Origin: a bacterium
Lineage (GTDB): Bacteria; Verrucomicrobiota; Lentisphaeria; Victivallales; GWF2-38-69
Reading direction: 5' to 3'
DNA: 64,000 bases
Assembly (NCBI GenBank): GCA_021781705.1
Contig: JAJXWI010000008.1
Location: forward strand, 179-64,178
The position numbers and the translations under genes are program-made. The notes below the pieces were generated by a model. It searched no databases. It had not been told where the DNA came from and was given only the letters and a program-made list of their open reading frames with translations. Positions within the stretch are counted from its first letter, which is position 1, and every line of letters starts with the position of its first letter. Of the stretch, positions 1-64,000 are shown in pieces.

Positions 1-170
1 AAATTTAAACAAAAATTATAAAACCAGGAATTCGGGGAAAATTCTCACGGATTCAGGTTTAAATCATTATTGGGAAATATGCACCATTACCCACTCGTTT
101 TAAGAAAGAGCCTAAATTCTCATGGGGGGGTTATAGTTAGGTATAAAAAATAACCTTGACCGCAGCCTTA

Positions 171-355
171 GGTAAGAGTTCAGTAAAGCATGTTAAATGC
201 GACGCTTTCGGTGCATGGTCAAATGAACCGCCCGGCCATAAGAAACCACGGCGCACTCGGCGAGGTAGCCCTACCTTGAAAAATACAATATTAGGTAGGG
301 ACAGATCGCCGAGCTATCCGCTTAATTTAATGACGTACTTTACTGAATCCTTACG
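171..355. other. Structured GC-rich non-coding element, unclassified (possible sRNA or MITE-like repeat)
   Basis: Two 23-nt imperfect inverted arms, GGTAAGAGTTCAGTAAAGCATGT (171-193) and ACGTACTTTACTGAATCCTTACG (333-355), pair at 18 WC + 2 GU of 23. They enclose hairpins ATGCGACG-CTTT-CGGTGCAT (197-216) and CTCGGCGA/CCCTACC ... GGTAGGG/TCGCCGAG (256-313). The element is clearly more G+C-rich than its flanks. The 75-aa ORF 156-383 lying over it looks non-coding. Confidence 0.4.
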
Positions 356-513
356 AATTCTCTGCCTATATACTTGCTCGTGAGCGGGAAAAATTTCTGT
401 ATTGATATTTTCTGTTTCTTTGAAAAAAAACAATACTTCCAGTATATTCATAACATTGTTTTATTTGCCCTTTTGTTTTTACTTATAACATATTTATTAT
501 AAATGTATTATAG

Positions 514-3500
514 TTGTCGAGGCAATTTATGGTAAAATTGACACAATTTCCGAATTCTGGAGAACACAGGCTTTATTTTAGGGGAGATATTATTTCATTC
601 AAGCTTCAGATGGACTCCCTTATGGCGGGTAAAGCTTTTCTAAGGACTAATATCGGCAGGGCAAGTATAAGAAGAAAGGAAATAATTGAGCACATAAACT
701 CCAAAAGAGCAATAAGTTCGCAAGATTGGCATGATGTTCCCATGATGTTGGTTTCAGAAAGAGAGTATGAAATAGATCTTTCTCTTCTTGAAGTAGGCCA
801 CTTTGAAGCAATAGCTTTCTTTTTGCCGAATAACGAAATAGAGCCCATCTGGCCAGGATCTGAAAATGTTTGTATAAACGTGGAGCCTGCGGAGTATTGC
901 TGTGCTAACAGCATATACTGCGCATTTCCCCGCCAGTTCGGAGCAAATAAATATTACTCGAAGTCAACGCCTATCGAAGGGCTCACCAATGAAGACATGC
1001 TGCAGTATGATAGAGAAGGATTTACAATAATCCCTCCATCAGGGACATTCAGAGATCTGATCAACGAACTCGATTTTATAACAGAGACTTTGAATTGCAG
1101 AATTATACACTTGCTGCCTGTTAATCCAACACCTACCGTTTATGCCAGAATGGGGCGTTACGGCAGTCCTTACGCATCTCTTGACTTTACAGACATAGAC
1201 CCGTCTCTTGCGGAATTTGACAAAAAGGCAACGCCTCTGGAGCAGTTTATGGAGCTTGTGGATGCAATCCATAAAAGGAATGCAAAGCTCATAATTGATG
1301 TGGCTATAAATCATGTTGGGTGGGCCTCTAAGCTGCATGAAGAACATCCCGAATGGCTTATGCGCGAAAAAAACGGGACGATTGTTTGTCCTGGAGTATG
1401 GGGAGTTGTTTGGGGGGACCTGACGGAGCTTGATCATTCGCGTCCTGACTTATGGGAGTATCTTGCGAAAATGTTTCTTACTTGGACATCAAGAGGGGTT
1501 GATGGGTTTCGGTGTGATGCAGGGTACATGATTCCGTTCGAAGCGTGGGAATACATAATTGCAAAAGTCAGGACGGAATATCCAAATACCATATTTCTAC
1601 TTGAGGGGCTGGGTGGAGATCCCAAGATTACTTTTAACTTGCTTAACAAGGCTAATATGAATTGGGCATATTCCGAGCTTTTTCAGAATTATTCTAAACA
1701 GCAGATAGAGTCTTATGTAGCTTCATCACACAAGAAAAGCTCTGAAGACGGGCTTATGGTACATTATGCGGAGACTCATGATAACAGCAGAATGGCAGCT
1801 AAGTCAAAAACATACGCAAAAATGAGGACAGGTCTTTGCGCGCTTTTATCGGATTGCGGAGGGTTTGGCTTTATGAATGGAGTTGAATGGTTTGCGGAAG
1901 AGAACGTTGATGTCCACGAGGCAAGTGCATTAAATTGGGGGAGTAAAGAGAACCAGGTTGATTTCATAAAAAGGCTGAATTCAATATTGATTTCTCACTC
2001 GGCTTTTTATCGCGGCGCAAAAGTTGTATTTCTGAAAACAAATAGTAATGATACTATAATGGCGCTAAGATGTTGTGAAGATAACAGGCATCAGCTTCTT
2101 ATTGTTATAAATCTTAACTGCAATAAAAATATTGTTATTAATCCCAGAAATATAGAGATCCCGGAGTTTTACTCAACTACTGCACACGATCTTATAACGG
2201 AGAAAAAATTTAATTTAAAGGAAGAATCTTTAAATCTTGAGCCTGGAGAAGTTTTGTGCCTCTCGTGGGACGTCAGAGATATGACGCATGTTTTTGAGAA
2301 AGAAAACAACAATATTCTAATTCCTGACAAAATAGACAAGCAGCGTGCTCGCGCTGCAGCGTTGGGTTTACTACAATGGAAAAATGGGACGAACATAGTG
2401 GCAGGCTTGGAAACTGATAATATGGGAAAACAGTTTCTCGAAGATCCTGAAAGGTATTGCAGTACTATTTTTGCAAAAGGGGAGCCCGTTCCTCTTATTC
2501 ATTGGAATTGGCCAAGGGATATCAAAAGGAAAGTCATAGTCCCACCTAATCATCTTATCATGGTTTCTGCAGAACAACGGTTCAGGGTTACACTTTCCAA
2601 CAGTAAAAAAGTTTTTTCGTATTTTGGTAGCTTGAGATCTTCAAAAGGTGAATATTTTTATATTTTAACTCCTCCGAAAATTAAGTTGACCGAGCAAAAA
2701 ACTTTGACCATAAAAATGTCCGTTTACGGAAAGGATAAAACCATAAAAGAAGAGTCTGAACTGTTATTTCTGACAGAAGATATCCATAGAGTTAAAACCA
2801 CATTGAATAATTCTGATATACGAAAATATTCAGGGTCGTTTGTTGATACGAATGGTGGCGGAGGAATGATTCATGCCAACATAGAATGGGGAATCTTGAA
2901 GTCGAAGTACGATGCTTTTCTGGCTGCAAATCTGGACAAAAATGTCCCCGTAGACAGGCACGTTATGTTTACAAGATGCAGGGCATGGGGGCTTTACCAG
3001 GGACGGTCAGTGGAGTTAAAAACGGATAACATAGAAGCTTTCAGGTTAAATATTGATGGTGGCGGGACTTGGGATTTTCATTTGCCTGTCGGGAACGGAT
3101 TTTATGTCGATATAAGCATTGCTCTTACGATGATTAAAAATAAAAATTCAGTAAAAATGAGTGTATTTAGACACAGTGCCAATGGCCGTAATTGCTATTT
3201 GCATGATTCTGTTGAGATGAATTTGATTCTTAGGCCAGACATAGAGGATAGAAGTTTTCATAATAATACAAAAATAGACGATGCATTAAGGAGAAAATGG
3301 GAAAAAGCGGTTAATTCTTTTGAAAAGGGATTTTCATTTTCCGCCGAACCAAGCCGTGAGCTTGTGATAGTTACAACAAAAGGCCTTTTTAGGTTTTCGC
3401 CTGAGTACTGTTATTCGATCTATTATGAAACTGAAAAAGAAAGAGGAATGGATTGCAATGGGGATCTCTTCAGTCCAGGATATTTTAATATTAACCTTAT

Positions 3501-4842
3501 TGGAGGCGAGCAAGCTGAAATTATTGCGGAAATAAATGCCGCTCAGGAAAAAAATACCCCGAACTACAAGGGCAATATTAATTTCAAATATTTAATGGAT
3601 GCGACGAATCCTCTTGTAGATCATGTTTTAGTCAGAGCCATAAAAAAGTTTGTTGTTAAGAGAGACAATTTGAAGACCGTTATAGCAGGGTATCCGTGGT
3701 TTCTTGATTGGGGTAGAGATACTCTGATTTGTGTCAGAGGAATGTTGTCTGCATGTATGCTTGACGATGTTAAAAAAATATTAATGCAGTTTGGGAAATT
3801 CAGCGAAAAGGGAACGCTTCCGAATATTATTCAAGGAAAGATTGTTGGTAATCGTGATACTTCAGATGCGCCATTGTGGTTTTTTGTCGCCTGCAGCGAA
3901 TACTGTTCTGCTCTTGGCAATTATGATATTTTAGAGGAAAAAGTTGATGAGAAACGAACCCTTCTTGAGGCTCTAAAGTCCATAGCTACAGGGTATATCA
4001 ACGGAACTTCAAACGGAATAAAAGTTGATCCTGATTCTGGTCTTGTTTTTAGCCCTCCTCATTTTACCTGGATGGACACGAATTATCCGGCCGGAACGCC
4101 AAGAGAAGGTTATCCAATAGAGATTCAGGCATTATGGTATTACGCTCTTAATTTTCTTGGGAAAATTGATAAGAAAGAGGCGGTTCAGTGGCAGACAATG
4201 GCTAAAAGAGTCGCAGAATCTGTGGAAAAATATTATATTATGGACTATTTGAGCGGCAATGGTGAAAAAACTGGGAAGAGATGTCTTTCTGATTGCCTGC
4301 ATTGTTCAGGATTTAAGCCAGCCAAAGCTGCTGAAAAAGATGATCATATCAGACCCAATCAGATTTTTGCTATTCCTTTTGAACTCGTTAGCGATTATGA
4401 GCTAAGCACAGGGATTCTGGAATCTTCCTATGAGTTGTTGATTCCCGGGGCAATGCGAAGCCTTGCTGATAAACCCACAACATATCCGTTGCCGATATAC
4501 AAGAATAACAGCAGGGTGCTTCTTAATGACCCGGTCACTCCTTATTGGGGTGAATACTCAGGAGATGAGGACACGAGAAGAAAGCCTTCTTATCACAATG
4601 GAACGGCGTGGTCATGGCCCTTCCCATCATATTGCGAGGCATATTACAAAATTTATGGCAAAGATGGACTCGCTCATGCAAGAAGTATCCTATCCTCTGC
4701 TCTTCCGATTTTAGAAGAAGGGTGCCTCGGCCAACTGCCCGAAGTTCTTGATGGAAACTTTCCTCATAAGCAAAAGGGGTGCGATGCTCAGGCATGGAGC
4801 GCTACGGAATATTATAGGGTGTGGAAACTTCTGCACAGTTAA
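514..4842 (+). CDS. Bifunctional glycogen debranching enzyme, eukaryote-type (GH13 glucanotransferase-like N-terminal half + amylo-alpha-1,6-glucosidase GDE_C C-terminal half)
   Basis: 1442-aa ORF. GH13 conserved regions are present: DVAINHVG, GFRCDAGYM, FLLEGLGG, YAETHDN. C-terminal GDE_C signatures are GYPWFLDWGRDT and YHNGTAWSWPF. The ORF opens at TTG 514; the first ATG is at 529. Confidence 0.85.
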   Translation: MSRQFMVKLTQFPNSGEHRLYFRGDIISFKLQMDSLMAGKAFLRTNIGRASIRRKEIIEHINSKRAISSQDWHDVPMMLVSEREYEIDLSLLEVGHFEAIAFFLPNNEIEPIWPGSENVCINVEPAEYCCANSIYCAFPRQFGANKYYSKSTPIEGLTNEDMLQYDREGFTIIPPSGTFRDLINELDFITETLNCRIIHLLPVNPTPTVYARMGRYGSPYASLDFTDIDPSLAEFDKKATPLEQFMELVDAIHKRNAKLIIDVAINHVGWASKLHEEHPEWLMREKNGTIVCPGVWGVVWGDLTELDHSRPDLWEYLAKMFLTWTSRGVDGFRCDAGYMIPFEAWEYIIAKVRTEYPNTIFLLEGLGGDPKITFNLLNKANMNWAYSELFQNYSKQQIESYVASSHKKSSEDGLMVHYAETHDNSRMAAKSKTYAKMRTGLCALLSDCGGFGFMNGVEWFAEENVDVHEASALNWGSKENQVDFIKRLNSILISHSAFYRGAKVVFLKTNSNDTIMALRCCEDNRHQLLIVINLNCNKNIVINPRNIEIPEFYSTTAHDLITEKKFNLKEESLNLEPGEVLCLSWDVRDMTHVFEKENNNILIPDKIDKQRARAAALGLLQWKNGTNIVAGLETDNMGKQFLEDPERYCSTIFAKGEPVPLIHWNWPRDIKRKVIVPPNHLIMVSAEQRFRVTLSNSKKVFSYFGSLRSSKGEYFYILTPPKIKLTEQKTLTIKMSVYGKDKTIKEESELLFLTEDIHRVKTTLNNSDIRKYSGSFVDTNGGGGMIHANIEWGILKSKYDAFLAANLDKNVPVDRHVMFTRCRAWGLYQGRSVELKTDNIEAFRLNIDGGGTWDFHLPVGNGFYVDISIALTMIKNKNSVKMSVFRHSANGRNCYLHDSVEMNLILRPDIEDRSFHNNTKIDDALRRKWEKAVNSFEKGFSFSAEPSRELVIVTTKGLFRFSPEYCYSIYYETEKERGMDCNGDLFSPGYFNINLIGGEQAEIIAEINAAQEKNTPNYKGNINFKYLMDATNPLVDHVLVRAIKKFVVKRDNLKTVIAGYPWFLDWGRDTLICVRGMLSACMLDDVKKILMQFGKFSEKGTLPNIIQGKIVGNRDTSDAPLWFFVACSEYCSALGNYDILEEKVDEKRTLLEALKSIATGYINGTSNGIKVDPDSGLVFSPPHFTWMDTNYPAGTPREGYPIEIQALWYYALNFLGKIDKKEAVQWQTMAKRVAESVEKYYIMDYLSGNGEKTGKRCLSDCLHCSGFKPAKAAEKDDHIRPNQIFAIPFELVSDYELSTGILESSYELLIPGAMRSLADKPTTYPLPIYKNNSRVLLNDPVTPYWGEYSGDEDTRRKPSYHNGTAWSWPFPSYCEAYYKIYGKDGLAHARSILSSALPILEEGCLGQLPEVLDGNFPHKQKGCDAQAWSATEYYRVWKLLHS

Positions 4843-4863
4843 ATTTATTTGGCATAATATCTA

Positions 4864-5580
4864 ATGAAAAGAAATGACTTTAATCTAAATAATCTAAAAG
4901 CAAGATTAGGTGAATGTGCCGATAAAGATAAGGCAGAAATCTTGCAGCGTTTTTTTAAGACAGGTAAAGGACAGTACGCGGAAGGAGATATTTTTATCGG
5001 TGTTACAGTTCCTGTTATGCGAAAAATAGCCGGAGAATATTTAGATTTAGAACTGGATGTTGTGGTTACTCTTCTCAAGTCTCCTATCCATGAAGAGAGA
5101 TTGTTATCTCTTTTAATTCTTGTTTTGAAATTCCAAAAGGCTGATTTGATAAACAAGGAAAAAATCTATTTACTTTATCTAAAACATACAAAACACATAA
5201 ACAATTGGGATTTGGTTGACCTATCGGCGAAACACATTGTCGGAAGTTTTTTATTTGATAAAGGCAGGAAACCTTTGTATATACTGGCAAAATCAAATAA
5301 TCTTTGGGAAAGAAGAATTGCCATTTTATCAACCCATTACTTTATTGAGCGTAATGACTTTACTGACACACTTAAACTTTCTGAAATTTTACTAGCAGAC
5401 AAACACGATTTAATACACAAGGCCATCGGGTGGATGCTTAGGGAAGTTGGTAAACGAGATCTGACGGTAGAAGACGAGTTTCTTGCGAAATATAGCAGAA
5501 TTATGCCAAGAACTATGCTTCGGTACGCTATTGAACGATTTCCCGAAGAAAAAAGAAAGCAGTGGCTGGGGGGGAGGTGA
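4864..5580 (+). CDS. DNA alkylation repair protein (AlkC/AlkD-like HEAT-repeat family)
   Basis: 238-aa ORF. The N-terminus (...DKAEILQRFFKTGKGQYAEGDIFIGVTVPVMRKIA) and ...WERRIAILST... match the DNA alkylation repair enzyme family as I recall it. Confidence 0.7.
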   Translation: MKRNDFNLNNLKARLGECADKDKAEILQRFFKTGKGQYAEGDIFIGVTVPVMRKIAGEYLDLELDVVVTLLKSPIHEERLLSLLILVLKFQKADLINKEKIYLLYLKHTKHINNWDLVDLSAKHIVGSFLFDKGRKPLYILAKSNNLWERRIAILSTHYFIERNDFTDTLKLSEILLADKHDLIHKAIGWMLREVGKRDLTVEDEFLAKYSRIMPRTMLRYAIERFPEEKRKQWLGGR

Positions 5581-5584
5581 TTTT

Positions 5585-6031
5585 ATGAATGTACTATTTG
5601 TATGTACCGGCAATACGTGTAGAAGCCCTATGGCTGAAGGATACTTTAGGCATTTATGTCAGAAAAATAATGCAAAAGATATCGGAATTAAATCCGCAGG
5701 AGTAGGCGCTATTGACGGGTGTCCGACTTCTGATGGCGCATTGATGGTGCTTAGAGGGTTGGGAATAGATTTAAGTGAACATAGAAGTCAGAGGCTAACT
5801 GCTTCCTTATCGGCCTGGGCTGATATTATTGTTGCGATGACGCAGGGGCATAAAGATATTGTAAGCAGACAATTTTCGAATTTTAATGGAAAAATTGTGC
5901 TGCTTAAAAAATATGATGGAAAAAGTGGAGATATTTTTGATCCGATTGGAGGAGATTTTTCTACTTATAAAGCATGTTTTTCGGATATGAGAAAAGCACT
6001 TGACAATTTATTTGCGACTCTTGATAAGTAG
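5585..6031 (+). CDS. Low-molecular-weight protein tyrosine/arginine phosphatase (LMW-PTP, YwlE-like)
   Basis: Carries the P-loop signature VLFVCTGNTCRSPMAEG (CX5R) and a DP motif (DIFDPIGG). The start is set at ATG 5585 rather than the ORF-track start 5483, which lies inside the upstream gene. Confidence 0.9.
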   Translation: MNVLFVCTGNTCRSPMAEGYFRHLCQKNNAKDIGIKSAGVGAIDGCPTSDGALMVLRGLGIDLSEHRSQRLTASLSAWADIIVAMTQGHKDIVSRQFSNFNGKIVLLKKYDGKSGDIFDPIGGDFSTYKACFSDMRKALDNLFATLDK

Positions 6032-6312
6032 GATATGAGTTATTCCTTAATATGGGCTTTTCTTCGGGCCTAATATTGACAGGCATCACAACTGAAAAAA
6101 CTATCCACTCTCACCAGATAAAACCCGATTTTGTATTCAGAAAAATAACATGACCGATCTAGACGTAGTCGAAGACTTTGCAAAGTTAACGATCTGTAAT
6201 ATAATTTAACGATCGGTTATGAGATGTCATGCGGAAAGATTAACTCTTTAAACTAAAGGAGATGCTATGAACAATTTTCAACAAACCCAGAAGCAGCTTT
6301 CATTTAAGATTT

Positions 6313-8499
6313 TTGTTAGGGTTATGGATACTATATTTTTTCCTTCATGTAGTGCTCAAGCAATCAAAAGAAACTGTAGTTTACGCCGGAATTTTTACAT
6401 TTATTAGTACTGTTGGACTTGACCTTGTGATTACCTTATTGGTATTTCTATTATGGAAAAGAACAGCAGGACAGAAGAAAAAACTATTTGCTTTATTCTG
6501 CGTCTCGTTTGCGCTGCTTGCCATTGCGGATTTTAACTACACCTTAACCGTAGACATTTTAGGTATTACAAATTACTCAGGCGCTGCTGCATCTCTGTTT
6601 AGAATTCCATTCACAGGATTTCTTATTTTTCAACTTTTAGGCTGGGGGATTATTTTCCTAAAGTCAAAACCGCATCAAAATGACCGAACTTTTTTTATTT
6701 CATATTTGCCTGTTGCTCTGACAATATTAATTATTTTTACCATTTTTCTTCTTTCCAATATTACATGGAAGGTTCAGGTTTCCTCATTATTTAAACTATA
6801 CTGCTTGTCGGATACCATATTTCAAACTACGGGGTTTGTTTTTGCTTTGTTATGCCTGGCTATTACCACTAATAAACAAATTCGTTTTATAACTACTGGA
6901 TTTCTCATTATTATTACTGATGTTTTTTTTGCTATATCGAGCCATATAACACAAAATCTACTGCCAGTTGCTTGGACAGAAAATATGTGGTTTGCAGGAT
7001 TGCTTTTAATCACTTTCGGATTCAGTAATATGTTAAAAAAAACCTCAGATTTAAAAACAGACCGGTGGCTGAATAGTTTGAACAGCGTGCAGGCGCAATG
7101 CGCTTTTTGGAGTTTTGTGATTTGTATGTCATCGTTAATTATCTTTTCGGGAATTAGTTATTTGCTTATTGGACGTGATCTTCTAGAGGTATTTCCTTTG
7201 CAATATTTACCTTCGGTACTGATTGCATTTTCAGTATTTGCCGTCCTAATCAGTTCAATACTTGCGAGAGTTTTGTCCGCGCCATTCGAAAGAGTCAGGA
7301 GTATAATAGACACATATTTGAATGGGAAAAACTTTGATACAGTTCATGGAAAGCACGGGCGCAATATTTATGAATTTGAACTCTTGGAGAGTTTTTTAAC
7401 GAAATCATTTGAAGTTTTAGGCGAAAAAAATAAGGCTCAACAAGAGCTGTTTAATTGTGCGAATCAGGTGGCGCATGATATTAGATCTCCGCTAACATCG
7501 TTAAATATGGTATCTAAAATATTACCCGAATTGCCAGAGGAAAAGCGGATATTAATCAGAAATGCGGCGCAGCGCATAAACGATATTGCCAATAATCTCC
7601 TGGTGAAATATAAAGTAGATAAGGAGGTCGGTGCAGAAACACACCTGAAAGCTGAATTAGTTTCAAGCCTTTTGGATCATCTGGTATCAGAAAAACGATT
7701 TCAGATGGCGGAAAAATCAATAGAGCTCATTTTAGACTTGGGAAACAACACTCACGGCTGCTTTGTTAATTTGGAATCAGGGAAATTAAAAAGAGTAATT
7801 TCCAATCTGATTAACAATGCATCTGAGGCTATTGATGCAAAGGGTATTATTCGGCTTACCCTTGAAAAAGAATTAGACACGCTAGCGATAAAAATTATTG
7901 ACAATGGTAAAGGAATTCCCCAAGATATCCTTCCGAAAATAAAGCAGGGCGAGATAAGTGTTGGCAAAAAAGAAGGGTTTGGTTTGGGAATTTTCGGAGC
8001 TATTCAAAATATCAAAAAATGGAAAGGAACTTATGAAATTCAATCAAAAGAAGGAGAAGGAACAACCTTTATAATCAGATTGCCAATAACAGAAGCTCCT
8101 GGCTGGTTCCAGTTCCAAATAAATATCACACAGGGAATGAACGTTATAGTTCTGGATGACGATCAATCTATCCATGACGTCTGGGAAACACGTTTTCAGG
8201 AATACATTAAAAACGGGAAGATCGTATTGGAACATTTTTATACCCCATCAACATTTATTGAGTCTTGTCAAAGTTTATCTTCAACGAAAACACTATTTCT
8301 AATAGATTATGAACTGCTCGGTTCTGAAGAAACCGGGCTGGATTTAATAGAAAAACTTGAATTAAAAGATCATGCGATACTCGTAACCAGCCGTTATGAA
8401 GAGCCGGCAATCAGGGCTAAGATAATAAATCTTGGTATCAAGACTATCCCAAAAAATTTCGCCCCGTATATCCTGATCGAATTTTCGATATCTTTGTAG
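6313..8499 (+). CDS. Membrane-bound hybrid sensor histidine kinase (polytopic N-terminus, HisKA, HATPase_c, C-terminal receiver-like domain)
   Basis: About 8-10 hydrophobic segments. H-box VAHDIRSPLTSL, N-box NLINNASEAI, G1 DNGKGIP, G2 GFGLGI. The C-terminus (VIVLDDDQSIHD...LFLIDYEL...) resembles a REC domain. The start is uncertain: TTG 6313, with an out-of-frame ATG 6267 that has a strong RBS. Confidence 0.85.
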   Translation: MLGLWILYFFLHVVLKQSKETVVYAGIFTFISTVGLDLVITLLVFLLWKRTAGQKKKLFALFCVSFALLAIADFNYTLTVDILGITNYSGAAASLFRIPFTGFLIFQLLGWGIIFLKSKPHQNDRTFFISYLPVALTILIIFTIFLLSNITWKVQVSSLFKLYCLSDTIFQTTGFVFALLCLAITTNKQIRFITTGFLIIITDVFFAISSHITQNLLPVAWTENMWFAGLLLITFGFSNMLKKTSDLKTDRWLNSLNSVQAQCAFWSFVICMSSLIIFSGISYLLIGRDLLEVFPLQYLPSVLIAFSVFAVLISSILARVLSAPFERVRSIIDTYLNGKNFDTVHGKHGRNIYEFELLESFLTKSFEVLGEKNKAQQELFNCANQVAHDIRSPLTSLNMVSKILPELPEEKRILIRNAAQRINDIANNLLVKYKVDKEVGAETHLKAELVSSLLDHLVSEKRFQMAEKSIELILDLGNNTHGCFVNLESGKLKRVISNLINNASEAIDAKGIIRLTLEKELDTLAIKIIDNGKGIPQDILPKIKQGEISVGKKEGFGLGIFGAIQNIKKWKGTYEIQSKEGEGTTFIIRLPITEAPGWFQFQINITQGMNVIVLDDDQSIHDVWETRFQEYIKNGKIVLEHFYTPSTFIESCQSLSSTKTLFLIDYELLGSEETGLDLIEKLELKDHAILVTSRYEEPAIRAKIINLGIKTIPKNFAPYILIEFSISL

Positions 8500-8585
8500 G
8501 ACTATACAGTTCGCTGGTAAAATCAATAAATTCGAGTATTTTTGTAAAGAGTTAAAATTCAATATTAGTAGTAAGGATACGAATA

Positions 8586-10304
8586 ATGAGAAGGATTGAG
8601 GACTGTGTTGGGAAAAAATCAGAAATATTGATTGCTACAGACCATGGCGGCTTGGAAATGAAAGGTTTTATCGTAAAAAAACTTTCTGAATCAGGATATA
8701 AAGTTATTGACCTGGGGCCGAAGGCATATGATGCGAATGATGACTATTGCGACTATGCTTCAATTCTTGCCGAAAAAATTTCAAAAGGAGAATCCGAACG
8801 AGGTATTTTGATATGCAGAAGTGGAATTGGAATGGCTATCAACGCCAACCGTTTTCACTATGTAAGAGCTTTTATTGCTTATGATGAAAATTTTGCAAAA
8901 GCCAGCAGAGAACATAACTGTTCAAATGTCCTTGTTCTTCCTGCTGACTATATAGACATGGAAAGTGCGGTAAGTATTACAAAAACCTGGTTGACTACTT
9001 CATTTACCGGTGAGTCCAGGCATTTAAGAAGACTGGAAAAGATAGAAAAGAAATCTTATGATGAAATAGCTGCGGTTCGTACTGTCGATCCTGAAATGGC
9101 TAAATACATTGATGAAGAGCTTGAGAGGCAGGAGGACGGGCTGGAATTGATTGCCTCTGAAAACTTTGCCAGTGCTGCGGTTAGGGCGGCGCAGGGAAGT
9201 ATCTTAACAAATAAATATGCAGAAGGGTATCCGGAAAAACGCTATTACAGCGGTTGTCAAGTTGTCGACAAAGTAGAAGCTATTGCAATAGAAAGGGCCT
9301 GTAAGATTTTTGGCGCGGAGGCCGCAAATGTTCAGCCGCATTCCGGAAGCCAGGCAAATATGGCCGCATACTTTGCGATAATCAAACCTGGAGATACTAT
9401 TCTAGCTATGGACTTGGCACATGGCGGGCACCTTACACATGGTCATCCGATGAACTTCAGCGGCATGTTGTACAATGTCGTTCATTATGGTGTTTCAAAG
9501 GAAACTGAAATGATCGATTATGATGTAATTGAAAAGCTCGCGCTTGAACATAAACCACAGGTAATTGTCGCCGGTGCCAGCGCCTACTCAAGAACAATTG
9601 ATTTTCCAAGGTTGAGAGTTATTGCGGATAAGGTTGGGGCTAAATTGATGGTTGATATGGCACATATAGCCGGTCTCGTGGCCGTCGGGCTGCATCCAAG
9701 CCCTGTTCCATATGCCGATATTGTAACAAGCACCACCCATAAATCTTTAAGAGGTCCTCGAGGCGGGCTGATTCTGTGTAAAGAACAATACATTAAAGAT
9801 ATAAATTCTAAGCTATTCCCTGGCATTCAGGGCGGTCCTTTACTTCATGTTATTGCTGCCAAAGGAGTATGCTTTCATGAAGCCATGACTCCGGAATTTA
9901 AGCAGTATCAGCAACAAGTAATTGTCAATGCAAAAAGACTCGCCTTAGAGCTTGAAAAATGCGGGTTCAGAATTGTTTCAGGCGGTACGGATAATCACCT
10001 GATGCTTGTTGATTTAAGACCTAAAAAAGCTACAGGAAAAGAAGTAGGTATAGCCTTGGAAAAAGCCGGAATAACCGTCAATAAGAACATGATCCCATTT
10101 GACCCCGAAAAACCATTTATTACAAGTGGCATAAGAATTGGGACTCCAGCAGTAACGGCTAGGGGCTTGAAAGAAGAGGATATGGTACTTGTGGCTAAAT
10201 GGATAGACAGAGCTGCCGCAAACCTTAACAATAATGCGGAACTCACGAAGATTTCTGCGGAAGTTAAAACGTTTATGGGTAAACATCCAATGCCAAGTTT
10301 CTGA
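8586..10304 (+). CDS. glyA: Fusion protein: ribose-5-phosphate isomerase B (RpiB/LacAB) + serine hydroxymethyltransferase
   Basis: The N-terminal ~150 aa has RpiB motifs ([37 protein letters not shown]). The remainder is canonical SHMT ([21 protein letters not shown]-lysine motif [14 protein letters not shown]). It is one uninterrupted 572-aa frame. Confidence 0.9.
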
Positions 10305-10332
10305 TTAGTTGGCGTCCAACATCAAATATTTA

Positions 10333-11025
10333 TCAATCTTTAATAAGTCCGTTACTGTACATCCTTTTAGCAAGATAGACTACTGGGGTGTTAATTATCG
10401 AGACAATGATGGAAGTAATGTAAGAAGTGATAGATAATTCCAATAAATAATTGAATGTAAGCAGGCCATAAAAAGCTACAATAGTAAAAATAGCATTGTC
10501 AAAAATTGCAGCTATTGTTGTACTCAAGTTATTTCTGCCCCATATGTATTTGTTCTTTGTTGCTTTCTTTAGTAACAAGTATATAAACGCAGCGATGGCA
10601 TGTGAAATATAATAAGCAGTGAAACTGGCAATTATTATTCTTGGAAGAAGATTAAAAATTCTGCTTAAAGCGGTATAGTTGCTTATCGATGAAGCTTCCT
10701 GAATAACAGAAAAATTAACCGCTAAAATCATATTAACAGTAAAAAAGATCAGAGCGATAGTGCTTATTATGATAGCTTTTTTAGCTGCTTCTTTCCCATG
10801 GTTTTCGCAGATTATGTCTATAACAAGGTAGGTGGCTCCGTACGTGACATTCCCTAGCGTGGTAGTTATCCCTAAAATATTTACTTGTAACAGAGTCTGC
10901 AAATTCGATAAAATTGTTAGTAGCGACAGTAAAACAACAAGTCCAATTTTACCAAAAAATCTATACGTCACTGCCACAGAAACAGGTATAGTCATCAGAG
11001 TTATTAACCAAAGAGTTGTATTCAT
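10333..11025 (-). CDS. YhhQ/VUT-family membrane transporter (queuosine-precursor transporter family)
   Basis: 230 aa, about 6 TM segments. The motif context ...ATYLVIDIICENHGKEAAKK... resembles the YhhQ (DUF165) family. Assignment is from memory of the family pattern. Confidence 0.6.
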   Translation of the reverse strand: MNTTLWLITLMTIPVSVAVTYRFFGKIGLVVLLSLLTILSNLQTLLQVNILGITTTLGNVTYGATYLVIDIICENHGKEAAKKAIIISTIALIFFTVNMILAVNFSVIQEASSISNYTALSRIFNLLPRIIIASFTAYYISHAIAAFIYLLLKKATKNKYIWGRNNLSTTIAAIFDNAIFTIVAFYGLLTFNYLLELSITSYITSIIVSIINTPVVYLAKRMYSNGLIKD

Positions 11026-11738
11026 AATAAGATATTGTTGTCCAGAAAAATTTCTATTCTGTCATTTCCCTGCAGGTTTTGAATCGCGTATTCTTTAAAC
11101 CACCGAATGAGTGAGTAATCAATACCAATTTTTGTTGTGTTCTTGCAGAACACATTTATCGTGATTTTTTTAAAATGGGCAAGTCCCTCATCTATGTCAT
11201 TAATAATATCTTTTTTACTTTGCCCCTCTATCCCAACAATAAGACATGTGGAATAATAGACTTCTTCTATATCATGAATTAGAGAGTTATAAATCTTTTT
11301 ACCAAGTACATTTACACGAAATTCTTCGTTAAATGTTTCCAATCCAACTCGAAACCGCAGAGTTATTCCATTTTTCAGAAACAATGATTTTAGGGTGGGG
11401 ATTTTTTTCATGTACCCTGGAAATGATTCAAAATAAATTGTACTTATATTTTTTTTGATAGCAAGATTCATTATTTCATTGATAGTGCTCGATGGGAGTT
11501 CAAATACTGAACCGGAATTTATAACCTCCAATAGTCCAAACTTACCAGAAACATTAGATAAAACTTCTTTGTTAAACGATATGATTTCATCCGGCTTTAG
11601 CCCAACGTTGTCAAGATAATAATCGCAAAATTTACAGTGACGCCGATGACAGCAGGGATTGGCTTTTAAAAGAACCATTTCCCTCTTTTCTGCATTTAAA
11701 ATATTGTCTTGGTCATCTATAGTTATATATCTCTTCAT
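11022..11738 (-). CDS. Radical-SAM-like protein with atypical CX4CX2C cluster motif
   Basis: 238 aa. Cys cluster NPCCHRRHCKFCDYY near the N-terminus, followed by TIM-barrel-like alternating pattern (GLLEVINSGSVFE, RFRVGLETFNEEFR). Its stop overlaps the start of the YhhQ-like gene by 4 nt. Confidence 0.5.
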   Translation of the reverse strand: MKRYITIDDQDNILNAEKREMVLLKANPCCHRRHCKFCDYYLDNVGLKPDEIISFNKEVLSNVSGKFGLLEVINSGSVFELPSSTINEIMNLAIKKNISTIYFESFPGYMKKIPTLKSLFLKNGITLRFRVGLETFNEEFRVNVLGKKIYNSLIHDIEEVYYSTCLIVGIEGQSKKDIINDIDEGLAHFKKITINVFCKNTTKIGIDYSLIRWFKEYAIQNLQGNDRIEIFLDNNILL

Positions 11739-11931
11739 GTGATAGAATAGACATCTAAATTGCTTACTTTTTTAGTATTATCTAACTAAAAGTTTATAGT
11801 TTTCTGATTTTAGGGTTGTTTATTATAGACAACTTGAAGACCTCAAATATATCGCAGTCGATCAAACTTTGAGAAACTGTACGATCCGGAAAAATGCTAA
11901 CAAATATTGGAGTTAAACTAAGGTATAACCT

Positions 11932-13113
11932 ATGCTGCCTGATTATGATGTAATAATTATTGGCGGGGGGCCGGGCGGGGCCTCCGCAGGAATTGTATTG
12001 TCCGAAAGCGGATTAAAAACCCTGATTGCCGACGAGTGCAATTTTCCCAGAGAGAAGGTTTGCGGAGACGGACTTACCGGAGATTCCATTCGCAATCTAA
12101 AATATCTTGGGGCGTGGAGAGATGTTTTAAATGCAGGGCACAGAATGGGAAAAATTGAATTTTTCCCCTTTCCCGAACAATCTTTTACGATCAACGCTGA
12201 AATAGTTACATTTGAAAGAAAAGTTCTGGACGATATCCTTCTTAAAAAAGCACTGAAAAATAATGTTAATTTTGAACAGTTGCTGTTTACTGGAAAGCAT
12301 GAAATCAGAAACGCTCTTATTTTTTTGGAATTCACAAAAAAAGACACAAATGAGAAAAGAATTATCTCCTGCACTTATGCTGTTATCGCGACGGGTTGTC
12401 AGAAATTAAACGTGCTGAAAACCATTTCTAACGGAAAAATAAATAAACCTGATCTTGCAGCGGTACGAGGATATTACAAGGGAGATTTCCCAATAACCCA
12501 TCCTATGGTCTATTTTGATGAAAGATTGAAAAATGGGTATGCGTGGATATTTCCGATGGGTAGAGGTTTTTTTAATATAGGGTGCGGGGTTAAAACAAAA
12601 ATTGCATCTTCCATAAATCTGCAGCTTCTGCTTAAAGAATTTGTTGATGAAATTAATGAAAAATATGGAGTAGCTCAAGGTGTCTGGAAAGAAAAACCTA
12701 AAGGTGCAGTGCTGTCTAGCGGCATGAAAAATTATAGACATTTGAAGCTGAAAAATACATTTTTTGTAGGAGAAACTATAGGGTCAACTTATTCTTATAC
12801 CGGAGAAGGCATCGGAAAAGCCCTCGAAACTGGGATAAATGCCGCTCATACGATTCTTAATTTTTATAAAAAAAAGAAGGATATAGGAAAAGTTTATAGA
12901 AAAATATTAAGAAAAGAATTATTTCCCCGCTATCGTCCATATTTCTGGGCAGATAAACTATTTACATCCCCTCTGAAAAACTACTTTTACCGTAAAATCT
13001 GCGTAAGTAAAAGGCTTCAGAATGTTATTGCCGGCATACTTACAGAGCGGATTAGATTTGAAGAAGTGTTATCTGTCAAGAAACTCTACACTAAGCTATT
13101 CTGGAAACGCTGA
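11932..13113 (+). CDS. FAD-dependent oxidoreductase, geranylgeranyl-reductase family
   Basis: N-terminal dinucleotide-binding motif YDVIIIGGGPGGASAG and a CGDGL motif. 393 aa, typical for the family. Confidence 0.75.
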   Translation: MLPDYDVIIIGGGPGGASAGIVLSESGLKTLIADECNFPREKVCGDGLTGDSIRNLKYLGAWRDVLNAGHRMGKIEFFPFPEQSFTINAEIVTFERKVLDDILLKKALKNNVNFEQLLFTGKHEIRNALIFLEFTKKDTNEKRIISCTYAVIATGCQKLNVLKTISNGKINKPDLAAVRGYYKGDFPITHPMVYFDERLKNGYAWIFPMGRGFFNIGCGVKTKIASSINLQLLLKEFVDEINEKYGVAQGVWKEKPKGAVLSSGMKNYRHLKLKNTFFVGETIGSTYSYTGEGIGKALETGINAAHTILNFYKKKKDIGKVYRKILRKELFPRYRPYFWADKLFTSPLKNYFYRKICVSKRLQNVIAGILTERIRFEEVLSVKKLYTKLFWKR

Positions 13114-13155
13114 AGATTTTTCTAACTGCGAAATACTTTAAAAATCGGAATAATA

Positions 13156-14406
13156 ATGAAAAACAGAGGATTTTATACAACTATATTGACTTCAGTCGGC
13201 GCAGGGCTTGAGTATTATGATTTTACAATATACGCCATGCTTGCTCCTTTTATCGGACTGAATTTCTTTCCGTCAACAAATTCATTTGCTACGCTGATAA
13301 ACACATTTTGCGTTTTTGCTGTTGGTTATCTTGTAAGGCCGCTAGGCGGCGTGATTTTTGGTCATTACGGAGATAAGCACGGAAGAAAAAAAATGCTCAT
13401 TTTTGTAATGGCCTTGATGGCGGGCTCCACCCTATTAATGGGGGTTCTTCCTAATGTTAATGCTACAGGGTATTATATTGGGCTTGTTTTTGTGATATGC
13501 CGCCTAGCTCAGGGAATCTCTTTTGGTGCGGAAATGCCATGTTCTTTGACTTTTATTTCAGAACATGCCGGAAAATCCTACAGAGGAATGAATTGCGGGA
13601 TAATGGCATCTTTTGTCACTATAGGAGTACTTCTGGGATGCTTTGTTGTTTATCTCCTTTCTGTGAACCTGACTAAAAATCAGATGTTTGCGTGGGGGTG
13701 GAGAATTCCTTTTATTTTAGGAGGTTTTCTGGCTGTAGTTGCGTATTTTGTACGGGAAAAAACATCAGAAACAAGATATTTCAAGAACAAAGATAATTGC
13801 TGCGAGTATCCTGTAAGGACATTGTTTGTAAGAAATTTTAGCGGGGTAGTTAAAGGCATAGGAATCGTATTGTTCCCAAGTTGTTTTATTCTGTTTTTTC
13901 TTGCCATACCTGCCTATCTTATAGATATATTTGGGTTTGCCGCACCGGATATATATTTTTCAACGATGGTTTCTTATGGCCTTACAATTATTGCTTTACC
14001 CTTCTTTGGGTGGTTGTCGGATATTTTCGGGCGGAAAAAAATCCTGATAACCGTATTGCTTGTTTTTATCTTATTCGGAGGTCTTTTATTTGAACTGTTG
14101 CATGTCGGCAATAACTCTTCCCTATTGTTGTTTATGTTGGGATATCAGCTTATTATATCTGCAATGGCGGGGTGCTATTATCCTCTGCTTTCGGAACTTT
14201 TCCCAACGAATGTACGCTACAGTGGCGTCGCGGTAGCATATAACTTTACGTACGCAGCAGCCTCTTTCACACCGATAGCAGTAAGTTTTATTTTTAAGAC
14301 ATTTAATAATATTTACAGCATTTCGGCTTTTTTTATCGTCATTGCTGTTATATCGTTAATTTCATGTTTCTTTATAACAGAATGTGCAGGAAAGGTTTTG
14401 GACTGA
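13156..14406 (+). CDS. MFS transporter (metabolite:H+ symporter-like)
   Basis: 416 aa, about 12 TM segments. MFS motif A-like GHYGDKHGRKKML between TM2 and TM3. Confidence 0.8.
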   Translation: MKNRGFYTTILTSVGAGLEYYDFTIYAMLAPFIGLNFFPSTNSFATLINTFCVFAVGYLVRPLGGVIFGHYGDKHGRKKMLIFVMALMAGSTLLMGVLPNVNATGYYIGLVFVICRLAQGISFGAEMPCSLTFISEHAGKSYRGMNCGIMASFVTIGVLLGCFVVYLLSVNLTKNQMFAWGWRIPFILGGFLAVVAYFVREKTSETRYFKNKDNCCEYPVRTLFVRNFSGVVKGIGIVLFPSCFILFFLAIPAYLIDIFGFAAPDIYFSTMVSYGLTIIALPFFGWLSDIFGRKKILITVLLVFILFGGLLFELLHVGNNSSLLLFMLGYQLIISAMAGCYYPLLSELFPTNVRYSGVAVAYNFTYAAASFTPIAVSFIFKTFNNIYSISAFFIVIAVISLISCFFITECAGKVLD

Positions 14407-14415
14407 AAAAACATA

Positions 14416-15876
14416 ATGAACGATGCCATGTTAAAATGTATCGGATGTAACATCGTATACACCATTGAAACAAAAAAACCTGTTTACGCCTGTGAAAATC
14501 GTGGGAATGGGGTTTTCACCCATATTTTAGAAAAAATACTTCCGGACGAATTTTCTTTTGATATAAGAACACTTTTGGATCTTTCCCCAAATTCCACCAA
14601 TCCCTATTTATTGTTCAGAAAATTTTTCTACAGTTATTATATTGCGAAAAAGCTAAAAATTGATTTCAAATCACTTGTAACGGAAATAAACGATAGATTG
14701 AAAGCCGGCGGAGAACCTGGCTTCGAAATGACCCCTTTTCTGGTAAAAGATAATATTTCCGGTATCCCCGGAAGAACTTTGATAAAAAACGAAACATGTA
14801 ATGTTTCAGGCTCCCACAAAGCAAGACATTTAATGGGGAATGTTATTTATCTTGAAGTTTTAAATAAGGCAGCCATTATTCAAAAAAGGCCAAAACTTGC
14901 GATATACAGCTGTGGGAATGCCGCATTAGGCGCAGCAGCCGTAGCAAAGGCAGCAGGATATAAACTGGATGTATTTGTTCCTCTAAATGTAAATCCAAGA
15001 GTGATTCAAAAACTCAATTATTACGGAGCAAGCGTAGTCGCGTGCCCAAGAATCTCAGGAGAATCAGGAGACCCTTGTTATAACAGATTTCAAGAAGCTC
15101 TAGCTTCAGGCTCAGTTCCTTTCTCTTGTTCCGGTCCCGATAATTGGTCAAATATAGAGGGAGGGCAAACCCTTTGTCTGGAACTTATAGCCCAGGCAAG
15201 CCTGATAAAACAAAAAATAGACGCAATAGTAATTCAGGTCGGCGGCGGAGCATTGGCTAGCTCAGCCGTAAAAACTATTGAGGAAGTGTATTGGGCAGGC
15301 TCAATAGATACGATGCCGGTAATACACACAGTTCAAACAGAAGGCGGATATCCGTTGGTAAGAACGTATCTTATTATGCTAAAAGAAATCGCAATAAAAA
15401 ATAATATGGAATGCTCCCTAACCATAGATGATTCTGATGAACCAATTTTAAGAAATCAGGCATTTCTGAAATACTTAAATAACAATTTACAGGAAATTTT
15501 GAAAATAGCTGAATTCTGCAAGGCTAATTATACCACAGATAAGGTACAGAATATTTTCAGGGACTGCGCACAGAACATGAAGAAATATATGTGGGCCTGG
15601 GAGGGAGAGCCTCATAGCATAGCTCATGGAATACTTGACGATACCACATATGACTGGTTTAAGATTATGCAAGGGATGTTTCGTTCCGGAGGCATTCCAA
15701 TAACAGTTACGGAGCAGGAATTAAAAGACGCCAACACTCTGGCTAAAAAAATCACAAAAATAAATGTAGACCATACTGGCTCATCAGGATTCTCCGGCTA
15801 CATAAAGCTCAAAAATCTGGGTATTATTTCAAAAACAGCGTCTACTGCTGTTTTTTTTACTGGAATTGAAAGATAG
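14416..15876 (+). CDS. PLP-dependent enzyme, tryptophan-synthase-beta fold (threonine-synthase-like), with N-terminal Cys-rich segment
   Basis: 486 aa. Candidate PLP-lysine context NVSGSHKARH and glycine loop QVGGGALASS. The N-terminus has CIGC...C. Confidence 0.6.
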   Translation: MNDAMLKCIGCNIVYTIETKKPVYACENRGNGVFTHILEKILPDEFSFDIRTLLDLSPNSTNPYLLFRKFFYSYYIAKKLKIDFKSLVTEINDRLKAGGEPGFEMTPFLVKDNISGIPGRTLIKNETCNVSGSHKARHLMGNVIYLEVLNKAAIIQKRPKLAIYSCGNAALGAAAVAKAAGYKLDVFVPLNVNPRVIQKLNYYGASVVACPRISGESGDPCYNRFQEALASGSVPFSCSGPDNWSNIEGGQTLCLELIAQASLIKQKIDAIVIQVGGGALASSAVKTIEEVYWAGSIDTMPVIHTVQTEGGYPLVRTYLIMLKEIAIKNNMECSLTIDDSDEPILRNQAFLKYLNNNLQEILKIAEFCKANYTTDKVQNIFRDCAQNMKKYMWAWEGEPHSIAHGILDDTTYDWFKIMQGMFRSGGIPITVTEQELKDANTLAKKITKINVDHTGSSGFSGYIKLKNLGIISKTASTAVFFTGIER

Positions 15877-15948
15877 TTTTAACTTAAAAAATGGGAGACC
15901 TTAACAAATTTCATTCCCCGTGACATCGAACGCAAGTCTGACGTCATG

Positions 15949-17943
15949 CTAGGCGTCGTATTCCTGTTTTGATCCATTGTAATTTGATGTGTCAAAAGTA
16001 TTTTCTGGAATATATTCTATCATAAGTTGGCGTAAAGCTTTTCCGTCATTTTCTAAAACAAGTTTCTCCAATAATGAAATATCAATCTTAGGCTGCTTTG
16101 GTGCGGTTTTTGACTTTTTCATTACCCAGATTTTTTCATAAGGAGTCTTTGCGATATTTTCATCTTCTGTCATTACCTCTTCGTACTCTTTTTCTCCAGG
16201 ACGCAGACCTGTATATTCTATCTTAATATCTTGATCTGGGATAAGTCCTGAGAGTTCTATAAGCTTACGAGCCATATCGGCTATCACGACTGGCTCACCC
16301 ATTTCTAGGACCATAGTTTCTCCACGTTGTCCAATTGCACCAGCCTGTAAAACAAGATCTACAGCCTCAGGTATTGTCATAAAAAACCTTCTAATATTTG
16401 GGCTGGTCACTGTTACCGGACCTCCATTTTTTATTTGCTCTTTAAATAGAGGAATGACACTTCCGCTACTGCCAAGGACATTACCAAAACGAACCGCTAC
16501 AAAAATCGTTTTACTGTTTTTCCCATTACAAATTATTTGTTCAGCAATTCGTTTGCTTGCCCCCATGACACTGCTGGGACGCACGGCCTTATCAGTCGAT
16601 ATCATAACAAACCGTTTCACATTGCATTGTTGCGCTACTTTGGATAAACGGTAAGTTCCTATTATATTATTTCTGACGCATGCGGGAATATTTTCTTCCA
16701 TAAGCGGCACATGCTTATAGGCGGCCGCATGATACAGTAGATCCACCCCATCTACAAAATTTATAGCTGCTTCTACCTCCTCTTCATGGCGGATATCTCC
16801 GGCAAAAGGAATTACACAAAGATCAGGATAAGATATTTTCAATTCCTGCTCTATTTTATATAGGGAGAACTCGTTTGTTTCAAAAAGAATAATTGAGGAA
16901 GGATGATATTTTGCAGTTTGCCTGCACAGTTCTGATCCTATACTGCCGCCAGCTCCTGTTATCATGACCTTTTTGCCAATAAGTGAATTTAAAACTACAT
17001 CTCGGTCAAATTTTTTTTCTCCCCTTCCAAGAAGATCTTCCAGTTCAACATCCTTTATGCACGAAATTGAGAACCCTCCGGATACCAAGTCCGACAATGA
17101 AGGAATTGTGTGGAATTGGCAAGCCACTTTTTGACGAGAACAACTCTCGACAATGACATTCATTTGTGCCGGTTTATTAAAAGGAGGAAGAATCAGCACA
17201 TAATTGGCATCTCTTTTTTTAATAATACTTCCTACCTTATCTACGTCTGCATAATATACTGGTGATCCGTGAAGCCTCATATTGTGTTCGAGATAATTAT
17301 CAGTAATAATGCCAACAAAACGTCCTATATTTTTTATTCTGTTGCTGCGAATAATTAGATCGCAATCATGTAGAACACCAATAATAATTACTCTATTTCC
17401 ATGACTTTCGGAATTATAATTATTCTTATTGAGGCATCTTTCACGCAAGATCCGGATAAGATACCTTCCCCCTCCGGCCCACAAGGACAAGAAAACAATT
17501 TCCATAAGCAAAATAGAGCGTGAAAGTTGGGAAAAATCTTCCCTGAATATTAAAAATACTAAAAACAGGAATAAAACAACAGTTCCCAATGAAGCTAATA
17601 ATATTTCAGGGACATCATCTATGCTGAAATACGCCCAAATTCCGGAATGCAATTTAAAAATAGCAAAGACAAATACACAACAGGTGCACAATATCGGCAG
17701 GGTTCGAAAAAATATTTCTAGTTGAGGAGAAGGAATAGAAGCATCAAATTTAAGAAGAAATGCTAAAACATATGTAACTGCACATCCCAATACGTGCCAA
17801 AGGATAATTAAAAGGCGTCGCATTAGTGAATGTTTGATGATATTTTTTTTAAAACCATTGAGATTTCTGCTCAAAAAATATAAAAAGCTTTCTTTTAAAA
17901 AAAATGGCTTAGTCATAAATGCAATCCATAAAACAATATTCAA
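15949..17943 (-). CDS. Polysaccharide biosynthesis protein CapD/PglF/WbpM-type (membrane-anchored NDP-sugar 4,6-dehydratase)
   Basis: 664 aa. N-terminal TM segments, Rossmann motif VMITGAGGSIGSEL, SDR catalytic region STDKAV...ASKR and AAYKHVP. Confidence 0.85.
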   Translation of the reverse strand: MNIVLWIAFMTKPFFLKESFLYFLSRNLNGFKKNIIKHSLMRRLLIILWHVLGCAVTYVLAFLLKFDASIPSPQLEIFFRTLPILCTCCVFVFAIFKLHSGIWAYFSIDDVPEILLASLGTVVLFLFLVFLIFREDFSQLSRSILLMEIVFLSLWAGGGRYLIRILRERCLNKNNYNSESHGNRVIIIGVLHDCDLIIRSNRIKNIGRFVGIITDNYLEHNMRLHGSPVYYADVDKVGSIIKKRDANYVLILPPFNKPAQMNVIVESCSRQKVACQFHTIPSLSDLVSGGFSISCIKDVELEDLLGRGEKKFDRDVVLNSLIGKKVMITGAGGSIGSELCRQTAKYHPSSIILFETNEFSLYKIEQELKISYPDLCVIPFAGDIRHEEEVEAAINFVDGVDLLYHAAAYKHVPLMEENIPACVRNNIIGTYRLSKVAQQCNVKRFVMISTDKAVRPSSVMGASKRIAEQIICNGKNSKTIFVAVRFGNVLGSSGSVIPLFKEQIKNGGPVTVTSPNIRRFFMTIPEAVDLVLQAGAIGQRGETMVLEMGEPVVIADMARKLIELSGLIPDQDIKIEYTGLRPGEKEYEEVMTEDENIAKTPYEKIWVMKKSKTAPKQPKIDISLLEKLVLENDGKALRQLMIEYIPENTFDTSNYNGSKQEYDA

Positions 17944-18710
17944 TATATAAGTTTACTGTCATAATCTACATCGTATTCGTATAAAGAAAAGCAGATATGC
18001 TTTTCTTTAAATTCTTTTATTAGTTTTAAAGGGAATCTTGTTTTTCTTTCTTTAAAAAAGTTTTTAAAATCATTGTCAGATTTTTCTACAAGCACAAAAG
18101 TCTTAATTCCCTTTCTTTCTATAGTACTCAACGCGTAATCCAAGCTTTTAAGATCTTTGTCTAAAATAGATTCAAAAGTAAAACATTCTACTCCTGCATG
18201 GTACGCAATCCTCGCACAATCTTTTGTTTCGTCAAAAATAAGAAGCGTTTTCTTTTCTGAATTTCTTATTATTTGTATAATTTCTTTTAGATAACTTTTA
18301 TAATCAGGCGAGCTTAGCGCTTTGCCGATACATGATACACCAATTATTAAAATCAGAAAGATTTTTATGCGAGTGATAGTAAGTACCGGGATTTTTTTTG
18401 AAATATATTTTTGTAGAAATTCTCCCATTTCCGAAAAACCAATTACTGAAAATATAATAAAGAAAAGGGTAAGAGTATAGAGGTAACGAGCATTATATTT
18501 TGCATCCATATGCATGTAAAATAAAACACGAAAAAGCAATGTTATCAGAAAAAATATTAGAATAAACCTGAATATACTATTTAAAGGGATTTGCCTATAA
18601 TTCAGGACTGCAAATAGAACCAAAATAAAAATAACAGGGAATGCAGAATCTAGAAAGACAAGATTTAGGAAATTTAAGAACATATTTCTATTTTGTAAAG
18701 ATTGAATCAA
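17940..18710 (-). CDS. Membrane protein, possible C-terminal part of a GT-C glycosyltransferase
   Basis: 256-aa ORF: about 5 TM segments followed by a ~120-aa soluble tail. The first ATG (18683) lies 4 nt after the stop of the upstream GT-C-like ORF. Confidence 0.5.
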   Translation of the reverse strand: MIQSLQNRNMFLNFLNLVFLDSAFPVIFILVLFAVLNYRQIPLNSIFRFILIFFLITLLFRVLFYMHMDAKYNARYLYTLTLFFIIFSVIGFSEMGEFLQKYISKKIPVLTITRIKIFLILIIGVSCIGKALSSPDYKSYLKEIIQIIRNSEKKTLLIFDETKDCARIAYHAGVECFTFESILDKDLKSLDYALSTIERKGIKTFVLVEKSDNDFKNFFKERKTRFPLKLIKEFKEKHICFSLYEYDVDYDSKLIY

Positions 18711-19515
18711 TGATTGAGTTAACTATAGAAAAAAAGGGGCTTGTGTATCTATTTTGGCACAAAGAAAAAGAATAATAAACGAACAAATTTAACGATAAAA
18801 AAATAGCTAAAACAAAAAAGAGAGAGCAAGAGTAGTATTTGATATCTATAATAGTTGCTGGGGAATGAGTGATGGCGAATGGATGATTATGTTTGCCAAC
18901 AAATTTAATAACAATCTCGACAAAAACCCATATTAAAAAAATTATAATAAATTCATACCCTTCGTATCTGGCAAAGCAGGCCAATGTCACGACAAAAGAA
19001 AACAGGCTCCATTTAACTACAGACCTATTCTTTATTGCTGCAACAGCACAGACTAGAGCGATAGCTATCAATGGAATATATAAACTATCTCTAAGGCACC
19101 TTACGCTTATTCTGACTAAAGATGGATGAATAGCGCCGAAAAATGCTGCGAGTAAAGCTAAATCCGCCCTTTTAAGTAAAGTTTTTACTATATAAAACAT
19201 GCAAAATGGAATCAAGGAACCTAACATAATGCCAAAAAAAATTCCTGTAATTTCAGGTTGAATTCCTAACTTGTATCCCAAACTCATTAGAAAGGGCAAT
19301 AAGGGAGGAATCGTTTGTAGGCAATTTGAATACGTATAATTGGCTCCATAGTTAGCCCAATTAATAGCCATGTTAAAATAGATATAACAATCGACGTCAT
19401 ATCTATTCATTTCTATGGCTCTTATGATTCTTAGCACAATACCCAACAAAACGATAAGTATAAGTGATGCGGCTTTGTTCTTTGCTATATTTTTTAGGAT
19501 ATGGATAAAATCCAT
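18688..19515 (-). CDS. GT-C-fold glycosyltransferase-like membrane protein (ArnT/PMT_2-like N-terminal part)
   Basis: 275 aa and polytopic. The N-terminal pattern (...LILIVLLGIVLRIIRA...D...Y...A...) is typical of ArnT/PMT-like GT-C enzymes, but the ORF is only about half the usual length. Confidence 0.5.
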   Translation of the reverse strand: MDFIHILKNIAKNKAASLILIVLLGIVLRIIRAIEMNRYDVDCYIYFNMAINWANYGANYTYSNCLQTIPPLLPFLMSLGYKLGIQPEITGIFFGIMLGSLIPFCMFYIVKTLLKRADLALLAAFFGAIHPSLVRISVRCLRDSLYIPLIAIALVCAVAAIKNRSVVKWSLFSFVVTLACFARYEGYEFIIIFLIWVFVEIVIKFVGKHNHPFAITHSPATIIDIKYYSCSLFFVLAIFLSLNLFVYYSFSLCQNRYTSPFFSIVNSIIDSIFTK

Positions 19516-19530
19516 GTTTTTTAAAACCTT

Positions 19531-20322
19531 TTAGTTTGTTAAAATAAGAGTTGCCTCAATTGTCATGGCTCCATCAGGGGGTGGAGGCAATTTGTCTATT
19601 GTGCTAAGCATCCGTTTTACAGAATCGTCCATTTCTGCGAAATTGCTATTTTTTATAATCTGGTAGTCCATAAGCCTGCCATCTCTTCCTATATTGAGTC
19701 TAACCAACACAGAAGGGGGGGCTCCTGATACTGCAAGCTTCGAGGGCTGTTCCCACCTTTCATATAAAAGAGAAGATATTGAGTCATAATAGGTTAGCAT
19801 GGCGGGATTTGCCTGAGCTGTACCGCTTGCCCCAAACTTCACGCTGCTCAAACTGTTTTTGAGATTTGCAGCCAATGCCGAAGCACTTACTCCTTGAACA
19901 GAATTTGTTGCGGTTGTATGCGCTACGGGTTTAAACTCCTTTATCTGGGTTTCCGTAGGCTTTGTTATTTGAGTTATATCAAGAGGCTTCCATGTTTTTT
20001 TTGCAGGAACTTTCTGAACTGATTTTGCTTCTTTTTGCTTTGCATTTTCTGTTTTTTTCTTTTGTTTTTGCGCCTGAGTTTGAGTCTGAGTTTGAGTCTG
20101 AAGAGATGATGAAGCTACCATTGCGCTCATTTCCTGATACGCTGCTGAACTTGTTAAACTAACGGTTATTGCCTGTGGCGCAGTCTTCCAAAAAAAGTTT
20201 TGGATAATTCCGGATAAATAAAGAACAAGAATAAAAGCTACATGAATAGCACCCACATACAGCATAGTTTTTTGAGACACTATGCCGTCACTTTGCTGTT
20301 CAAATTTAAGCTTCAGATACAT
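19531..20322 (-). CDS. TonB-family energy transducer
   Basis: 263 aa: N-terminal TM anchor, low-complexity QTQTQTQAQKQKKK linker, and a C-terminal TonB_C-like domain (VLVRLNIGRDGRLMDYQIIKNSN...). Confidence 0.7.
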   Translation of the reverse strand: MYLKLKFEQQSDGIVSQKTMLYVGAIHVAFILVLYLSGIIQNFFWKTAPQAITVSLTSSAAYQEMSAMVASSSLQTQTQTQTQAQKQKKKTENAKQKEAKSVQKVPAKKTWKPLDITQITKPTETQIKEFKPVAHTTATNSVQGVSASALAANLKNSLSSVKFGASGTAQANPAMLTYYDSISSLLYERWEQPSKLAVSGAPPSVLVRLNIGRDGRLMDYQIIKNSNFAEMDDSVKRMLSTIDKLPPPPDGAMTIEATLILTN

Positions 20323-20471
20323 AAAAACAGTTTCAGGTTTTTAAGGCTTGAAGGCCTCATTTTATAAAAAATCAATAATAATTATCAATAAAATTGTAGA
20401 AAAATCCTGTCTAACATTTAATGTAGGATTTGTTTTTTTCAATCATATAACATTATAAAGAGGAATTTATT

Positions 20472-20861
20472 GTGAGGGGAGCGTGTTTGGGAGGTAGTTT
20501 ATTATGCGTACTATTAATAACATCATGCTGTTGTCTAATGAAAGCTAATGGTAATTTTACACAAAAGGATTCAGGGACCGCCTTTAATTCTTCAAAAGGT
20601 AGTTTTATAGAAATAGCACTAAAAGGGAACCCTACTACTGGTTACACGTGGAATATAGCCGAATACGATCAAGAAATACTTAAATTGGAAGGTTCAACAT
20701 TTGTGCGAGATTCTGATTTGGCAGGAGCAGGAGGAGTTGAGATCTTTAAATTTTCAGTCATAGGTAAAGGTAAAACTACTTTGGTTATTCAATACAATCG
20801 GGTGTGGGAAAAAGATGTGAAGCCCATAGAAGTATTTAAACTTACCATCAATTCTAAGTAA
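20472..20861 (+). CDS. Chagasin-family cysteine-protease inhibitor (MEROPS I42), secreted/lipoprotein
   Basis: 129 aa with a signal-like N-terminus. The hallmark motif GNPTTGYTWNI is present, along with GAGGVEIFKF and the C-terminal YNRVWEK pattern. Confidence 0.85.
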   Translation: MRGACLGGSLLCVLLITSCCCLMKANGNFTQKDSGTAFNSSKGSFIEIALKGNPTTGYTWNIAEYDQEILKLEGSTFVRDSDLAGAGGVEIFKFSVIGKGKTTLVIQYNRVWEKDVKPIEVFKLTINSK

Positions 20862-20899
20862 ATTAAAATTTATTATAATAGTTTTTAAGGAAAGCTTAC

Positions 20900-22696
20900 A
20901 TGCCTAGGAAATACCATATTGCAAACATTATAGGGGTAACATTGTTTTTAATATCATTTGTTTCTTTTAGTAGTGATGTGGCTGCTAAACAAGAGACATC
21001 TAGATCCGCAGACGCAAATCCCAAAGATTCAACGTCAACTTTCGAAGGCACCTCTGGAGCAGTAGCCGAAACTTCTAAATATTCAGGTCCAATTGTTGTT
21101 GGAAGCGATTTCTTTGTAAAGGAGGGGAAGAAATTTCTAAATTTAAGCGGAGCAGACATCGCAGTACAGCCTGATTATATTTTAAAAACTGCCGATGTCC
21201 TAGTTGTTGATATTTGGGGAGATTTGGATTTACATTATTCTCTAAATATAAATAAGGACGGCTCAATTGTTATACCCAACGTAGGCAGGGTTGACCTTCA
21301 AGGGCTTTCTTTTGAACAGGGGAAAAAGAAAATACTTAATAAATTGGCCGATACATATGGGTTCTACATTGATAAGAATGATCCTGGTGCTGGCAAAGCA
21401 CACTTGGATATAACATTAGGGAAAATTTCCGGAGTAAAAGTCTACCTTTCCGGAGAAGTTGTTCATCCCGGCGTAGTAATGCTAAACGGCGCTAATTCAT
21501 CAGTTATTGCCGCAATAGCTGCAGGCGAAGGACTCAAAAATACAGGAAGCGTAAGGAATATTCAAATTACACATGCGGATAACATTAAATCAGTGTTTGA
21601 TTTATACGATTTTCTATTCAAAGGAAAATTATCACCGGAAAATAAATATTTAAAGGATGGAGATATCGTATATGTACCTCCCATGAAATATAAGGCTTAT
21701 GCTCTAGGAGCTTTAACAAATCCTGGAACTTACGAAATAAACTCTGAGGAAACTCTAGCTTCGTTGATAGGCATTGCAGGAGGCTTTAGCAGTTTTTCTT
21801 CAGGAAAAATTGCTATTTCAAATGCAAGTAACGATATCTATGACAAAGAAAAGCGGAAAGCAGAAAGGCAAGAATATTTTTCAAAGGTAGAAAATTGTAA
21901 GGTTGGGGATAACGATATTATTCTTGCAAAAGAGCAATTAAGTCAAAAGCCGTATAGCTATATCGAAATTACCGGCAAAGGCGCTAGATATAATGGAAAA
22001 CTCCGTTTCGAAAATGGATTAACAATTAAAGACTATATCAATAGGGCTGGAGGCTTATACCGTGACGCTTATAAAACTATTATTCTCCAATCCACAAATG
22101 AAGACGGAGCTACTTCCTTCAATGCATTAGAAACCTTCACGGATAAAGATAAAAATACTCGACTTTTACCTGGGGATAAACTAATAATAGAAGATTCTGA
22201 CACTTTTTATAATAGCAATTTTGCTTTTATCTGTGGCTACTTCGAGCATCCACAGATGATGAAAATTACAGGTAATGAAAAGATTTCTGACCTTGTAAAA
22301 ATTGGCAACCCAAAAAGTACTGCTAGCATTGAAAGCGCATCATTTACACATAATGGGAAGAGGATATTTTTTGATCTGCAAAAAATCATTGACAATCCAA
22401 GTTTAGGAATGAATATTAATGTTGGGATGCACGATATGTTATTTGTGCCAAAATCTGAACCGTATATTGAAGTTTCAGGAGGTGTATTGTCTCCAGGCTT
22501 TTATCCATATTCAAAAGGTCAGACAGCTAAATATTATATTGATCTAGCTGGAGGATTTTCTGATAATGCGGATAAGTATAACACTATATTAATTGAGGGT
22601 ACAGGACATTCAATTAATGGATATTCATGGTGTTTGTGGTTTGCTGATCCTAACGTAAAGAATGGAACAAAAATAGAAGTTCCTGTAAAGGGATAA
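20900..22696 (+). CDS. Polysaccharide export protein (Wza-like; Poly_export + SLBB domains)
   Basis: 598 aa. Poly_export-like segment DVLVVDIWGD...INKDGSIVIPNVGRVDLQGLSFEQ and repeated SLBB-like LKDGDIVYVP / LLPGDKLII motifs. Confidence 0.8.
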   Translation: MPRKYHIANIIGVTLFLISFVSFSSDVAAKQETSRSADANPKDSTSTFEGTSGAVAETSKYSGPIVVGSDFFVKEGKKFLNLSGADIAVQPDYILKTADVLVVDIWGDLDLHYSLNINKDGSIVIPNVGRVDLQGLSFEQGKKKILNKLADTYGFYIDKNDPGAGKAHLDITLGKISGVKVYLSGEVVHPGVVMLNGANSSVIAAIAAGEGLKNTGSVRNIQITHADNIKSVFDLYDFLFKGKLSPENKYLKDGDIVYVPPMKYKAYALGALTNPGTYEINSEETLASLIGIAGGFSSFSSGKIAISNASNDIYDKEKRKAERQEYFSKVENCKVGDNDIILAKEQLSQKPYSYIEITGKGARYNGKLRFENGLTIKDYINRAGGLYRDAYKTIILQSTNEDGATSFNALETFTDKDKNTRLLPGDKLIIEDSDTFYNSNFAFICGYFEHPQMMKITGNEKISDLVKIGNPKSTASIESASFTHNGKRIFFDLQKIIDNPSLGMNINVGMHDMLFVPKSEPYIEVSGGVLSPGFYPYSKGQTAKYYIDLAGGFSDNADKYNTILIEGTGHSINGYSWCLWFADPNVKNGTKIEVPVKG

Positions 22697-22998
22697 TGAG
22701 AAAAATTATGGTTCTCGCAGTTCCGGCATCACGATAAAGTTGGGATACAACAACGATGAAATCGTTAAGATTTGTGACTAGTACTGCCCAACATATTAGC
22801 AGCCATCACACTAGGAACTTTAATAATATAAAAGCTTGACTATTTGACGAAGTTTCCGCATCCAGTTTTCAAAATTAGCCATTTCACCGCCGAAGCCAGA
22901 AAGCATATTGTTTCCGCTTGCAAATTAACAACACATGAAATCCGGGAAAACTTTAGTTTAAATATAAGCAAATCTGAAACAGAAAACTGCTTATTTTT

Positions 22999-24201
22999 TT
23001 AATTTCTCTTAAGCCAGCGGTAAAAATCGAAAGTGGTTCTGCCATTACGAATTACTCTAAAAGACAAAACCCCTTTGTATTGTTTTATCAGATATTTTAG
23101 CCTATTAAAAACAAGTCTTATCTTTCTGATGCTGATTCTTTTTTCTCCTCCAAACAAACTGATATTTTCCCCATTAAGAATCTTCAATGCCTGGCGAAAA
23201 AGATTTTGCCCAGTTGTACGTTGCAGCACACGGCTCAGTCTATCATCAGTCAAAGAAGAAACATCAAATAGCTCTTTTTGCATAAACGATATCTGCGGAT
23301 ATCCAAAATTATTGGGCCTAAATCTAGCTAATACTTCATCCGGCACATTTGCTCGGAATAATATTTTTGAAAGGTACAATATACAAAATACATCTTTTTC
23401 GGAAGTCCATTCCTTGGCTATAGAAAAAAGGGAATTCCAGTCCAGGTTTGATTGTTGCAAAATAAGAGCTATATCATAAAGTTGAAGCAATTGACCTCTG
23501 AAATTATCAATAACTATCTTTACACATAAATGAACAATAAGATATTCTAAAGGCAATGCAACAATTTCCAGTCCAAAGAGTTTTTCCACAACAACACTCC
23601 TCCACAATTTATCAGTATCGACTGATTTTTTCCACGAAAAAATCAGACTGGGAGAAATGTCCCAGTGTGGCTCTATTAAAATATCAGTTTTTGTAGTTAT
23701 TCCTGGACAATGAAGCTGCCTCTTAGAATCCGCATCTTCTATGCTTTTAATTTTATATCCATTTCCTTCTAATAATTCGAATATTCTATCAGTGTCTTCC
23801 TTTTTAACCAGAATATCTATATCACACATCGGACGCAGCGCCGGTTTTTTATAAAATTTCTCGGCAATATAAGCGCCCTTCAGCAATATCACATCTATCT
23901 TATTGCCGCCTAAAATCATCAATAGATTTTTTATTTCATGATAAAGAATAGCATACCTTGCGGCAGAATTCATATACTCGCCTCGCAGCAAATCCGCCAT
24001 CGCCGAAGGAAGAGGTAATTCATTTTTATATTTTAATAGTTTTGAGTAAAGAAGAGGAGCTAATTTATATCTGGACGAAAATGTTAAAAGAGTGTTCCAG
24101 TCTGCCTCAGTAAAGTTCCTAAGCCTGGACAGAAAACTTTCGCTGTCATCCTTAAAAGACAAAATATCGCAAATTAAAAATCCTGTTTCTTCTAATGTCA
24201 T
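22999..24201 (-). CDS. Uncharacterised nucleotidyltransferase-family protein (NTP_transf_5-like)
   Basis: 400 aa. The LLKG...PMCDIDILV motif resembles the minimal nucleotidyltransferase fold family. Assignment is from memory. Confidence 0.5.
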   Translation of the reverse strand: MTLEETGFLICDILSFKDDSESFLSRLRNFTEADWNTLLTFSSRYKLAPLLYSKLLKYKNELPLPSAMADLLRGEYMNSAARYAILYHEIKNLLMILGGNKIDVILLKGAYIAEKFYKKPALRPMCDIDILVKKEDTDRIFELLEGNGYKIKSIEDADSKRQLHCPGITTKTDILIEPHWDISPSLIFSWKKSVDTDKLWRSVVVEKLFGLEIVALPLEYLIVHLCVKIVIDNFRGQLLQLYDIALILQQSNLDWNSLFSIAKEWTSEKDVFCILYLSKILFRANVPDEVLARFRPNNFGYPQISFMQKELFDVSSLTDDRLSRVLQRTTGQNLFRQALKILNGENISLFGGEKRISIRKIRLVFNRLKYLIKQYKGVLSFRVIRNGRTTFDFYRWLKRN

Positions 24202-24266
24202 GAAATTACTCTTATTTTATTAATAATAATTGCAACTATTCATATTGTTTGGACAATACCATATAA

Positions 24267-26264
24267 CTAGTAGTTACAATGTTTTTTAATTTTATCTGCG
24301 ATCTGTTCCTTCGTGAAACCAAATTTTTCTTCAAGCACTTTTTGAGGTGCGGAAGCTCCAAAATGATCAATTCCGATGGACAATCCGGCATCTCCGACAA
24401 ATTCTCTCCAGCCAAATGTTGTTCCAAGCTCAATCGATACCTTATTTTTGAAATCTGAAGGAAGAACATATTCCCTGTAAGCTTTATCCTGCTTCAAAAA
24501 CAGCTCTCTTGAGGGCATGGACACTACGCCAGCGTTTATATTATCTTTCGCAAGAAGCTCAGATACTTTTAGAGCTAATCCAACTTCAGAACCTGTAGCA
24601 ATCATTATCACATCAGGATTATCGCTGTCCTTAAGAATATAAGCGCCCTTTTGGACATCGATCCTTCCTGAAAGTTCAGTTGGTATAGAATCAAGATTTT
24701 GTCTAGTAAGAATAAGACAGACAGGCCCCTTTAGTCTTAAAGCCGCATTCCAGGCATGTGCAACTTCATTGGCATCGGCAGGCCTGATTACGGTAACATC
24801 AGGGATAGATCTGAGCATATTTAACTGTTCTATTGGCTGATGGGTAGGACCATCTTCTCCGACATAAATTGAATCATGAGTAAATATGTATATCACGTGC
24901 AGATTTTGAATAGCAGAAAGCCTTATAGCCGGCTTCATATAATCAGAAAATACCAGAAAGGTTGAGCCGTATGGGATAGCAGTTCCATAAAGAGCCATGC
25001 CGTTCATAGCCAACCCCATTTCGAATTCCCTTATTCCGAAATGTAAGTTTCTACCAGCCCTGTTCTGTGCCGTAAAACTTGACTCGTCGACAATGTTTGT
25101 TTTTGTTGAAGGAGAAAGATCTGCTGCGCCTCCAGCTAGAGCAGGAACTAGTTGAGCCACTTTTTGCATTATAATGCCACTAGATGCTCTGGTGGCTATA
25201 GGTTTACCTGTCGGGGTAATCGCTTTCAATTGGTCAAGCAAATCAGCAGGAAGATGTTTGTGAAGTAAAGCAGATATAAGCTTTGCTGAATCACTATTTT
25301 TCTCAAGAAACTTGTTAAATTCGGCATCCCATTTCATTGACTCTGCGGCAAGGGCATCTACCCTGACACTACAGGCTGCTTTTAATTCAGGGTGCACATA
25401 AAAAGCCTCTTCTGAAAAACCAAGCCCCTTCTTAACGGCTGCCACTTCCTCTACTCCGAGAGGTTCTCCATGCGCGGAATTTTTACCTTTCTTATTTGGA
25501 GAGCTAAAAGCAATTTCGGTTCTGCCTATTATCATTGTTGGCCTGCCGTCAGAAACTATTGATTCATCAAGCCCCTTACATATCTGCTTAATATCATTGG
25601 CATTGCCTATAGAAATAACTCTCCACCCATAGGCTTCAAACCGTTGCTTGGCATCATCGCTGCAAGAAAGGGAAGTAGAACCTTCTATTGTGATTGAATT
25701 ACTATCATAAAAACAAATAATATTGTCTAATTTAAGGTGTCCGGCAAGGGAGGCCGCCTCATGAGAACACCCCTCCATTAAGCAGCCATCACCGCACAAT
25801 ATGTATATTTTCTGATTCTTAAAAAGAGGTGTCTTGCCCAACCCTGTTCTTGCAGTGAAATTTTTAGCTTCTATCGCCATGCCAACGGCGCTGGCAAAAC
25901 CACTTGCGAGGGGACCGGTTGTAATCTCAATACCCTTGGTGTGCCCATATTCAGGATGGCCGGGAGTAAGACTTCCCCACTGACGAAATTTCCTAATCTC
26001 ATCCATGCTTAACCCATACTCAAATAGATGCAGCAATGAATAAATCAACATTGAACCATGCCCGGCTGATAGAACAAAACGATCCCGCCCTATCCATTCG
26101 GGATTCATTGGATTGTGCCTCAAGTAATTAAACCACAAAGTAAATGCAAAATCTGCACAGCCCATCGGCATTCCGGGATGCCCTGAATTGGCATTCTGAA
26201 CAGCTTCCGCCGCCAATATCCTGATATTGTCAGCACCCCGTTTTAAGAGTTTCTCATTTTTCAT
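24267..26264 (-). CDS. tkt: Transketolase
   Basis: 665 aa. SGHPGMPMG, ThDP motif GDGCLMEG and the typical central and C-terminal transketolase domains. Confidence 0.97.
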   Translation of the reverse strand: MKNEKLLKRGADNIRILAAEAVQNANSGHPGMPMGCADFAFTLWFNYLRHNPMNPEWIGRDRFVLSAGHGSMLIYSLLHLFEYGLSMDEIRKFRQWGSLTPGHPEYGHTKGIEITTGPLASGFASAVGMAIEAKNFTARTGLGKTPLFKNQKIYILCGDGCLMEGCSHEAASLAGHLKLDNIICFYDSNSITIEGSTSLSCSDDAKQRFEAYGWRVISIGNANDIKQICKGLDESIVSDGRPTMIIGRTEIAFSSPNKKGKNSAHGEPLGVEEVAAVKKGLGFSEEAFYVHPELKAACSVRVDALAAESMKWDAEFNKFLEKNSDSAKLISALLHKHLPADLLDQLKAITPTGKPIATRASSGIIMQKVAQLVPALAGGAADLSPSTKTNIVDESSFTAQNRAGRNLHFGIREFEMGLAMNGMALYGTAIPYGSTFLVFSDYMKPAIRLSAIQNLHVIYIFTHDSIYVGEDGPTHQPIEQLNMLRSIPDVTVIRPADANEVAHAWNAALRLKGPVCLILTRQNLDSIPTELSGRIDVQKGAYILKDSDNPDVIMIATGSEVGLALKVSELLAKDNINAGVVSMPSRELFLKQDKAYREYVLPSDFKNKVSIELGTTFGWREFVGDAGLSIGIDHFGASAPQKVLEEKFGFTKEQIADKIKKHCNY

Positions 26265-26333
26265 TTCTTATCCTTTTCAAAATTGAGTTCGTTTATATTT
26301 TCGGCCTTGACAAAGCAAGGCTCTTCACAGGTG

Positions 26334-28895
26334 TCACACCACAATATTTACTAGTCTGCCCTTTACACAAATCACTTTGCGAACAGGTTTTCCTTTTAAA
26401 TCCTCCATTATGACACTATTTGCCAGAGCGATTTTTTTCATTTCAATTTCGCTGGCTTCTGGAGAGATCATTATTTTAGTTTTTGGCTTGCCTAAAATCT
26501 GAATAAGGACTTCGACTTCATCCTCCTTTAAATATTCTTCATTATATTCAGGCCATTTTTCGTATGCCAAGGTCTCTTTATGCCCTAGCAGCTCCCACAT
26601 TTCTTCAGCAGCATGAGGAGCGAAAGGAGATAACAATTTTACAAAACACTCTGCTGCTTCTTTTGGAATTTCATCTTCTTTTCCAAATTCGTTAATAAAA
26701 ATCATCATCTGGCTTATGGCAGTATTAAAACCAAATGTTTCGATATCTTCCGTAACTTTTTTAATGGTTTGATGTAAAACAGCAAGCTGTTTTCTATTCA
26801 TGCTAATATTGCTTATTTCAGAACCTGTAATCATTCTCCATGATTTCTTAAGGAACCTATAAACCCCTTCAACACCTGCAGTATTCCACGGCTTAACTGC
26901 TTCAAGCGGCCCCATAAACATCTCATAAAGCCTCATGCTATCGGCACCGTATTGGGCAATTATATCATCAGGATTAACCACATTTTTAAGAGATTTTGAC
27001 ATTTTTGCGGGAAATTCTACCAGTTCCTCTCCGGTATCTTTGCTATAAAAATTCCCGTCTCGGGATTCTACCTTATCAGAAGGAACAAGAACACCTCTGG
27101 CATCTTTATACGAAAGCCCAAGAATCATCCCCTGATTGATCAGTTTTTTAAAAGGTTCAGAAGTTGAGACCAAGCCTAAATCAAAGAGAACTTTGTGCCA
27201 AAATCTGGCGTACAACAAATGCAGTACGGCATGCTCCGCCCCTCCTATATATAAATCTACAGGCATCCAGTATTTTTCTTTCTTGCTATCCCATGCTTTG
27301 TCAGCATTTAAAGGATCTATATACCTCAAATAATACCAGCAGGATCCTGCCCATTGCGGCATAGTATTTGTCTCTCTTCTGCCTTTTTTACCTGTTGTTG
27401 GGTCAACATATTTTAACCAATCTTCAGCATTTGCCAGGGGAGATTCGCCGCCGCCCGAAGGTTTAAAATTATCCACATTAGGGAGAAGAACGGGAAGCTC
27501 ATTCTCATCCAGGAGTTTTATTATTCCATCATCCATATGGACTATCGGAAACGGTTCTCCCCAATATCTTTGACGGCTGAAAAGCCAATCTCTGAGCTTA
27601 TAATTTGTAGCCCTTTTTCCTATGCCCATTTCTTCAAGCCACTGAATAGTTCTTGCTTTAGAATCATTAACTTCAAGACCGTTAATATTCAGGCCTCTCT
27701 CATTTGAAGAATGGATCATTTTCCCATTTCCGTCCCAACATGCTTTCCCGTTAAGAATCTCTTCCACGGATATTTTTTTTACCTCTGCTTCTTTCTCTTC
27801 AGGAGCAATAATACATTTTATAGGAAGAGAAAATTTCTGAGCAAATTCAAAATCACGCGTATCATGCGCTGGAACAGCCATAATTGCGCCTGTCCCATAA
27901 GAAATAAGCACATAATCAGCTATCCATATCGGAATTTTTTCGTTATTGACTGGGTTTATTGCATAAGATCCTGTAAAGGCTCCTGTTTTTTCCTGATTGA
28001 GGGAAGTCCTTTCAAGTTCACTCATTTTTGCGGCGTGTTCAATATAAGCATCAACCTCAGATTTATGATCCTTCGTAGTGATTTTATGCACCAGTTTATG
28101 TTCTGGAGAAATAACCATATACGTGGCGCCAAAAAGAGTGTCAGGCCTTGTTGTATAAACCTCTATTCTTTCATTAAAACCAGCCACCTGGAAAAATAAA
28201 TTCGCTCCGGTAGATTTTCCTATCCAGTTCCTCTGCATTTCCTTGATCCCTTCCGACCAGTCCAATTCATCCAGACCGGCAAGAAGTTTTTCAGCATATT
28301 CGGTAATCTTGAACATCCATTGCTTCATTGGCTTTCTGATTACATCATGCCCGCCGCGCTCGCTCTTGCCATCTATAACTTCTTCATTGGCAAGCACAGT
28401 GCCCAATGCGGGACACCAGTTTACAGGAACTTCATCCAAATAAGCCAACCCCTTTTTGTAGAGCTGAACGAATATCCACTGCGTCCACTTGTAGTATTCC
28501 TTGTCTGTAGTGCTTATTTCTCTGTCCCAGTCATAACTAAATCCCAAAGCCTTAATTTGACGTTTAAATTCTTCAGTATTTTTTTTAGTAGTAATAGACG
28601 GGTGCGTGCCGGTTTCTACTGCATACTGTTCTGCAGGAAGCCCAAAGGCATCCCAACCCATAGGATGGAGAACATTACATCCTCTCATTCTTTTGTATCT
28701 GCAAACAATGTCTGTGGCGGTATATCCTTCAGGATGACCTACATGAAGGCCGGCTCCGCTGGGATATGGAAACATATCAAGAACATAATATTTCTGCTTA
28801 TCCGAAAAGTCAGGAGTTTTGAAAGTCTTATTTTCTTCCCAATGCGTCTGCCACTTTTTCTCTATTTCTTTAAATTTATAGTCTCGTTCGTTCAT
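26334..28895 (-). CDS. leuS: Leucyl-tRNA synthetase
   Basis: 853 aa. HIGH motif (HVGHPEGY), KMSKS motif, and the CP1 editing-domain layout. Confidence 0.97.
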
Positions 28896-28948
28896 AGCTG
28901 ATTCCGGCCTTATTATTACTTTAATTTTTTTTAAATTTAAAGTATTTT

Positions 28949-30331
28949 TTAAGTTAAATGACTTAATGGAGTTTTCCCTATAGGAAATACGTTAAAACCC
29001 ATTTCAAACAGAGCTTCATGATCTAGAATATTTCTGCCGTCAAAGATAAAAGCTGGCTTGGTCATCAATCCTAAGATTTTTGCATAATCGTAAGATTTAA
29101 ATTCTTTCCATTCAGTCAATATCAATATTGCATGGGCATCTTTTGCTGCCTCGTACGGACAGTTGCAGTACTCAATAAGCGACTGGTCCAAGTCAGCAAG
29201 ATCGTGTTTTGCCTCCTTCATGGCTTTAGGGTCATATATCGCAAGTCTTGCTTTTTCTTCGTGTAGCATTTTTGACACATAAATCGCCGGAGATTCTCTC
29301 GTATCTCCAGTGTCTGCTTTGAACGCAAACCCGAATATCGCTATTTTTTTATCCGCGACGGTATTAAACATATTTTCAAGAACTCTCATCACGAATCGGT
29401 TTTGCTGATAATCGTTCATTTTGACAACCTGTTCCCAATATTCAGCGACTTCGGGAAGATTGTAGTGCTCACACAAGTAAACAAGATTCAGGATATCTTT
29501 TTTGAAACAGGATCCGCCAAACCCTACGCTGGCATTCAAAAACTTAGAACCGATTCTTGAGTCAGATCTTATGGCTCTTGAAACTTCTGTAATATTTGCG
29601 TGTGTTTTTTCGCAGAAAGCGGAAATACTGTTTATTGAAGAAACTCTTTGTGCGAGCATTGCGTTTGCGACTAGTTTAGACAGTTCGCTGCTCCAAAGAT
29701 TAGTTGTAATAATATTTTCTTTGGAAACCCAATGCGCATACACATCTACCAGGGCTTGAACGGCAGCTTTTCCAGATGGTGTTTCCATTCCCCCAATCAA
29801 TACTCTATCTGGCTTCTCAAGATCGCTAATAGCCGTGCCTTCAGCAAGAAACTCTGGGTTGGAAAGGACTTCAAATCTGAGCCCCTTTGTGTTAGAGTGA
29901 AGAATTTTTCCCATGGCATCGGCGGCTCTTACGGGAAGCGTGCTTTTTTCTACAACGATTTTATCATCTTCTGAATATGTCAAAATGCTTCTTGCTGTCT
30001 TTTCCCAATACTGCAGGTTTGAGGCTTTCCCTCTTCCGTGTCCAAACATTTTAGTGGGAGTGTTTACGCTTACAAAAATAATATATGCTTCTTTTATTGA
30101 ACTTGTTACATCCGTAGTGAAGAAAAGGTTCTTTCCTCTTGCTGCTTTTACTACTTCATCAAGCCCCGGCTCAAAAATAGGAAGATCATCAGAGTTCCAT
30201 TCCGCTATTCTCTGCGGATTTATATCAGCTACAATAACCTTGTAATCAGGACACTTTTTAGCTATCATAGCCATGGTTGGTCCGCCTACATATCCTGCCC
30301 CTATACACAATATTGTTTTCTTATTAGACAT
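28949..30331 (-). CDS. ugd: UDP-glucose 6-dehydrogenase (long, eukaryote-like form)
   Basis: 460 aa. N-terminal GAGYVGGPT Rossmann motif and catalytic-Cys motif [19 protein letters not shown]. Confidence 0.95.
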
Positions 30332-30550
30332 TATTTCCCTCTTTTTTTAAATTGTTTTCCAATTTTCGAATTTATAATTGATAAATTGTTTTAATATAAT
30401 CAGGCTGAACACTCAGTTATAGCTGACGGGATAAAATTTTTGACGAATTTACTTGTTTTTATGCAAATTGAATTAATTTTGAAGCTGGCAGCATAATTCA
30501 TTTCTGATTCGCTTTAATGTGCCTTAGACGCCCCCTCCGCAAATATTCAC

Positions 30551-30637
30551 TAACGCTTTCCACGGGCTCACGCCCGTGGCTAGAGCATAAATATAATAGA
30601 CATATTACCCATGGATGTTAGCCCGCTGGAAGCGTTA
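30551..30637. other. GC-rich structured non-coding segment with two mutually exclusive pairings
   Basis: There is a perfect 8-bp hairpin CCACGGGC-TCAC-GCCCGTGG (30560-30579). The same 5' strand, extended to TAACGCTTTCCACGGGC (30551-30567), can instead pair with GCCCGCTGGAAGCGTTA (30621-30637; 10+5 bp around a 2x2 loop). It lies in the 548-nt gap between ugd and the 409-aa gene. Confidence 0.35.
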
Positions 30638-30712
30638 CCACATAAAAATCAAACCCTCATGCAGGGAGTGGCGATACTTTAAGTTTTTCGACAACACATT
30701 TCTCTGAAAAAT

Positions 30713-30731
30713 CTATGTGGCATCACATTAG
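30713..30731. repeat. Left copy of imperfect direct repeat CTATRTGGCATSACATTAG flanking the 409-aa gene
   Basis: CTATGTGGCATCACATTAG (30713-30731) matches CTATATGGCATGACATTAG (32449-32467) at 17 of 19 positions. Both copies are followed by an A-rich TAAAAACA stretch. Confidence 0.5.
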
Positions 30732-30879
30732 AGGGCATCTAAAAACAGGTAATTTTATAATAATAGTTGCTTATCTGACAAGTTTGTTTTTAGCCTTCTT
30801 TCTTAATATTGGAGCAGATTGACTTTAACTCTTTTGCTGTATAATAACTCTTTGGGAGAAAATAACAAAAGGAGAAAAA

Positions 30880-32109
30880 ATGCATCCTTCCAGAGAGGGA
30901 AATACATTTACAAAGTTTAAAAATGTGGTTGAGACTGTAATCAGAGAAATAGATTCTCTCGACAACGAGTATGTTTTGAAAGCATCACCGACAGAACTCG
31001 AACAATACTTCACAGAGAAGGTTCTGATCAAACCTTTGGTGCTCCACGAGGATAAGCAGTACATAAAAGATCAAACCGGCACTCAGATAGATGTAAGCCA
31101 TGATTTCAACAGAGTTGTCTTCCCAGGCGAAAGAGCTATTATCAAAGGAACAAGGGTGGATATTGCAATTCCATTTGAAGGCGACCCTGGGCTTTGGAGT
31201 ATTCAAGCATCCACATCCAGTATGAGGAGTTATCCTGAAATAGAGATTCGGAACAACGAGGTGGTCTTTAGCGTTAGCTTTCCTGACGATTCCCCTGAAC
31301 CAGACAGACTTCGTTCCGATATCCAAAAACGAATAAAATCACTGGTAGACGCTGTTGCCTACCTGAAAAGAGATGTGGATAATCACAACAGCTCAGCACC
31401 CACAAGAATCAGGGAAGCTCTTTCCCGTAAAACATCACGAGCCCAATCGGCAGTTGAAGCAGTTGCAGCTTTAGGTATTCTTATAAAGAAGAAAGATACT
31501 GAGCCAACATTCGCAATCCCAGCTAAACGGCGGGAGAGTCCAGCTAAGCGCCCAGCGGTGACAACTGGCAAATATGAACCCGAGCCAATCCTTGCCGAAA
31601 AGGAATACCAGCACATACTGGAAGTGCTAAAAAGCATGTCTCTCGTCATTGAACGTAATCCCTCTTCATTCGCCTCTCTTGATGAAGAAGCTATTAGAGA
31701 CCACTTTCTTCTTCAACTGAACGGTCATTACGAGGGTAGTGCTACCGGAGAGACATTTAATGCTTCTGGCAAAACAGACATATTGATTAGAGTAGAGAAT
31801 AAGAACGTATTCATAGCGGAATGCAAATTCTGGCACGGATCTAAAACATTCGAAGATGCCATTGATCAACTCTTGGGTTACCTTTCGTGGCGTGATTCGA
31901 AGTGTGCGCTTCTCGTCTTCAACAAGACAAAGGATTCGAGCGCTGTCCGTCATAAAATGCATGAGGTCATGGAATCACGATCCCAGCATCGTAAGACAGT
32001 GTTCCATCGACCAGACGGAGACTCGCAATATGTCCTAATAAAAGATTCTGATCCGGGCCGAGAAATCTCTATAACAACTCAACTGTATGATATGCCGAGT
32101 AAGGAATGA
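30880..32109 (+). CDS. Hypothetical protein with C-terminal PD-(D/E)xK (RecB/Shedu-like) nuclease core
   Basis: 409 aa with a strong RBS (AAGGAG, 30869-30874). The C-terminal motif series is GKTD300-ILIRVENKNVFIA-E314-C-K316 followed by Q330-LLG-Y334 (D...ExK...QxxxY). The N-terminal 280 aa was not recognisable to me. Visibly higher G+C than neighbouring genes. Confidence 0.6.
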   Translation: MHPSREGNTFTKFKNVVETVIREIDSLDNEYVLKASPTELEQYFTEKVLIKPLVLHEDKQYIKDQTGTQIDVSHDFNRVVFPGERAIIKGTRVDIAIPFEGDPGLWSIQASTSSMRSYPEIEIRNNEVVFSVSFPDDSPEPDRLRSDIQKRIKSLVDAVAYLKRDVDNHNSSAPTRIREALSRKTSRAQSAVEAVAALGILIKKKDTEPTFAIPAKRRESPAKRPAVTTGKYEPEPILAEKEYQHILEVLKSMSLVIERNPSSFASLDEEAIRDHFLLQLNGHYEGSATGETFNASGKTDILIRVENKNVFIAECKFWHGSKTFEDAIDQLLGYLSWRDSKCALLVFNKTKDSSAVRHKMHEVMESRSQHRKTVFHRPDGDSQYVLIKDSDPGREISITTQLYDMPSKE

Positions 32110-32164
32110 GCACGCCCCCCATAACAAGAGGAACTAAATCGCTTTTTCTTTAGGATAAAAAGAA

Positions 32165-32305
32165 AAAGTAAATGAATTAACAAGCCGGCTCAAAAATGAT
32201 AATATTGAAATATTGGACGGGTCAAGAGAAACTGGAAATGGATGCTATGAAACAGCGTTCATTGCCCCGGAAGGAAATAGAATTGAAATAACATCTTATA
32301 AGTAA
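32165..32305 (+). pseudogene. Remnant of a glyoxalase/VOC-family gene (C-terminal ~47 codons only)
   Basis: The frame reads ...KVNELTSRLKNDNIEILDGSRETGNGCYETAFIAPEGNRIEITSYK*. This is the typical VOC C-terminal beta-strand motif (F.DPEGN.IEI). There is no start codon or N-terminal half, and an in-frame stop lies just upstream. Confidence 0.45.
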
Positions 32306-32448
32306 GCCGTTTTTCCAAACATGCAACTGGTTCTGAGTTAGTTTTTATATTGTAAAACAATCCGCAACTTGTCAATAAGCTTCCACTTAATGTGGCTCAG
32401 ACGTAAAACACAACCGAGACACGGCTGTGCTCCATTGCCAAGATCAAC

Positions 32449-32467
32449 CTATATGGCATGACATTAG
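32449..32467. repeat. Right copy of imperfect direct repeat CTATRTGGCATSACATTAG
   Basis: See the left copy at 30713-30731. This copy lies 133 nt upstream of the eno start; the left copy lies 149 nt upstream of the 409-aa gene start. Confidence 0.5.
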
Positions 32468-32572
32468 TATTAAAAAACAAAACCTCATTTTTATATTGAA
32501 TTATTGAATTTATTAGTTTTGAATTTAGTGTTAAGAGTTAGTTAGGTTTCGTATTTAACGAGTTAAATTTAG

Positions 32573-33877
<1,305 letters not shown>

Positions 33878-33906
33878 TAAGATGAAAAATTAGAGTCTAT
33901 ACATAA

Positions 33907-33932
33907 GGAGAGGGCGGCCCCTCTTCTTTTTT
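33907..33932 (+). terminator. Rho-independent terminator downstream of eno
   Basis: Stem AGAGGG (33909-33914), loop CGGC, stem CCCTCT (33919-33924), then TCTTTTTTC. Confidence 0.7.
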
Positions 33933-34016
33933 CATTAATACATTGCGTAGAGAATTTGGCTCTGATTAAGTTTTACATTGTTTTGATTACGAAAGAGTAT
34001 AGTTAAAGAGTCGTTT

Positions 34017-35564
34017 TTATTCCCATTCAATAGTGCCTGGCGGTTTTGATGTAAGATCATAGACCACTCTATTTACTCCCTTTACCTCACTGACTATTCT
34101 GCTTGAGATTTTTTCAAGGAGAGCATATGGCATTTTTACCCAGTCCGCTGTCATTCCGTCGCTGCTTTCAACGATCCTGAGAGCTATGACATTATCATAG
34201 GTCCTTTCATCCCCCATTACGCCGACTGTTTTTACAGGTAATAAGACGGCAAAAGACTGCCAGACTTTGTAATAAAGGTTGGCTTTTTTCATTTCATCGA
34301 CGAGTATCTGGTCTGCTTCTCTAAGAATATCCAGGTCCTTTTTGGTAATTGCTCCCAGCAGCCTTACTGCAAGTCCGGGGCCTGGGAAAGGCTGGCGCAT
34401 AACCACTTCTTCTGGCATACCCAGCTCAGATCCAAGTTTTCTTACTTCGTCTTTGAAAAGGCAGCGGAGAGGCTCAATTAGTTTCAAATTCATTTTCTCA
34501 GGAAGCCCGCCCACATTATGGTGGCTTTTTATCATGGCGCTGGGGTTGCCGGCAATAGAAATACTTTCAATAACATCTGGGTAAGTTGTGCCTTGTGCAA
34601 GGAATTTAGCATCCTTTATTTTTGAGGCTTCCTCATCAAAGATACTTATAAACTCATGACCTATTATTTTGCGTTTTTGCTCAGGATCGGTTACACCTGC
34701 AAGCTTGTTCAGAAATCTTTCTTCTGCGTCTATATATCTTAAGTCCAGGTTGAAATTTTTTGCGTATAGACTTTGCACTCTTTCAGCTTCGTTTTTTCGC
34801 AGGACACCATTATTTACGAATATACATGTAAGCTGTTTTCCGATTGCTTCGTTTATAAGCATCGCTGCCACTGAAGAATCCACTCCGCCGCTCAGCGCAA
34901 GTATTACTTTATCATTCCCTACCATTTCTTTGATAGACTTTACAGCCACATCTATATAAGATTTCATTGTCCAGGTCTGTTTAGCGTCGCAAATTCCTAT
35001 GCAGAAGTTTTCAAGCATTTTAAACCCGTTTTCAGAATGGGATACTTCCGGATGAAATTGCACCCCATAGTATTTTTTGTCCGGACAAATTACGGCCGCA
35101 AACTCAGTGTTTAAAGTAGTGGCGATTGTTTTAAAAGTTTCTGGAAGTTGTTCAACTTTATCTCCATGGCTCATCCATACATTGAACTTACTCTGATTAA
35201 TTCCAGTAAATAGAGGGTTGGTTTTTTCTATATTTAATTCAGTGCGCCCATATTCACGGGAAGGACTTTTTGTTACTTTTCCCCCGAACATTTTTATCAT
35301 GAGTTGGAGGCCATAACAAATTCCCAAAACAGGAAGATTGAGATTAAATATTTTATGGTCGCAAGATGGCGAGTTATAATCAGTTACACTTGCTGGTCCG
35401 CCGCTTAGTATTATCCCTATAGGATTTTCTTCCAATATCTGCTCAGGCGTAGTGAAGTAAGGTAGTATTTTACTATAAATATTAAGATCACGTATTCTCC
35501 TGGCTATGAGTTGGCTGTATTGGGAACCAAAATCCAGGATGACGATTGTTTCGGGATTTTTCAT
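34017..35564 (-). CDS. guaA: GMP synthase (glutamine-hydrolysing)
   Basis: 515 aa. GATase Cys motif GICYGLQ, ATP-pyrophosphatase P-loop SGGVDSSV, and the C-terminus KPPGTIEWE. Confidence 0.97.
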
Positions 35565-35570
35565 TTGTAC

Positions 35571-35822
35571 CTATAAGTATTTTTTAAATCTTGCGTTCTT
35601 TATAATACACATATTGTTGCATTTAGGACAAAGAGCGGTGTTTTCTCTCGGCTTCACCAAAAATGCATAACGACATTCATTGCACAAACATAATTTTCCC
35701 TCGGAAAGGGACCAATCTCTTATACCTGTTCTCCATGTTTCTCTCGCCCACAAAATTGTAAGGTAAACAAACCACAGTAGAACGTAGATAAAAAATATTA
35801 TTTCATAACTGACCGGTATCAT
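35571..35822 (-). CDS. Small membrane protein with C-terminal zinc-ribbon
   Basis: 83 aa: one N-terminal TM segment, then CLCNEC...CPKC. It is the last gene of the TPR-ExbB-ExbD string, with a 10-nt gap to the upstream ORF. Confidence 0.55.
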   Translation of the reverse strand: MIPVSYEIIFFIYVLLWFVYLTILWARETWRTGIRDWSLSEGKLCLCNECRYAFLVKPRENTALCPKCNNMCIIKNARFKKYL

Positions 35823-35832
35823 GGTTCATCCT

Positions 35833-36639
35833 TTATTTGTTGAGTTTTGTATATGGCGCCTGCCAATCTATTTTTAGGTAAATATTCTTCCCTGCCAGCT
35901 TTGTTTTTATATAATCAGGAAAATTCTGGACTGTTATTGTATCAATCCCTATTTTGTCAAGCTCATTTACTCCGCACGATTCTATAACAGCTCCGGATGG
36001 CAGCAGGGACTTATCCTCCGCATAATGCATTTTTAAAATAGTTGGAAAGGATGGGTTATATTTTTTTATCAGACTGTTTTTTTCTCCAAGATTAAAAAAA
36101 CATACATGCAAATTATATTCTCGATACAAATCTTCTACGCATGGATATGTTGTTAATTTACTCTGGCTTGCCGCTGAGAGCTTCATAGGAAAAAAGGCAA
36201 AGGGATAAGCCGCAATAGAATCAAAAAAATCTTTAATTGTATTATATTTGACAGGAATTTCAGGCACTTTCATTGAAGATAAAAATATGATTTGCGTCAG
36301 TAATTCAGTTTTATAATCGGAAACATTTTTGGGCGACGGCAAGGATATATCCTGCTTTATTATGGAAGAATATCCGAATTTATTGTTAGGATCTGTTATT
36401 AATCCAGAGTTTTCATTATTCATCCAGGCTACAAGTTCATTTATTCTAGTATTAGAATCTTGGAGGTTTAACGGGAGCATCATTATTTGTGGGCGTTGAG
36501 CCGGAGTCACGTCCGGCGGATCAGATTTTATCGGAATAAATATTGCAAACAAAATAAAGTGAACAGCAAGAGTCGTAGACACGGCAAATATCCATGATCT
36601 TGTGTTATCGTAAGTATTTTTTAGTGAATTTGCGTCCAT
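35833..36639 (-). CDS. Membrane-anchored hypothetical protein in the TonB position of an ExbBD operon
   Basis: 268 aa: N-terminal TM containing His (TLAVHFILFAIF), then a Pro-rich stretch DPPDVTPAQRPQ. It immediately follows exbD (stop and start abut). The C-terminal domain is not clearly TonB_C. Confidence 0.5.
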   Translation of the reverse strand: MDANSLKNTYDNTRSWIFAVSTTLAVHFILFAIFIPIKSDPPDVTPAQRPQIMMLPLNLQDSNTRINELVAWMNNENSGLITDPNNKFGYSSIIKQDISLPSPKNVSDYKTELLTQIIFLSSMKVPEIPVKYNTIKDFFDSIAAYPFAFFPMKLSAASQSKLTTYPCVEDLYREYNLHVCFFNLGEKNSLIKKYNPSFPTILKMHYAEDKSLLPSGAVIESCGVNELDKIGIDTITVQNFPDYIKTKLAGKNIYLKIDWQAPYTKLNK

Positions 36640-37077
36640 TTAATTAGTTTTTTCAAAGGGTACCTGATACGTGCTGTTTGACTTTGAAGAGTCTACGGCA
36701 AGATAGACATTTAAGTCCAAACTATTTGCAAGCGATAAAATTTTTGCAACAGCCCCCTGCGGAGCATTCTGATCTGCCTGTAGAATTATGCTGTCTACCT
36801 CATATCTGGATACTATATTTGCAAGTTGCTCTTTTACTGTTTTAAGATCCATGACCTGATCATTAAAATAATAATTCTGATTTTTATCTATTGTTACAAC
36901 TAGCTTTTCTGCGCTAATGGGCTGGCCGGGAAGAGGCGGCAGTTCAATATTAATAGCCGAAACTTGAACAAAAGAACTGTTGAGCATAAGAAATATCAAC
37001 AGCAGGAAAAATATATTTATAAATGGGATATAGTTATAATTTCCTTCTAAAATTTTCAGTTTTGTACTGATTTTCAC
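36640..37077 (-). CDS. exbD: ExbD/TolR-family biopolymer transport protein
   Basis: 145 aa with a single N-terminal TM and a periplasmic domain, positioned downstream of the ExbB-like gene. Confidence 0.8.
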   Translation of the reverse strand: MKISTKLKILEGNYNYIPFINIFFLLLIFLMLNSSFVQVSAINIELPPLPGQPISAEKLVVTIDKNQNYYFNDQVMDLKTVKEQLANIVSRYEVDSIILQADQNAPQGAVAKILSLANSLDLNVYLAVDSSKSNSTYQVPFEKTN

Positions 37078-37086
37078 GAGTTCACC

Positions 37087-37749
37087 TTACTTTTTTATGG
37101 AACTGCCATTAGGATTTTTAGTCTCATCTACGGAAATATTGTGAGACGTGAAAAAATAAATAATTTCAGAGGAGGCTTTGTCAATTTCCGTTACTATGGT
37201 TTGTATTCTGGAAACAAGATAATTGTAAGCAATGTTGCAGGGGATAGCTACGCAAAGCCCGGCTGCCGTCGTCAATAGCGCCTTCCATATTGCCGTGGAT
37301 AGCCCTAGAGCATTGATGAAAGCCACCTTTACTTGAATGATCTGGAAAGCATCTATCATGCCCAATACCGTTCCAAGCAATCCGAGCATTGGCGCTATAT
37401 ACGCTATTGTTGCTATTATGTTCATTCGTCTTTCCATTCTTGGTATCTCATCAAGTGATGCATTTATTGCCGCTTGTTTGAGGTCTTTGTCATTCTGAGC
37501 GTATCTCAAAATTACAGCTCTGAGAACATGGGATACAGGGCCGGGAGTTTCTTCACAAAGGCTTATGGCTTCGAGAATATTCCCTTTTTTTAAAACATTT
37601 ATAAGGCCGTTTAATAATTCTCCTACATTTATTTGGGCTCTATGCAAGTGAAACCATCTTTCGAGTATTATAAGCAAAGCTACAATACTGCAGAAAATAA
37701 TTAACCACATTACTGGTCCCCCATACTGAAGGATATTGGTGAAAAGCAT
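37087..37749 (-). CDS. exbB: MotA/TolQ/ExbB-family proton channel
   Basis: 220 aa, 3 TM segments, with the conserved C-terminal region APMLGLLGTVLGMI...A..TTAAGL. Confidence 0.85.
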   Translation of the reverse strand: MLFTNILQYGGPVMWLIIFCSIVALLIILERWFHLHRAQINVGELLNGLINVLKKGNILEAISLCEETPGPVSHVLRAVILRYAQNDKDLKQAAINASLDEIPRMERRMNIIATIAYIAPMLGLLGTVLGMIDAFQIIQVKVAFINALGLSTAIWKALLTTAAGLCVAIPCNIAYNYLVSRIQTIVTEIDKASSEIIYFFTSHNISVDETKNPNGSSIKK

Positions 37750-37754
37750 AATTT

Positions 37755-40310
37755 TTACTCCTTTAGCTTGTATAAACTTCTAATTTCATCAATTCTCTGT
37801 TGAAAATCAGAGACGGGTTCTATATTAAATTTTATCAACTCATTTAGCGTTTTTATCGCAGCCTCAGCGCCTTCCGGTGTATTTTTTTCCTGGAGCAGTC
37901 TTACTAGCGCGATTGCGCTTTTAACCATCCAGATTTTTGAAGGATTTTTTTCCTGTTCCATACAAATTATATTTGAATAGAAGGCTTCGTGGTAAGCCTC
38001 TATAGCTTTTTCCATATCTTCCGAAAGTTCATAAGATTTACCCAATTTGTATAGTGTTTGGGTTTTTATAAAAATTGAAAGATTTTTTTCACTTAATACC
38101 TTCTTGTAGCTGGTAATTGCATCCTGAAGAGCTTGTTTTTTGTCTTGAACATAGTTTAAAGTGGCAAAATAGCAATCTCCGATTCTTCCGGTGGAAGCTA
38201 TTACCAAATCTTCACTGTTGGCTTTAGTATATGCTTCATTATACGAAGCTATGGCATCTGGATATTTTCCTAATGACGATAGTATGTTTCCCTGTAGAAA
38301 ATAAGAGGCTGAAATAATTGCGCTGTCAGGATACCTGCCCTGAAGAACTTGAAGAGTCTGTAGCGCATTAACGCTGTTTCCAGCTTCGTAATGGGCGTTA
38401 GCTTGTTTAAAGTATGCATTGGATATTACTGAAGCATCCTTATTTGAATCAATAATTGCCTGAAGTTTTTTTACTGCTTCGTTGAATTGCCTGTTTGCTT
38501 GATAATAATTGGCAAGCCAGAACTGAGCCTGAACAGAACTGTCCGTGTCGGGATAAATTTTTGACAGCAATTCGGCATATTTTGCTGCTTTGTCGAAATT
38601 ATTAAGGAGCAAATTTGCATATACAAGTTTATAAAGCGTCTCTTTTTCCACGATAGTGTTTTTGTAGTCGCTGATTATTTTTTCGAAATATTCGACGGCT
38701 ATATCCGGTTTCTGTATAGTCAGGGCTGTTGAGCCTGCTTCATAATAGGCAGTGCCGGCATTTCCTGCGTTTGAGTTATTCTTGGCATAAGTTATAAACT
38801 GGTCGATTGCTTGCTGGTATTCACCAACTTTTTCTAAAGTTATAGCGTACATAAATAGAGGAGAAGGTTCCATCTTACTGTTGGGAAATTCTGTTAGTAG
38901 TATTTTAAGCGTTTTTGCAGCTTCTATATATTTGTCTTGAGCTATGTATATCTGCGATTCTTTAAAGAGAGAGCATTCTTTCAGAAATGGAAAATCTTTT
39001 TCTATAGATTGATACTGCCCCATTGCGGAGGCATAATCTTTTCTGTTGAAGTCTATTTCTGCTTTCCAATATTTTGCGCTGCCCGCGTATTTTGCATCTT
39101 TTGTATTATTGATTATGTAGTCAAAAAAGTCTTTCGCATTGTCATATTGCTTGAGTTCTAGTGCGTTTTTGCCGAATAGCTCAGCCAAACTCAGAACATC
39201 AGGATCTTTTGAAGGAGAGAAAGAGAAGTATTTATCCGCCAGTTCTCCTATTCCGGTAAATTGTTTTTCTTTTATCATTGCTGATGACAATGTAAGCAGT
39301 ATTTTTGCTCGGATATTGGAGTTTGGAAATGTATCCAAGAACATTTTTGAAACGCTGATAGCCTGTTCGTAATTGTGCAAGCTTACGAGATTGTTTATTT
39401 TGAGAATAGTAGCTTGTTCTCTTTCATACATGTCGGGAGCTAACGCAAAAGCGTCATCTATAATAGTCATTGCGGCGTCAGGCTGCGAATTTTTTATATG
39501 CGCAACTGCGAGCGAATAAACAACAAAATACCAAAGCTGGTCGGGGCCGAGTGATTTAGGGCGTATTTTGTCGTAAATGGATCTAGCTTCTTTCATGTTT
39601 CCTTCTGAAGCAAGCGCATAGATGTTTAGCATATCCAGTTTTGTTGCATTAGCCTCTTCATTTTTAGATTCTGATGCTATGATTAGTTTTGCTTCTTTAT
39701 AATTTCCGTTTAGCAGATCTATCATGATGATTTCTTCTATCGCTACATTGGCAAGCTCAACATTTTTTTTCTTTGAAGCATAATCTTTTAGCCTCAAAAA
39801 CAGCATCCTTGCTTTTGTGATATTACCCATCCTCAGGAGAGAAATTGCCTCCCCTTGCAATGCGTTAAGAGATACTTCATCTGTAGGATCTGTGGACTCA
39901 TTTAATAAATCATTGAAAATCTTGCTCGCCTCGCCCAGTTTCCCCTCAGCCAGAATAATTTGAGCTTCCCAAAATTTTAGTTTCTGCTTGTCTTCCGGGT
40001 GATTTGAATAGTATTGTTCAAACTTTATTGATATTTCATTATAAAGCCGTTTGGCTTCGCTTATGTTATTTGAACGAAGACAGGTTGATACAAGGCAATA
40101 ATAGGCATCTCTTATAGCTGGCGAATCCCCCGTGGCTTCTTTGAGGTAATTTTCATAGTAATTCATTGCCACGTCATAAAGCCCGCTGTCGAAGGCTTTA
40201 TCTCCCAGCAGTCTTTTTTGATACTGTGCGCTTGGGGCGCTTTCTCCGTGACTGCAAAAAGGGAAAATAAGCAAGCTGAAAAGAACTAATTTTAGAGCCT
40301 TTTTAAACAT
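37755..40310 (-). CDS. Secreted tetratricopeptide-repeat (TPR) protein
   Basis: 851 aa with a signal-like N-terminus. Many 34-aa repeats with the A..Y/F...G....A pattern run throughout. Confidence 0.8.
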   Translation of the reverse strand: MFKKALKLVLFSLLIFPFCSHGESAPSAQYQKRLLGDKAFDSGLYDVAMNYYENYLKEATGDSPAIRDAYYCLVSTCLRSNNISEAKRLYNEISIKFEQYYSNHPEDKQKLKFWEAQIILAEGKLGEASKIFNDLLNESTDPTDEVSLNALQGEAISLLRMGNITKARMLFLRLKDYASKKKNVELANVAIEEIIMIDLLNGNYKEAKLIIASESKNEEANATKLDMLNIYALASEGNMKEARSIYDKIRPKSLGPDQLWYFVVYSLAVAHIKNSQPDAAMTIIDDAFALAPDMYEREQATILKINNLVSLHNYEQAISVSKMFLDTFPNSNIRAKILLTLSSAMIKEKQFTGIGELADKYFSFSPSKDPDVLSLAELFGKNALELKQYDNAKDFFDYIINNTKDAKYAGSAKYWKAEIDFNRKDYASAMGQYQSIEKDFPFLKECSLFKESQIYIAQDKYIEAAKTLKILLTEFPNSKMEPSPLFMYAITLEKVGEYQQAIDQFITYAKNNSNAGNAGTAYYEAGSTALTIQKPDIAVEYFEKIISDYKNTIVEKETLYKLVYANLLLNNFDKAAKYAELLSKIYPDTDSSVQAQFWLANYYQANRQFNEAVKKLQAIIDSNKDASVISNAYFKQANAHYEAGNSVNALQTLQVLQGRYPDSAIISASYFLQGNILSSLGKYPDAIASYNEAYTKANSEDLVIASTGRIGDCYFATLNYVQDKKQALQDAITSYKKVLSEKNLSIFIKTQTLYKLGKSYELSEDMEKAIEAYHEAFYSNIICMEQEKNPSKIWMVKSAIALVRLLQEKNTPEGAEAAIKTLNELIKFNIEPVSDFQQRIDEIRSLYKLKE

Positions 40311-40323
40311 GGGAAAAGATTAA

Positions 40324-41376
40324 TCAAGGTTGTGTTTTTATCGGCTTAAGTTCTTTTAACTTTTCTTTTATAGCTGCAAGAAGTTTTGCTTCTAACTCTT
40401 TGTCGTTATTTATTAAATCTTTTACCTGATCTCTGCCCTGCCCAAGCTGTTCGCCATTCAAGGAAATCCATGAGCCTTTCTTTTCCACAATGCCCATATC
40501 GACGGCTACATCAATTACTGACCCTGCTCTTGATATTCCTTCCGCGAATTCAATATCAAATTCAGCTTGCTTGAATGGCGGCGCAAGTTTGTTTTTTACG
40601 ACTTTAACCCTAACTTTACTTCCTATTTCTTCACCTTTACTATCTTTTATAGTTGAAGTTTTGCGGATGTCCATTCTTATCGAACTGTAGAATTTTAACG
40701 CATTCCCGCCAGTAGTTGTTTCCGGATTCCCGTAGACAATTCCTATTTTTTGACGAATCTGGTTTGTAAATATAACGCATGTGCGGCTTTTGCTTATTGC
40801 CCCGGTTATTTTTCGCAATGCCTGAGACATTAATCTTGCCTGAAGTCCCATATGCGAGTCACCCATTTGTCCTTCTATTTCCGCTCTTGGAACAAGTGCG
40901 GCAACAGAGTCTATTACTAGAACATCAATTGAATTGCTTCTGATAAGAGTTTCGGCAATATTGAGAGCGTCTTCTCCGCAATCCGGTTGTGATACAAGTA
41001 AATCGCCTATTTTTACGCCTATCCTTGAAGCATAAGACGGATCAAGCGCGTGTTCCGCATCGATTATGGCGCAAATTCCGCCTGCCTTTTGGGCATTGCC
41101 TATTACATGCAAGCAGACTGTCGTTTTTCCTGAAGATTCCGGACCGTAAATTTCTATAACCCTTCCTCTTGGCAGTCCACCGATTCCAAGCGCCAAATCA
41201 AGAGCAAGCGCTCCAGTACTGATGGTAGCAACGTCGGTTTGAAAAGAGTCATCGCCCAGAAGCATTATTGACCCTTTTCCGTATTCTTTTTCTATCTGGC
41301 TAATTACTATAGACAAATTCTTGTCTTTTGCAGTTTTTTCTTCCGTCTTTTTAACCTGTATTTTTTCTTCTGTCAT
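40324..41376 (-). CDS. recA: Recombinase A
   Basis: 350 aa. Walker [19 protein letters not shown], and canonical RecA core sequence. Confidence 0.98.
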
Positions 41377-41581
41377 TATCAGAACCTCATGTTATAAAGT
41401 TGTACATATCGAACATACCGTAAAAAGGGTATTTTGCAATGAAATCAAGGATTTTTTCGGGATAAAATATCCAGTTTTAAAAATAGGTGTGAAACATGAG
41501 TCGAAAAACATTTTTTGCCTGATATATTGGGATCTGTCTGTATTAATATTTCTATGATTGATTGTTTAAGGAGAGAATTCT

Positions 41582-43450
41582 ATGGGAAGAAACAAAAAAA
41601 CTTTTTTGAACATAATTTTTACATTGGTTGTTTTTATTTTTGCCATAACTTTTATGATATTAATTCGTTCGCTGGACAATTATCGATTTCAAGTAGAAAG
41701 CCTCACAAAAAAAATTGAACAAAGTAACAACAAGCTGGATGAACTTCAAAATTCTCTGAAGGCAGGAAATTTCAACAAGAAGGAATATGCCCCTCAACTC
41801 ATTGATAATAAAACTGATACAACCATTTCAAATAGAAGATATTTTGATCCTAATGCTGTTGCCGGCGGCAAACTAGTTACCTCCGAGGCGGCGGCAACCA
41901 AGAATTTGAACTATTTAATAAACAATGAGGCCTTTGCCGGTGAATTGTGGGGTCATACGAGCAGTACGCTTGCGGTTCGCGATTACGAGCATCCCGAAAA
42001 ATTCATGCCGCTTCTTGCCGAGAAGTGGGAATTGGCAGATGACAAGTTAGTGTATGATATCACTCTCCGACAGGGAGTCTTGTGGCATGATTTCAAGGAC
42101 CCTGTTACAGGAAAGGAATGGAAAGATGTAGAAGTAACGGCGGACGACTTTAAATTTTATATTGATGTTATAAAAAACAAGGATGTGGACTGCGCCCCTT
42201 TGCGAGTTTATTACCAGGATATAAGCAAAGTGGAAATTCTTTCGAAGTACCATTTTAAAGTTTTCTGGTCAAAGAAGTATTATCTGTCTGAAGAGCAGAC
42301 TCTGGGGCTGCTTCCTTTGCCAAGGCATTTTTACAAAAGCTACGAAGGCCCCTTTGACGGTAAAAAGTTTAATAACGACTATGAAAGAAACAAGATGATC
42401 ATTAGCTGCGGACCTTACAGCTTTGATTCGTGGGAAGCCGGACAGAAAGTCGTTCTGAAAAGATGGGGAAAATATTTTGGAAACAAATACGGAATAGGAC
42501 CGGCTTTGGATGAGTTGTCTTTTGAAGTTATAGGTCACCCAAACACCAGATTTCAGGCTCTTTTGTCTGGAGATATAGATAGAACAGGCTTAACAGGGGA
42601 ACAATGGACAACCAAAATAAATATTCCTGAATTTGATCCCGAAAGCTCTCAGTTCAAGTTTAAAAAAATTAAATATCCTTCCAGAGCGTACTCTTACATC
42701 GGATATACCCAAAAGAACCCTCTGTTTCAGGATAAAAAGGTGCGTACTGCCTTTACTCATCTTATCGATCGGGAAAAAATTCTCAAAATAGCATGTTTCG
42801 GGCTTGGGAGAGTCGTCAGCGGCCCATTTTTTGTAGACAGTTTGTACTACGATAAAAGCATAACTCCTTATCCATTTTCCATAGAGAAGGCCAAAAAGCT
42901 TCTAAAGGAGGCGGGATGGGAAGACCATGATGGTGACGGAATACTTGACAAGAATGGGAAAAAGTTTGAATTTACGGCTCTTGTGGTTTCAAACAGCTCG
43001 GTGCAGGAAAAAATGTTTCCCATTATTCAAGAGGATATGAAAAAAGCCGGAATAGAAATGAATATCAGCAAAGTCGAATGGTCGGTTTATGTTCAGAGGC
43101 TTGAGAAAAAACAATTTGATGTCGTTTGTCTTGCCTGGGCTTTGCCGATTGAAGGAGATCCTTACCAGGTATGGCACAGCAGTATGGCGGATGTTGAAGG
43201 ATCCAGCAACCATATCAGTTTTAAGAATAAAAAGGCGGATGAAATTATTGAAAAGCTGAGAGTTACCTTTGATATGAATGAGAGGGTAAAACTCTGCCAC
43301 GAGTTTCATAAATTGCTGCATGAAGAACAGCCATACACTTTTCTTTTCTGTAATGATACTCTGATGGCGATCAGAAAAGATTATAAAAATGTCAGGCTGT
43401 TCCCCGCTTATCCTGCTGTTCCTGGAGATATCATGTGGCTTCCGGAATGA
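41582..43450 (+). CDS. ABC-transporter substrate-binding protein, family 5 (peptide/nickel type), membrane-anchored
   Basis: 622 aa with an N-terminal TM or signal anchor. Typical SBP_bac_5 length and motifs (e.g. ...WHDF.DP.TGKE...). No permease or ATPase genes are adjacent. Confidence 0.75.
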   Translation: MGRNKKTFLNIIFTLVVFIFAITFMILIRSLDNYRFQVESLTKKIEQSNNKLDELQNSLKAGNFNKKEYAPQLIDNKTDTTISNRRYFDPNAVAGGKLVTSEAAATKNLNYLINNEAFAGELWGHTSSTLAVRDYEHPEKFMPLLAEKWELADDKLVYDITLRQGVLWHDFKDPVTGKEWKDVEVTADDFKFYIDVIKNKDVDCAPLRVYYQDISKVEILSKYHFKVFWSKKYYLSEEQTLGLLPLPRHFYKSYEGPFDGKKFNNDYERNKMIISCGPYSFDSWEAGQKVVLKRWGKYFGNKYGIGPALDELSFEVIGHPNTRFQALLSGDIDRTGLTGEQWTTKINIPEFDPESSQFKFKKIKYPSRAYSYIGYTQKNPLFQDKKVRTAFTHLIDREKILKIACFGLGRVVSGPFFVDSLYYDKSITPYPFSIEKAKKLLKEAGWEDHDGDGILDKNGKKFEFTALVVSNSSVQEKMFPIIQEDMKKAGIEMNISKVEWSVYVQRLEKKQFDVVCLAWALPIEGDPYQVWHSSMADVEGSSNHISFKNKKADEIIEKLRVTFDMNERVKLCHEFHKLLHEEQPYTFLFCNDTLMAIRKDYKNVRLFPAYPAVPGDIMWLPE

Positions 43451-43454
43451 GTTA

Positions 43455-45674
43455 ATGAAAAATAACATAGCAAGAGTTTTAATAAATCTGAGTCTCAATA
43501 AGTATTTTGATTACAAAATACCGGAAACTCTGCTTGATGAAGTAAAAATAGGTTCTCATGTCACGGTTCCTTTTGGTAAAAGTAGAAGAGAAGGGTGTGT
43601 AGTTGCTATCATCGAAAGCACTAGCTATTTAAAAGAGATCAAGGAGATAGAAAGAGTTTCAGACAGAAAACCAATTATTCCTCGAAATTTGATAGAGCTT
43701 GGCGAATGGATGGCTTCCTATTATTGCTGCTCAAAAGAGCAGGCTATGCGCGCGCTTCTTCCAGGGTCTGTTCGCAGCGGGAAAATCTCGCGTAAAAAAG
43801 TTACATTTCTGTATATTGAAGATTCACAAAAAGCCTCGGAATTTCTTTTCAATAAGGGGAGAAAATATCCGGCCCAGGAGAAAATAGTACAGTTTATTTT
43901 GCAGCATCCTGATGTTTCTATAGGCACATTAAAAGTCCGCACGTCTTGCAGTGATTCATCTATTAAATCATTGGAAAAGGCTGGGATTATCAAAAGAGAA
44001 ATGCGAAATGTTCTACGCGATCCATTTGGAGATTCAGAACTTGTTATGTCAGAACCGCCCGAACTTACGGATGAACAGGCTGTAGCTGTTCGTGAAATAA
44101 CAAATATGCTGGACAAGAAATCCCGCTTTTTTACCGCTCTTCTTTTCGGGGTTACCGGAAGCGGAAAAACGGAAGTTTATCTTCGTGCAATAAACGAGGC
44201 TTTGAACCTGGATAAAGATTCTATCGTCCTTGTTCCCGAAATAGCGCTTACTCCACAAACCACCGAAAGGTTCAGGGCGCGCTTCGGTAATCAGGTTTCT
44301 GTTTTGCACAGTTCTTTGAGTGACGGAGAACGATTTGATGAATGGACAAAAATCTATGAAGGCAAGGTGAAAATAGTAGTCGGAGCAAGAAGCGCTCTAT
44401 TCGCGCCTTTCAAAAAACTTGGGTTGATAATTGTTGACGAGGAACATGAAAATTCATATAAGCAGGATGAGGCGCCGAGGTATAACGCTAGAGATGTTGC
44501 TGTAATGCGATCTTATAGGGAGGGGGCTGTTACGATATTAGGCTCTGCCACGCCGTCGCTTGAATCTTTTTACAATGCTAAACACGGGAAATACGAACTT
44601 ATAAAGCTCACAAAGAGAATAGATGACAGGCTTATGCCTTCTGTATCTGTAATTGATATGCGCGCCGAAAAAGCCGGCAAAGGCAATACAATATTTTCCA
44701 GAGACCTGATATCAGCGGTTTATGATAGGCTTAATAAAAAAGAGCAGACTATTATTTTTCTTAATCGGAGAGGATTCGCTACTCATTTGACCTGTCATGC
44801 CTGCGGGTATACAGCAAACTGTAAAAACTGTTCCGTGGATTACACCTATCATCGTTCAAAGGATTATCTTGCTTGTCACATCTGCGGGGACATAATCGAA
44901 GCTACGCAGAATTGCCCGCAATGTAAAGCTCAAAATATAAAATACTCGGGTGTCGGAACTGAAAAGATAGAGGATATCGCGACAAAGCTTTTCCCGCTCG
45001 CAAAAATAAGCAGAATGGATTCAGATACTATGACAAACAGGAAATCCTATGAAGATATCCTTTTGAATTTTAGGAGGGGTAAAATTGACATACTTATAGG
45101 CACCCAGATGCTTGCCAAGGGATTAGATTTTCCAAATGTAACCCTGGTCGGAATAGTTAACGCCGATTTAAGTTTGCATATCCCTGATTTCAGGGCAGCC
45201 GAAAGAACATTTCAACTTCTTACGCAGGTTGCCGGCCGCGCCGGAAGAGGAGTCATTCCCGGTGAAGTTTTTATCCAGACCTATACACCATTTCATGAGG
45301 CTATAAAATATGCGGTTAACCATGATTATGAAGCTTTTTATAATTATGAGATTCCGACAAGAGATGAACTTTCCTATCCGCCGAAAACACATCTTGCGGT
45401 AATAAGGTTTTCCGGTGAAGAGGAGGATAAAGTTTCCATAGTTGCTGAAGAGTTTATTGAAAAATTAAGCATAATTCGAAACGAGCATCTTATATTTTCG
45501 CCCGTGTCTCCATCGCCTATTTCAAAAATTAAAAATAAATTCCGCTACTCCGTAATGCTTAGAGGGAATTTATCTTACAAGCAAAAAACCTTCATCAAAA
45601 GCCTTATTTTCAACGAATTCAAGAACAAGAAAGTTAATATTATCGTTGATATTGATGCACTAAACTTGATGTAG
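43455..45674 (+). CDS. priA: Primosomal protein N' (replication restart helicase PriA)
   Basis: Walker A GVTGSGKTE, DEEH box IIVDEEHE, and a Cys-rich zinc region CHACG...CKNCS...CHICG...CPQC. The start is set at ATG 43455 (MKNNIARV), just after the upstream stop, rather than at 43389. Confidence 0.93.
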   Translation: MKNNIARVLINLSLNKYFDYKIPETLLDEVKIGSHVTVPFGKSRREGCVVAIIESTSYLKEIKEIERVSDRKPIIPRNLIELGEWMASYYCCSKEQAMRALLPGSVRSGKISRKKVTFLYIEDSQKASEFLFNKGRKYPAQEKIVQFILQHPDVSIGTLKVRTSCSDSSIKSLEKAGIIKREMRNVLRDPFGDSELVMSEPPELTDEQAVAVREITNMLDKKSRFFTALLFGVTGSGKTEVYLRAINEALNLDKDSIVLVPEIALTPQTTERFRARFGNQVSVLHSSLSDGERFDEWTKIYEGKVKIVVGARSALFAPFKKLGLIIVDEEHENSYKQDEAPRYNARDVAVMRSYREGAVTILGSATPSLESFYNAKHGKYELIKLTKRIDDRLMPSVSVIDMRAEKAGKGNTIFSRDLISAVYDRLNKKEQTIIFLNRRGFATHLTCHACGYTANCKNCSVDYTYHRSKDYLACHICGDIIEATQNCPQCKAQNIKYSGVGTEKIEDIATKLFPLAKISRMDSDTMTNRKSYEDILLNFRRGKIDILIGTQMLAKGLDFPNVTLVGIVNADLSLHIPDFRAAERTFQLLTQVAGRAGRGVIPGEVFIQTYTPFHEAIKYAVNHDYEAFYNYEIPTRDELSYPPKTHLAVIRFSGEEEDKVSIVAEEFIEKLSIIRNEHLIFSPVSPSPISKIKNKFRYSVMLRGNLSYKQKTFIKSLIFNEFKNKKVNIIVDIDALNLM

Positions 45675-45675
45675 C

Positions 45676-46425
45676 TTATTCTTCTATTTTATTGTAATAG
45701 CTCAAAGCGGTATTGAACAAATTCAATTCAAAAAAGTCTTTAAATGCAGGGATTTTTCCTTGGGCTAAAGATTGCTTAAAACATTCGAGAAGTGAGTATA
45801 TTTCAGTTACTTTTCTCTTAGTCGAGTTTTTGAAATAGTATTTTTCTTCGAAAAATTCGTTGATTATCAAATTATATATTTCACTGCAAAGATCGTGAAT
45901 GTATATCAGTTCTACCGAAGCATCGTTGAGTATTTCAACTTTTTCTCCTTTTGCAATTTTACTGCAGAAAGTCGCCACGAACGAATTGAAATTTGGCTTG
46001 CAATATGGGCCAAAAACATTTGGCATTATGAGCGTATTTGCTTTGGCATTATTTTTTATTGCCCATTCCTGAAATGCTTTATGTCCTTCTCTTTTCGACT
46101 GATGATAGAGTGATTCGCGGTTTTCATGTGTTGTAGAACCGAAAAGAACCAATGGCTTAAGCTGTTTACTTTCCATAGCACTGATAAGATTGTAAACGAG
46201 CCTCATATTATTCTCGTAAAGTTCCTGCATATTCTCGCCGCGGCTTTTTCCTGCAAAATGAACTATTACATCGCATTTTTTCGCAAATTGGGCCAGACTT
46301 TCCTGTGAATTGAAAACCTCTTTTGAAGAAGGAATCCTTACAACATTTTCTTTTATTCTCAGATAGTTATAAAGATGTGTCCCCAGAAAACCGTCCTGCC
46401 CTAAAATTCCTATCTTTATTTTCAT
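45676..46425 (-). CDS. Short NAD(P)-dependent epimerase/dehydratase-family (SDR) protein
   Basis: 249 aa. N-terminal Rossmann motif ILGQDGFLGTHL and YHQSK (YxxxK). Confidence 0.65.
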   Translation of the reverse strand: MKIKIGILGQDGFLGTHLYNYLRIKENVVRIPSSKEVFNSQESLAQFAKKCDVIVHFAGKSRGENMQELYENNMRLVYNLISAMESKQLKPLVLFGSTTHENRESLYHQSKREGHKAFQEWAIKNNAKANTLIMPNVFGPYCKPNFNSFVATFCSKIAKGEKVEILNDASVELIYIHDLCSEIYNLIINEFFEEKYYFKNSTKRKVTEIYSLLECFKQSLAQGKIPAFKDFFELNLFNTALSYYNKIEE

Positions 46426-47273
46426 GAATTTCCAAGACCTGTTTTCAGGCTATGCAGTAGATGTCTTATTTTGCTGATTTTTTCCCCTTCAAGGGAAGAT
46501 GGTTCTCGGATTGACGGTCCGTGAAACTTTTCCATGATTTCACAGTATTGCTGCAAGGATTCTATCATTAGCCTAAGGGATTCCTCCTTGAGTGTAATGT
46601 TTATTTTATCTGAATTTGCATTCTGTTCTTTTTGTTTTAGTCTTACAAATAGAGGTTTGATATTATAAGACTCTACTAATTGGTCTCTTATTTTTATCAA
46701 TGGCGTAGCAACGGGTTCGTCCGGCAATTTTGTCTCTAGGAAGAACTGAATTGAATCAAGTATTGCAAACGTTGGAGCTGTTCTTTTTGCAAAACTTTCC
46801 TCGTTTACAGCATTAGAAATTCTTTCAAGAACCTTAAAAGATTCTTCTGACGTTCCCAGCTCTATGGTATCTTTGTGTGTGGTAGTCAGTCGTGCAAGCA
46901 CCCCATATGTTTTCTTGAAAGGATGTTCTGTTTTTACAAGAGAAATGTCAGAGATTATGTCGTATAAGTTCAGTAATTTGCTTTTGAACAGTGCATTTAG
47001 CTTTAATATTCCATTGTGGTACAAAGTCCATTCACTGCCTCTTGGAAACTCTCCAGATGTGCTTTCTTCAATTATTATTTTCCCTGCTCCGTTTTTACTC
47101 GGGATAGGCCACAATACGTAGCTCCAATCCGATTCTCTGTGCAGTTTGTTAAGTAGAAACCTTATAGATTCAGTGTAGCCTGGATCATATTCGTTGTTTG
47201 CAAGATAGTTCATGTAGCTTTTTACGGCTTCAAGTACGTGCTCTTTATGTTGATCTTTAACTTTGAAATACAT
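46422..47273 (-). CDS. Hypothetical protein (no recognisable domain)
   Basis: 283-aa ORF. It overlaps the downstream SDR gene by 4 nt, which suggests coupling. Confidence 0.55.
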   Translation of the reverse strand: MYFKVKDQHKEHVLEAVKSYMNYLANNEYDPGYTESIRFLLNKLHRESDWSYVLWPIPSKNGAGKIIIEESTSGEFPRGSEWTLYHNGILKLNALFKSKLLNLYDIISDISLVKTEHPFKKTYGVLARLTTTHKDTIELGTSEESFKVLERISNAVNEESFAKRTAPTFAILDSIQFFLETKLPDEPVATPLIKIRDQLVESYNIKPLFVRLKQKEQNANSDKINITLKEESLRLMIESLQQYCEIMEKFHGPSIREPSSLEGEKISKIRHLLHSLKTGLGNS

Positions 47274-47391
47274 AATAACTCAACGCTTCTATAAACAAAG
47301 GTAATATACAGCGTCTCGCCCCTAGTTTTCGATTTTATTTCTATCGCAAAATTTATCACAAAAATCTGGAAGGTCTAATTAATGAACAAAT

Positions 47392-48327
47392 TTATCCGCC
47401 TTGTGGAGTGAATTTGCCGAGATTCCTGTTTAGCATCTCTTTAAAATTGATATTGAACTTTTTTTTCTCATCTATTCTTATTGCGCTCTTATTCAGGTCA
47501 GAAAAGCTGATGTTGAGATTGGTAAACGATATAGGAATGTAATTTGTATTTCCCTCGGAAGTAAAAACAAACGTGTTCGGAAAAACCCCATATATTGTGT
47601 TTAATTCAGCCGATATGAAGCTATCCTTACCAAAATTTGCAAGGTTGATTGAAAGCACTCCGTTTTTACTAAGTTTCTCTTTTATTCCGTCAAAGAATTC
47701 TCTTGTTGTAAATTGAAAAGGGACTCCTTCGGCGTTGTAAACATCCAGGAATATAATATCGTACTTTTCTTTTGATTTGTTCGCAAATACGCAGCCGTCT
47801 TCAATGACAACATTCATTTTCGAATCCTTCTTGAAATCGAAATATTTTTCAGCAATTGCCGGTATGCTTTTGTCTATTTCCACAATGTCTATTTGTGTTT
47901 CCTTGAAATGCTTTCTGATATACATTGGCATAATTCCTCCGCCCATACCGATAAACAATACTCGCTGAGGCGCCCTTTCAAAAGCGAGCAAAGCTAGAAG
48001 ACCATATCGCGCATAACTGGATACAATCTCATCCGGCTTTTCAGGATTATATATACTCTGAGACCCTTTTCGAGGGAGAAAAACAAGATGCCTGTTTCCT
48101 GACTCATCCAGCTCTACTCTTACATAAAAATATTGTGTCTCGGTCTCATATAGAGTTTTTCTTACTTCGGGGTGCGGCAGGAGAATAGCTATTGGCTGAT
48201 ACATGTAATATAGCGTATTTGCAAAAAGAGAAGCCGATGACGGCTTCAGCTCTTCCGCTCCTCTTAAGCCCAAAGTAATGCTTAAAACAAAAGCAAGGAT
48301 AAGTATGGATGTGTGCTTTTTAAACAA
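47392..48327 (-). CDS. Spermidine-synthase-like class I methyltransferase-fold protein, signal-anchored
   Basis: 311 aa. SAM/dcSAM-binding pattern VLFIGMGGG...IDIVEID...YDIIFLDVYN. Confidence 0.7.
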   Translation of the reverse strand: MFKKHTSILILAFVLSITLGLRGAEELKPSSASLFANTLYYMYQPIAILLPHPEVRKTLYETETQYFYVRVELDESGNRHLVFLPRKGSQSIYNPEKPDEIVSSYARYGLLALLAFERAPQRVLFIGMGGGIMPMYIRKHFKETQIDIVEIDKSIPAIAEKYFDFKKDSKMNVVIEDGCVFANKSKEKYDIIFLDVYNAEGVPFQFTTREFFDGIKEKLSKNGVLSINLANFGKDSFISAELNTIYGVFPNTFVFTSEGNTNYIPISFTNLNISFSDLNKSAIRIDEKKKFNINFKEMLNRNLGKFTPQGG

Positions 48328-48328
48328 A

Positions 48329-48937
48329 TTAAAAAGAAAAATTAAAGAATGGGAAGAATGGCAACCAGCCGTCCTGAATGATGTTAATTAATCCGAACTG
48401 GAGCCCTTTTCGTTCTACCATGTTAAAAATTCCGAACTGGATGCCTTTTTGATGTACGGTGTAATTGACTGCTCCGAGCTGAACGCCCCTCATATTTTTT
48501 AATGTTGCATTCACCACTGCCAAATCAAAGCCCGTGGAATTCTGAAAGTTCAAGTTTAGCACGCTTAATTGAAAACCTTTTGTCCATTCAGTAGAAATAT
48601 TTGCAAGACCGCAGCGAACTCCTTCTACAATTTTTGAATGATTAATCAATCCCGAACATTGAACACCGTATACATAATCGGAATAACTTAAAACAGGAGT
48701 AATTTCGACGCCGTCAACACCACCGGTACCGCCGCTGACAGGAAACCCTGTTCTCACTCCGTAGACAGCTTTGTCCGTATACGGGGGCATTCCAGGCCAG
48801 AAAACAATCTGAAGGACAGGCCACCACCCATGTGATTGCGCTTCCGTCTGGGCGCTTGTTTGCTGATAATCGTATGCTATTACCTGGCTTATAACAACGA
48901 ATGACACGACCAATGATGCAAATAAAACTTTTTTCAT
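48329..48937 (-). CDS. Secreted repeat protein with periodic G(V/I/L)Q(F/L)G..N motif
   Basis: 202 aa with a signal peptide. The C-terminal half carries repeated units: GVQCSGLIN, GVRCGLAN, GFQLSVLN, GFDLAVVN, GVQLGAVN, GIQFGIFN, GLQFGLIN. Confidence 0.6.
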   Translation of the reverse strand: MKKVLFASLVVSFVVISQVIAYDYQQTSAQTEAQSHGWWPVLQIVFWPGMPPYTDKAVYGVRTGFPVSGGTGGVDGVEITPVLSYSDYVYGVQCSGLINHSKIVEGVRCGLANISTEWTKGFQLSVLNLNFQNSTGFDLAVVNATLKNMRGVQLGAVNYTVHQKGIQFGIFNMVERKGLQFGLINIIQDGWLPFFPFFNFSF

Positions 48938-49156
48938 TTTAACTCCAATGCTTGTGATATTAATCTTGTTTTTTGTTTTGCAATTATAACGTTAAGTCTG
49001 TTACTAATAAATACCGGTTTCTTTTTTTCTTTACTGAATTCTGTTATAGAATTATTTTGTTAGAGTTGTGATTTACGATAGTCAAGTTAGTTTAAGATAG
49101 GTGGATAGTATTGACTGTAAAGTGTACATAAAAACAATTTATGTGAGATAAAAAAT

Positions 49157-49759
49157 ATGAAAGAATTTTTATCTACGGCTGTAATTCTATTTTTAATAAT
49201 GGATCCTATTGGAAATGTTCCTGTGTTCCTTTCAGTTTTAAAAACTGTTCCCGAAGAACGAAGGAAGAAAATTCTGGTAAGGGAGCTGATTGTCGCTTTG
49301 CTGGTTTTACTTATTTTTTTCTTCATTGGTAAATACTTGATTATTTTTTTGCGCTTATCCCAAGAATCAATATGTATAAGTGGCGGCATAATCCTTTTCA
49401 TTATAGCATTGAAGATGATTTTCCCGTCCTATTACAGTGATCATGCCGAGAATTCTGGCAATGAACCTGTTATAGTGCCTCTTGCTGTTCCTTTGGTAGC
49501 TGGGCCTTCCGCTCTTGCCGTTATCCTCCTTCTCCCTCAAACGCCTTTTGCTGTATTGGTAAACAATTTGCTGGCGCTGTTTTGCGCCTGGATTGTGTCA
49601 GCCGCTATTTTAGTTTCTTCAACGAGACTTTATGCCATTTTGAAGATGAAAGGATTGATGGCAATGGAAAGACTTATGGGAATGATTCTCATTCTTATGG
49701 CTGTACAGATGTTTCTTGATGGGGTAAAAATGATGCTTTCCGGGGTTTCTTTAAAATAA
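49157..49759 (+). CDS. MarC-family (UPF0056) integral membrane protein
   Basis: 200 aa, 6 TM segments. The N-terminal signature is LFLIMDPIGNVPVFLSV. Confidence 0.8.
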   Translation: MKEFLSTAVILFLIMDPIGNVPVFLSVLKTVPEERRKKILVRELIVALLVLLIFFFIGKYLIIFLRLSQESICISGGIILFIIALKMIFPSYYSDHAENSGNEPVIVPLAVPLVAGPSALAVILLLPQTPFAVLVNNLLALFCAWIVSAAILVSSTRLYAILKMKGLMAMERLMGMILILMAVQMFLDGVKMMLSGVSLK

Positions 49760-49796
49760 GGTTGATTTTGAAATAAAATACGGTTGATAGCTTTAT

Positions 49797-51278
49797 ATGC
49801 AAGAATTTGAACTTAGCCAAAGACAGACATTAAGACAGGAGCAAACTTTAACTGCTTCGCAAATACATTCACTGGATTTGCTTATGGCTCCAGTTCTTGA
49901 ATTGCAGGCAAAAATTAATCACGAACTTGAAATAAATCCTATCCTTGAAGTAGGGCAGGAAGGAGCGATTGACTCAAAAGAGCTATTTACTGATGCGGAA
50001 GAAGAGTCGAATGAGATTAAAGAGCCAATAGAGGAAAAAGTTCTTGCAGAAACAGGTAAAATAGAGGCGGAATACCTGAATGAAGAGGATAATGAGGCTG
50101 TTTTTAAAAAAAGTGACATGTTTGTTAGTTCCCGAAATAGTAACGGCACAACGGGATTTGGTGATGAAGAAAAAAGAGAACACTTCTTCAACTCAATTAT
50201 GGATAAACAATCCATGGAGGATGATTTAAAATTTCAGCTGAATTTTTTAAATATAAATGATGAACAGAAAAAACGATGTGAACTTATTGTAGGATGTCTT
50301 GACGAACAAGGTTTCTTCAGATCTTCTCTTGCAGACCTTGCGGTTATAGCCGGAGCTGATATTGAAGATATGGAGGAGGCTCTTGTTATTGTAAAATCCC
50401 TTGAACCTCCAGGTGTTGGCGCCAAAAATATCAAGGAATGCCTTTTACTCCAACTCGAAAGAACGAATGGCGATGATGTTGTTCTTACCGGTATAGTGAA
50501 TCACCACCTGGAGGATATTGCGGCAAATCGTCTCCCGCAAATAGCAAAAGCTCTTAGTCTTAATATGGAGGAAGTTAAGAATGCTATAGGCGAAATAAAA
50601 AAGCTTAGTCCTTATCCTTTCGCGGGGATACAGGATGAAGATGAATCTGTCTTTATTGTAGCTGAAGTAAAAATAGTAAAGGATCATGGTTGTTATATAG
50701 CAGTAATTGACAGGGAATATCAACCACGATTAAGATTGTCCGAAAAATACATAAATATGCTGCAGAGCCCGCAGTTAGCAAAAGAAACCAGAGATTATAT
50801 AAAAGAAAAAATTTTATCTGCAAACAATATAATCAGGAGCATGGAACAGAGGCAAAGCACTATAAAAAAAATAGCTGATATAATAGTCGATACTCAGTAC
50901 GATTTTATGGAAAAAGGCAGTTTGTATCTAAAGCCCTTGACAATGAAACACGTCGCGGACAAGATAGGCGTACATGAAACGACTGTCAGTAGAGCTGTGT
51001 CGAATAAATATGCTGAGACTCCGCAGGGAGTGTTTCCTTTAAAATATTTTTTTTCTGTCGGATTTCAGCTAGCAGATGGAGAACTGGTGGCCAGTAAAGG
51101 GGTAATGGAAAGAATAAGAAACATAATAGACTCAGAAGATTCTGCATCTCCCTATTCAGATGACGATATCGCCAAAATGCTTAATGAATCAGGCATTCCC
51201 GTTGCCAGGCGAACTGTTGCAAAATACAGAGAAGAATTGAATATCCCATCTTCAAGATTAAGAAAGGAATATATTTAA
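49797..51278 (+). CDS. rpoN: RNA polymerase sigma-54 factor
   Basis: 493 aa. Gln/Leu-rich region I, an acidic linker, a C-terminal HTH and the RpoN box ARRTVAKYR. Confidence 0.95.
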   Translation: MQEFELSQRQTLRQEQTLTASQIHSLDLLMAPVLELQAKINHELEINPILEVGQEGAIDSKELFTDAEEESNEIKEPIEEKVLAETGKIEAEYLNEEDNEAVFKKSDMFVSSRNSNGTTGFGDEEKREHFFNSIMDKQSMEDDLKFQLNFLNINDEQKKRCELIVGCLDEQGFFRSSLADLAVIAGADIEDMEEALVIVKSLEPPGVGAKNIKECLLLQLERTNGDDVVLTGIVNHHLEDIAANRLPQIAKALSLNMEEVKNAIGEIKKLSPYPFAGIQDEDESVFIVAEVKIVKDHGCYIAVIDREYQPRLRLSEKYINMLQSPQLAKETRDYIKEKILSANNIIRSMEQRQSTIKKIADIIVDTQYDFMEKGSLYLKPLTMKHVADKIGVHETTVSRAVSNKYAETPQGVFPLKYFFSVGFQLADGELVASKGVMERIRNIIDSEDSASPYSDDDIAKMLNESGIPVARRTVAKYREELNIPSSRLRKEYI

Positions 51279-51285
51279 AAAGCTT

Positions 51286-53397
51286 ATGTTGAACTCCTGC
51301 ATATTTCCCGGAAAAAGTGCTTTCTATAAAGCAAATATTTTGTTGTTGTTCTGTTTAATAGTCCTATCGGCGTACATGTTTCGAACTTATAATTTTACAA
51401 AAGAAGCGGCAAAGTTTCCTTCATTCGTCCCGTTTACCTTAGAAAGCGCAATGATGTATTCCTATTCGTGGGATGTGGCTAAGGGAACATTTCATGAACA
51501 CGATGAGACGCTTTCCGGTTTTAGCGGGGTTTCTGTTACTGAACAAATGTCTATGAGTTTAGAGTATTTTTTAGGATATGGGTATAAGATCAAAAATTAC
51601 TTGTTTGGCCATGGGGGTGACGGCCTGACTATTAACAATTTCGACTATGGAATAAATGAAAATTTTCCTGCTTGGGTAAGGTTTCAATTAAGGTTTTGGA
51701 TAAGCTTGACTGCCGGTCTTATTTTTATCTGGCTGCTTCTGCTCGATTGTCCCATTATCTATGCCAGCCTGGGAGGATTGTTGTTTGCCGTAACACCTGT
51801 AGCTATCGCCAGAGCTACCGGACAGGATATCATAAAGGAAAATTTTGCTATCCCTCTTATAATGTGTTGTTTTGTAGCGTATTTATGGTATCTAAAATGG
51901 CCAAAAAACTACAAACTCATATTACTTGTATGTGCTACAATATTGTCTCTTATAGCATGGGATATGACCCAGCTTTGCCTAGCTTTTTGGGTAGTTTATG
52001 AAATAATAGTGACTGTTTGTTTGGATAAGCAGGAAGAATGTTATCTTCCTGCCTGGATAACTATTTATGTTTCTACTGTTATCGCCGGAATTATTGATCC
52101 GTATTTAGCGGCGCATAATTTTTTACAATCTCCGGTAGTATCCGTCTTATTGCCCGTTCTTTTATTTGTAATTTTGTTTAGGCACAAACCTAGGATAGCA
52201 CGAATATTGGTAGCGGTTATATCCCTAATATTGTTTGTTTTTATATGGGCTGTTATTGTGAAAAATTTTGGATATGGAAATAATTATTCGCATTTCTGGA
52301 ACTTACTTTTGGCAAAAGTTAAATTTGGGAATGTAAAGCCGTTAGACCCCCTTTTACTGGATTTTGATTCAAGAATGCTTTGGACTCCCGCATTGCATTC
52401 TGCCACTATGAAAATTTTTCGTTCTCTATTTGGGCTTACATTTATATGTTTTGCTATTGTGGTTTTTCTGGGCTTTTCAGTAAGTGCTTTTAGAAAAAAA
52501 ATAGCTGCCCGATTGCAATGGATTGGCTTGCCTTTGTTTTTGACAAGCATGTTTTTTATTCTCTTTATTTTTATGGTCAGATTTCATGCCCTTGTAATCC
52601 CTTTTATGTGCGTTGCCATGGCAGTTTTCCTGAACAGAATTTCAGAGAAGATTACAAGACGGACGCTTCGAATATTGCTGGTAATATTATTTGCAGGCCT
52701 GGTTATGAATGAAGCATGCCGCGATCTTTGTTTTGAAAGGGAATATTACAGCGGCGAAAACGAGCAGCTGACTTTGATAAAAGAATTGAACAGCTCAGGT
52801 GTTAAGGGAGAAACTTTTCTGGCCGATTTTACTTTATCTCCAATGCTGAAAGCATATTGCGGCGCTAAAATTGTTTTAATTCCTAAATTCGAGATGAAAG
52901 AGGCTCGTGACAGGGTTGAAAAGTATGTCAATATTCTATATCACGGAACAGAGTTGGAATTTATGGAATTCTGCAAATCATACGGAGTCAAATATTTCAT
53001 TTTCGACAAAGGAATGATAGGCGGCCGCGACACTGAAGACTTTTTGCATCCATGGAGCATCAGATATATGGCCGCCGCTAACGTGTTAGAAAAAAACTCC
53101 CCTGTTTATAATTTTTTTTATTCTCCTGAGGTAATGGATTATTTTTATGAATTGGATGGGCAGGGTGTTTCAAGATATGTAATTTTTAAAATAATAACAC
53201 CTTCTGATATTTCTCAAAGTGAGAAACTATACCAACAGGCTCTCCTGGATTATAGGGCGGGAGATAAGACAAAAGCCAGGGATTTTACTGAGCAAGCCCT
53301 GCAATTAAACCCCAAAAATCCAAAAATCAGGTTCTTATCCTATACTATTAATGATGAGAAATGGCCTAAAATAACTTTCCCCGTACGCCGAAATTAA
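51286..53397 (+). CDS. Large polytopic membrane protein with C-terminal TPR segment (possible GT-C-type glycosyltransferase)
   Basis: 703 aa: about 12 or more TM segments, then a soluble domain ending in a TPR-like stretch (YQQALLDYRAGDKTKARDFTEQALQLNPKNP). It starts 8 nt after the rpoN stop. Confidence 0.5.
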   Translation: MLNSCIFPGKSAFYKANILLLFCLIVLSAYMFRTYNFTKEAAKFPSFVPFTLESAMMYSYSWDVAKGTFHEHDETLSGFSGVSVTEQMSMSLEYFLGYGYKIKNYLFGHGGDGLTINNFDYGINENFPAWVRFQLRFWISLTAGLIFIWLLLLDCPIIYASLGGLLFAVTPVAIARATGQDIIKENFAIPLIMCCFVAYLWYLKWPKNYKLILLVCATILSLIAWDMTQLCLAFWVVYEIIVTVCLDKQEECYLPAWITIYVSTVIAGIIDPYLAAHNFLQSPVVSVLLPVLLFVILFRHKPRIARILVAVISLILFVFIWAVIVKNFGYGNNYSHFWNLLLAKVKFGNVKPLDPLLLDFDSRMLWTPALHSATMKIFRSLFGLTFICFAIVVFLGFSVSAFRKKIAARLQWIGLPLFLTSMFFILFIFMVRFHALVIPFMCVAMAVFLNRISEKITRRTLRILLVILFAGLVMNEACRDLCFEREYYSGENEQLTLIKELNSSGVKGETFLADFTLSPMLKAYCGAKIVLIPKFEMKEARDRVEKYVNILYHGTELEFMEFCKSYGVKYFIFDKGMIGGRDTEDFLHPWSIRYMAAANVLEKNSPVYNFFYSPEVMDYFYELDGQGVSRYVIFKIITPSDISQSEKLYQQALLDYRAGDKTKARDFTEQALQLNPKNPKIRFLSYTINDEKWPKITFPVRRN

Positions 53398-53535
53398 AGG
53401 CGTTGAATATCGATTATTGTATATTTACAATTACTGAATTGACCATGGAATAGTTGGGACTGGCCGTTACTCGAGATGTGGCTCCATCAACCCATAACCA
53501 TTGAGGCAGATATTCATTAAACTATGTCATTCGAT

Positions 53536-53690
53536 ATGTTCTTCTCGATACCTCCCTCGTAAATTCCGCGACGGGATTTATTCGTGACACTCGAAGAACA
53601 ATCGCACTCCCAAGATAGCCTCCCCGAGTGATTCAAATCGTATCGAGGAAGCAAAATGGACGTAGTTTACTGCATATTTACGGAATAAGT
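53536..53690. other. Structured GC-rich non-coding element related to the one at 171-355
   Basis: CTTCTCGATAC (53541-53551) pairs with GTATCGAGGAAG (53640-53651): 11 bp with 1 bulge. There is an inner hairpin AAATTCC-GCGAC-GGGATTT (53561-53579) and a competing GTTCTTC/GAAGAAC pairing. The 3' tail AATGGACGTAGTTTACTGCATATTTACGGAAT (53655-53686) matches 329-358 at 26 of 32 aligned columns. Confidence 0.35.
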
Positions 53691-53716
53691 ACCAAGAACC
53701 GAAAATAATATTACGA

Positions 53717-55327
53717 TCAGATTATTTTCTTTTTGTACCCTTCTATGAAATCGGATAGGAGTTTTGTGCGCCTAGATGTTTTTACCATTGCTATGTAAAA
53801 CAGGACAATCCCTGCCGCAAAAATGCACAAATGTGCTACAGAATGATATTTAAAGAATCCTATACCACCAAGTTCTGAGGGTGCAAGAAAATCCATAAGA
53901 GTTATGAATGGCATATAAAGGACGATCCATAGCGCAGATTTTAATTCTTCTCCAAATCCCTTAAACTTGTTTACTTTGTATTCATAATAAAGATAAATCA
54001 GAAATCCTATAATAATTGCTATAGTCATATACGAGGTCATTTTTAATCCACAGTCCAAAAGCAGAAAAGATATTGAGACAAAAGCTAAAAATGAAAACAG
54101 AGAAATAAAAGGAATACGTATTTTCCGTTGTAAATCCTTGGCGTGTTTGCGTAGCCCCATAGCCGATGCCGGACCGCCAAGAAAGTTTATCATAAAACAT
54201 AAGGTAAGGAGAGAAATTACACTTTGCCAACTTGGAACAAGCCATAGAAACCCGATGGATATTATTAAAACTACTACCAGAGCGTTTAGAGGTATGGAAG
54301 TATGTTTTGTGAGCTTTCCTAAAAAGTTTGGAACATGTTTTGTAGAGTGAAGTCCGTACAAAGTTCTTGGAGCAAGTCCCATTAAAACAACGCCCGCAGA
54401 AGTCGGCGCTACCGCAGCATCCGCGTATAGAAGAATTGAGAGAAAATGCAGTCCTAGCATTGTTGCAAGCGTGGCATAAGGTGATTGCAACGAGATATTT
54501 GCCCAATCCCCACCTATTTTTTCTAAAGGATAGCTGGCAATAAACGAAAATTGCAGACAGGTATAAATTAACATTGATATTACCATCGAAAGGATAATTG
54601 CAAGAGGGATGTTCCTTTCAGGGCGTTTTGCCTCTCCCGCAAAGGTTACAGGAGCCTGAAATCCTATAAAAGCCGGAATTATTCCGCCTACGGCTATTGC
54701 TGTCCAGACACTGGACCACCCATATGGCGCGATTGTTCCGTGAAAGGCTGTAAAGTTTCCAAGCTTTATGTTGGGAAATAAAAAGGCTAGCGGCAAGAAA
54801 ATAGCGGAAACAATTACGATAAACTTAAACAGCCCAAGTCCTTTTATTGAATTCATAAGGAATTTCACAGAAAATGCATTTATAAGGAATAGAAAGACAA
54901 CAAGGAATGACGCAAAAATTAATCCCTCTGTTGAAAGTTTGTTGAGCTCTGTATTATAAAGAGTATTAGCCCATGAAAAGGGCCATGAACTTGCGTATTG
55001 AGTAACAGCTATAGCTTCGGCAATTACAGCAAGAGCAAGAGCCAAAAAACCTGCCCAGTCAGCTATAAATGCCGCCAGATTTCCGTGAGAATATTGAGTG
55101 TAGCGTCCAACCCCCCCCATTGTGGGAAAGCATGGAGCAACTTCGGCGATTGTCATAGCTACGAAACTCATTACTATTGCACCGATAGGCCACGCAAATA
55201 TGGCAGCAGGTCCCGCGATTTTTACAGCTAGGCCTACCCCGAAAAGCCAAGACGATCCTACCTGCATTAAAACAGCCGATAAAATAAGTGCGGTTAACCC
55301 TATGGTTCTCTTTGTGTTTACTACCAT
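53717..55327 (-). CDS. APC-superfamily amino-acid permease-like transporter
   Basis: 536 aa, about 12-14 TM segments. Family-level call is from overall pattern only. Confidence 0.6.
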   Translation of the reverse strand: MVVNTKRTIGLTALILSAVLMQVGSSWLFGVGLAVKIAGPAAIFAWPIGAIVMSFVAMTIAEVAPCFPTMGGVGRYTQYSHGNLAAFIADWAGFLALALAVIAEAIAVTQYASSWPFSWANTLYNTELNKLSTEGLIFASFLVVFLFLINAFSVKFLMNSIKGLGLFKFIVIVSAIFLPLAFLFPNIKLGNFTAFHGTIAPYGWSSVWTAIAVGGIIPAFIGFQAPVTFAGEAKRPERNIPLAIILSMVISMLIYTCLQFSFIASYPLEKIGGDWANISLQSPYATLATMLGLHFLSILLYADAAVAPTSAGVVLMGLAPRTLYGLHSTKHVPNFLGKLTKHTSIPLNALVVVLIISIGFLWLVPSWQSVISLLTLCFMINFLGGPASAMGLRKHAKDLQRKIRIPFISLFSFLAFVSISFLLLDCGLKMTSYMTIAIIIGFLIYLYYEYKVNKFKGFGEELKSALWIVLYMPFITLMDFLAPSELGGIGFFKYHSVAHLCIFAAGIVLFYIAMVKTSRRTKLLSDFIEGYKKKII

Positions 55328-55624
55328 AACTGCAAGTCCTTAATTTAACAAAAATGAATCTATACCTAAACTAAAATATCATGTTGACTATGAATCATTG
55401 CGTGAACATTGCGGCATGCGTCGGCGCTTGCACCCATTTCCCCTGTTCAAACCCTCGATCCCTCGCATTGGCTTCTTGCCATTATCATATTCTTTACACT
55501 TTTTTGCGGTTTTTAATTTGTGTTTTTACTTTTTTAAACTATTTCTTTGTGAAGGTTATTCTCTTTATTAAAAAATAATCCTTTTTTTGTATAGTTATTT
55601 CTCATATTGCCCAAGGAAATTGAT

Positions 55625-57442
55625 ATGTTGTACCATCAATCGTTAAAAAAAATCAGAAAAGACAAAAAGATAACAAGCATAGAACTTGCTAAGTATTTAA
55701 ATAAAACAAGAGAGACTGTTTCTGCCTGGGAAAGGGGCATATATCAACCAGGCGATGCTGACATAAGAATAATGGCGCAACTCTTAAACGTCTCTGTTGG
55801 TGATATTTCAGATCTTCAGGAAATAAAAGTCAAGAACAACAATACAGATAAGCGAGATGTCGTAGATTTAGACATTGATGGTATAGAACCAGAAACTGCA
55901 GAAAAACTAAAAATACTCAATGAAACTTGCTTAGAACTCAGAGCTACCGTTACAAGACTGAGATCAAATCTTTTTAAATATGATGCTTTGCTTCAAAATC
56001 TTCCGTTCGTAATATACGTCAAGGATAAAAGACTGAAATATACTTATGCTAATGAAAGATTCCTCAATTTGATCGAACAAAGCTATAGTAAAAATAGCAT
56101 ATCAGGAGCATCTTCTTTCGACATTTTTGGAATGAAAGAGTACTCTCAAATATTGGAACTAGAGCAAAAAGTAATAAAAACAAAACAGAAAATATCCAAT
56201 CAGCAGATTTTCATCCCGAGAACCTTTAAGAAAAAAATTGGACTATTAACAATAATTCCCATTTTAAATGACAATAAAGAAGTTGAAGAGCTTGTCGGGT
56301 CTATTGAAGACATTACCGATACTTATGAAGAAGAAAAAAGAAGAAAAGATCTGGAGTCTATTACAAGCAAAATTAACCATGCAACGTGGATAGGAGAAAC
56401 TGTCAACGGCAATAAAGATTCTTTCAAATACACCTTTATGAGCGATAATATGTTTGATATACATGGAATTGAAAAACAAGAAGCACTTAAAGGAATTAAG
56501 TTGTGGTTAAATGTCGTTCATGAAGATGACATGAGTCTTCTTAAAGAATGGCTTGAAATAGAGGATTATCCCAAGAAAATTCACTATAAAATAAACACTC
56601 CGAAAAAAGGGATAAGATGGATATCTAACGAAACATTTAAAGAAGGAAGAGATAAGTTTTTCGGAATCATTACTGATATAACTGAAGAAAAGGAACGGGA
56701 ACAGGAAAAAGAGGCAATATTGCAAACGCTTAATGCTGCTACCGATGCCATAAAAATCGCTAAAATTAAGGGAGAAAAGAAAGAATATATTTACGTCAAC
56801 AACGCCAATAAAAGTCTCTACGAGTTACCTTTGTCAAAAATTAAAAATAATCCCGAGCTTTGGAAAGAATACCTGCATCCTGATGATAAAGAAAAACTGA
56901 CTTTAATAGACAAAGAAAAACAAAAAGGACATCTGCACCTTAATTATAGATTGCTTCTACCTGATGGGAGAATCAAATATATTGAAGAAAATATTTTCAG
57001 AGAAATTTTCGATGGTGTTTTGTATTCAGGAACAATTAAGAGGGATGCTACAGACATACACAAAGAAAATTTAACAATGCAAGCAATATTAAAAGCTCTT
57101 GATGTTTCTAAAGACGCAATATGGGTCACCACGTCAGGTCTAAATGTATATATGAATCCGGCAAGAGCTGATTTATATGAAAAGAGTTTAAAAGAAATTA
57201 TGAAAGATCCTGATTTTTGGAAACCGTATTTACATCCAGATGATTGTGATAGAATCTTGAAAGAAGCAAATTCTACTAATTTTAACGGGAAAATAATTTC
57301 CCAAAAGTTCAGACTCGTAATGCCAGACGGCAGAATAAAATATATTATAGAATCAAAATTTGCCAGAGTAGTAGATGGGATAAAATATGCTGGCGGAATT
57401 CAAGCGGAAGTGGAAAAAAAGGTTTACAGTCATTATAAGTAG
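55625..57442 (+). CDS. XRE-family HTH protein with multiple PAS-like repeats
   Basis: N-terminal HTH ITSIELAKYLNKTRETVSAWERG. It is followed by about 4 repeated ~110-aa modules ending in ...DGRIKYI.E... (PAS-like). The start is set at ATG 55625, preceded by AAGGA (55613-55617); the ORF track starts at TTG 55607. Confidence 0.75.
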   Translation: MLYHQSLKKIRKDKKITSIELAKYLNKTRETVSAWERGIYQPGDADIRIMAQLLNVSVGDISDLQEIKVKNNNTDKRDVVDLDIDGIEPETAEKLKILNETCLELRATVTRLRSNLFKYDALLQNLPFVIYVKDKRLKYTYANERFLNLIEQSYSKNSISGASSFDIFGMKEYSQILELEQKVIKTKQKISNQQIFIPRTFKKKIGLLTIIPILNDNKEVEELVGSIEDITDTYEEEKRRKDLESITSKINHATWIGETVNGNKDSFKYTFMSDNMFDIHGIEKQEALKGIKLWLNVVHEDDMSLLKEWLEIEDYPKKIHYKINTPKKGIRWISNETFKEGRDKFFGIITDITEEKEREQEKEAILQTLNAATDAIKIAKIKGEKKEYIYVNNANKSLYELPLSKIKNNPELWKEYLHPDDKEKLTLIDKEKQKGHLHLNYRLLLPDGRIKYIEENIFREIFDGVLYSGTIKRDATDIHKENLTMQAILKALDVSKDAIWVTTSGLNVYMNPARADLYEKSLKEIMKDPDFWKPYLHPDDCDRILKEANSTNFNGKIISQKFRLVMPDGRIKYIIESKFARVVDGIKYAGGIQAEVEKKVYSHYK

Positions 57443-57541
57443 ATTCACAGAATAGCTAAGTATCAGTTTCCGGATCTTTAAGTAAGAGGGTTTCCAGATC
57501 CTTGTAATCTCTGCAAGACACATATTTCAGTGAATTCCTCT

Positions 57542-59131
57542 TTATTTTTTCAAAGCATCCACTGACTGTAAAAATTCACGAACAACTTTTAGATTTTCAT
57601 CGCGTGCGTCCCATGCTGTTACGTGACCAGAGCCGGGAAACATTATATATTTTGAACCAGGAACTTTATCTGCCAACTTTTTAACAATTGAAGGAGCTAT
57701 TGCATCAAATTCTCCCACGGTAAACAGTGTTGGAACTTTAATTTGCGGGAGGAATGACAGAGGATCATAGTCCTTAAGAGTACCGGTTACAGTAAATTCA
57801 CTTTGCCCCCACATATAGGCAGCCATATCTGCATTAAATGTCGCATATATGCTATCTAAGTCCTCCTTAACGGGGTGACGCCAAATATATAAACTGTAGA
57901 ATTTGTCCATCGCTTTTTTATACATCGGATCATTGTAATTATTAGTTAATTCAGCCGTTTTGACAGCCTCCTGAAGCGAATCAGGCAAGGTAGCGAGTAG
58001 TTTTCTAGTACTTTGCACCCACCCTTTCACATCGAAACACAAACTGCCAAAAATTAATGAAGATACTCGTTCCGGGTAAGCGCGATAATATTCAAGAGCA
58101 ATAATTGTTCCCCAGGAATGGCCCAACACATGCCATTTTTCAATGCCTAAATGGGCTCGGAGCAACTCGAGTTCTTTTACAAAACGATCAATAGTGAACA
58201 ACGTCTTGTCTGTTATTTTGTCAGATTTTCCACCGCCCAGCTGGTCATAACGCACAACTTGCCGATCATTACCAAGTTCATCGAATACTTTTAAGCCTAG
58301 ACTCGACATGCCGGGACCGCCGTGAAGCATTACAACTGGCAACCCCTTTCCTGTGCCAGATATCTTGTACCATATGTTACCTCCGGGAACTGCAAGTCTG
58401 GATTCCCCAACTGGCATAGGCGAATTTGCATTCTTTTTTTCCATTGCAGGTTTTACTACAAACTCTTGAAATTCCTTATCATAATATAAACGTTTTATAT
58501 CTTCCATCCTGTCTAGATACAGAACTCCATCCAAGTGATCTACTTCATGCTGAATTACTTTTGCATGAAAATCACTAACTTCACGAGTAATTGTTTTTCC
58601 TTCTAGGGTTTTATAGCTGTATTTAATACGCTTATACCTGGGAACTTCTCCAACCAGTCCTGGAAGAGAAAGGCACCCCTCCCACCCAGGCACTTTTTCT
58701 ACACCAAGTGGTTCTATCGCTGGATTTATAACCACAGTGAAAGGTACTGATTTCTGTGATTCATCAGCCTTTTGTTCCGGTATTTGAAACAGCAGAATCC
58801 GTAATGGAATATTTACCTGCGGAGCTGCCAGTCCCGCCACATTTTCCTTCCCCATTTTATCGATAGTCGCCATCATATCGGCAACAATCTGGCGAGTTTC
58901 CAATGATGTGGGATCAGCAACTTCTTTTGCTTTTTGCCTTAATACCGTGTGGCCCATGCGAACAATTTCTAACGGCTTGCCAATTATTCCGTCAGGTGTT
59001 GATGATTCTTTTGCAAGTAAATCTGCCATATTTAGTAAAACTCCAATTAATAGTATTATACTTTGAGTAAACAAGTTACGCAAATAAATATTCTTATTTT
59101 TCCATTTATCTTTATCATTATTGATATTCAT
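57542..59131 (-). CDS. def: Fusion: N-terminal hydrophobic anchor + peptide deformylase + proline iminopeptidase (S33 alpha/beta hydrolase)
   Basis: 529 aa. PDF motifs GLAAPQV, EGCLSLPG and HEVDHLDG. Then the S33 signatures HGGPG and nucleophile elbow GHSWG, with distal GEFD and GSGH. Confidence 0.85.
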   Translation of the reverse strand: MNINNDKDKWKNKNIYLRNLFTQSIILLIGVLLNMADLLAKESSTPDGIIGKPLEIVRMGHTVLRQKAKEVADPTSLETRQIVADMMATIDKMGKENVAGLAAPQVNIPLRILLFQIPEQKADESQKSVPFTVVINPAIEPLGVEKVPGWEGCLSLPGLVGEVPRYKRIKYSYKTLEGKTITREVSDFHAKVIQHEVDHLDGVLYLDRMEDIKRLYYDKEFQEFVVKPAMEKKNANSPMPVGESRLAVPGGNIWYKISGTGKGLPVVMLHGGPGMSSLGLKVFDELGNDRQVVRYDQLGGGKSDKITDKTLFTIDRFVKELELLRAHLGIEKWHVLGHSWGTIIALEYYRAYPERVSSLIFGSLCFDVKGWVQSTRKLLATLPDSLQEAVKTAELTNNYNDPMYKKAMDKFYSLYIWRHPVKEDLDSIYATFNADMAAYMWGQSEFTVTGTLKDYDPLSFLPQIKVPTLFTVGEFDAIAPSIVKKLADKVPGSKYIMFPGSGHVTAWDARDENLKVVREFLQSVDALKK

Positions 59132-59200
59132 TGTTTCCTTCTAAAGTTTCGGGTTTCAAATCATCTATTTTTTCCATACACCCTCCCCACGAACTACGAA

Positions 59201-59770
59201 CTACGAACCACTTCTCGCCTTTTTAGTAACTGACAAAATGAAGCTGCTTTTTTCTTCTGTGTATTTGACTCTGTCATTTGGATATTCATTAGCAAGCTTT
59301 GTCTTTAATTCAGCGTACTTTTTGGCTTCCGCAGGAAATTGCCTGAGACAATCTCTGAAACAAAGATCAATCCATCGTTCTGAATCTGCTTCAACCATAT
59401 GAATATGGTGCGTTCGCTTGCCTTCCGAGTTTCGCTTGATGAACCAGGCGTAGTATGGCGGGCCGTCATTACCGTGAACCGGGCGCCAAAAGTACTCATA
59501 CCCTTCAGATTCCAATATCGGCACGATTTGTTTTTTAGTTTCTTCTAGGCTGGTAACTTCCACCAGGATATCAATGATGGGTTTTGCAGAAAGGCCGGGA
59601 ACCGCCGTGCTACCAAAGTGTTCAATTCTTTTAACGAGATTCTGTGGCAATTTACTGCGTAAAAAAACGGCTTCATCTTCAAACACCTTTGGCCATGCAG
59701 GGTTATAGGGTACGATTACAATCTCTTCACGAACCAATTCTTCTATCCGTTTTTTTAGTTTCTTATCCAT
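59201..59770 (-). CDS. GrpB-family (nucleotidyltransferase-fold) protein
   Basis: Motif HFGSTAVPGLSAKPIIDILV and the C-terminal GrpB pattern. The start is taken at MDKKLKK (59770); the ORF-track start 59836 adds an unlikely 22-aa extension. Confidence 0.75.
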   Translation of the reverse strand: MDKKLKKRIEELVREEIVIVPYNPAWPKVFEDEAVFLRSKLPQNLVKRIEHFGSTAVPGLSAKPIIDILVEVTSLEETKKQIVPILESEGYEYFWRPVHGNDGPPYYAWFIKRNSEGKRTHHIHMVEADSERWIDLCFRDCLRQFPAEAKKYAELKTKLANEYPNDRVKYTEEKSSFILSVTKKARSGS

Positions 59771-59913
59771 ATTTTTATCCACGAATTGCACGAATAAACA
59801 TGAATTATAAAATAGTAAAACTGCGCTCAATTTCATTCTTCTTTCGTGTCAAATTTTAATCGCCTTTGGCGATCGTATCATTTGGCCCGTTAAATTATCT
59901 TTGCAGCCTTAAT

Positions 59914-60174
59914 TCATCCGAACTTATAATGTTTGCGGACTGGAGATTTAATATCCCAGGTACAGTCAAGGCCTTTGGGAAAAATAACCAGGTCCCCGGC
60001 TTTGAATGAAACACTTTCGGTTTTAGTCTTGACTGTTACTTCACCTTCAAGTATCAGGCACGCTTCCTGATCATCATAGTGCCATGGGAAGATTGAAACT
60101 TCTTTTTCCCAAATCGGCTGCTGTTTCATTTCCTGAACTTCTTCTGCCATCGGGTTTTTAACAATTATTTTCAT
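59914..60174 (-). CDS. Small cupin (cupin_3 / DUF861-like)
   Basis: 86 aa. Pattern WEKEVSIFPWHYDDQEACLILEGEVTV...GDLVIFPKG...W.I..PVRKHY. Confidence 0.7.
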   Translation of the reverse strand: MKIIVKNPMAEEVQEMKQQPIWEKEVSIFPWHYDDQEACLILEGEVTVKTKTESVSFKAGDLVIFPKGLDCTWDIKSPVRKHYKFG

Positions 60175-60348
60175 TGGTGCCTCCTATAGTTAGTCTTTTT
60201 CTAGATCCTTGGTTCTTGAAAGCTTGAGATATTACTTCACAATCTCTTTCTTTCAATTTTCTGACCTTGATTTGCTTCTCTGTTTTCATTGTTTCATGCC
60301 TTTTTCTGAGGAGCGTGGCGGAATGTCGCGAGACATTAGCGACTGTTG

Positions 60349-61205
60349 TCAGGCTTTATTTTCTGCGGTTGTGTTCCTTATATTTTTCTCTATGAATTTT
60401 CTCCATGTAAATTGGGGGTTCCATTTAAACGCATCTTTAACTCTATGACAGTCAAGTAATGATCCATATAGGTTATCCTCAATTCTCTTTTCTTTTTTCC
60501 ATTTCACTTGCGGGTGTATTTTTTGAGTGAGTTCAAGGCTTGTGTTTCCAGAGGTTGTAATATCATCCGATGAAACCAGGTAGCAATCGTATCCTATAAA
60601 ATCAGTTTTAATGCACTTTATAACAAGTTTCGCAAGATCTCTTACATCAATGAAAGCTCCACCCATTCATATTCAGGCCTTATTTTTCTTGACTCTATAA
60701 TGTCGAAATAGGTTTTTTCATTCCAAACACCGGGCGGTCTAAGGCAGATGGTTGAAATATGATTGGTTTGCCTGAAAGAATAACACATTTCTTCTGCAAG
60801 CTTTTTAGATATTGCGTATGGGTTTGCTGGTCTGCAAGGATGGTCATCGTTAATTGGAAAGTAATCGGGGATGCCTTCCCCCTTGAATATCCCGAGCGCG
60901 TCAACACTGCTCATAAATATGACTTTGCGAAATGCATTTATTCTCGCAGACTCCAAAACATTCCATGTACCTAAAAGATTCGTTCTTGTTATTTCTTCCC
61001 CGTTTTCTCTTTCGTCATTACCAAGAAGCGCCGCCAGATGCACGACCGACTCACAGCCTATTCCAGCTTTTATTACATTGGATGTATTTCGAATATCGCT
61101 ACCTTCCGTCAAGTCATATCCAACTATTTCATGCCCATCTGTTCGAAGTTGCTTTTCAACAACTTGGCCAATCAGCCCACTATTTCCTGTTAATAGAATT
61201 TTCAT
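60349..61205 (-). pseudogene. NAD-dependent epimerase/dehydratase gene disrupted by a frameshift
   Basis: The N-terminal 187-aa ORF (60642-61205; MKILLTGNSGLIGQ, YAISK) and the C-terminal 105-aa ORF (60349-60666) lie in different frames and overlap by 25 nt. Together they make one ~285-aa SDR. Confidence 0.65.
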
Positions 61206-61222
61206 AATTTTTTCTTGCTTAT

Positions 61223-61642
61223 TTACTCAAGAATATTTTTATGGTTAATCAGAATTTCTTTGACAGCAAACGCTAGATTGTCTTTACTCTCAACTTCATC
61301 CAGGGTAAAAAATAAAGCTTTTTGTCCTTCTTTGAGTTTAATTTGATCCAAGGCGGCATTGGTTTTTGCCAGAAAATAATAACCATCAACTTCATATTTA
61401 ACACCGTTAACATTATGCTTTACTTTCATTTGATGGATAGGCTTTAAATTGAAAATATTAATACCGATCTCTTCAAGCACCTCTCTTTTTATTGCTTCGG
61501 AAGGTGTTTCATTGTCTTCAATGCCTCCGCCGACTAATCCCCAGCAGTTTGGTTCCGCAATGTTGGAAATATTGTCACGAAGTACAAAGAGATATTTTCC
61601 CAGAGCATCATTTTTTATAAAAACTTTTGCGCCGCTTTTCAT
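61223..61642 (-). CDS. NUDIX hydrolase
   Basis: 139 aa. Nudix box GGGIEDNETPSEAIKREVLEEIGI (GX5EX7REUXEEXGU). Confidence 0.9.
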   Translation of the reverse strand: MKSGAKVFIKNDALGKYLFVLRDNISNIAEPNCWGLVGGGIEDNETPSEAIKREVLEEIGINIFNLKPIHQMKVKHNVNGVKYEVDGYYFLAKTNAALDQIKLKEGQKALFFTLDEVESKDNLAFAVKEILINHKNILE

Positions 61643-61768
61643 AAGTATAGACCATTACTCGCAATCAAGTGCGAAAATTGTTAGATTATTGACAGAATAC
61701 ACATTTAACCGCTGATAACGAACTATTTTTTCTCCGAGTTTCAAAAGAGATTTATTATCTTGCATTCA

Positions 61769-62263
61769 TTACAGTTTACATAGTGTTCGTCGTCCCGGAC
61801 GAGGGTGGAATATTGACATTAATGATTCAGGATTCCGAATTGCTTGGAACCCGCATTTTGAGTAAACTCCATGGGCATCCTTAGTCATTAAAAGCCATTG
61901 ATAAACATCCTTAAGTTCGGGGCTGGACAGAGTGTATTTGACCATTTTCTGACAAATTCCTTTTTTGCGGAAATGCTCATTCACAATTACGTCGCAAATA
62001 TAGGCAAATCGAGTTTTATCAGAAATGACGCGGAGAAATCCAACCTGGGTGCCATCTGGTAAATAAGCTCCAACGACAAGTGCTGAATTTGAAATGCTTT
62101 TTTGGATCTCTTCCTTCGTTATTCCTGGGGACCAAAATGCTTTTGTGAGCATGGAATGGATCTCGTCAATGTGTAAATCAGAAACTGATGAACTAATCTT
62201 AACGTCTATCATTTGCTCTTCATACGATGTCTTTCTATGGTTTTTCTTTTTTGGCTTGTTCAT
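61769..62263 (-). CDS. GNAT-family N-acetyltransferase
   Basis: 164 aa. Acetyl-CoA-binding motif VNEHFRKKGICQKMV (R/Q-x-x-G-x-G/A-like). Confidence 0.8.
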   Translation of the reverse strand: MNKPKKKNHRKTSYEEQMIDVKISSSVSDLHIDEIHSMLTKAFWSPGITKEEIQKSISNSALVVGAYLPDGTQVGFLRVISDKTRFAYICDVIVNEHFRKKGICQKMVKYTLSSPELKDVYQWLLMTKDAHGVYSKCGFQAIRNPESLMSIFHPRPGRRTLCKL

Positions 62264-62295
62264 AGCTTATTTGTAGCTTGCTGTCACGACTCATT

Positions 62296-63192
62296 TTAAA
62301 GTCTTGCGTAAATACTGGATTCACTGCCTATCCAGTATTTTTCAAGATATTCGTTTGTTTTATTTGGTCTATTTGCTGAAATCCAATTCTCATATTCAGG
62401 CTTGTCCCCTACGAAATATAGGGTTCCTGTGGATGCGGCTATTGGTTGCCAAATGTGCTTATCATCCACTATTGGTCTAACCCCAATGACAAATATTTTT
62501 TCTGCAATTCTAACTTTCTCCGACCATTCATTCTGAAAGTTCTTGATTACGTCAGGTGCTATAGCTAATGGTTTGTCTTTGGCATATAAACACATTGAGG
62601 GATACAATGCGGTATTGCTTCTGTATATCGTTGAAACATCTACAGGGTTTACAAACTCTATATTTCCACCAAAACTTGCCCTGTGCCCAAATGAAACACT
62701 GCGAGTTACGTCCGCTCCTCCTTGTAGTTTAAAATTACATGAACCATGTATTTTCCAGATTTTTGCATTATCATTCTCAGCCTTACCGAAATATTCAACC
62801 GTTATGCCTTCCAATGATGCGGCAAATTCGCATAAGCATTCGTAATTTAATGTTGATATAATAGTGTTTTTTAATAAGTTTTTTGATTTCAAATTTCTAA
62901 ACAAATTTTTGTATAAGTTATCATTATTGTTAGTTAGGCCAAACCTTGAAAAAAAAATTGCCATTTGCTGCATTAATGGAGGAATAGCATGACTATTAGT
63001 TTCAATTAGTTCAGCCATTCCATTCTCAAAATTGGTATTGAATTTTGATTGCAAGTTTGAATCGAAACTTCCCCAAGTTATTGGGTAAATTCTTTTTAAA
63101 GCAGAATATAGGTCGCTACCTAATGGTGGAGGGCATGGATCTACCTGTCCTGACCCAAATGATGCACCTGCTCCAAATAGGAATAAATTCAT
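62296..63192 (-). CDS. Stand-alone SIR2-like (SIR2_2 / defence-type) protein
   Basis: 298 aa. Ordered motifs: FLFGAGASFGSG (aa 4-15), TLNYE (114-118, with N116 at the Asn position), KIHGS (147-151, with H149 at the catalytic-His position) and IFVIGVRPIVDD. No other domain was recognised. Confidence 0.65.
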   Translation of the reverse strand: MNLFLFGAGASFGSGQVDPCPPPLGSDLYSALKRIYPITWGSFDSNLQSKFNTNFENGMAELIETNSHAIPPLMQQMAIFFSRFGLTNNNDNLYKNLFRNLKSKNLLKNTIISTLNYECLCEFAASLEGITVEYFGKAENDNAKIWKIHGSCNFKLQGGADVTRSVSFGHRASFGGNIEFVNPVDVSTIYRSNTALYPSMCLYAKDKPLAIAPDVIKNFQNEWSEKVRIAEKIFVIGVRPIVDDKHIWQPIAASTGTLYFVGDKPEYENWISANRPNKTNEYLEKYWIGSESSIYARL

Positions 63193-63434
63193 AGTAGTCC
63201 GAGTCTCATTGCATTGAACGATAAACTATAGTAACACTTTTCACAATAAACAATTGCCATAGGGAAAACTTGTCCCTCGATAACCATTTTATATTGAGTG
63301 TCAAACATTGAATAAACGGCTAATTCTTTTTCAATAGCCCACCTGTTACCGCCACAAACAGGACATTTGTTATATTGTAAATAATTTGAAAGATGATTTT
63401 TAATTTTTGTCTGTTGGTCGTTTGTTAGTGGCAT
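63189..63434 (-). CDS. Small four-Cys zinc-ribbon protein, translationally coupled to the SIR2-like gene
   Basis: 81 aa. CPVC (C24, C27) ... CEKC (C64, C67). Its stop overlaps the SIR2-like start by 4 nt (ATGA). Confidence 0.6.
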   Translation of the reverse strand: MPLTNDQQTKIKNHLSNYLQYNKCPVCGGNRWAIEKELAVYSMFDTQYKMVIEGQVFPMAIVYCEKCYYSLSFNAMRLGLL

Positions 63435-63591
63435 GATTATTTGTTTTTAAATAGCTTGTAACAATTTCTAATTCCCAAATTTTTTGGTAGTGTAAAATCT
63501 TTTCTGTAAATTCAAAATTTGAATAGAGGTGCAAATGATCATCCTATAAATTTAAAATCCCTTTAAAAAATTAAAAGAAAGGAAAGATCAA

Positions 63592-64000
63592 ATGCCTAAC
63601 AGTAAAAGTATACGTATGGAAGAAATTTTCAACAAGTTAATGGAAGCTGGCTACGAAAACGTTATGCCGCAAATCACATCAATATTGTTAAATGGAGTAA
63701 TGGAATTAGAACGAGAGAAATACCTAAAGGCTGAAGCATACGCAAGGAATCCTGAGCGAATAAGTTACGCTAATGGCTACAAGGACAAAAAGCTTGGTAT
63801 GCGGATGGGAGAAGTGCAATTAAAAATACCACAGACCAGAGACTGCATTTTTTATCCTCGAACAGTAAAAAGGGAGTTCGCTCTGAAAAAGCATTGAGGC
63901 TGGCGTTGTCGGAGATGTATATACAGGGAGTGTCAACCCTGAAAGTTATGAAGATAACCGAGCAATTATGTGGATTTGAAGTTTCATCGACACAAATATC
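63592..64000 (+). mobile_element. IS256-family (Mutator-type) transposase gene, frameshifted and truncated by the window end
   Basis: The N-terminus ...LKAEAYARNPERISYANGYKDKKLGMRMGEVQLKIPQTRD..FYP is typical of IS256 transposases. The frame breaks at the A5 run 63867-63871. The family continues in another frame as KKGVRSEKALRLALSEMYIQGVSTLKVMKITEQLCGFEVSSTQI. A possible left end lies near GGTAGTGTAAAATC (~63487). Confidence 0.8.

Follow-up and report, generated by a model that had tools for sequence, protein, structure and literature searches.

A predicted PD-(D/E)xK nuclease of the candidate defence family PDC-S54 between ugd and eno in a Victivallales bacterium

Results

A single intact gene between two core genes

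The window analysed here is a 64,000-nucleotide stretch of contig JAJXWI010000008.1 (assembly GCA_021781705.1) from a Victivallales (Lentisphaerota) bacterium. Its ORF list contains a 409-aa ORF at 30880..32109 on the + strand, which starts with an ATG 5 nt downstream of the Shine-Dalgarno sequence AAGGAG (30869..30874, +); an AGGAG-type ribosome-binding site (RBS) is found at the equal position in other carriers of the gene. Upstream lies the UDP-glucose/GDP-mannose dehydrogenase gene ugd (28949-30331, - strand) and downstream the enolase gene eno (32600-33877, + strand). The ORF, its RBS, the two flanking genes and the arms of 548 nt and 490 nt that separate them from the ORF had all been described in the initial annotation, and they are confirmed by the sequence, the ORF list and the gene annotation. 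That annotation had also called the arms unusually long and non-coding, which overstates the case: they rank only 6th and 7th among the gaps separating ORFs that are 150 aa or longer, and the downstream arm reads stop-free at 32159..32305 (+; 48 codons plus stop). The peptide encoded there aligns with the C-terminal end of PF00903, the Glyoxalase/VOC profile (E = 0.0095, profile positions 79-121 of 121, at 16.8 bits and so below the Pfam cut-off of 20.6). This segment is probably the 3'-end remnant of a glyoxalase/VOC gene.

A promoter-like arrangement, TTGACT and TATAAT separated by 15 nt (30819..30845, +), can be read in the host-specific DNA immediately upstream of the segment shared with other carriers (30866..32110); a scan with the promoter consensus is silent here because the spacer is 15 nt and not 16-18 nt. 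Both flanks of the gene are core genes, and no defence gene neighbours the window copy. An identical 409-aa protein is encoded at the same locus in the sister assemblies GCA_027457625.1 and GCA_027452705.1, and the locus is 99.97% identical between the window and a second assembly. To find relatives with an empty site, 185,579 species genomes were screened with ugd as the anchor and the JGI metagenomes with eno as the anchor; in neither collection does any relative have ugd adjacent to eno, leuS or guaA.

The upstream arm additionally contains a GC-rich imperfect palindrome (30551..30637, no strand assigned), and the DNA fold of 30545-30645 reaches -17.5 kcal/mol (z = -3.9). By eye this inverted repeat resembles an integron attC site, but it does not score as one, at 5.6 bits (E = 3.5) with the attC model, and its match to the Rfam family Acido-Lenti-1 stays at 22.2 bits, short of the gathering score of 37. 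A duplication of the eno upstream region ahead of the gene, suggested by three collinear shared blocks, is marginal and not claimed: 27 of 500 dinucleotide shuffles equal the alignment score, and some also yield a three-block chain.

The composition of the gene deviates modestly from that of the window and does not mark a clear foreign island. With a G+C content of 0.440 it exceeds the mean of the 39 other ORFs (0.380, z = 1.8), and its GC3 of 0.405 ranks second among the 40 ORFs; the earlier description of a gene richer in G+C than its neighbours does not extend to eno, whose G+C content is higher still (0.445). By synonymous-codon fit the gene is the second most atypical of the 40 ORFs (z = -2.2), and it takes the same rank by tetranucleotide signature (z = +2.7). 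Given a G+C content matching that of eno and z values of only about 2-3, the label "compositionally foreign" was dropped.

The gene belongs to the catalogued candidate family PDC-S54

Searched against PADLOC, the 409-aa protein matches the profile PDC-S54 (PDLC05036) with E = 6.4e-134 and 445.5 bits, aligning aa 6-407 to positions 10-408 of 410. By this match the gene is assigned as a full-length member of the candidate family, from which it shows no difference in sequence. PDC-S54 is one of 145 "phage defence candidates" in PADLOC, chosen for being embedded in BREX, DISARM or type I restriction-modification (R-M) systems (Payne et al., bioRxiv 10.1101/2024.01.29.577857). The paper texts searched do not mention PDC-S54, and the protein has no match in Pfam or NCBIfam, even at E<=10. 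The family is large: a sequence search found >2,800 homologues, and the family as a whole comprises about 3,650 clusters at 50% identity. As PDC-S54 is already catalogued in PADLOC-DB, the window gene does not represent the discovery of a new system, and the suggestion that it might be a "new" defence gene was withdrawn.

The proposal of a single-gene module fared better. Neighbouring genes in other genomes are unrelated among themselves, no conserved partner gene was detected across 10 independent loci, and pairwise comparisons of the downstream genes were not significant. Two co-directional downstream genes in Marinobacter and Acidobacteriota, considered as potential partners, proved to be mutually unrelated.

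A predicted two-domain architecture with a C-terminal nuclease

The structure was predicted with AF2 from a diverse alignment (pLDDT 89.2), a shallow alignment of sequences with 67-87% identity having left the catalytic region unmodelled. According to this model, the N-terminal domain (aa 8-197; 30901..31470, +; pLDDT mostly 87-98) combines three helices with an antiparallel sheet of four strands and a helix of 57 residues (aa 141-197). It has no match to a known family in Pfam, NCBIfam or PDB sequences, and we propose that this alpha/beta domain serves as a sensor or oligomerisation part. The domain is followed by a basic linker (aa 198-238; 31471..31593, +; ...PAKRRESPAKRPAV...YEPEP...) that is predicted to be disordered, with pLDDT <50 at aa 206-220, and is nevertheless conserved: close relatives all share P214, R217, R218, P221, P225, Y232, E235 and P236, the last of which also reaches at least 90% conservation in the wide alignment.

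The remaining 170 residues (aa 239-409; 31594..32106, +) are predicted by the model to form a PD-(D/E)xK (restriction-endonuclease-like) core, consistent with fold and weak Pfam matches. Secondary structure elements (H269-283, E292-299, E301-305, E308-317, H321-334 and E341-348) follow the alpha-beta-beta-beta-alpha-beta topology, and the putative catalytic residues occupy the expected strands, where D300 opens strand 2 and E314-x-K316 belongs to strand 3, while helix 1 carries E269 and the helix that follows strand 3 carries Q330xxxY334; the earlier assignment of a PD-(D/E)xK C-terminus is thereby upheld in the model. The motif D300...E314-C-K316...Q330xxxY334 noted before is present (31777..31881, +; codons starting at 31777, 31819, 31825, 31867 and 31879), all five residues being invariant in 51 close relatives and invariant or at least 90% conserved in 121 wider relatives down to 31% identity; of the two motif IV residues, Q330 is invariant and Y334 at least 90% conserved. 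The N-terminal ~280 aa had been said to match nothing: no Pfam or NCBIfam match was indeed found, but the nuclease module already begins at about aa 239. The C-terminal module also recurs, at 61-67% identity, behind different N-termini in four proteins (P0142, P0170, P0172 and P0190).

Comparisons with known nucleases are consistent with this fold, albeit weak. The best fold matches are a restriction endonuclease with an Mrr domain (BFVD, probability 0.99, TM 0.45 on the target), a PD-(D/E)XK nuclease (BFVD, probability 0.94) and OkrAI (PDB, probability 0.75), with fold E-values that are not significant. Among 80 family members, 11 match the Pfam domain HSDR_N (best E = 3e-4, below the family thresholds) and five weakly match pPIWI_RE_REase, and neither the 80 members nor the window protein match PDDEXK_1 or Cas4. 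Searches of PDB sequences with both profiles produced only spurious coiled-coil, designed-protein or CesT matches, and a PHROGs search returned nothing significant.

Cassette copies elsewhere and a bare gene in the window

Proteins 67-88% identical to the window protein are encoded in at least six phyla, including Acidobacteriota, Deltaproteobacteria, Planctomycetota and Gammaproteobacteria. At the nucleotide level, blastn against 12 other carrier loci gave identities of 65-88% in alignments that start at 30866-30880 and end at 32096-32110; neither arm is common to these loci, and the sole shared segment comprises the RBS and the ORF (30866..32110, +). The horizontal acquisition postulated in the initial annotation is therefore supported, by the distribution of the gene more than by its composition.

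The gene takes the form of an integron cassette in eight of 10 independent loci, its stop codon being followed directly by an attC site. These cassettes are laid out as R' core, RBS, ORF and attC, have no promoter, and reside in arrays and often in defence islands. Downstream of the gene the other carriers show R''/R' boxes and hairpins, the consensus fold of the homologue attC sites contains five covarying pairs, and the covariance model recovers sites that it had not been trained on in six loci (L005, L008, L172, L177, L178 and L179). Arrays are present in L177 and in L179, the latter with four attC sites within 3.4 kb, and in L172 the gene has an intI fragment as its neighbour. Judged by alignment, the RBS-ORF segment of the window corresponds to the interior of this cassette.

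The window copy has none of the surrounding elements. Upstream, homologue cassettes carry GTTAGCC or GTTAGAC where the window reads AAAATAA, and a GTTRRRY core is absent about 15-25 nt before the ATG. The covariance model finds no attC at E<=5 across the 64 kb, the best match within 29500-33500 with filters off reaching 7.1 bits (E = 1.6), and no integrase-like sequence was detected in the window. A vestigial attC after the stop codon (TAACAAGAGGAA...ATCGCTT), similar by eye to the sites of L178 and L179, was rejected as evidence because its local-alignment scores are not above those of shuffled sequences (p = 0.2-0.25). We infer that the window copy is a former cassette of which only RBS and ORF survive, the direction from cassette to stranded gene, and not from gene to cassette, being suggested by parsimony only.

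Homologues keep company with defence genes

In other genomes the gene repeatedly occurs next to defence genes. In locus L171 it is flanked by HmaA (E = 9e-162) and HmaB (E = 5e-123) and adjoins NsnA/PD-T4-2; other copies adjoin DruE, AbiEii or a PDC-S36-like cassette, and further copies have an R-M system, a PIN gene or integrases nearby. None of the loci examined shows embedding in BREX, DISARM or type I R-M systems, the L171 copy being embedded in the same manner but within an Hma system. Phages nearly lack the gene (two of 50,697 records). The window copy is neither inside nor adjoining any defence system.

Discussion

On balance, we favour the view that the gene product is a stand-alone nuclease with two domains, belonging to the candidate family PDC-S54, and that the window copy is a stranded former cassette. 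The C-terminal domain would act as a metal-dependent nuclease effector, while the N-terminal domain and its long helix may keep the nuclease inactive, build an oligomer, or both, until an infection cue arrives. The nuclease would then cut invading (or host) nucleic acid and so restrict phage or other mobile DNA, a sensor-plus-nuclease logic similar to that of Shedu or Mrr-type enzymes. In the window the gene, placed between ugd and eno and adjoining the truncated VOC gene, is probably transcribed from the local sigma-70-like promoter; lacking attC and integrase, it would be fixed in place and immobile by integron recombination.

The initial annotation had likened the gene product to the Shedu (SduA, DUF4263) defence nuclease, with which PDC-S54 shares the design of a single protein of ~400 aa with a C-terminal PD-(D/E)xK nuclease, an N-terminal part that differs among family members, and likely oligomerisation. 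Actual membership is very improbable: DUF4263 (PF14082), in common with the rest of Pfam, and the PADLOC Shedu models are unmatched at E<=10, PADLOC reports PDC-S54 alone, and DUF4263 is not among the top families matched by the 80 family members. With no Shedu match in Pfam, NCBIfam or PADLOC, we therefore do not place the gene in Shedu; the N-terminal fold, long helix and basic linker of PDC-S54 have no described counterpart there, and the likeness appears to be one of design and not of demonstrated ancestry. An Mrr-like restriction enzyme of type IV (modification-dependent), whose N-terminal domain reads modified DNA and whose C-terminal domain cuts it, would fit the two-domain single-gene layout, the "type IV Mrr domain" protein that is the best high-probability fold match, and the recurrent weak Pfam matches to HsdR and other restriction nuclease domains. 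The alpha-beta-beta-beta-alpha-beta core with D...ExK is common to PDC-S54 and the Mrr, HsdR-N and type II restriction enzyme domains (Pfam clan PDDEXK), from which PDC-S54 differs in that matches stay below family thresholds and that it comes with neither a cognate methylase nor a helicase, nor with a DNA-reader domain of a known kind. We regard the type IV alternative as unlikely, given that Mrr_cat and Mrr_N are unmatched, that the fold E-values are not significant, and that the N-terminal domain is not recognisable as a winged-helix or SRA-type reader. The QxxxY motif conserved on the helix, moreover, is more typical of RecB-like nucleases. PDC-S54 conserves the ordered D, ExK and QxxxY motifs of RecB, AddB, Cas4 and lambda-exonuclease; it has no helicase partner, and because the protein contains only two cysteines (C315 and C342) it cannot hold a four-Cys Fe-S cluster of the Cas4/AddB type.

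The RecB-type motif IV would also suit a role outside defence, either as a toxin or addiction function stabilising cassette arrays and mobile elements or as their recombination or repair nuclease. Its carriers include integron arrays, ICEs, plasmids and islands, and toxin-antitoxin cassettes are common in integrons according to the literature. What makes such a role improbable is that no conserved partner or antitoxin gene accompanies the gene, that it co-occurs repeatedly with bona fide defence genes, one copy lying inside an Hma system, and that it is almost missing from phages. Less probable again is that the gene persists in this genome as a silent or decaying hitch-hiker without current function. 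The loss of attC, the adjoining truncated VOC gene and the isolation from other defence genes would agree with decay; the ORF, however, is full-length and intact with all conserved residues kept, is equipped with a strong RBS and a promoter-like site, and lies in a locus that is nearly unchanged in a second assembly. Relative to the closest cassette copies, its G+C content has also dropped, from ~0.47 to 0.44, and this suggests that the gene has resided here under selection for a long time.

That integron cassettes carry defence genes is established, and a close parallel to PDC-S54 is provided by the bacteriophage-resistance integron cassettes, or BRiCs (Kieffer et al, 2025; Darracq et al, 2025; Getz et al, 2025). 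Like these, PDC-S54 homologues are attC cassettes in arrays and accompany other defence-type cassettes, and the window copy resembles the BRiC homologues outside integrons, which keep the coding sequence without attC. PDC-S54 is not among the BRiCs described in the searched texts, and its hosts belong to environmental phyla, whereas BRiC hosts are Vibrio and Enterobacteria. A more far-reaching reading, which we put forward only tentatively and hold to be rather doubtful, is that PDC-S54 might be a mechanistically new single-protein immune nuclease with a novel sensor fold and linker, distributed over many environmental phyla chiefly in cassette form, as a BRiC of sedentary integrons that has gone unrecognised. 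The window copy would in that case have escaped from an integron, losing attC and acquiring a promoter of its own at a core locus. If true, it would exemplify, in nature, the traffic between integrons and other parts of the genome.

A former orphan gene can now be named as a member of a catalogued candidate defence family, one that is large, highly conserved across phyla and now equipped with a confident structural model, and for which D300, E314 and K316 form a catalytic hypothesis that is directly testable. With most close relatives being integron cassettes, the finding that integrons act as defence banks extends to environmental lineages, and matched pairs of gene copies, one having attC and the other lacking it, become available for studying how cassettes enter and leave integrons.

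A catalogued family with a horizontally acquired member

The 409-aa ORF between ugd and eno (30880-32109, + strand, with AAGGAG upstream at 30869-30874) encodes a protein without a match in Pfam or NCBIfam even at E ≤ 10, and searches against PHROGs and PDB sequences returned noise only. PADLOC-DB gave a single match, to PDC-S54 (model PDLC05036, E = 6.4e-134), which aligns residues 6-407 with profile positions 10-408 (of 410). The PDC set consists of 145 "phage defence candidates", selected for having a member located inside a BREX, DISARM or type I restriction-modification (R-M) system and entered in PADLOC as candidates (Payne et al., bioRxiv 10.1101/2024.01.29.577857). Because PDC-S54 is mentioned neither in the literature text searched nor in the searched supplements of that preprint, we regard it as a catalogued but uncharacterised family, of which the window gene is one more member and not the new defence gene envisaged in the initial annotation.

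Word-indexed searching puts the number of homologues above 2,800; the top 120 are 66-100% identical, nearly all 408-411 aa long and all devoid of Pfam domains. Sources include Acidobacteriota, Deltaproteobacteria, Planctomycetota, Brocadiaceae, Marinobacter, Candidatus Thiodiazotropha and Desulfotignum. Exhaustive HMMER searching of 50%-identity cluster representatives yielded 3,647 clusters at E ≤ 1e-3, of which 1,366 also passed E ≤ 1e-30. Distant members (29-40% identity), all annotated "hypothetical protein", reside on 21 plasmids from Proteobacteria, Planctomycetes, Cyanobacteria, Actinobacteria, Spiroplasma, Deinococcus and a haloarchaeon, and only two of 50,697 phage records carry a member. 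Since proteins 76-88% identical occur in phyla unrelated to the host, an uncultured Victivallales bacterium (Lentisphaerota), horizontal transfer is indicated, and the proposal that the gene was acquired in this way is borne out.

The description of the gene as compositionally foreign holds in part but was overstated. Its G+C content of 0.440 lies above the mean of the 39 other ORFs (0.380, sd 0.033; z = 1.8), but eno reaches 0.445 (ugd 0.400), and raw G+C is therefore no mark of foreign origin. GC3 is 0.405 (rank 2 of 40), synonymous-codon fit to the remaining window has z = -2.19 (second worst of 40) and length-corrected tetranucleotide distance z = +2.71 (second highest). With all measures combined the composition is mildly atypical.

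A predicted nuclease module behind exchangeable N-termini

From a shallow alignment, AlphaFold left amino acids 254-314 unmodelled; with a 121-sequence alignment (31-87% identity), the mean pLDDT was 89.2 and the pTM 0.68, and pLDDT fell below 50 at amino acids 206-220 only. The N-terminal part of this model has three helices (amino acids 9-48), a four-stranded antiparallel sheet (61-71, 87-100, 121-124 and 127-135) and a 57-residue helix (141-197). A linker with predicted disorder follows (window 31471-31593, amino acids 198-238; ...PAKRRESPAKRPAV...YEPEP...), in which P214, R217, R218, P221, P225, Y232, E235 and P236 are invariant among close relatives, making it a conserved linear motif despite the predicted disorder. 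The C-terminal part, from about amino acid 239, is modelled as helices at 240-283, strands at 292-299, 301-305 and 308-317, a helix at 321-334, a strand at 341-348, a helix at 353-366 and three further strands, an arrangement that corresponds in the model to the PD-(D/E)xK nuclease core (alpha-beta-beta-beta-alpha-beta). Within it, the first core helix carries E269, the third strand E314 and K316, and the helix after that Q330 and Y334; D300 directly precedes the second strand. In the widest alignments E258, E269, R273, E291, G297, D300, G320, Q330 and D339 are invariant, and conservation is 90% or higher at E314, C315, K316 and Y334. With this core and the conserved motif residues, the C-terminal nuclease of the initial annotation is likely.

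Fold searches gave weak, consistent support. High-probability local matches in BFVD, all at E ≥ 0.009, went to an unnamed viral protein and a "restriction endonuclease type IV Mrr domain" protein (both prob 0.99; TM 0.45 on the target for the latter) and to a "PD-(D/E)XK nuclease" (prob 0.94); the PDB search returned the restriction enzyme OkrAI at prob 0.75 and nothing at E ≤ 1e-3. Of 80 diverse members scanned against Pfam at E ≤ 1, 11 matched HSDR_N (best E = 3e-4), which is the type I R subunit nuclease domain, five matched pPIWI_RE_REase and three DUF234. Overall, we consider a restriction-endonuclease-like fold of the C-terminal part highly probable. The signals for a subfamily differ, as QxxxY points towards RecB-like and the fold matches towards Mrr- or HsdR-like enzymes; a Cas4/AddB-type Fe-S cluster was ruled out because the protein has only two cysteines. 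Its proposed design is similar to that of Shedu and Mrr-type enzymes, but the suggested Shedu membership did not hold, with Pfam silent, PDC-S54 the sole PADLOC-DB match and DUF4263 absent from the matches of the 80 members.

The C-terminal module also follows unrelated N-termini in four cluster representatives (P0142, 289 aa; P0170, 314 aa; P0172, 378 aa; P0190, 344 aa), where it is 61-67% identical. In each the junction lies just past the linker, and the common part corresponds to about amino acids 215-408 of the window protein. These apparent fusions suggest domain swapping at the linker, a pattern that would fit interchangeable regulatory or sensor regions joined to one conserved effector.

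PDC-S54 genes as integron cassettes

At nucleotide level, the window resembles every other locus only over the ribosome-binding site (RBS) and the ORF (from 30866-30880 to 32096-32110; 65-88% identity). In most of the other loci (G)GCTAAC...GTTAGGC or GTTAAGC starts 4-13 nt past the stop codon, and GTTAGCC or GTTAGAC lies ~15-25 nt upstream of the ATG; these correspond to the R'' (RYYYAAC) and R' (GTTRRRY) boxes of attC sites. Three of the sites fold as hairpins with the boxes paired and bulges in the inner stem; in a five-site consensus, an unpaired spacer separates a 5-bp outer stem from an inner stem of ~10 bp, and five pairs show compensatory changes. A covariance model built on those five sites matched untrained sites in L008 (ending 15 nt before the ATG, E = 6e-5), in L172 (after the next gene, E = 0.018) and in Marinobacter (after the stop codon, E = 0.026), and, once iterated, it detected a further cassette boundary in L177 (E = 0.004). 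Of the two closest homologues, L179 has four attC sites in 3.4 kb, all of them 3' of an ORF, with the PDC-S54 gene lying between two of them, and L178 has one right after the stop codon (E from 1e-6 to 6e-4 for both loci). An integron integrase fragment (TIGR02249, E = 8e-17, scoring far short of the family cut-off) is encoded by the adjacent upstream ORF of L172, on the opposite strand. Altogether, an attC site lies directly 3' of the PDC-S54 gene in eight of ten independent loci; five of these eight were training data, and for them the evidence is boxes and fold and not model score.

In the window itself, the attC models had no match at E ≤ 5 over the 64 kb (best score at 29500-33500 with filters off, 7.1 bits, E = 1.6), and integrase-like sequence was likewise absent. 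A by-eye likeness of the first ~35 nt past the stop codon to the attC sites of L178 and L179 was dismissed as a vestige, being at chance level (p = 0.2-0.25). The locus was found only in near-identical sister assemblies (99.97% identity), and ugd is kept next to eno in no relative among the available genomes.

Most economically, a cassette or array fragment would have landed between ugd and eno and later lost its recombination site. Conversely, it is possible that a chromosomal gene later became a cassette elsewhere. The G+C content of 0.44, against 0.47 in the closest cassette copies (contigs 0.45-0.49), would fit amelioration of a landed cassette towards the 0.38 of the host. Its insertion possibly truncated a VOC gene at the locus: a peptide of 48 codons followed by a stop (32159-32305, in the downstream arm) aligns to the final 43 positions of Glyoxalase/VOC PF00903 (E = 0.0095; 16.8 bits, short of the cut-off of 20.6) and is probably the 3' remnant of such a gene. 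Recent work has shown integron cassettes carrying phage-defence systems (BRiCs), whose close homologues outside integrons retain the coding sequence without attC; the PDC-S54 cassettes elsewhere and the attC-less window copy agree with these reports. What is added to the catalogue entry is a largely integron-borne character of the family, with the window copy as a stranded member lacking attC.

Genomic context and proposed role

Across the ten independent loci compared, neighbouring genes vary and downstream genes are unrelated to one another, so the PDC-S54 gene works or travels alone, in keeping with the single-gene module initially described. Defence genes, assigned with PADLOC, and mobility genes recur nearby: two tyrosine recombinases in Marinobacter (L005), a conjugative element with TraG and AbiEii/AbiEi in Acidobacteriota (L006/L007), Eco57I/XhoI R-M genes in Deltaproteobacteria (L008/L009), a PIN gene with adjoining alaS (L010), and a HEPN gene with the Druantia helicase DruE (E = 4e-145; L174). 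In L171 the homologue lies between HmaA (E = 9e-162) and HmaB (E = 5e-123), the same kind of position on which the PDC selection was based.

Defence is the best-supported role from this context; a toxin, a stabilisation function or a function serving the mobile element is possible. The protein is probably a metal-dependent nuclease, under the probable control of its N-terminal domain together with the conserved basic linker and the long helix (141-197), which is likely to serve in oligomerisation; a property of the invading DNA or of the infection itself would act as trigger.

The Hma system of L171 (4673-21225) has ~10 kb of embedded genes, which also include an NsnA/PD-T4-2-like GmrSD_N gene, a HEPN gene and several Pfam-less ORFs. 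In L179 (1-3375), the first cassette matches PDC-S36/PD-T4-1 (E = 9e-25), so that one array holds two candidate defence cassettes. AlbA_2 (Schlafen-like) and/or HATPase_c_4 proteins lie no more than 1-2 kb from the PDC-S54 gene in three independent loci (L008 11788-13362; L172 7808-9184, a separate cassette with its own attC; L177 496-1527), two of them with partial PADLOC matches to pAgo-associated models; this could be a recurrent association, or both could merely be common cassettes.

Flanks of the window gene

The gene is flanked by ugd (UDP-glucose/GDP-mannose dehydrogenase, 28949-30331, - strand) and eno (enolase, 32600-33877, + strand), with leuS, tkt, guaA, exbBD and recA further away. 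With loci L011-L090 compared, the closest species-level relative of the window ugd, at 88% identity on a Victivallales chromosome, has none of leuS, eno and guaA beside it, and gene order at this locus is therefore unconserved even within the order. The arms of 548 and 490 nt are long, yet unexceptional, because they rank only sixth and seventh among window gaps between ORFs of at least 150 aa. In host-specific DNA just 5' of the shared segment, TTGACT-15 nt-TATAAT (30819-30845) is a plausible putative promoter.

Three collinear short blocks are common to the regions upstream of the PDC-S54 gene and of eno (30514-30530 and 32387-32403; 30713-30731 and 32449-32467; 30863-30879 and 32580-32596), one being a nearly identical RBS block (CAAAAGGAGAAAAA); they occur in same-strain loci only, and the similarity is marginal, its score being reached in 27 of 500 shuffles. 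An AT-rich perfect 10-bp hairpin, CTTTTTCTTT-aggataa-AAAGAAAAAG (32142-32168), lies 33 nt past the stop codon, without a T-run after it and with ordinary fold energy (z = -1.15). The otherwise AT-rich upstream arm holds a GC-rich (0.45), imperfect palindrome (30545-30645), whose + strand end is GTTAGCC and which the attC model does not score as attC. It weakly matches Rfam Acido-Lenti-1, a motif known from Lentisphaerae (22.2 bits; gathering score 37), contains the perfect hairpin CCACGGGC-TCAC-GCCCGTGG and has a DNA fold energy of -17.5 kcal/mol (z = -3.9).

Follow-up and report, generated by a model that had tools for sequence, protein, structure and literature searches.

The window, the whole stretch of 64,000 nt that was analysed, carries a two-gene cassette on its minus strand, in which the gene for a small zinc-ribbon protein (ZnR) runs into the gene for a stand-alone SIR2-like protein. 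The features of the locus are listed here.

62296..63192, minus strand: SIR2 gene, an ORF for a predicted stand-alone SIR2_2/'SIRim'-type protein of 298 aa
63189..63434, minus strand: ZnR gene, an ORF for an 81-aa 4-Cys zinc-ribbon protein
63189..63192, minus strand: ATGA start/stop overlap of the ZnR and SIR2 genes, suggesting translational coupling; related loci have equivalent tight junctions
63435..63591, minus strand: intergenic region of 157 nt 5′ of the ZnR gene, where the operon promoter is expected
63464..63436: weak sigma-70-like promoter match (9/12)
63486–63513: candidate IS end, its sequence single-copy in the window
From 63592, plus strand: IS256-family (PF00872) transposase ORF, starting 157 nt away from the start codon of ZnR

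The cassette is a real, intact two-gene operon. Both ORFs and the 4-nt overlap described in the first-pass annotation are present, and both ORFs are intact with all family-invariant residues. The operon promoter must sit in 63435..63591. A scan of this region found promoter-like sites no commoner than in shuffled sequence; because of this and its 9/12 score, the sigma-70-like match is graded weak. The Rfam scan of the window gave no match, and the GC content at the cassette shows no anomaly.

The cassette adjoins a run of accessory genes, as the first-pass annotation had it, comprising GNAT, NUDIX, a split epimerase, cupin and GrpB, with the GNAT gene directly 3′ of the cassette. The IS256 transposase on the other side is broken up into a 101-aa ORF followed by stops, and more fragments lie in L056. 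The adjacency to an IS256 element stands, but the distance of about 50 nt originally given to its end is only plausible, by way of the candidate end at 63486, because a search for terminal inverted repeats at the boundary found none. The decay around the cassette, visible in the fragmented transposase and the split epimerase, might suggest that the pair is an incidental passenger of the adjacent IS256 or a decaying remnant without function. This is extremely improbable, given that both ORFs are intact, that nearly all other loci with the pair lack IS256, and that the pair is strongly conserved across phyla. Homologues of the window GNAT and NUDIX are absent at every other locus; they and IS256 are neighbours peculiar to the window and lie outside the module.

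The SIR2 protein and its relatives

The SIR2 hallmarks noted at first reading are all present in the 298-aa protein: FLFGAGASFGSG (residues 4–15), which includes the GAGAS NAD loop (residues 7–11), TLNYE (N116), KIHGS (H149), and IFVIGVRP..D (233–244), which overlaps the GVRPxxxDxH motif (237–246). A set of 57 diverse homologues shows no variation at G7, A8, G9, A10, N116, Y117, K147, H149, G150, S151, D244 and H246, and the quoted motifs are therefore not due to chance. The motif residues, including N116, E118 and H149, are conserved at 93% or more in all clades, and S11 at 90% or more. The protein is a single domain, as had been supposed from its size. The sole Pfam signal is SIR2_2 (PF13289), at 15.4 bits (E 0.021), below the threshold of 24.5; 28 of the 57 family members reach SIR2_2 at E<0.01. 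Judged by sequence, the window SIR2 is a divergent, uncurated branch of SIR2_2. It joins an unannotated family of stand-alone proteins of about 300 aa, which comprises 739 clusters (50% identity, E≤1e-30).

The AF2 model of the protein has a SIR2 fold (pLDDT 96.5). Foldseek with this model returned 59 PDB matches at E≤1e-3, of which the best 50 listed are all SIR2-family chains. The best 29 are defence SIR2s, namely SIR2-HerA/Nezha, PsSIR2 and Avs5, with a top E-value of 3e-9; DSR2 and the canonical sirtuins rank after them with weaker E-values. In a profile-versus-PDB alignment N116, E118 and H149 fall on N163, D165 and H212, the catalytic residues of PsSIR2 (PMC11472057), and they are the putative catalytic residues of the window SIR2. 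The placing of Asn and His at catalytic positions of a SIR2 fold is thus borne out by model, structure search and alignment alike. The 4-Cys Zn module of sirtuins is missing from the window SIR2, with no CxxC...CxxC after H149, and C119 and C152 are the only conserved cysteines in the family. Such a lack is typical of SIR2_2/SIRim proteins (PMC12700824, PMC11472057). The predicted fold, the loop, the Asn and His and the missing Zn module together fit the SIR2 superfamily and its SIR2_2/SIRim subfamily.

Among known systems, the SIR2 of SIR2-HerA (Nezha; 8sub, 8uae, 8j4u, 8wld, 8w9l) is the best Foldseek match to the window SIR2, at E 3e-9 to 1e-7, and also the best profile match, with the catalytic Asn, acidic residue and His aligned. 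Both are devoid of the sirtuin Zn module. The window protein is about 80–100 aa shorter (298 versus 381–428 aa) with 13–15% identity, and its partner is an 81-aa zinc ribbon in place of the HerA ATPase. HerA was found neither in the window nor among the 25 most frequent Pfam/PADLOC families listed for 149 neighbour proteins.

The SIR2 domains of ThsA (Thoeris), DSR1/DSR2, Avs5 and SPARSA are NAD+-depleting defence effectors, and the window SIR2 appears to share their SIR2_2/SIRim subfamily; Avs5 (9jap) and DSR2 (8k9a) are among its Foldseek matches. In those systems the SIR2 domain is fused to or paired with a large module for sensing or regulation (SLOG, alpha-solenoid CTD, STAND NTPase or APAZ/pAgo), whereas here it is domain-sized and accompanied by a tiny zinc ribbon. 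For ThsA, neither a SLOG/Macro domain in the 298-aa protein nor a conserved TIR neighbour was found. For DSR1/DSR2, Avs5 and SPARSA, there is no large C-terminal sensor, STAND NTPase or APAZ+pAgo neighbour, and the members are about 300 aa long.

No PADLOC, Pfam or NCBIfam model was found to cover the pair, and a literature search found no paper describing it, in keeping with the original failure to match the architecture to a named system. Against the family, no PADLOC model scored better than E~1e-5, and the Aga_SIR2 model gave weak matches in 5 of 57 members (E≥6e-5).

Canonical sirtuins (CobB, Sir2Af1, SIRT3) have the Rossmann-type SIR2 fold, the GAGxS loop and the catalytic Asn and His in common with the window SIR2. 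They match it far less well in structure (E 3e-5 at best), and they have the integral Zn module, whereas the window SIR2 does not and its distribution is accessory, patchy and cross-phylum, with prophages. The resemblance raises the alternative that the SIR2 protein is a non-immune NAD-dependent deacylase or ADP-ribosyltransferase, and that ZnR is its substrate or a specificity or Zn-module subunit acting in trans. SirTM, which modifies the small GcvH-L encoded in the same operon, provides an analogy. The sirtuin-like fold, with canonical sirtuins among the significant matches, agrees with this alternative, as does a separate 4-Cys protein encoded beside an enzyme without the Zn module that sirtuins need. 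A further point in its favour is that 5 of 24 loci have GNAT acetyltransferases nearby, with one directly downstream in the window. However, defence-type SIR2s outscore sirtuins by 4–5 orders of magnitude in E-value, the GNAT and NUDIX of the window do not recur at any other locus, and no third gene is conserved. A patchy, HGT-like distribution with carriage by prophages is also unlike that of a housekeeping regulator, and a protein-modifying role is quite unlikely.

A further likeness is found in vertebrates. FAM118B/FAM118A are stand-alone, domain-sized SIR2_2 sirtuins without the Zn module, and their activity depends on filament assembly and on a partner protein (PMC12700824). The likeness to the window SIR2 is by description; FAM118B/FAM118A are eukaryotic, and what they pair with is a sirtuin paralogue, not a zinc ribbon.

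The zinc-ribbon partner and its linkage to SIR2

The ZnR protein carries the CPVC...CEKC pattern first read from it, and C24, C27, C64 and C67 are the predicted Zn ligands. Of 64 partner sequences all have C24 and C27, and 63 have C64 and C67. The AF2 model (pLDDT 93.1) consists of an N-terminal helix (residues 5–18) and four beta-strands. The ZnR family has 84 members and is without a Pfam domain. It is near-neutral, with a median pI of 6.2, and ZnR is therefore unlike a typical nucleic-acid binder. The structure search gave no significant specific match, the fold being that of a generic zinc ribbon; on this account, to call ZnR a sensor rather than an inhibitor is a guess.

All-versus-all clustering of neighbour ORFs identified ZnR as the only recurrent neighbour of SIR2, with no conserved gene beside it as a third component. 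ZnR had been proposed as a conserved neighbour. The coupling is indeed tight, but it is confined to one SIR2 clade, covering all 22 ZnR-linked genome loci and the window; ZnR may lie on either side and has been secondarily lost. Its position upstream or downstream of SIR2 tracks the subclades, and the junction gaps range from −23 to +19 nt in both gene orders, those of the ZnR-linked genome loci from −23 to +15 nt. The pair is also present at L076–78, L080–81, L104 and L107. In the reverse direction, a metagenome scan with the downstream-type ZnR subgroup as query (the whole ZnR alignment is too divergent) found SIR2 immediately upstream in 20 of 20 testable loci. In the mirror-tree comparison ZnR and SIR2 co-diverge at r=0.78, a value that none of 5000 Mantel permutations attained.

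At least two losses of ZnR have occurred within its clade, at L079 and in the subclade of L004, L006, L105 and L106, and the SIR2s concerned keep all catalytic residues. The outer SIR2 clades, prophage copies included, are all solo. The occurrence of solo SIR2 inside and outside the ZnR clade indicates that the enzyme is tolerated without its partner.

These data bear on the explanation that the pair is a type II toxin–antitoxin (TA) addiction module, in which SIR2 would be a constitutively active NAD+-degrading toxin and ZnR a labile antitoxin bound to it. RES-Xre and MbcT-MbcA (MbcTA) offer an analogy for NADase toxins, as RES toxins degrade NAD+, and MqsR-MqsA for the antitoxin, as the Zn-binding N-domain of MqsA binds MqsR; all are two-gene modules like the pair. 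Two small, adjacent and co-inherited genes, often overlapping and flipped in order between clades, are what such a module would show, and some loci lie in surroundings rich in mobile elements and TA genes. The top PDB match of ZnR is moreover the N-terminal Zn domain of MqsA (3ga8), but this likeness is not significant (E 0.22, TM ~0.35). MqsA has an HTH domain, whereas ZnR has no DNA-binding (HTH) domain for autoregulation, and the RES fold is unrelated to SIR2. A toxin should need its antitoxin, yet intact solo SIR2s nest in the ZnR clade (L079; L105, L106), so that SIR2, in contrast to the toxins of the MqsA and RES pairs, outlasts the loss of its partner. The losses with SIR2 intact and the solo outer clades disfavour an obligatory antitoxin role for ZnR, and we regard an addiction pair as unlikely.

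Longer homologues examined as natural SIR2-ZnR fusions were N-terminal over-calls. The SIR2 representatives P0247 and P0280 carry a C-terminal double zinc ribbon, with hhalign probabilities against the partner ZnR of 11% and 56%. The clade-specific positions of SIR2 are scattered and uninformative as a ZnR interface.

Distribution and genomic context

The SIR2 family ranges over more than 10 bacterial phyla and archaea, incongruently with taxonomy. Proximity to defence genes or mobile elements, raised as a possibility from the sequence of the window, is found at some loci: AbiE, type I RM and YhcG are neighbours at a subset, counted as raw occurrence, an integrase and an OLD-family nuclease accompany L076, and L080 is flanked by resolvases and L107 by an IS-dense region. 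For SIRim proteins a 12-fold enrichment near known defence systems is reported. Several loci lie instead in ordinary housekeeping surroundings, among them L078 and L105. The defence-island and mobile-element context of the family is moderate and patchy.

Solo members of sister clades reside in bona fide prophages (L067, L069, L075), near lysis and terminase genes, and methyltransferase genes also adjoin these prophage-borne copies. The pair might on this ground not defend the host but be cargo that serves a phage or other mobile element, for instance an NAD-processing enzyme for counter-defence or host takeover. But the ZnR-linked clade was not found on viral contigs, the deposited phage genomes gave no match to SIR2 or ZnR, and the nearest structural relatives are host defence effectors. 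Such accessory positions in prophages, besides, often carry defence genes. A phage-serving role is very unlikely. The plasmid search yielded one copy, solo and haloarchaeal.

A candidate two-component SIR2 conflict module

The reading we prefer takes the cassette for a two-gene conflict module that moves horizontally, most likely one of the anti-phage abortive-infection type, in which a SIR2 NADase is gated by ZnR; we give it a probability of roughly one half. The 298-aa enzyme would consume NAD+ by means of the GAGAS loop, N116, E118 and H149, and would be held inactive until triggered, as other defence SIR2s are. The co-translated ZnR would be its dedicated protein-binding subunit, gating or triggering SIR2 as a sensor or regulator and not as an indispensable antidote. 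We infer for the pair NADase chemistry, a physical complex of the two proteins, the way in which regulation runs and a role in defence.

SIR2 NADases count among the effectors most often met with in bacterial immunity, and FAM118/SIRanc are their descendants in eukaryotes. To our knowledge, in every characterised SIR2 defence system a large sensor module is in control. The pair is probably a new two-component variant of the SIR2 NADase conflict systems, with a function that we infer. A bolder version, which we hold tentatively and with somewhat less confidence than an even chance, is that the pair makes up a minimal SIR2 immune system of two components, as yet undescribed, with a ZnR of about 80–100 aa alone sensing for, or gating, a stand-alone SIRim NADase. 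The conserved beta-hairpin and the Zn knuckles of ZnR might dock at the place that the intrinsic Zn module or the substrate cleft takes up in canonical sirtuins, and ZnR would in this way govern entry to the active site or oligomerisation. If this minimal system is real, the whole family of about 300-aa proteins (739 or more clusters and the prophage solos) would form a branch of NAD+-depletion immunity that has gone unrecognised in environmental bacteria and archaea.

Should the pair prove a working system, a domain-sized SIR2 with a zinc ribbon of about 80 aa would be the smallest arrangement known and a tractable model for the gating of SIR2 effectors, and an unannotated family from many bacterial and archaeal phyla and their prophages would join the defence repertoire. 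The clade structure, with its solo ancestors, gain of ZnR, flips of gene order and secondary losses, lends itself as a natural experiment on the partner's contribution.

Two overlapping genes and a SIR2 fold

The cassette is composed of two minus-strand genes, encoding a small zinc-ribbon protein (ZnR) and a SIR2-like protein (SIR2).

63189–63434, minus strand: ZnR gene, intact ORF, 81 aa
62296–63192, minus strand: SIR2 gene, intact ORF, 298 aa
63189–63192, minus strand: ATGA stop/start overlap of the two genes

The first-pass annotation described two overlapping ORFs, and both are intact in the window. The motifs it quoted for the 298-aa product are all found. They are not due to chance, since G7, A8, G9, A10, N116, Y117, K147, H149, G150, S151, D244 and H246 are invariant in an alignment of 57 homologues reaching down to 33% identity. 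Conservation of the same 12 residues remains at or above 93% once viral copies and remoter clades are included. CPVC...CEKC is present in the 81-aa product; among 64 relatives, C24 and C27 never vary and C64 and C67 hardly do.

SIR2 scores 15.4 bits against Pfam SIR2_2, below the cut-off of 24.5, matches the PADLOC SIR2 models at E of about 5e-4, and has no match in NCBIfam. A word-indexed search returned 228 homologues of about 300 aa, nearly all labelled "hypothetical". When 1.84 billion representatives were searched exhaustively with a profile, 739 SIR2-family clusters came out at E ≤ 1e-30, nearly all about 300 aa long and single-domain. Judged by sequence, these homologues are a coherent, unannotated family.

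With the family alignment as input, AlphaFold2 gave a very confident model (pLDDT 96.5, pTM 0.93), and the Foldseek matches listed for it from the PDB are exclusively SIR2-fold proteins, which bears out the fold proposed earlier. The top matches are the SIR2 subunits of SIR2-HerA/Nezha (E 3e-9 to 1e-6), followed by Avs5 SIR2-STAND, and then by DSR2 and the canonical sirtuins SIRT3, CobB and Hst2 at E ≥ 3e-5. When the family profile is compared with PDB sequences, STLNYE aligns to TTNYD and WKIHGS to WKLHGS of the defence protein PsSIR2. Counted through this alignment, N116, E118 and H149 fall on PsSIR2 N163, D165 and H212, so that the proposed Asn and His do occupy catalytic positions; the PsSIR2 residues are named as putative catalytic residues in the structure paper (PMC11472057). 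SIR2 has no 4-Cys module C-terminal of the catalytic His. The missing module is a hallmark of the SIR2_2/"SIRim" branch (PMC11472057, PMC12700824), which according to the literature contains all known antiphage SIR2s. The fold, the alignment to PsSIR2 and the missing module thus support both the assignment to SIR2 and the alignment of catalytic residues, and within SIR2_2 the 298-aa family forms a divergent, uncurated branch. A non-immune, protein-modifying sirtuin, with ZnR as its substrate or as a zinc module supplied in trans, is unlikely: SIR2 is more similar to the defence SIR2s, and no acetyltransferase is conserved.

Linkage of ZnR to SIR2

A direct search with the 81-aa ZnR yielded five close relatives only. 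A profile search gathered a family of 84 small proteins of 53–118 aa, and no Pfam domain was found in any of the 84. By HMM over six-frame translations, ZnR is present in 22 of 53 genome loci, directly preceding the SIR2 gene in 8 and directly following it in 14, with junctions of −23 to +15 nt. All-versus-all clustering of neighbour ORFs left ZnR as the sole recurrent neighbour of SIR2. In the reverse test, a downstream-type ZnR (gene after SIR2) alone recovered 22 loci from the metagenome collection. SIR2 lies directly upstream in all 20 that have upstream sequence (gaps −20 to +19 nt), the upstream side of the remaining 2 being cut off by the contig end. Further loci retrieved by protein identity also carry the pair. 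In the original gene calls, ZnR is often absent or the SIR2 start is placed late. In the metagenome locus L083, the SIR2 gene (1594–2514) is broken by a single in-frame stop (2209–2211) and the downstream ZnR is intact; nonsense mutation, sequencing error and recoding are all conceivable origins of the stop.

In a neighbour-joining tree of SIR2 proteins, all ZnR-linked loci group with the window in a single clade, whose subclades match the gene order. Pairwise distances of ZnR and SIR2 correlate (r = 0.78, reached in 0 of 5000 Mantel permutations), a correlation which alone is linkage and no proof of physical contact. The two genes are therefore inherited, and diverge, as a unit. ZnR is a conserved SIR2 neighbour as regards the exclusive recurrence and the tight junctions, a point that the first-pass annotation had proposed to check, but it is confined to one SIR2 clade and is lost in places.

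In the outer SIR2 clades, 28–36% identical to the window protein, SIR2 is solo throughout, every one of the 17 IMG/VR viral loci included. Solo members also occur within the ZnR clade: L079 nests among upstream-type pairs, and L105 and L106 fall together with L004 and L006; these solo SIR2s retain the invariant catalytic residues. This distribution implies a single acquisition of ZnR by a stand-alone SIR2 lineage, with rearrangement later and at least two losses after that. A classical toxin-antitoxin pair would have ZnR as an indispensable antitoxin, with which gain followed by repeated loss is hard to reconcile, and this reading is weakened to a somewhat unlikely one. The pattern of loss agrees with ZnR as an accessory subunit, regulatory or sensing, of a self-restrained enzyme.

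The ZnR protein and the reading of the pair

The AlphaFold2 model of ZnR, a confident one (pLDDT 93), has an N-terminal helix (residues 5–18), four strands and two CxxC knuckles. Its PDB matches are generic zinc ribbons without significance, namely the MqsA N-domain (E 0.22), NrdR, Rpp21 and RPA12; TFIIS-like proteins among viral structures are non-significant too, and a Lar-like Pfam match is below threshold. Conserved non-ligand positions are G28, W32, D45, P58, F73 and G79. Downstream-type ZnRs have two extra conserved cysteines, C19 and C26 (KCGxMRCxCCG), giving six in total, and an acidic, Pro-rich C-terminal tail. The window's upstream-type ZnR lacks the tail, and also the extra cysteines at its residues 19 and 26. 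Across the family the median pI is 6.2 and the core has a net charge of about +1, which is close to neutral. This charge and the acidic tails favour, as weak evidence from sequence, binding of protein over nucleic acid. P0247 (426 aa) and P0280 (432 aa) are SIR2s with a fused C-terminal extension of about 120 aa containing four CxxC, that is, two zinc ribbons; at hhalign probabilities of 11% and 56% to the partner ZnR, they are counted only as an analogous association.

PADLOC v2.0.0 gives weak matches at the SIR2 family level to generic SIR2, pAgo-associated SIR2 and PDC-S25 (best E about 1e-5), and none for the ZnR family. No named system coupling SIR2 to a small zinc-ribbon protein came up in full-text literature searches, in line with the first-pass annotation, which could not match the architecture. 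SIR2-HerA, Thoeris, DSR, Avs5 and SPARSA each have a defining partner, whereas the ZnR-SIR2 pair is without any of these. The pair is therefore classified as a previously unnamed form of NAD+-targeting SIR2 conflict module, the effector class itself being well known.

Our preferred reading, with a probability of about 0.5, is a mobile two-gene conflict module. Its effector would be a self-restrained SIRim enzyme with NADase chemistry, and the co-translated ZnR would form a complex with it as a dedicated protein-binding gate or sensor; the mobile pair would be expected to show a conflict phenotype. The minimal architecture, exclusive partner and large unannotated family make the pair a worthwhile experimental target, though its effector class is familiar.

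Genomic surroundings

The 149 proteins taken as neighbours of 24 ZnR-clade loci include 3 AbiEii, 2 AbiEi, 2 type I RM methylases, 2 YhcG/PDC-S02, 2 Eco57I-like proteins and 5 assorted GNATs. The closest annotated relative (SIR2 74% identical) is in an integrase-bounded islet of a Cyclobacteriaceae MAG (L076, 5627–13590), with two GNAT genes upstream and an OLD-family (AAA_15/AAA_21 + TOPRIM) nuclease gene 175 nt downstream; its ZnR gene (within 9738–10001) was missed in the depositor's annotation. L079 has ImmA/DUF4411 and CHAT-TPR genes nearby and L080 resolvases; the surroundings of L078 and L105 are housekeeping-like. These surroundings are consistent with mobile accessory cargo of a conflict-related kind; they are patchy, and enrichment is not claimed.

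The viral solo-clade loci (L059–L075) lie in genuine phages or prophages, which carry genes for terminase, portal, capsid, tape measure and endolysin. SIR2 sits between the lysis and small/large terminase genes in L067, L069 (7896–8918) and L075, and DNA methyltransferases are frequent among the neighbours of viral SIR2s. It is quite improbable that the pair is cargo serving the phage.

Gene order in the window and in 12 contigs carrying the identical protein (coordinates of the window)
1. IS256-family (PF00872) transposase fragment, 63592–64000, plus strand; degraded, a 101-aa ORF and then stops
2. ZnR
3. SIR2
4. GNAT
5. NUDIX
6. Split NAD-dependent epimerase-family gene, 60349–61205, minus strand; 187-aa ORF (60642–61205) and 105-aa ORF (60349–60666)
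7. Cupin
8. GrpB
9. Deformylase-hydrolase fusion, 529 aa, 57542–59131, minus strand; peptide deformylase and alpha/beta-hydrolase domains after a hydrophobic N-terminus

The IS256 element reported beside the cassette does adjoin it in the window, as a transposase fragment, but is absent from nearly all other loci. An exception is L107 (1–16906, the P0104 locus), where the pair is in a dense IS region, between two IS256-family transposase genes and three rve-type integrase genes plus an HNH gene; this region may be a composite transposon. In the longer contig L056 (element at 36–1481), a second transposase fragment, of 167 aa, and remains of an ISL3 element are also present. A search for terminal inverted repeats of the element beside the cassette found none. 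The GC content shows no anomaly at the cassette. It is most improbable that the pair is a functionless IS passenger.

Homologues of the window's GNAT and NUDIX genes are absent from the surroundings of all other family members. Because the epimerase ORFs share 25 nt in different frames, the gene is probably a frameshifted pseudogene. The architecture of the deformylase-hydrolase fusion is unusual. Elsewhere in the window, a 703-aa protein (51286–53397, plus strand) matches Pfam Dpy19 (PF10034), which is odd in a bacterial MAG because Dpy19 is a mainly eukaryotic C-mannosyltransferase family.
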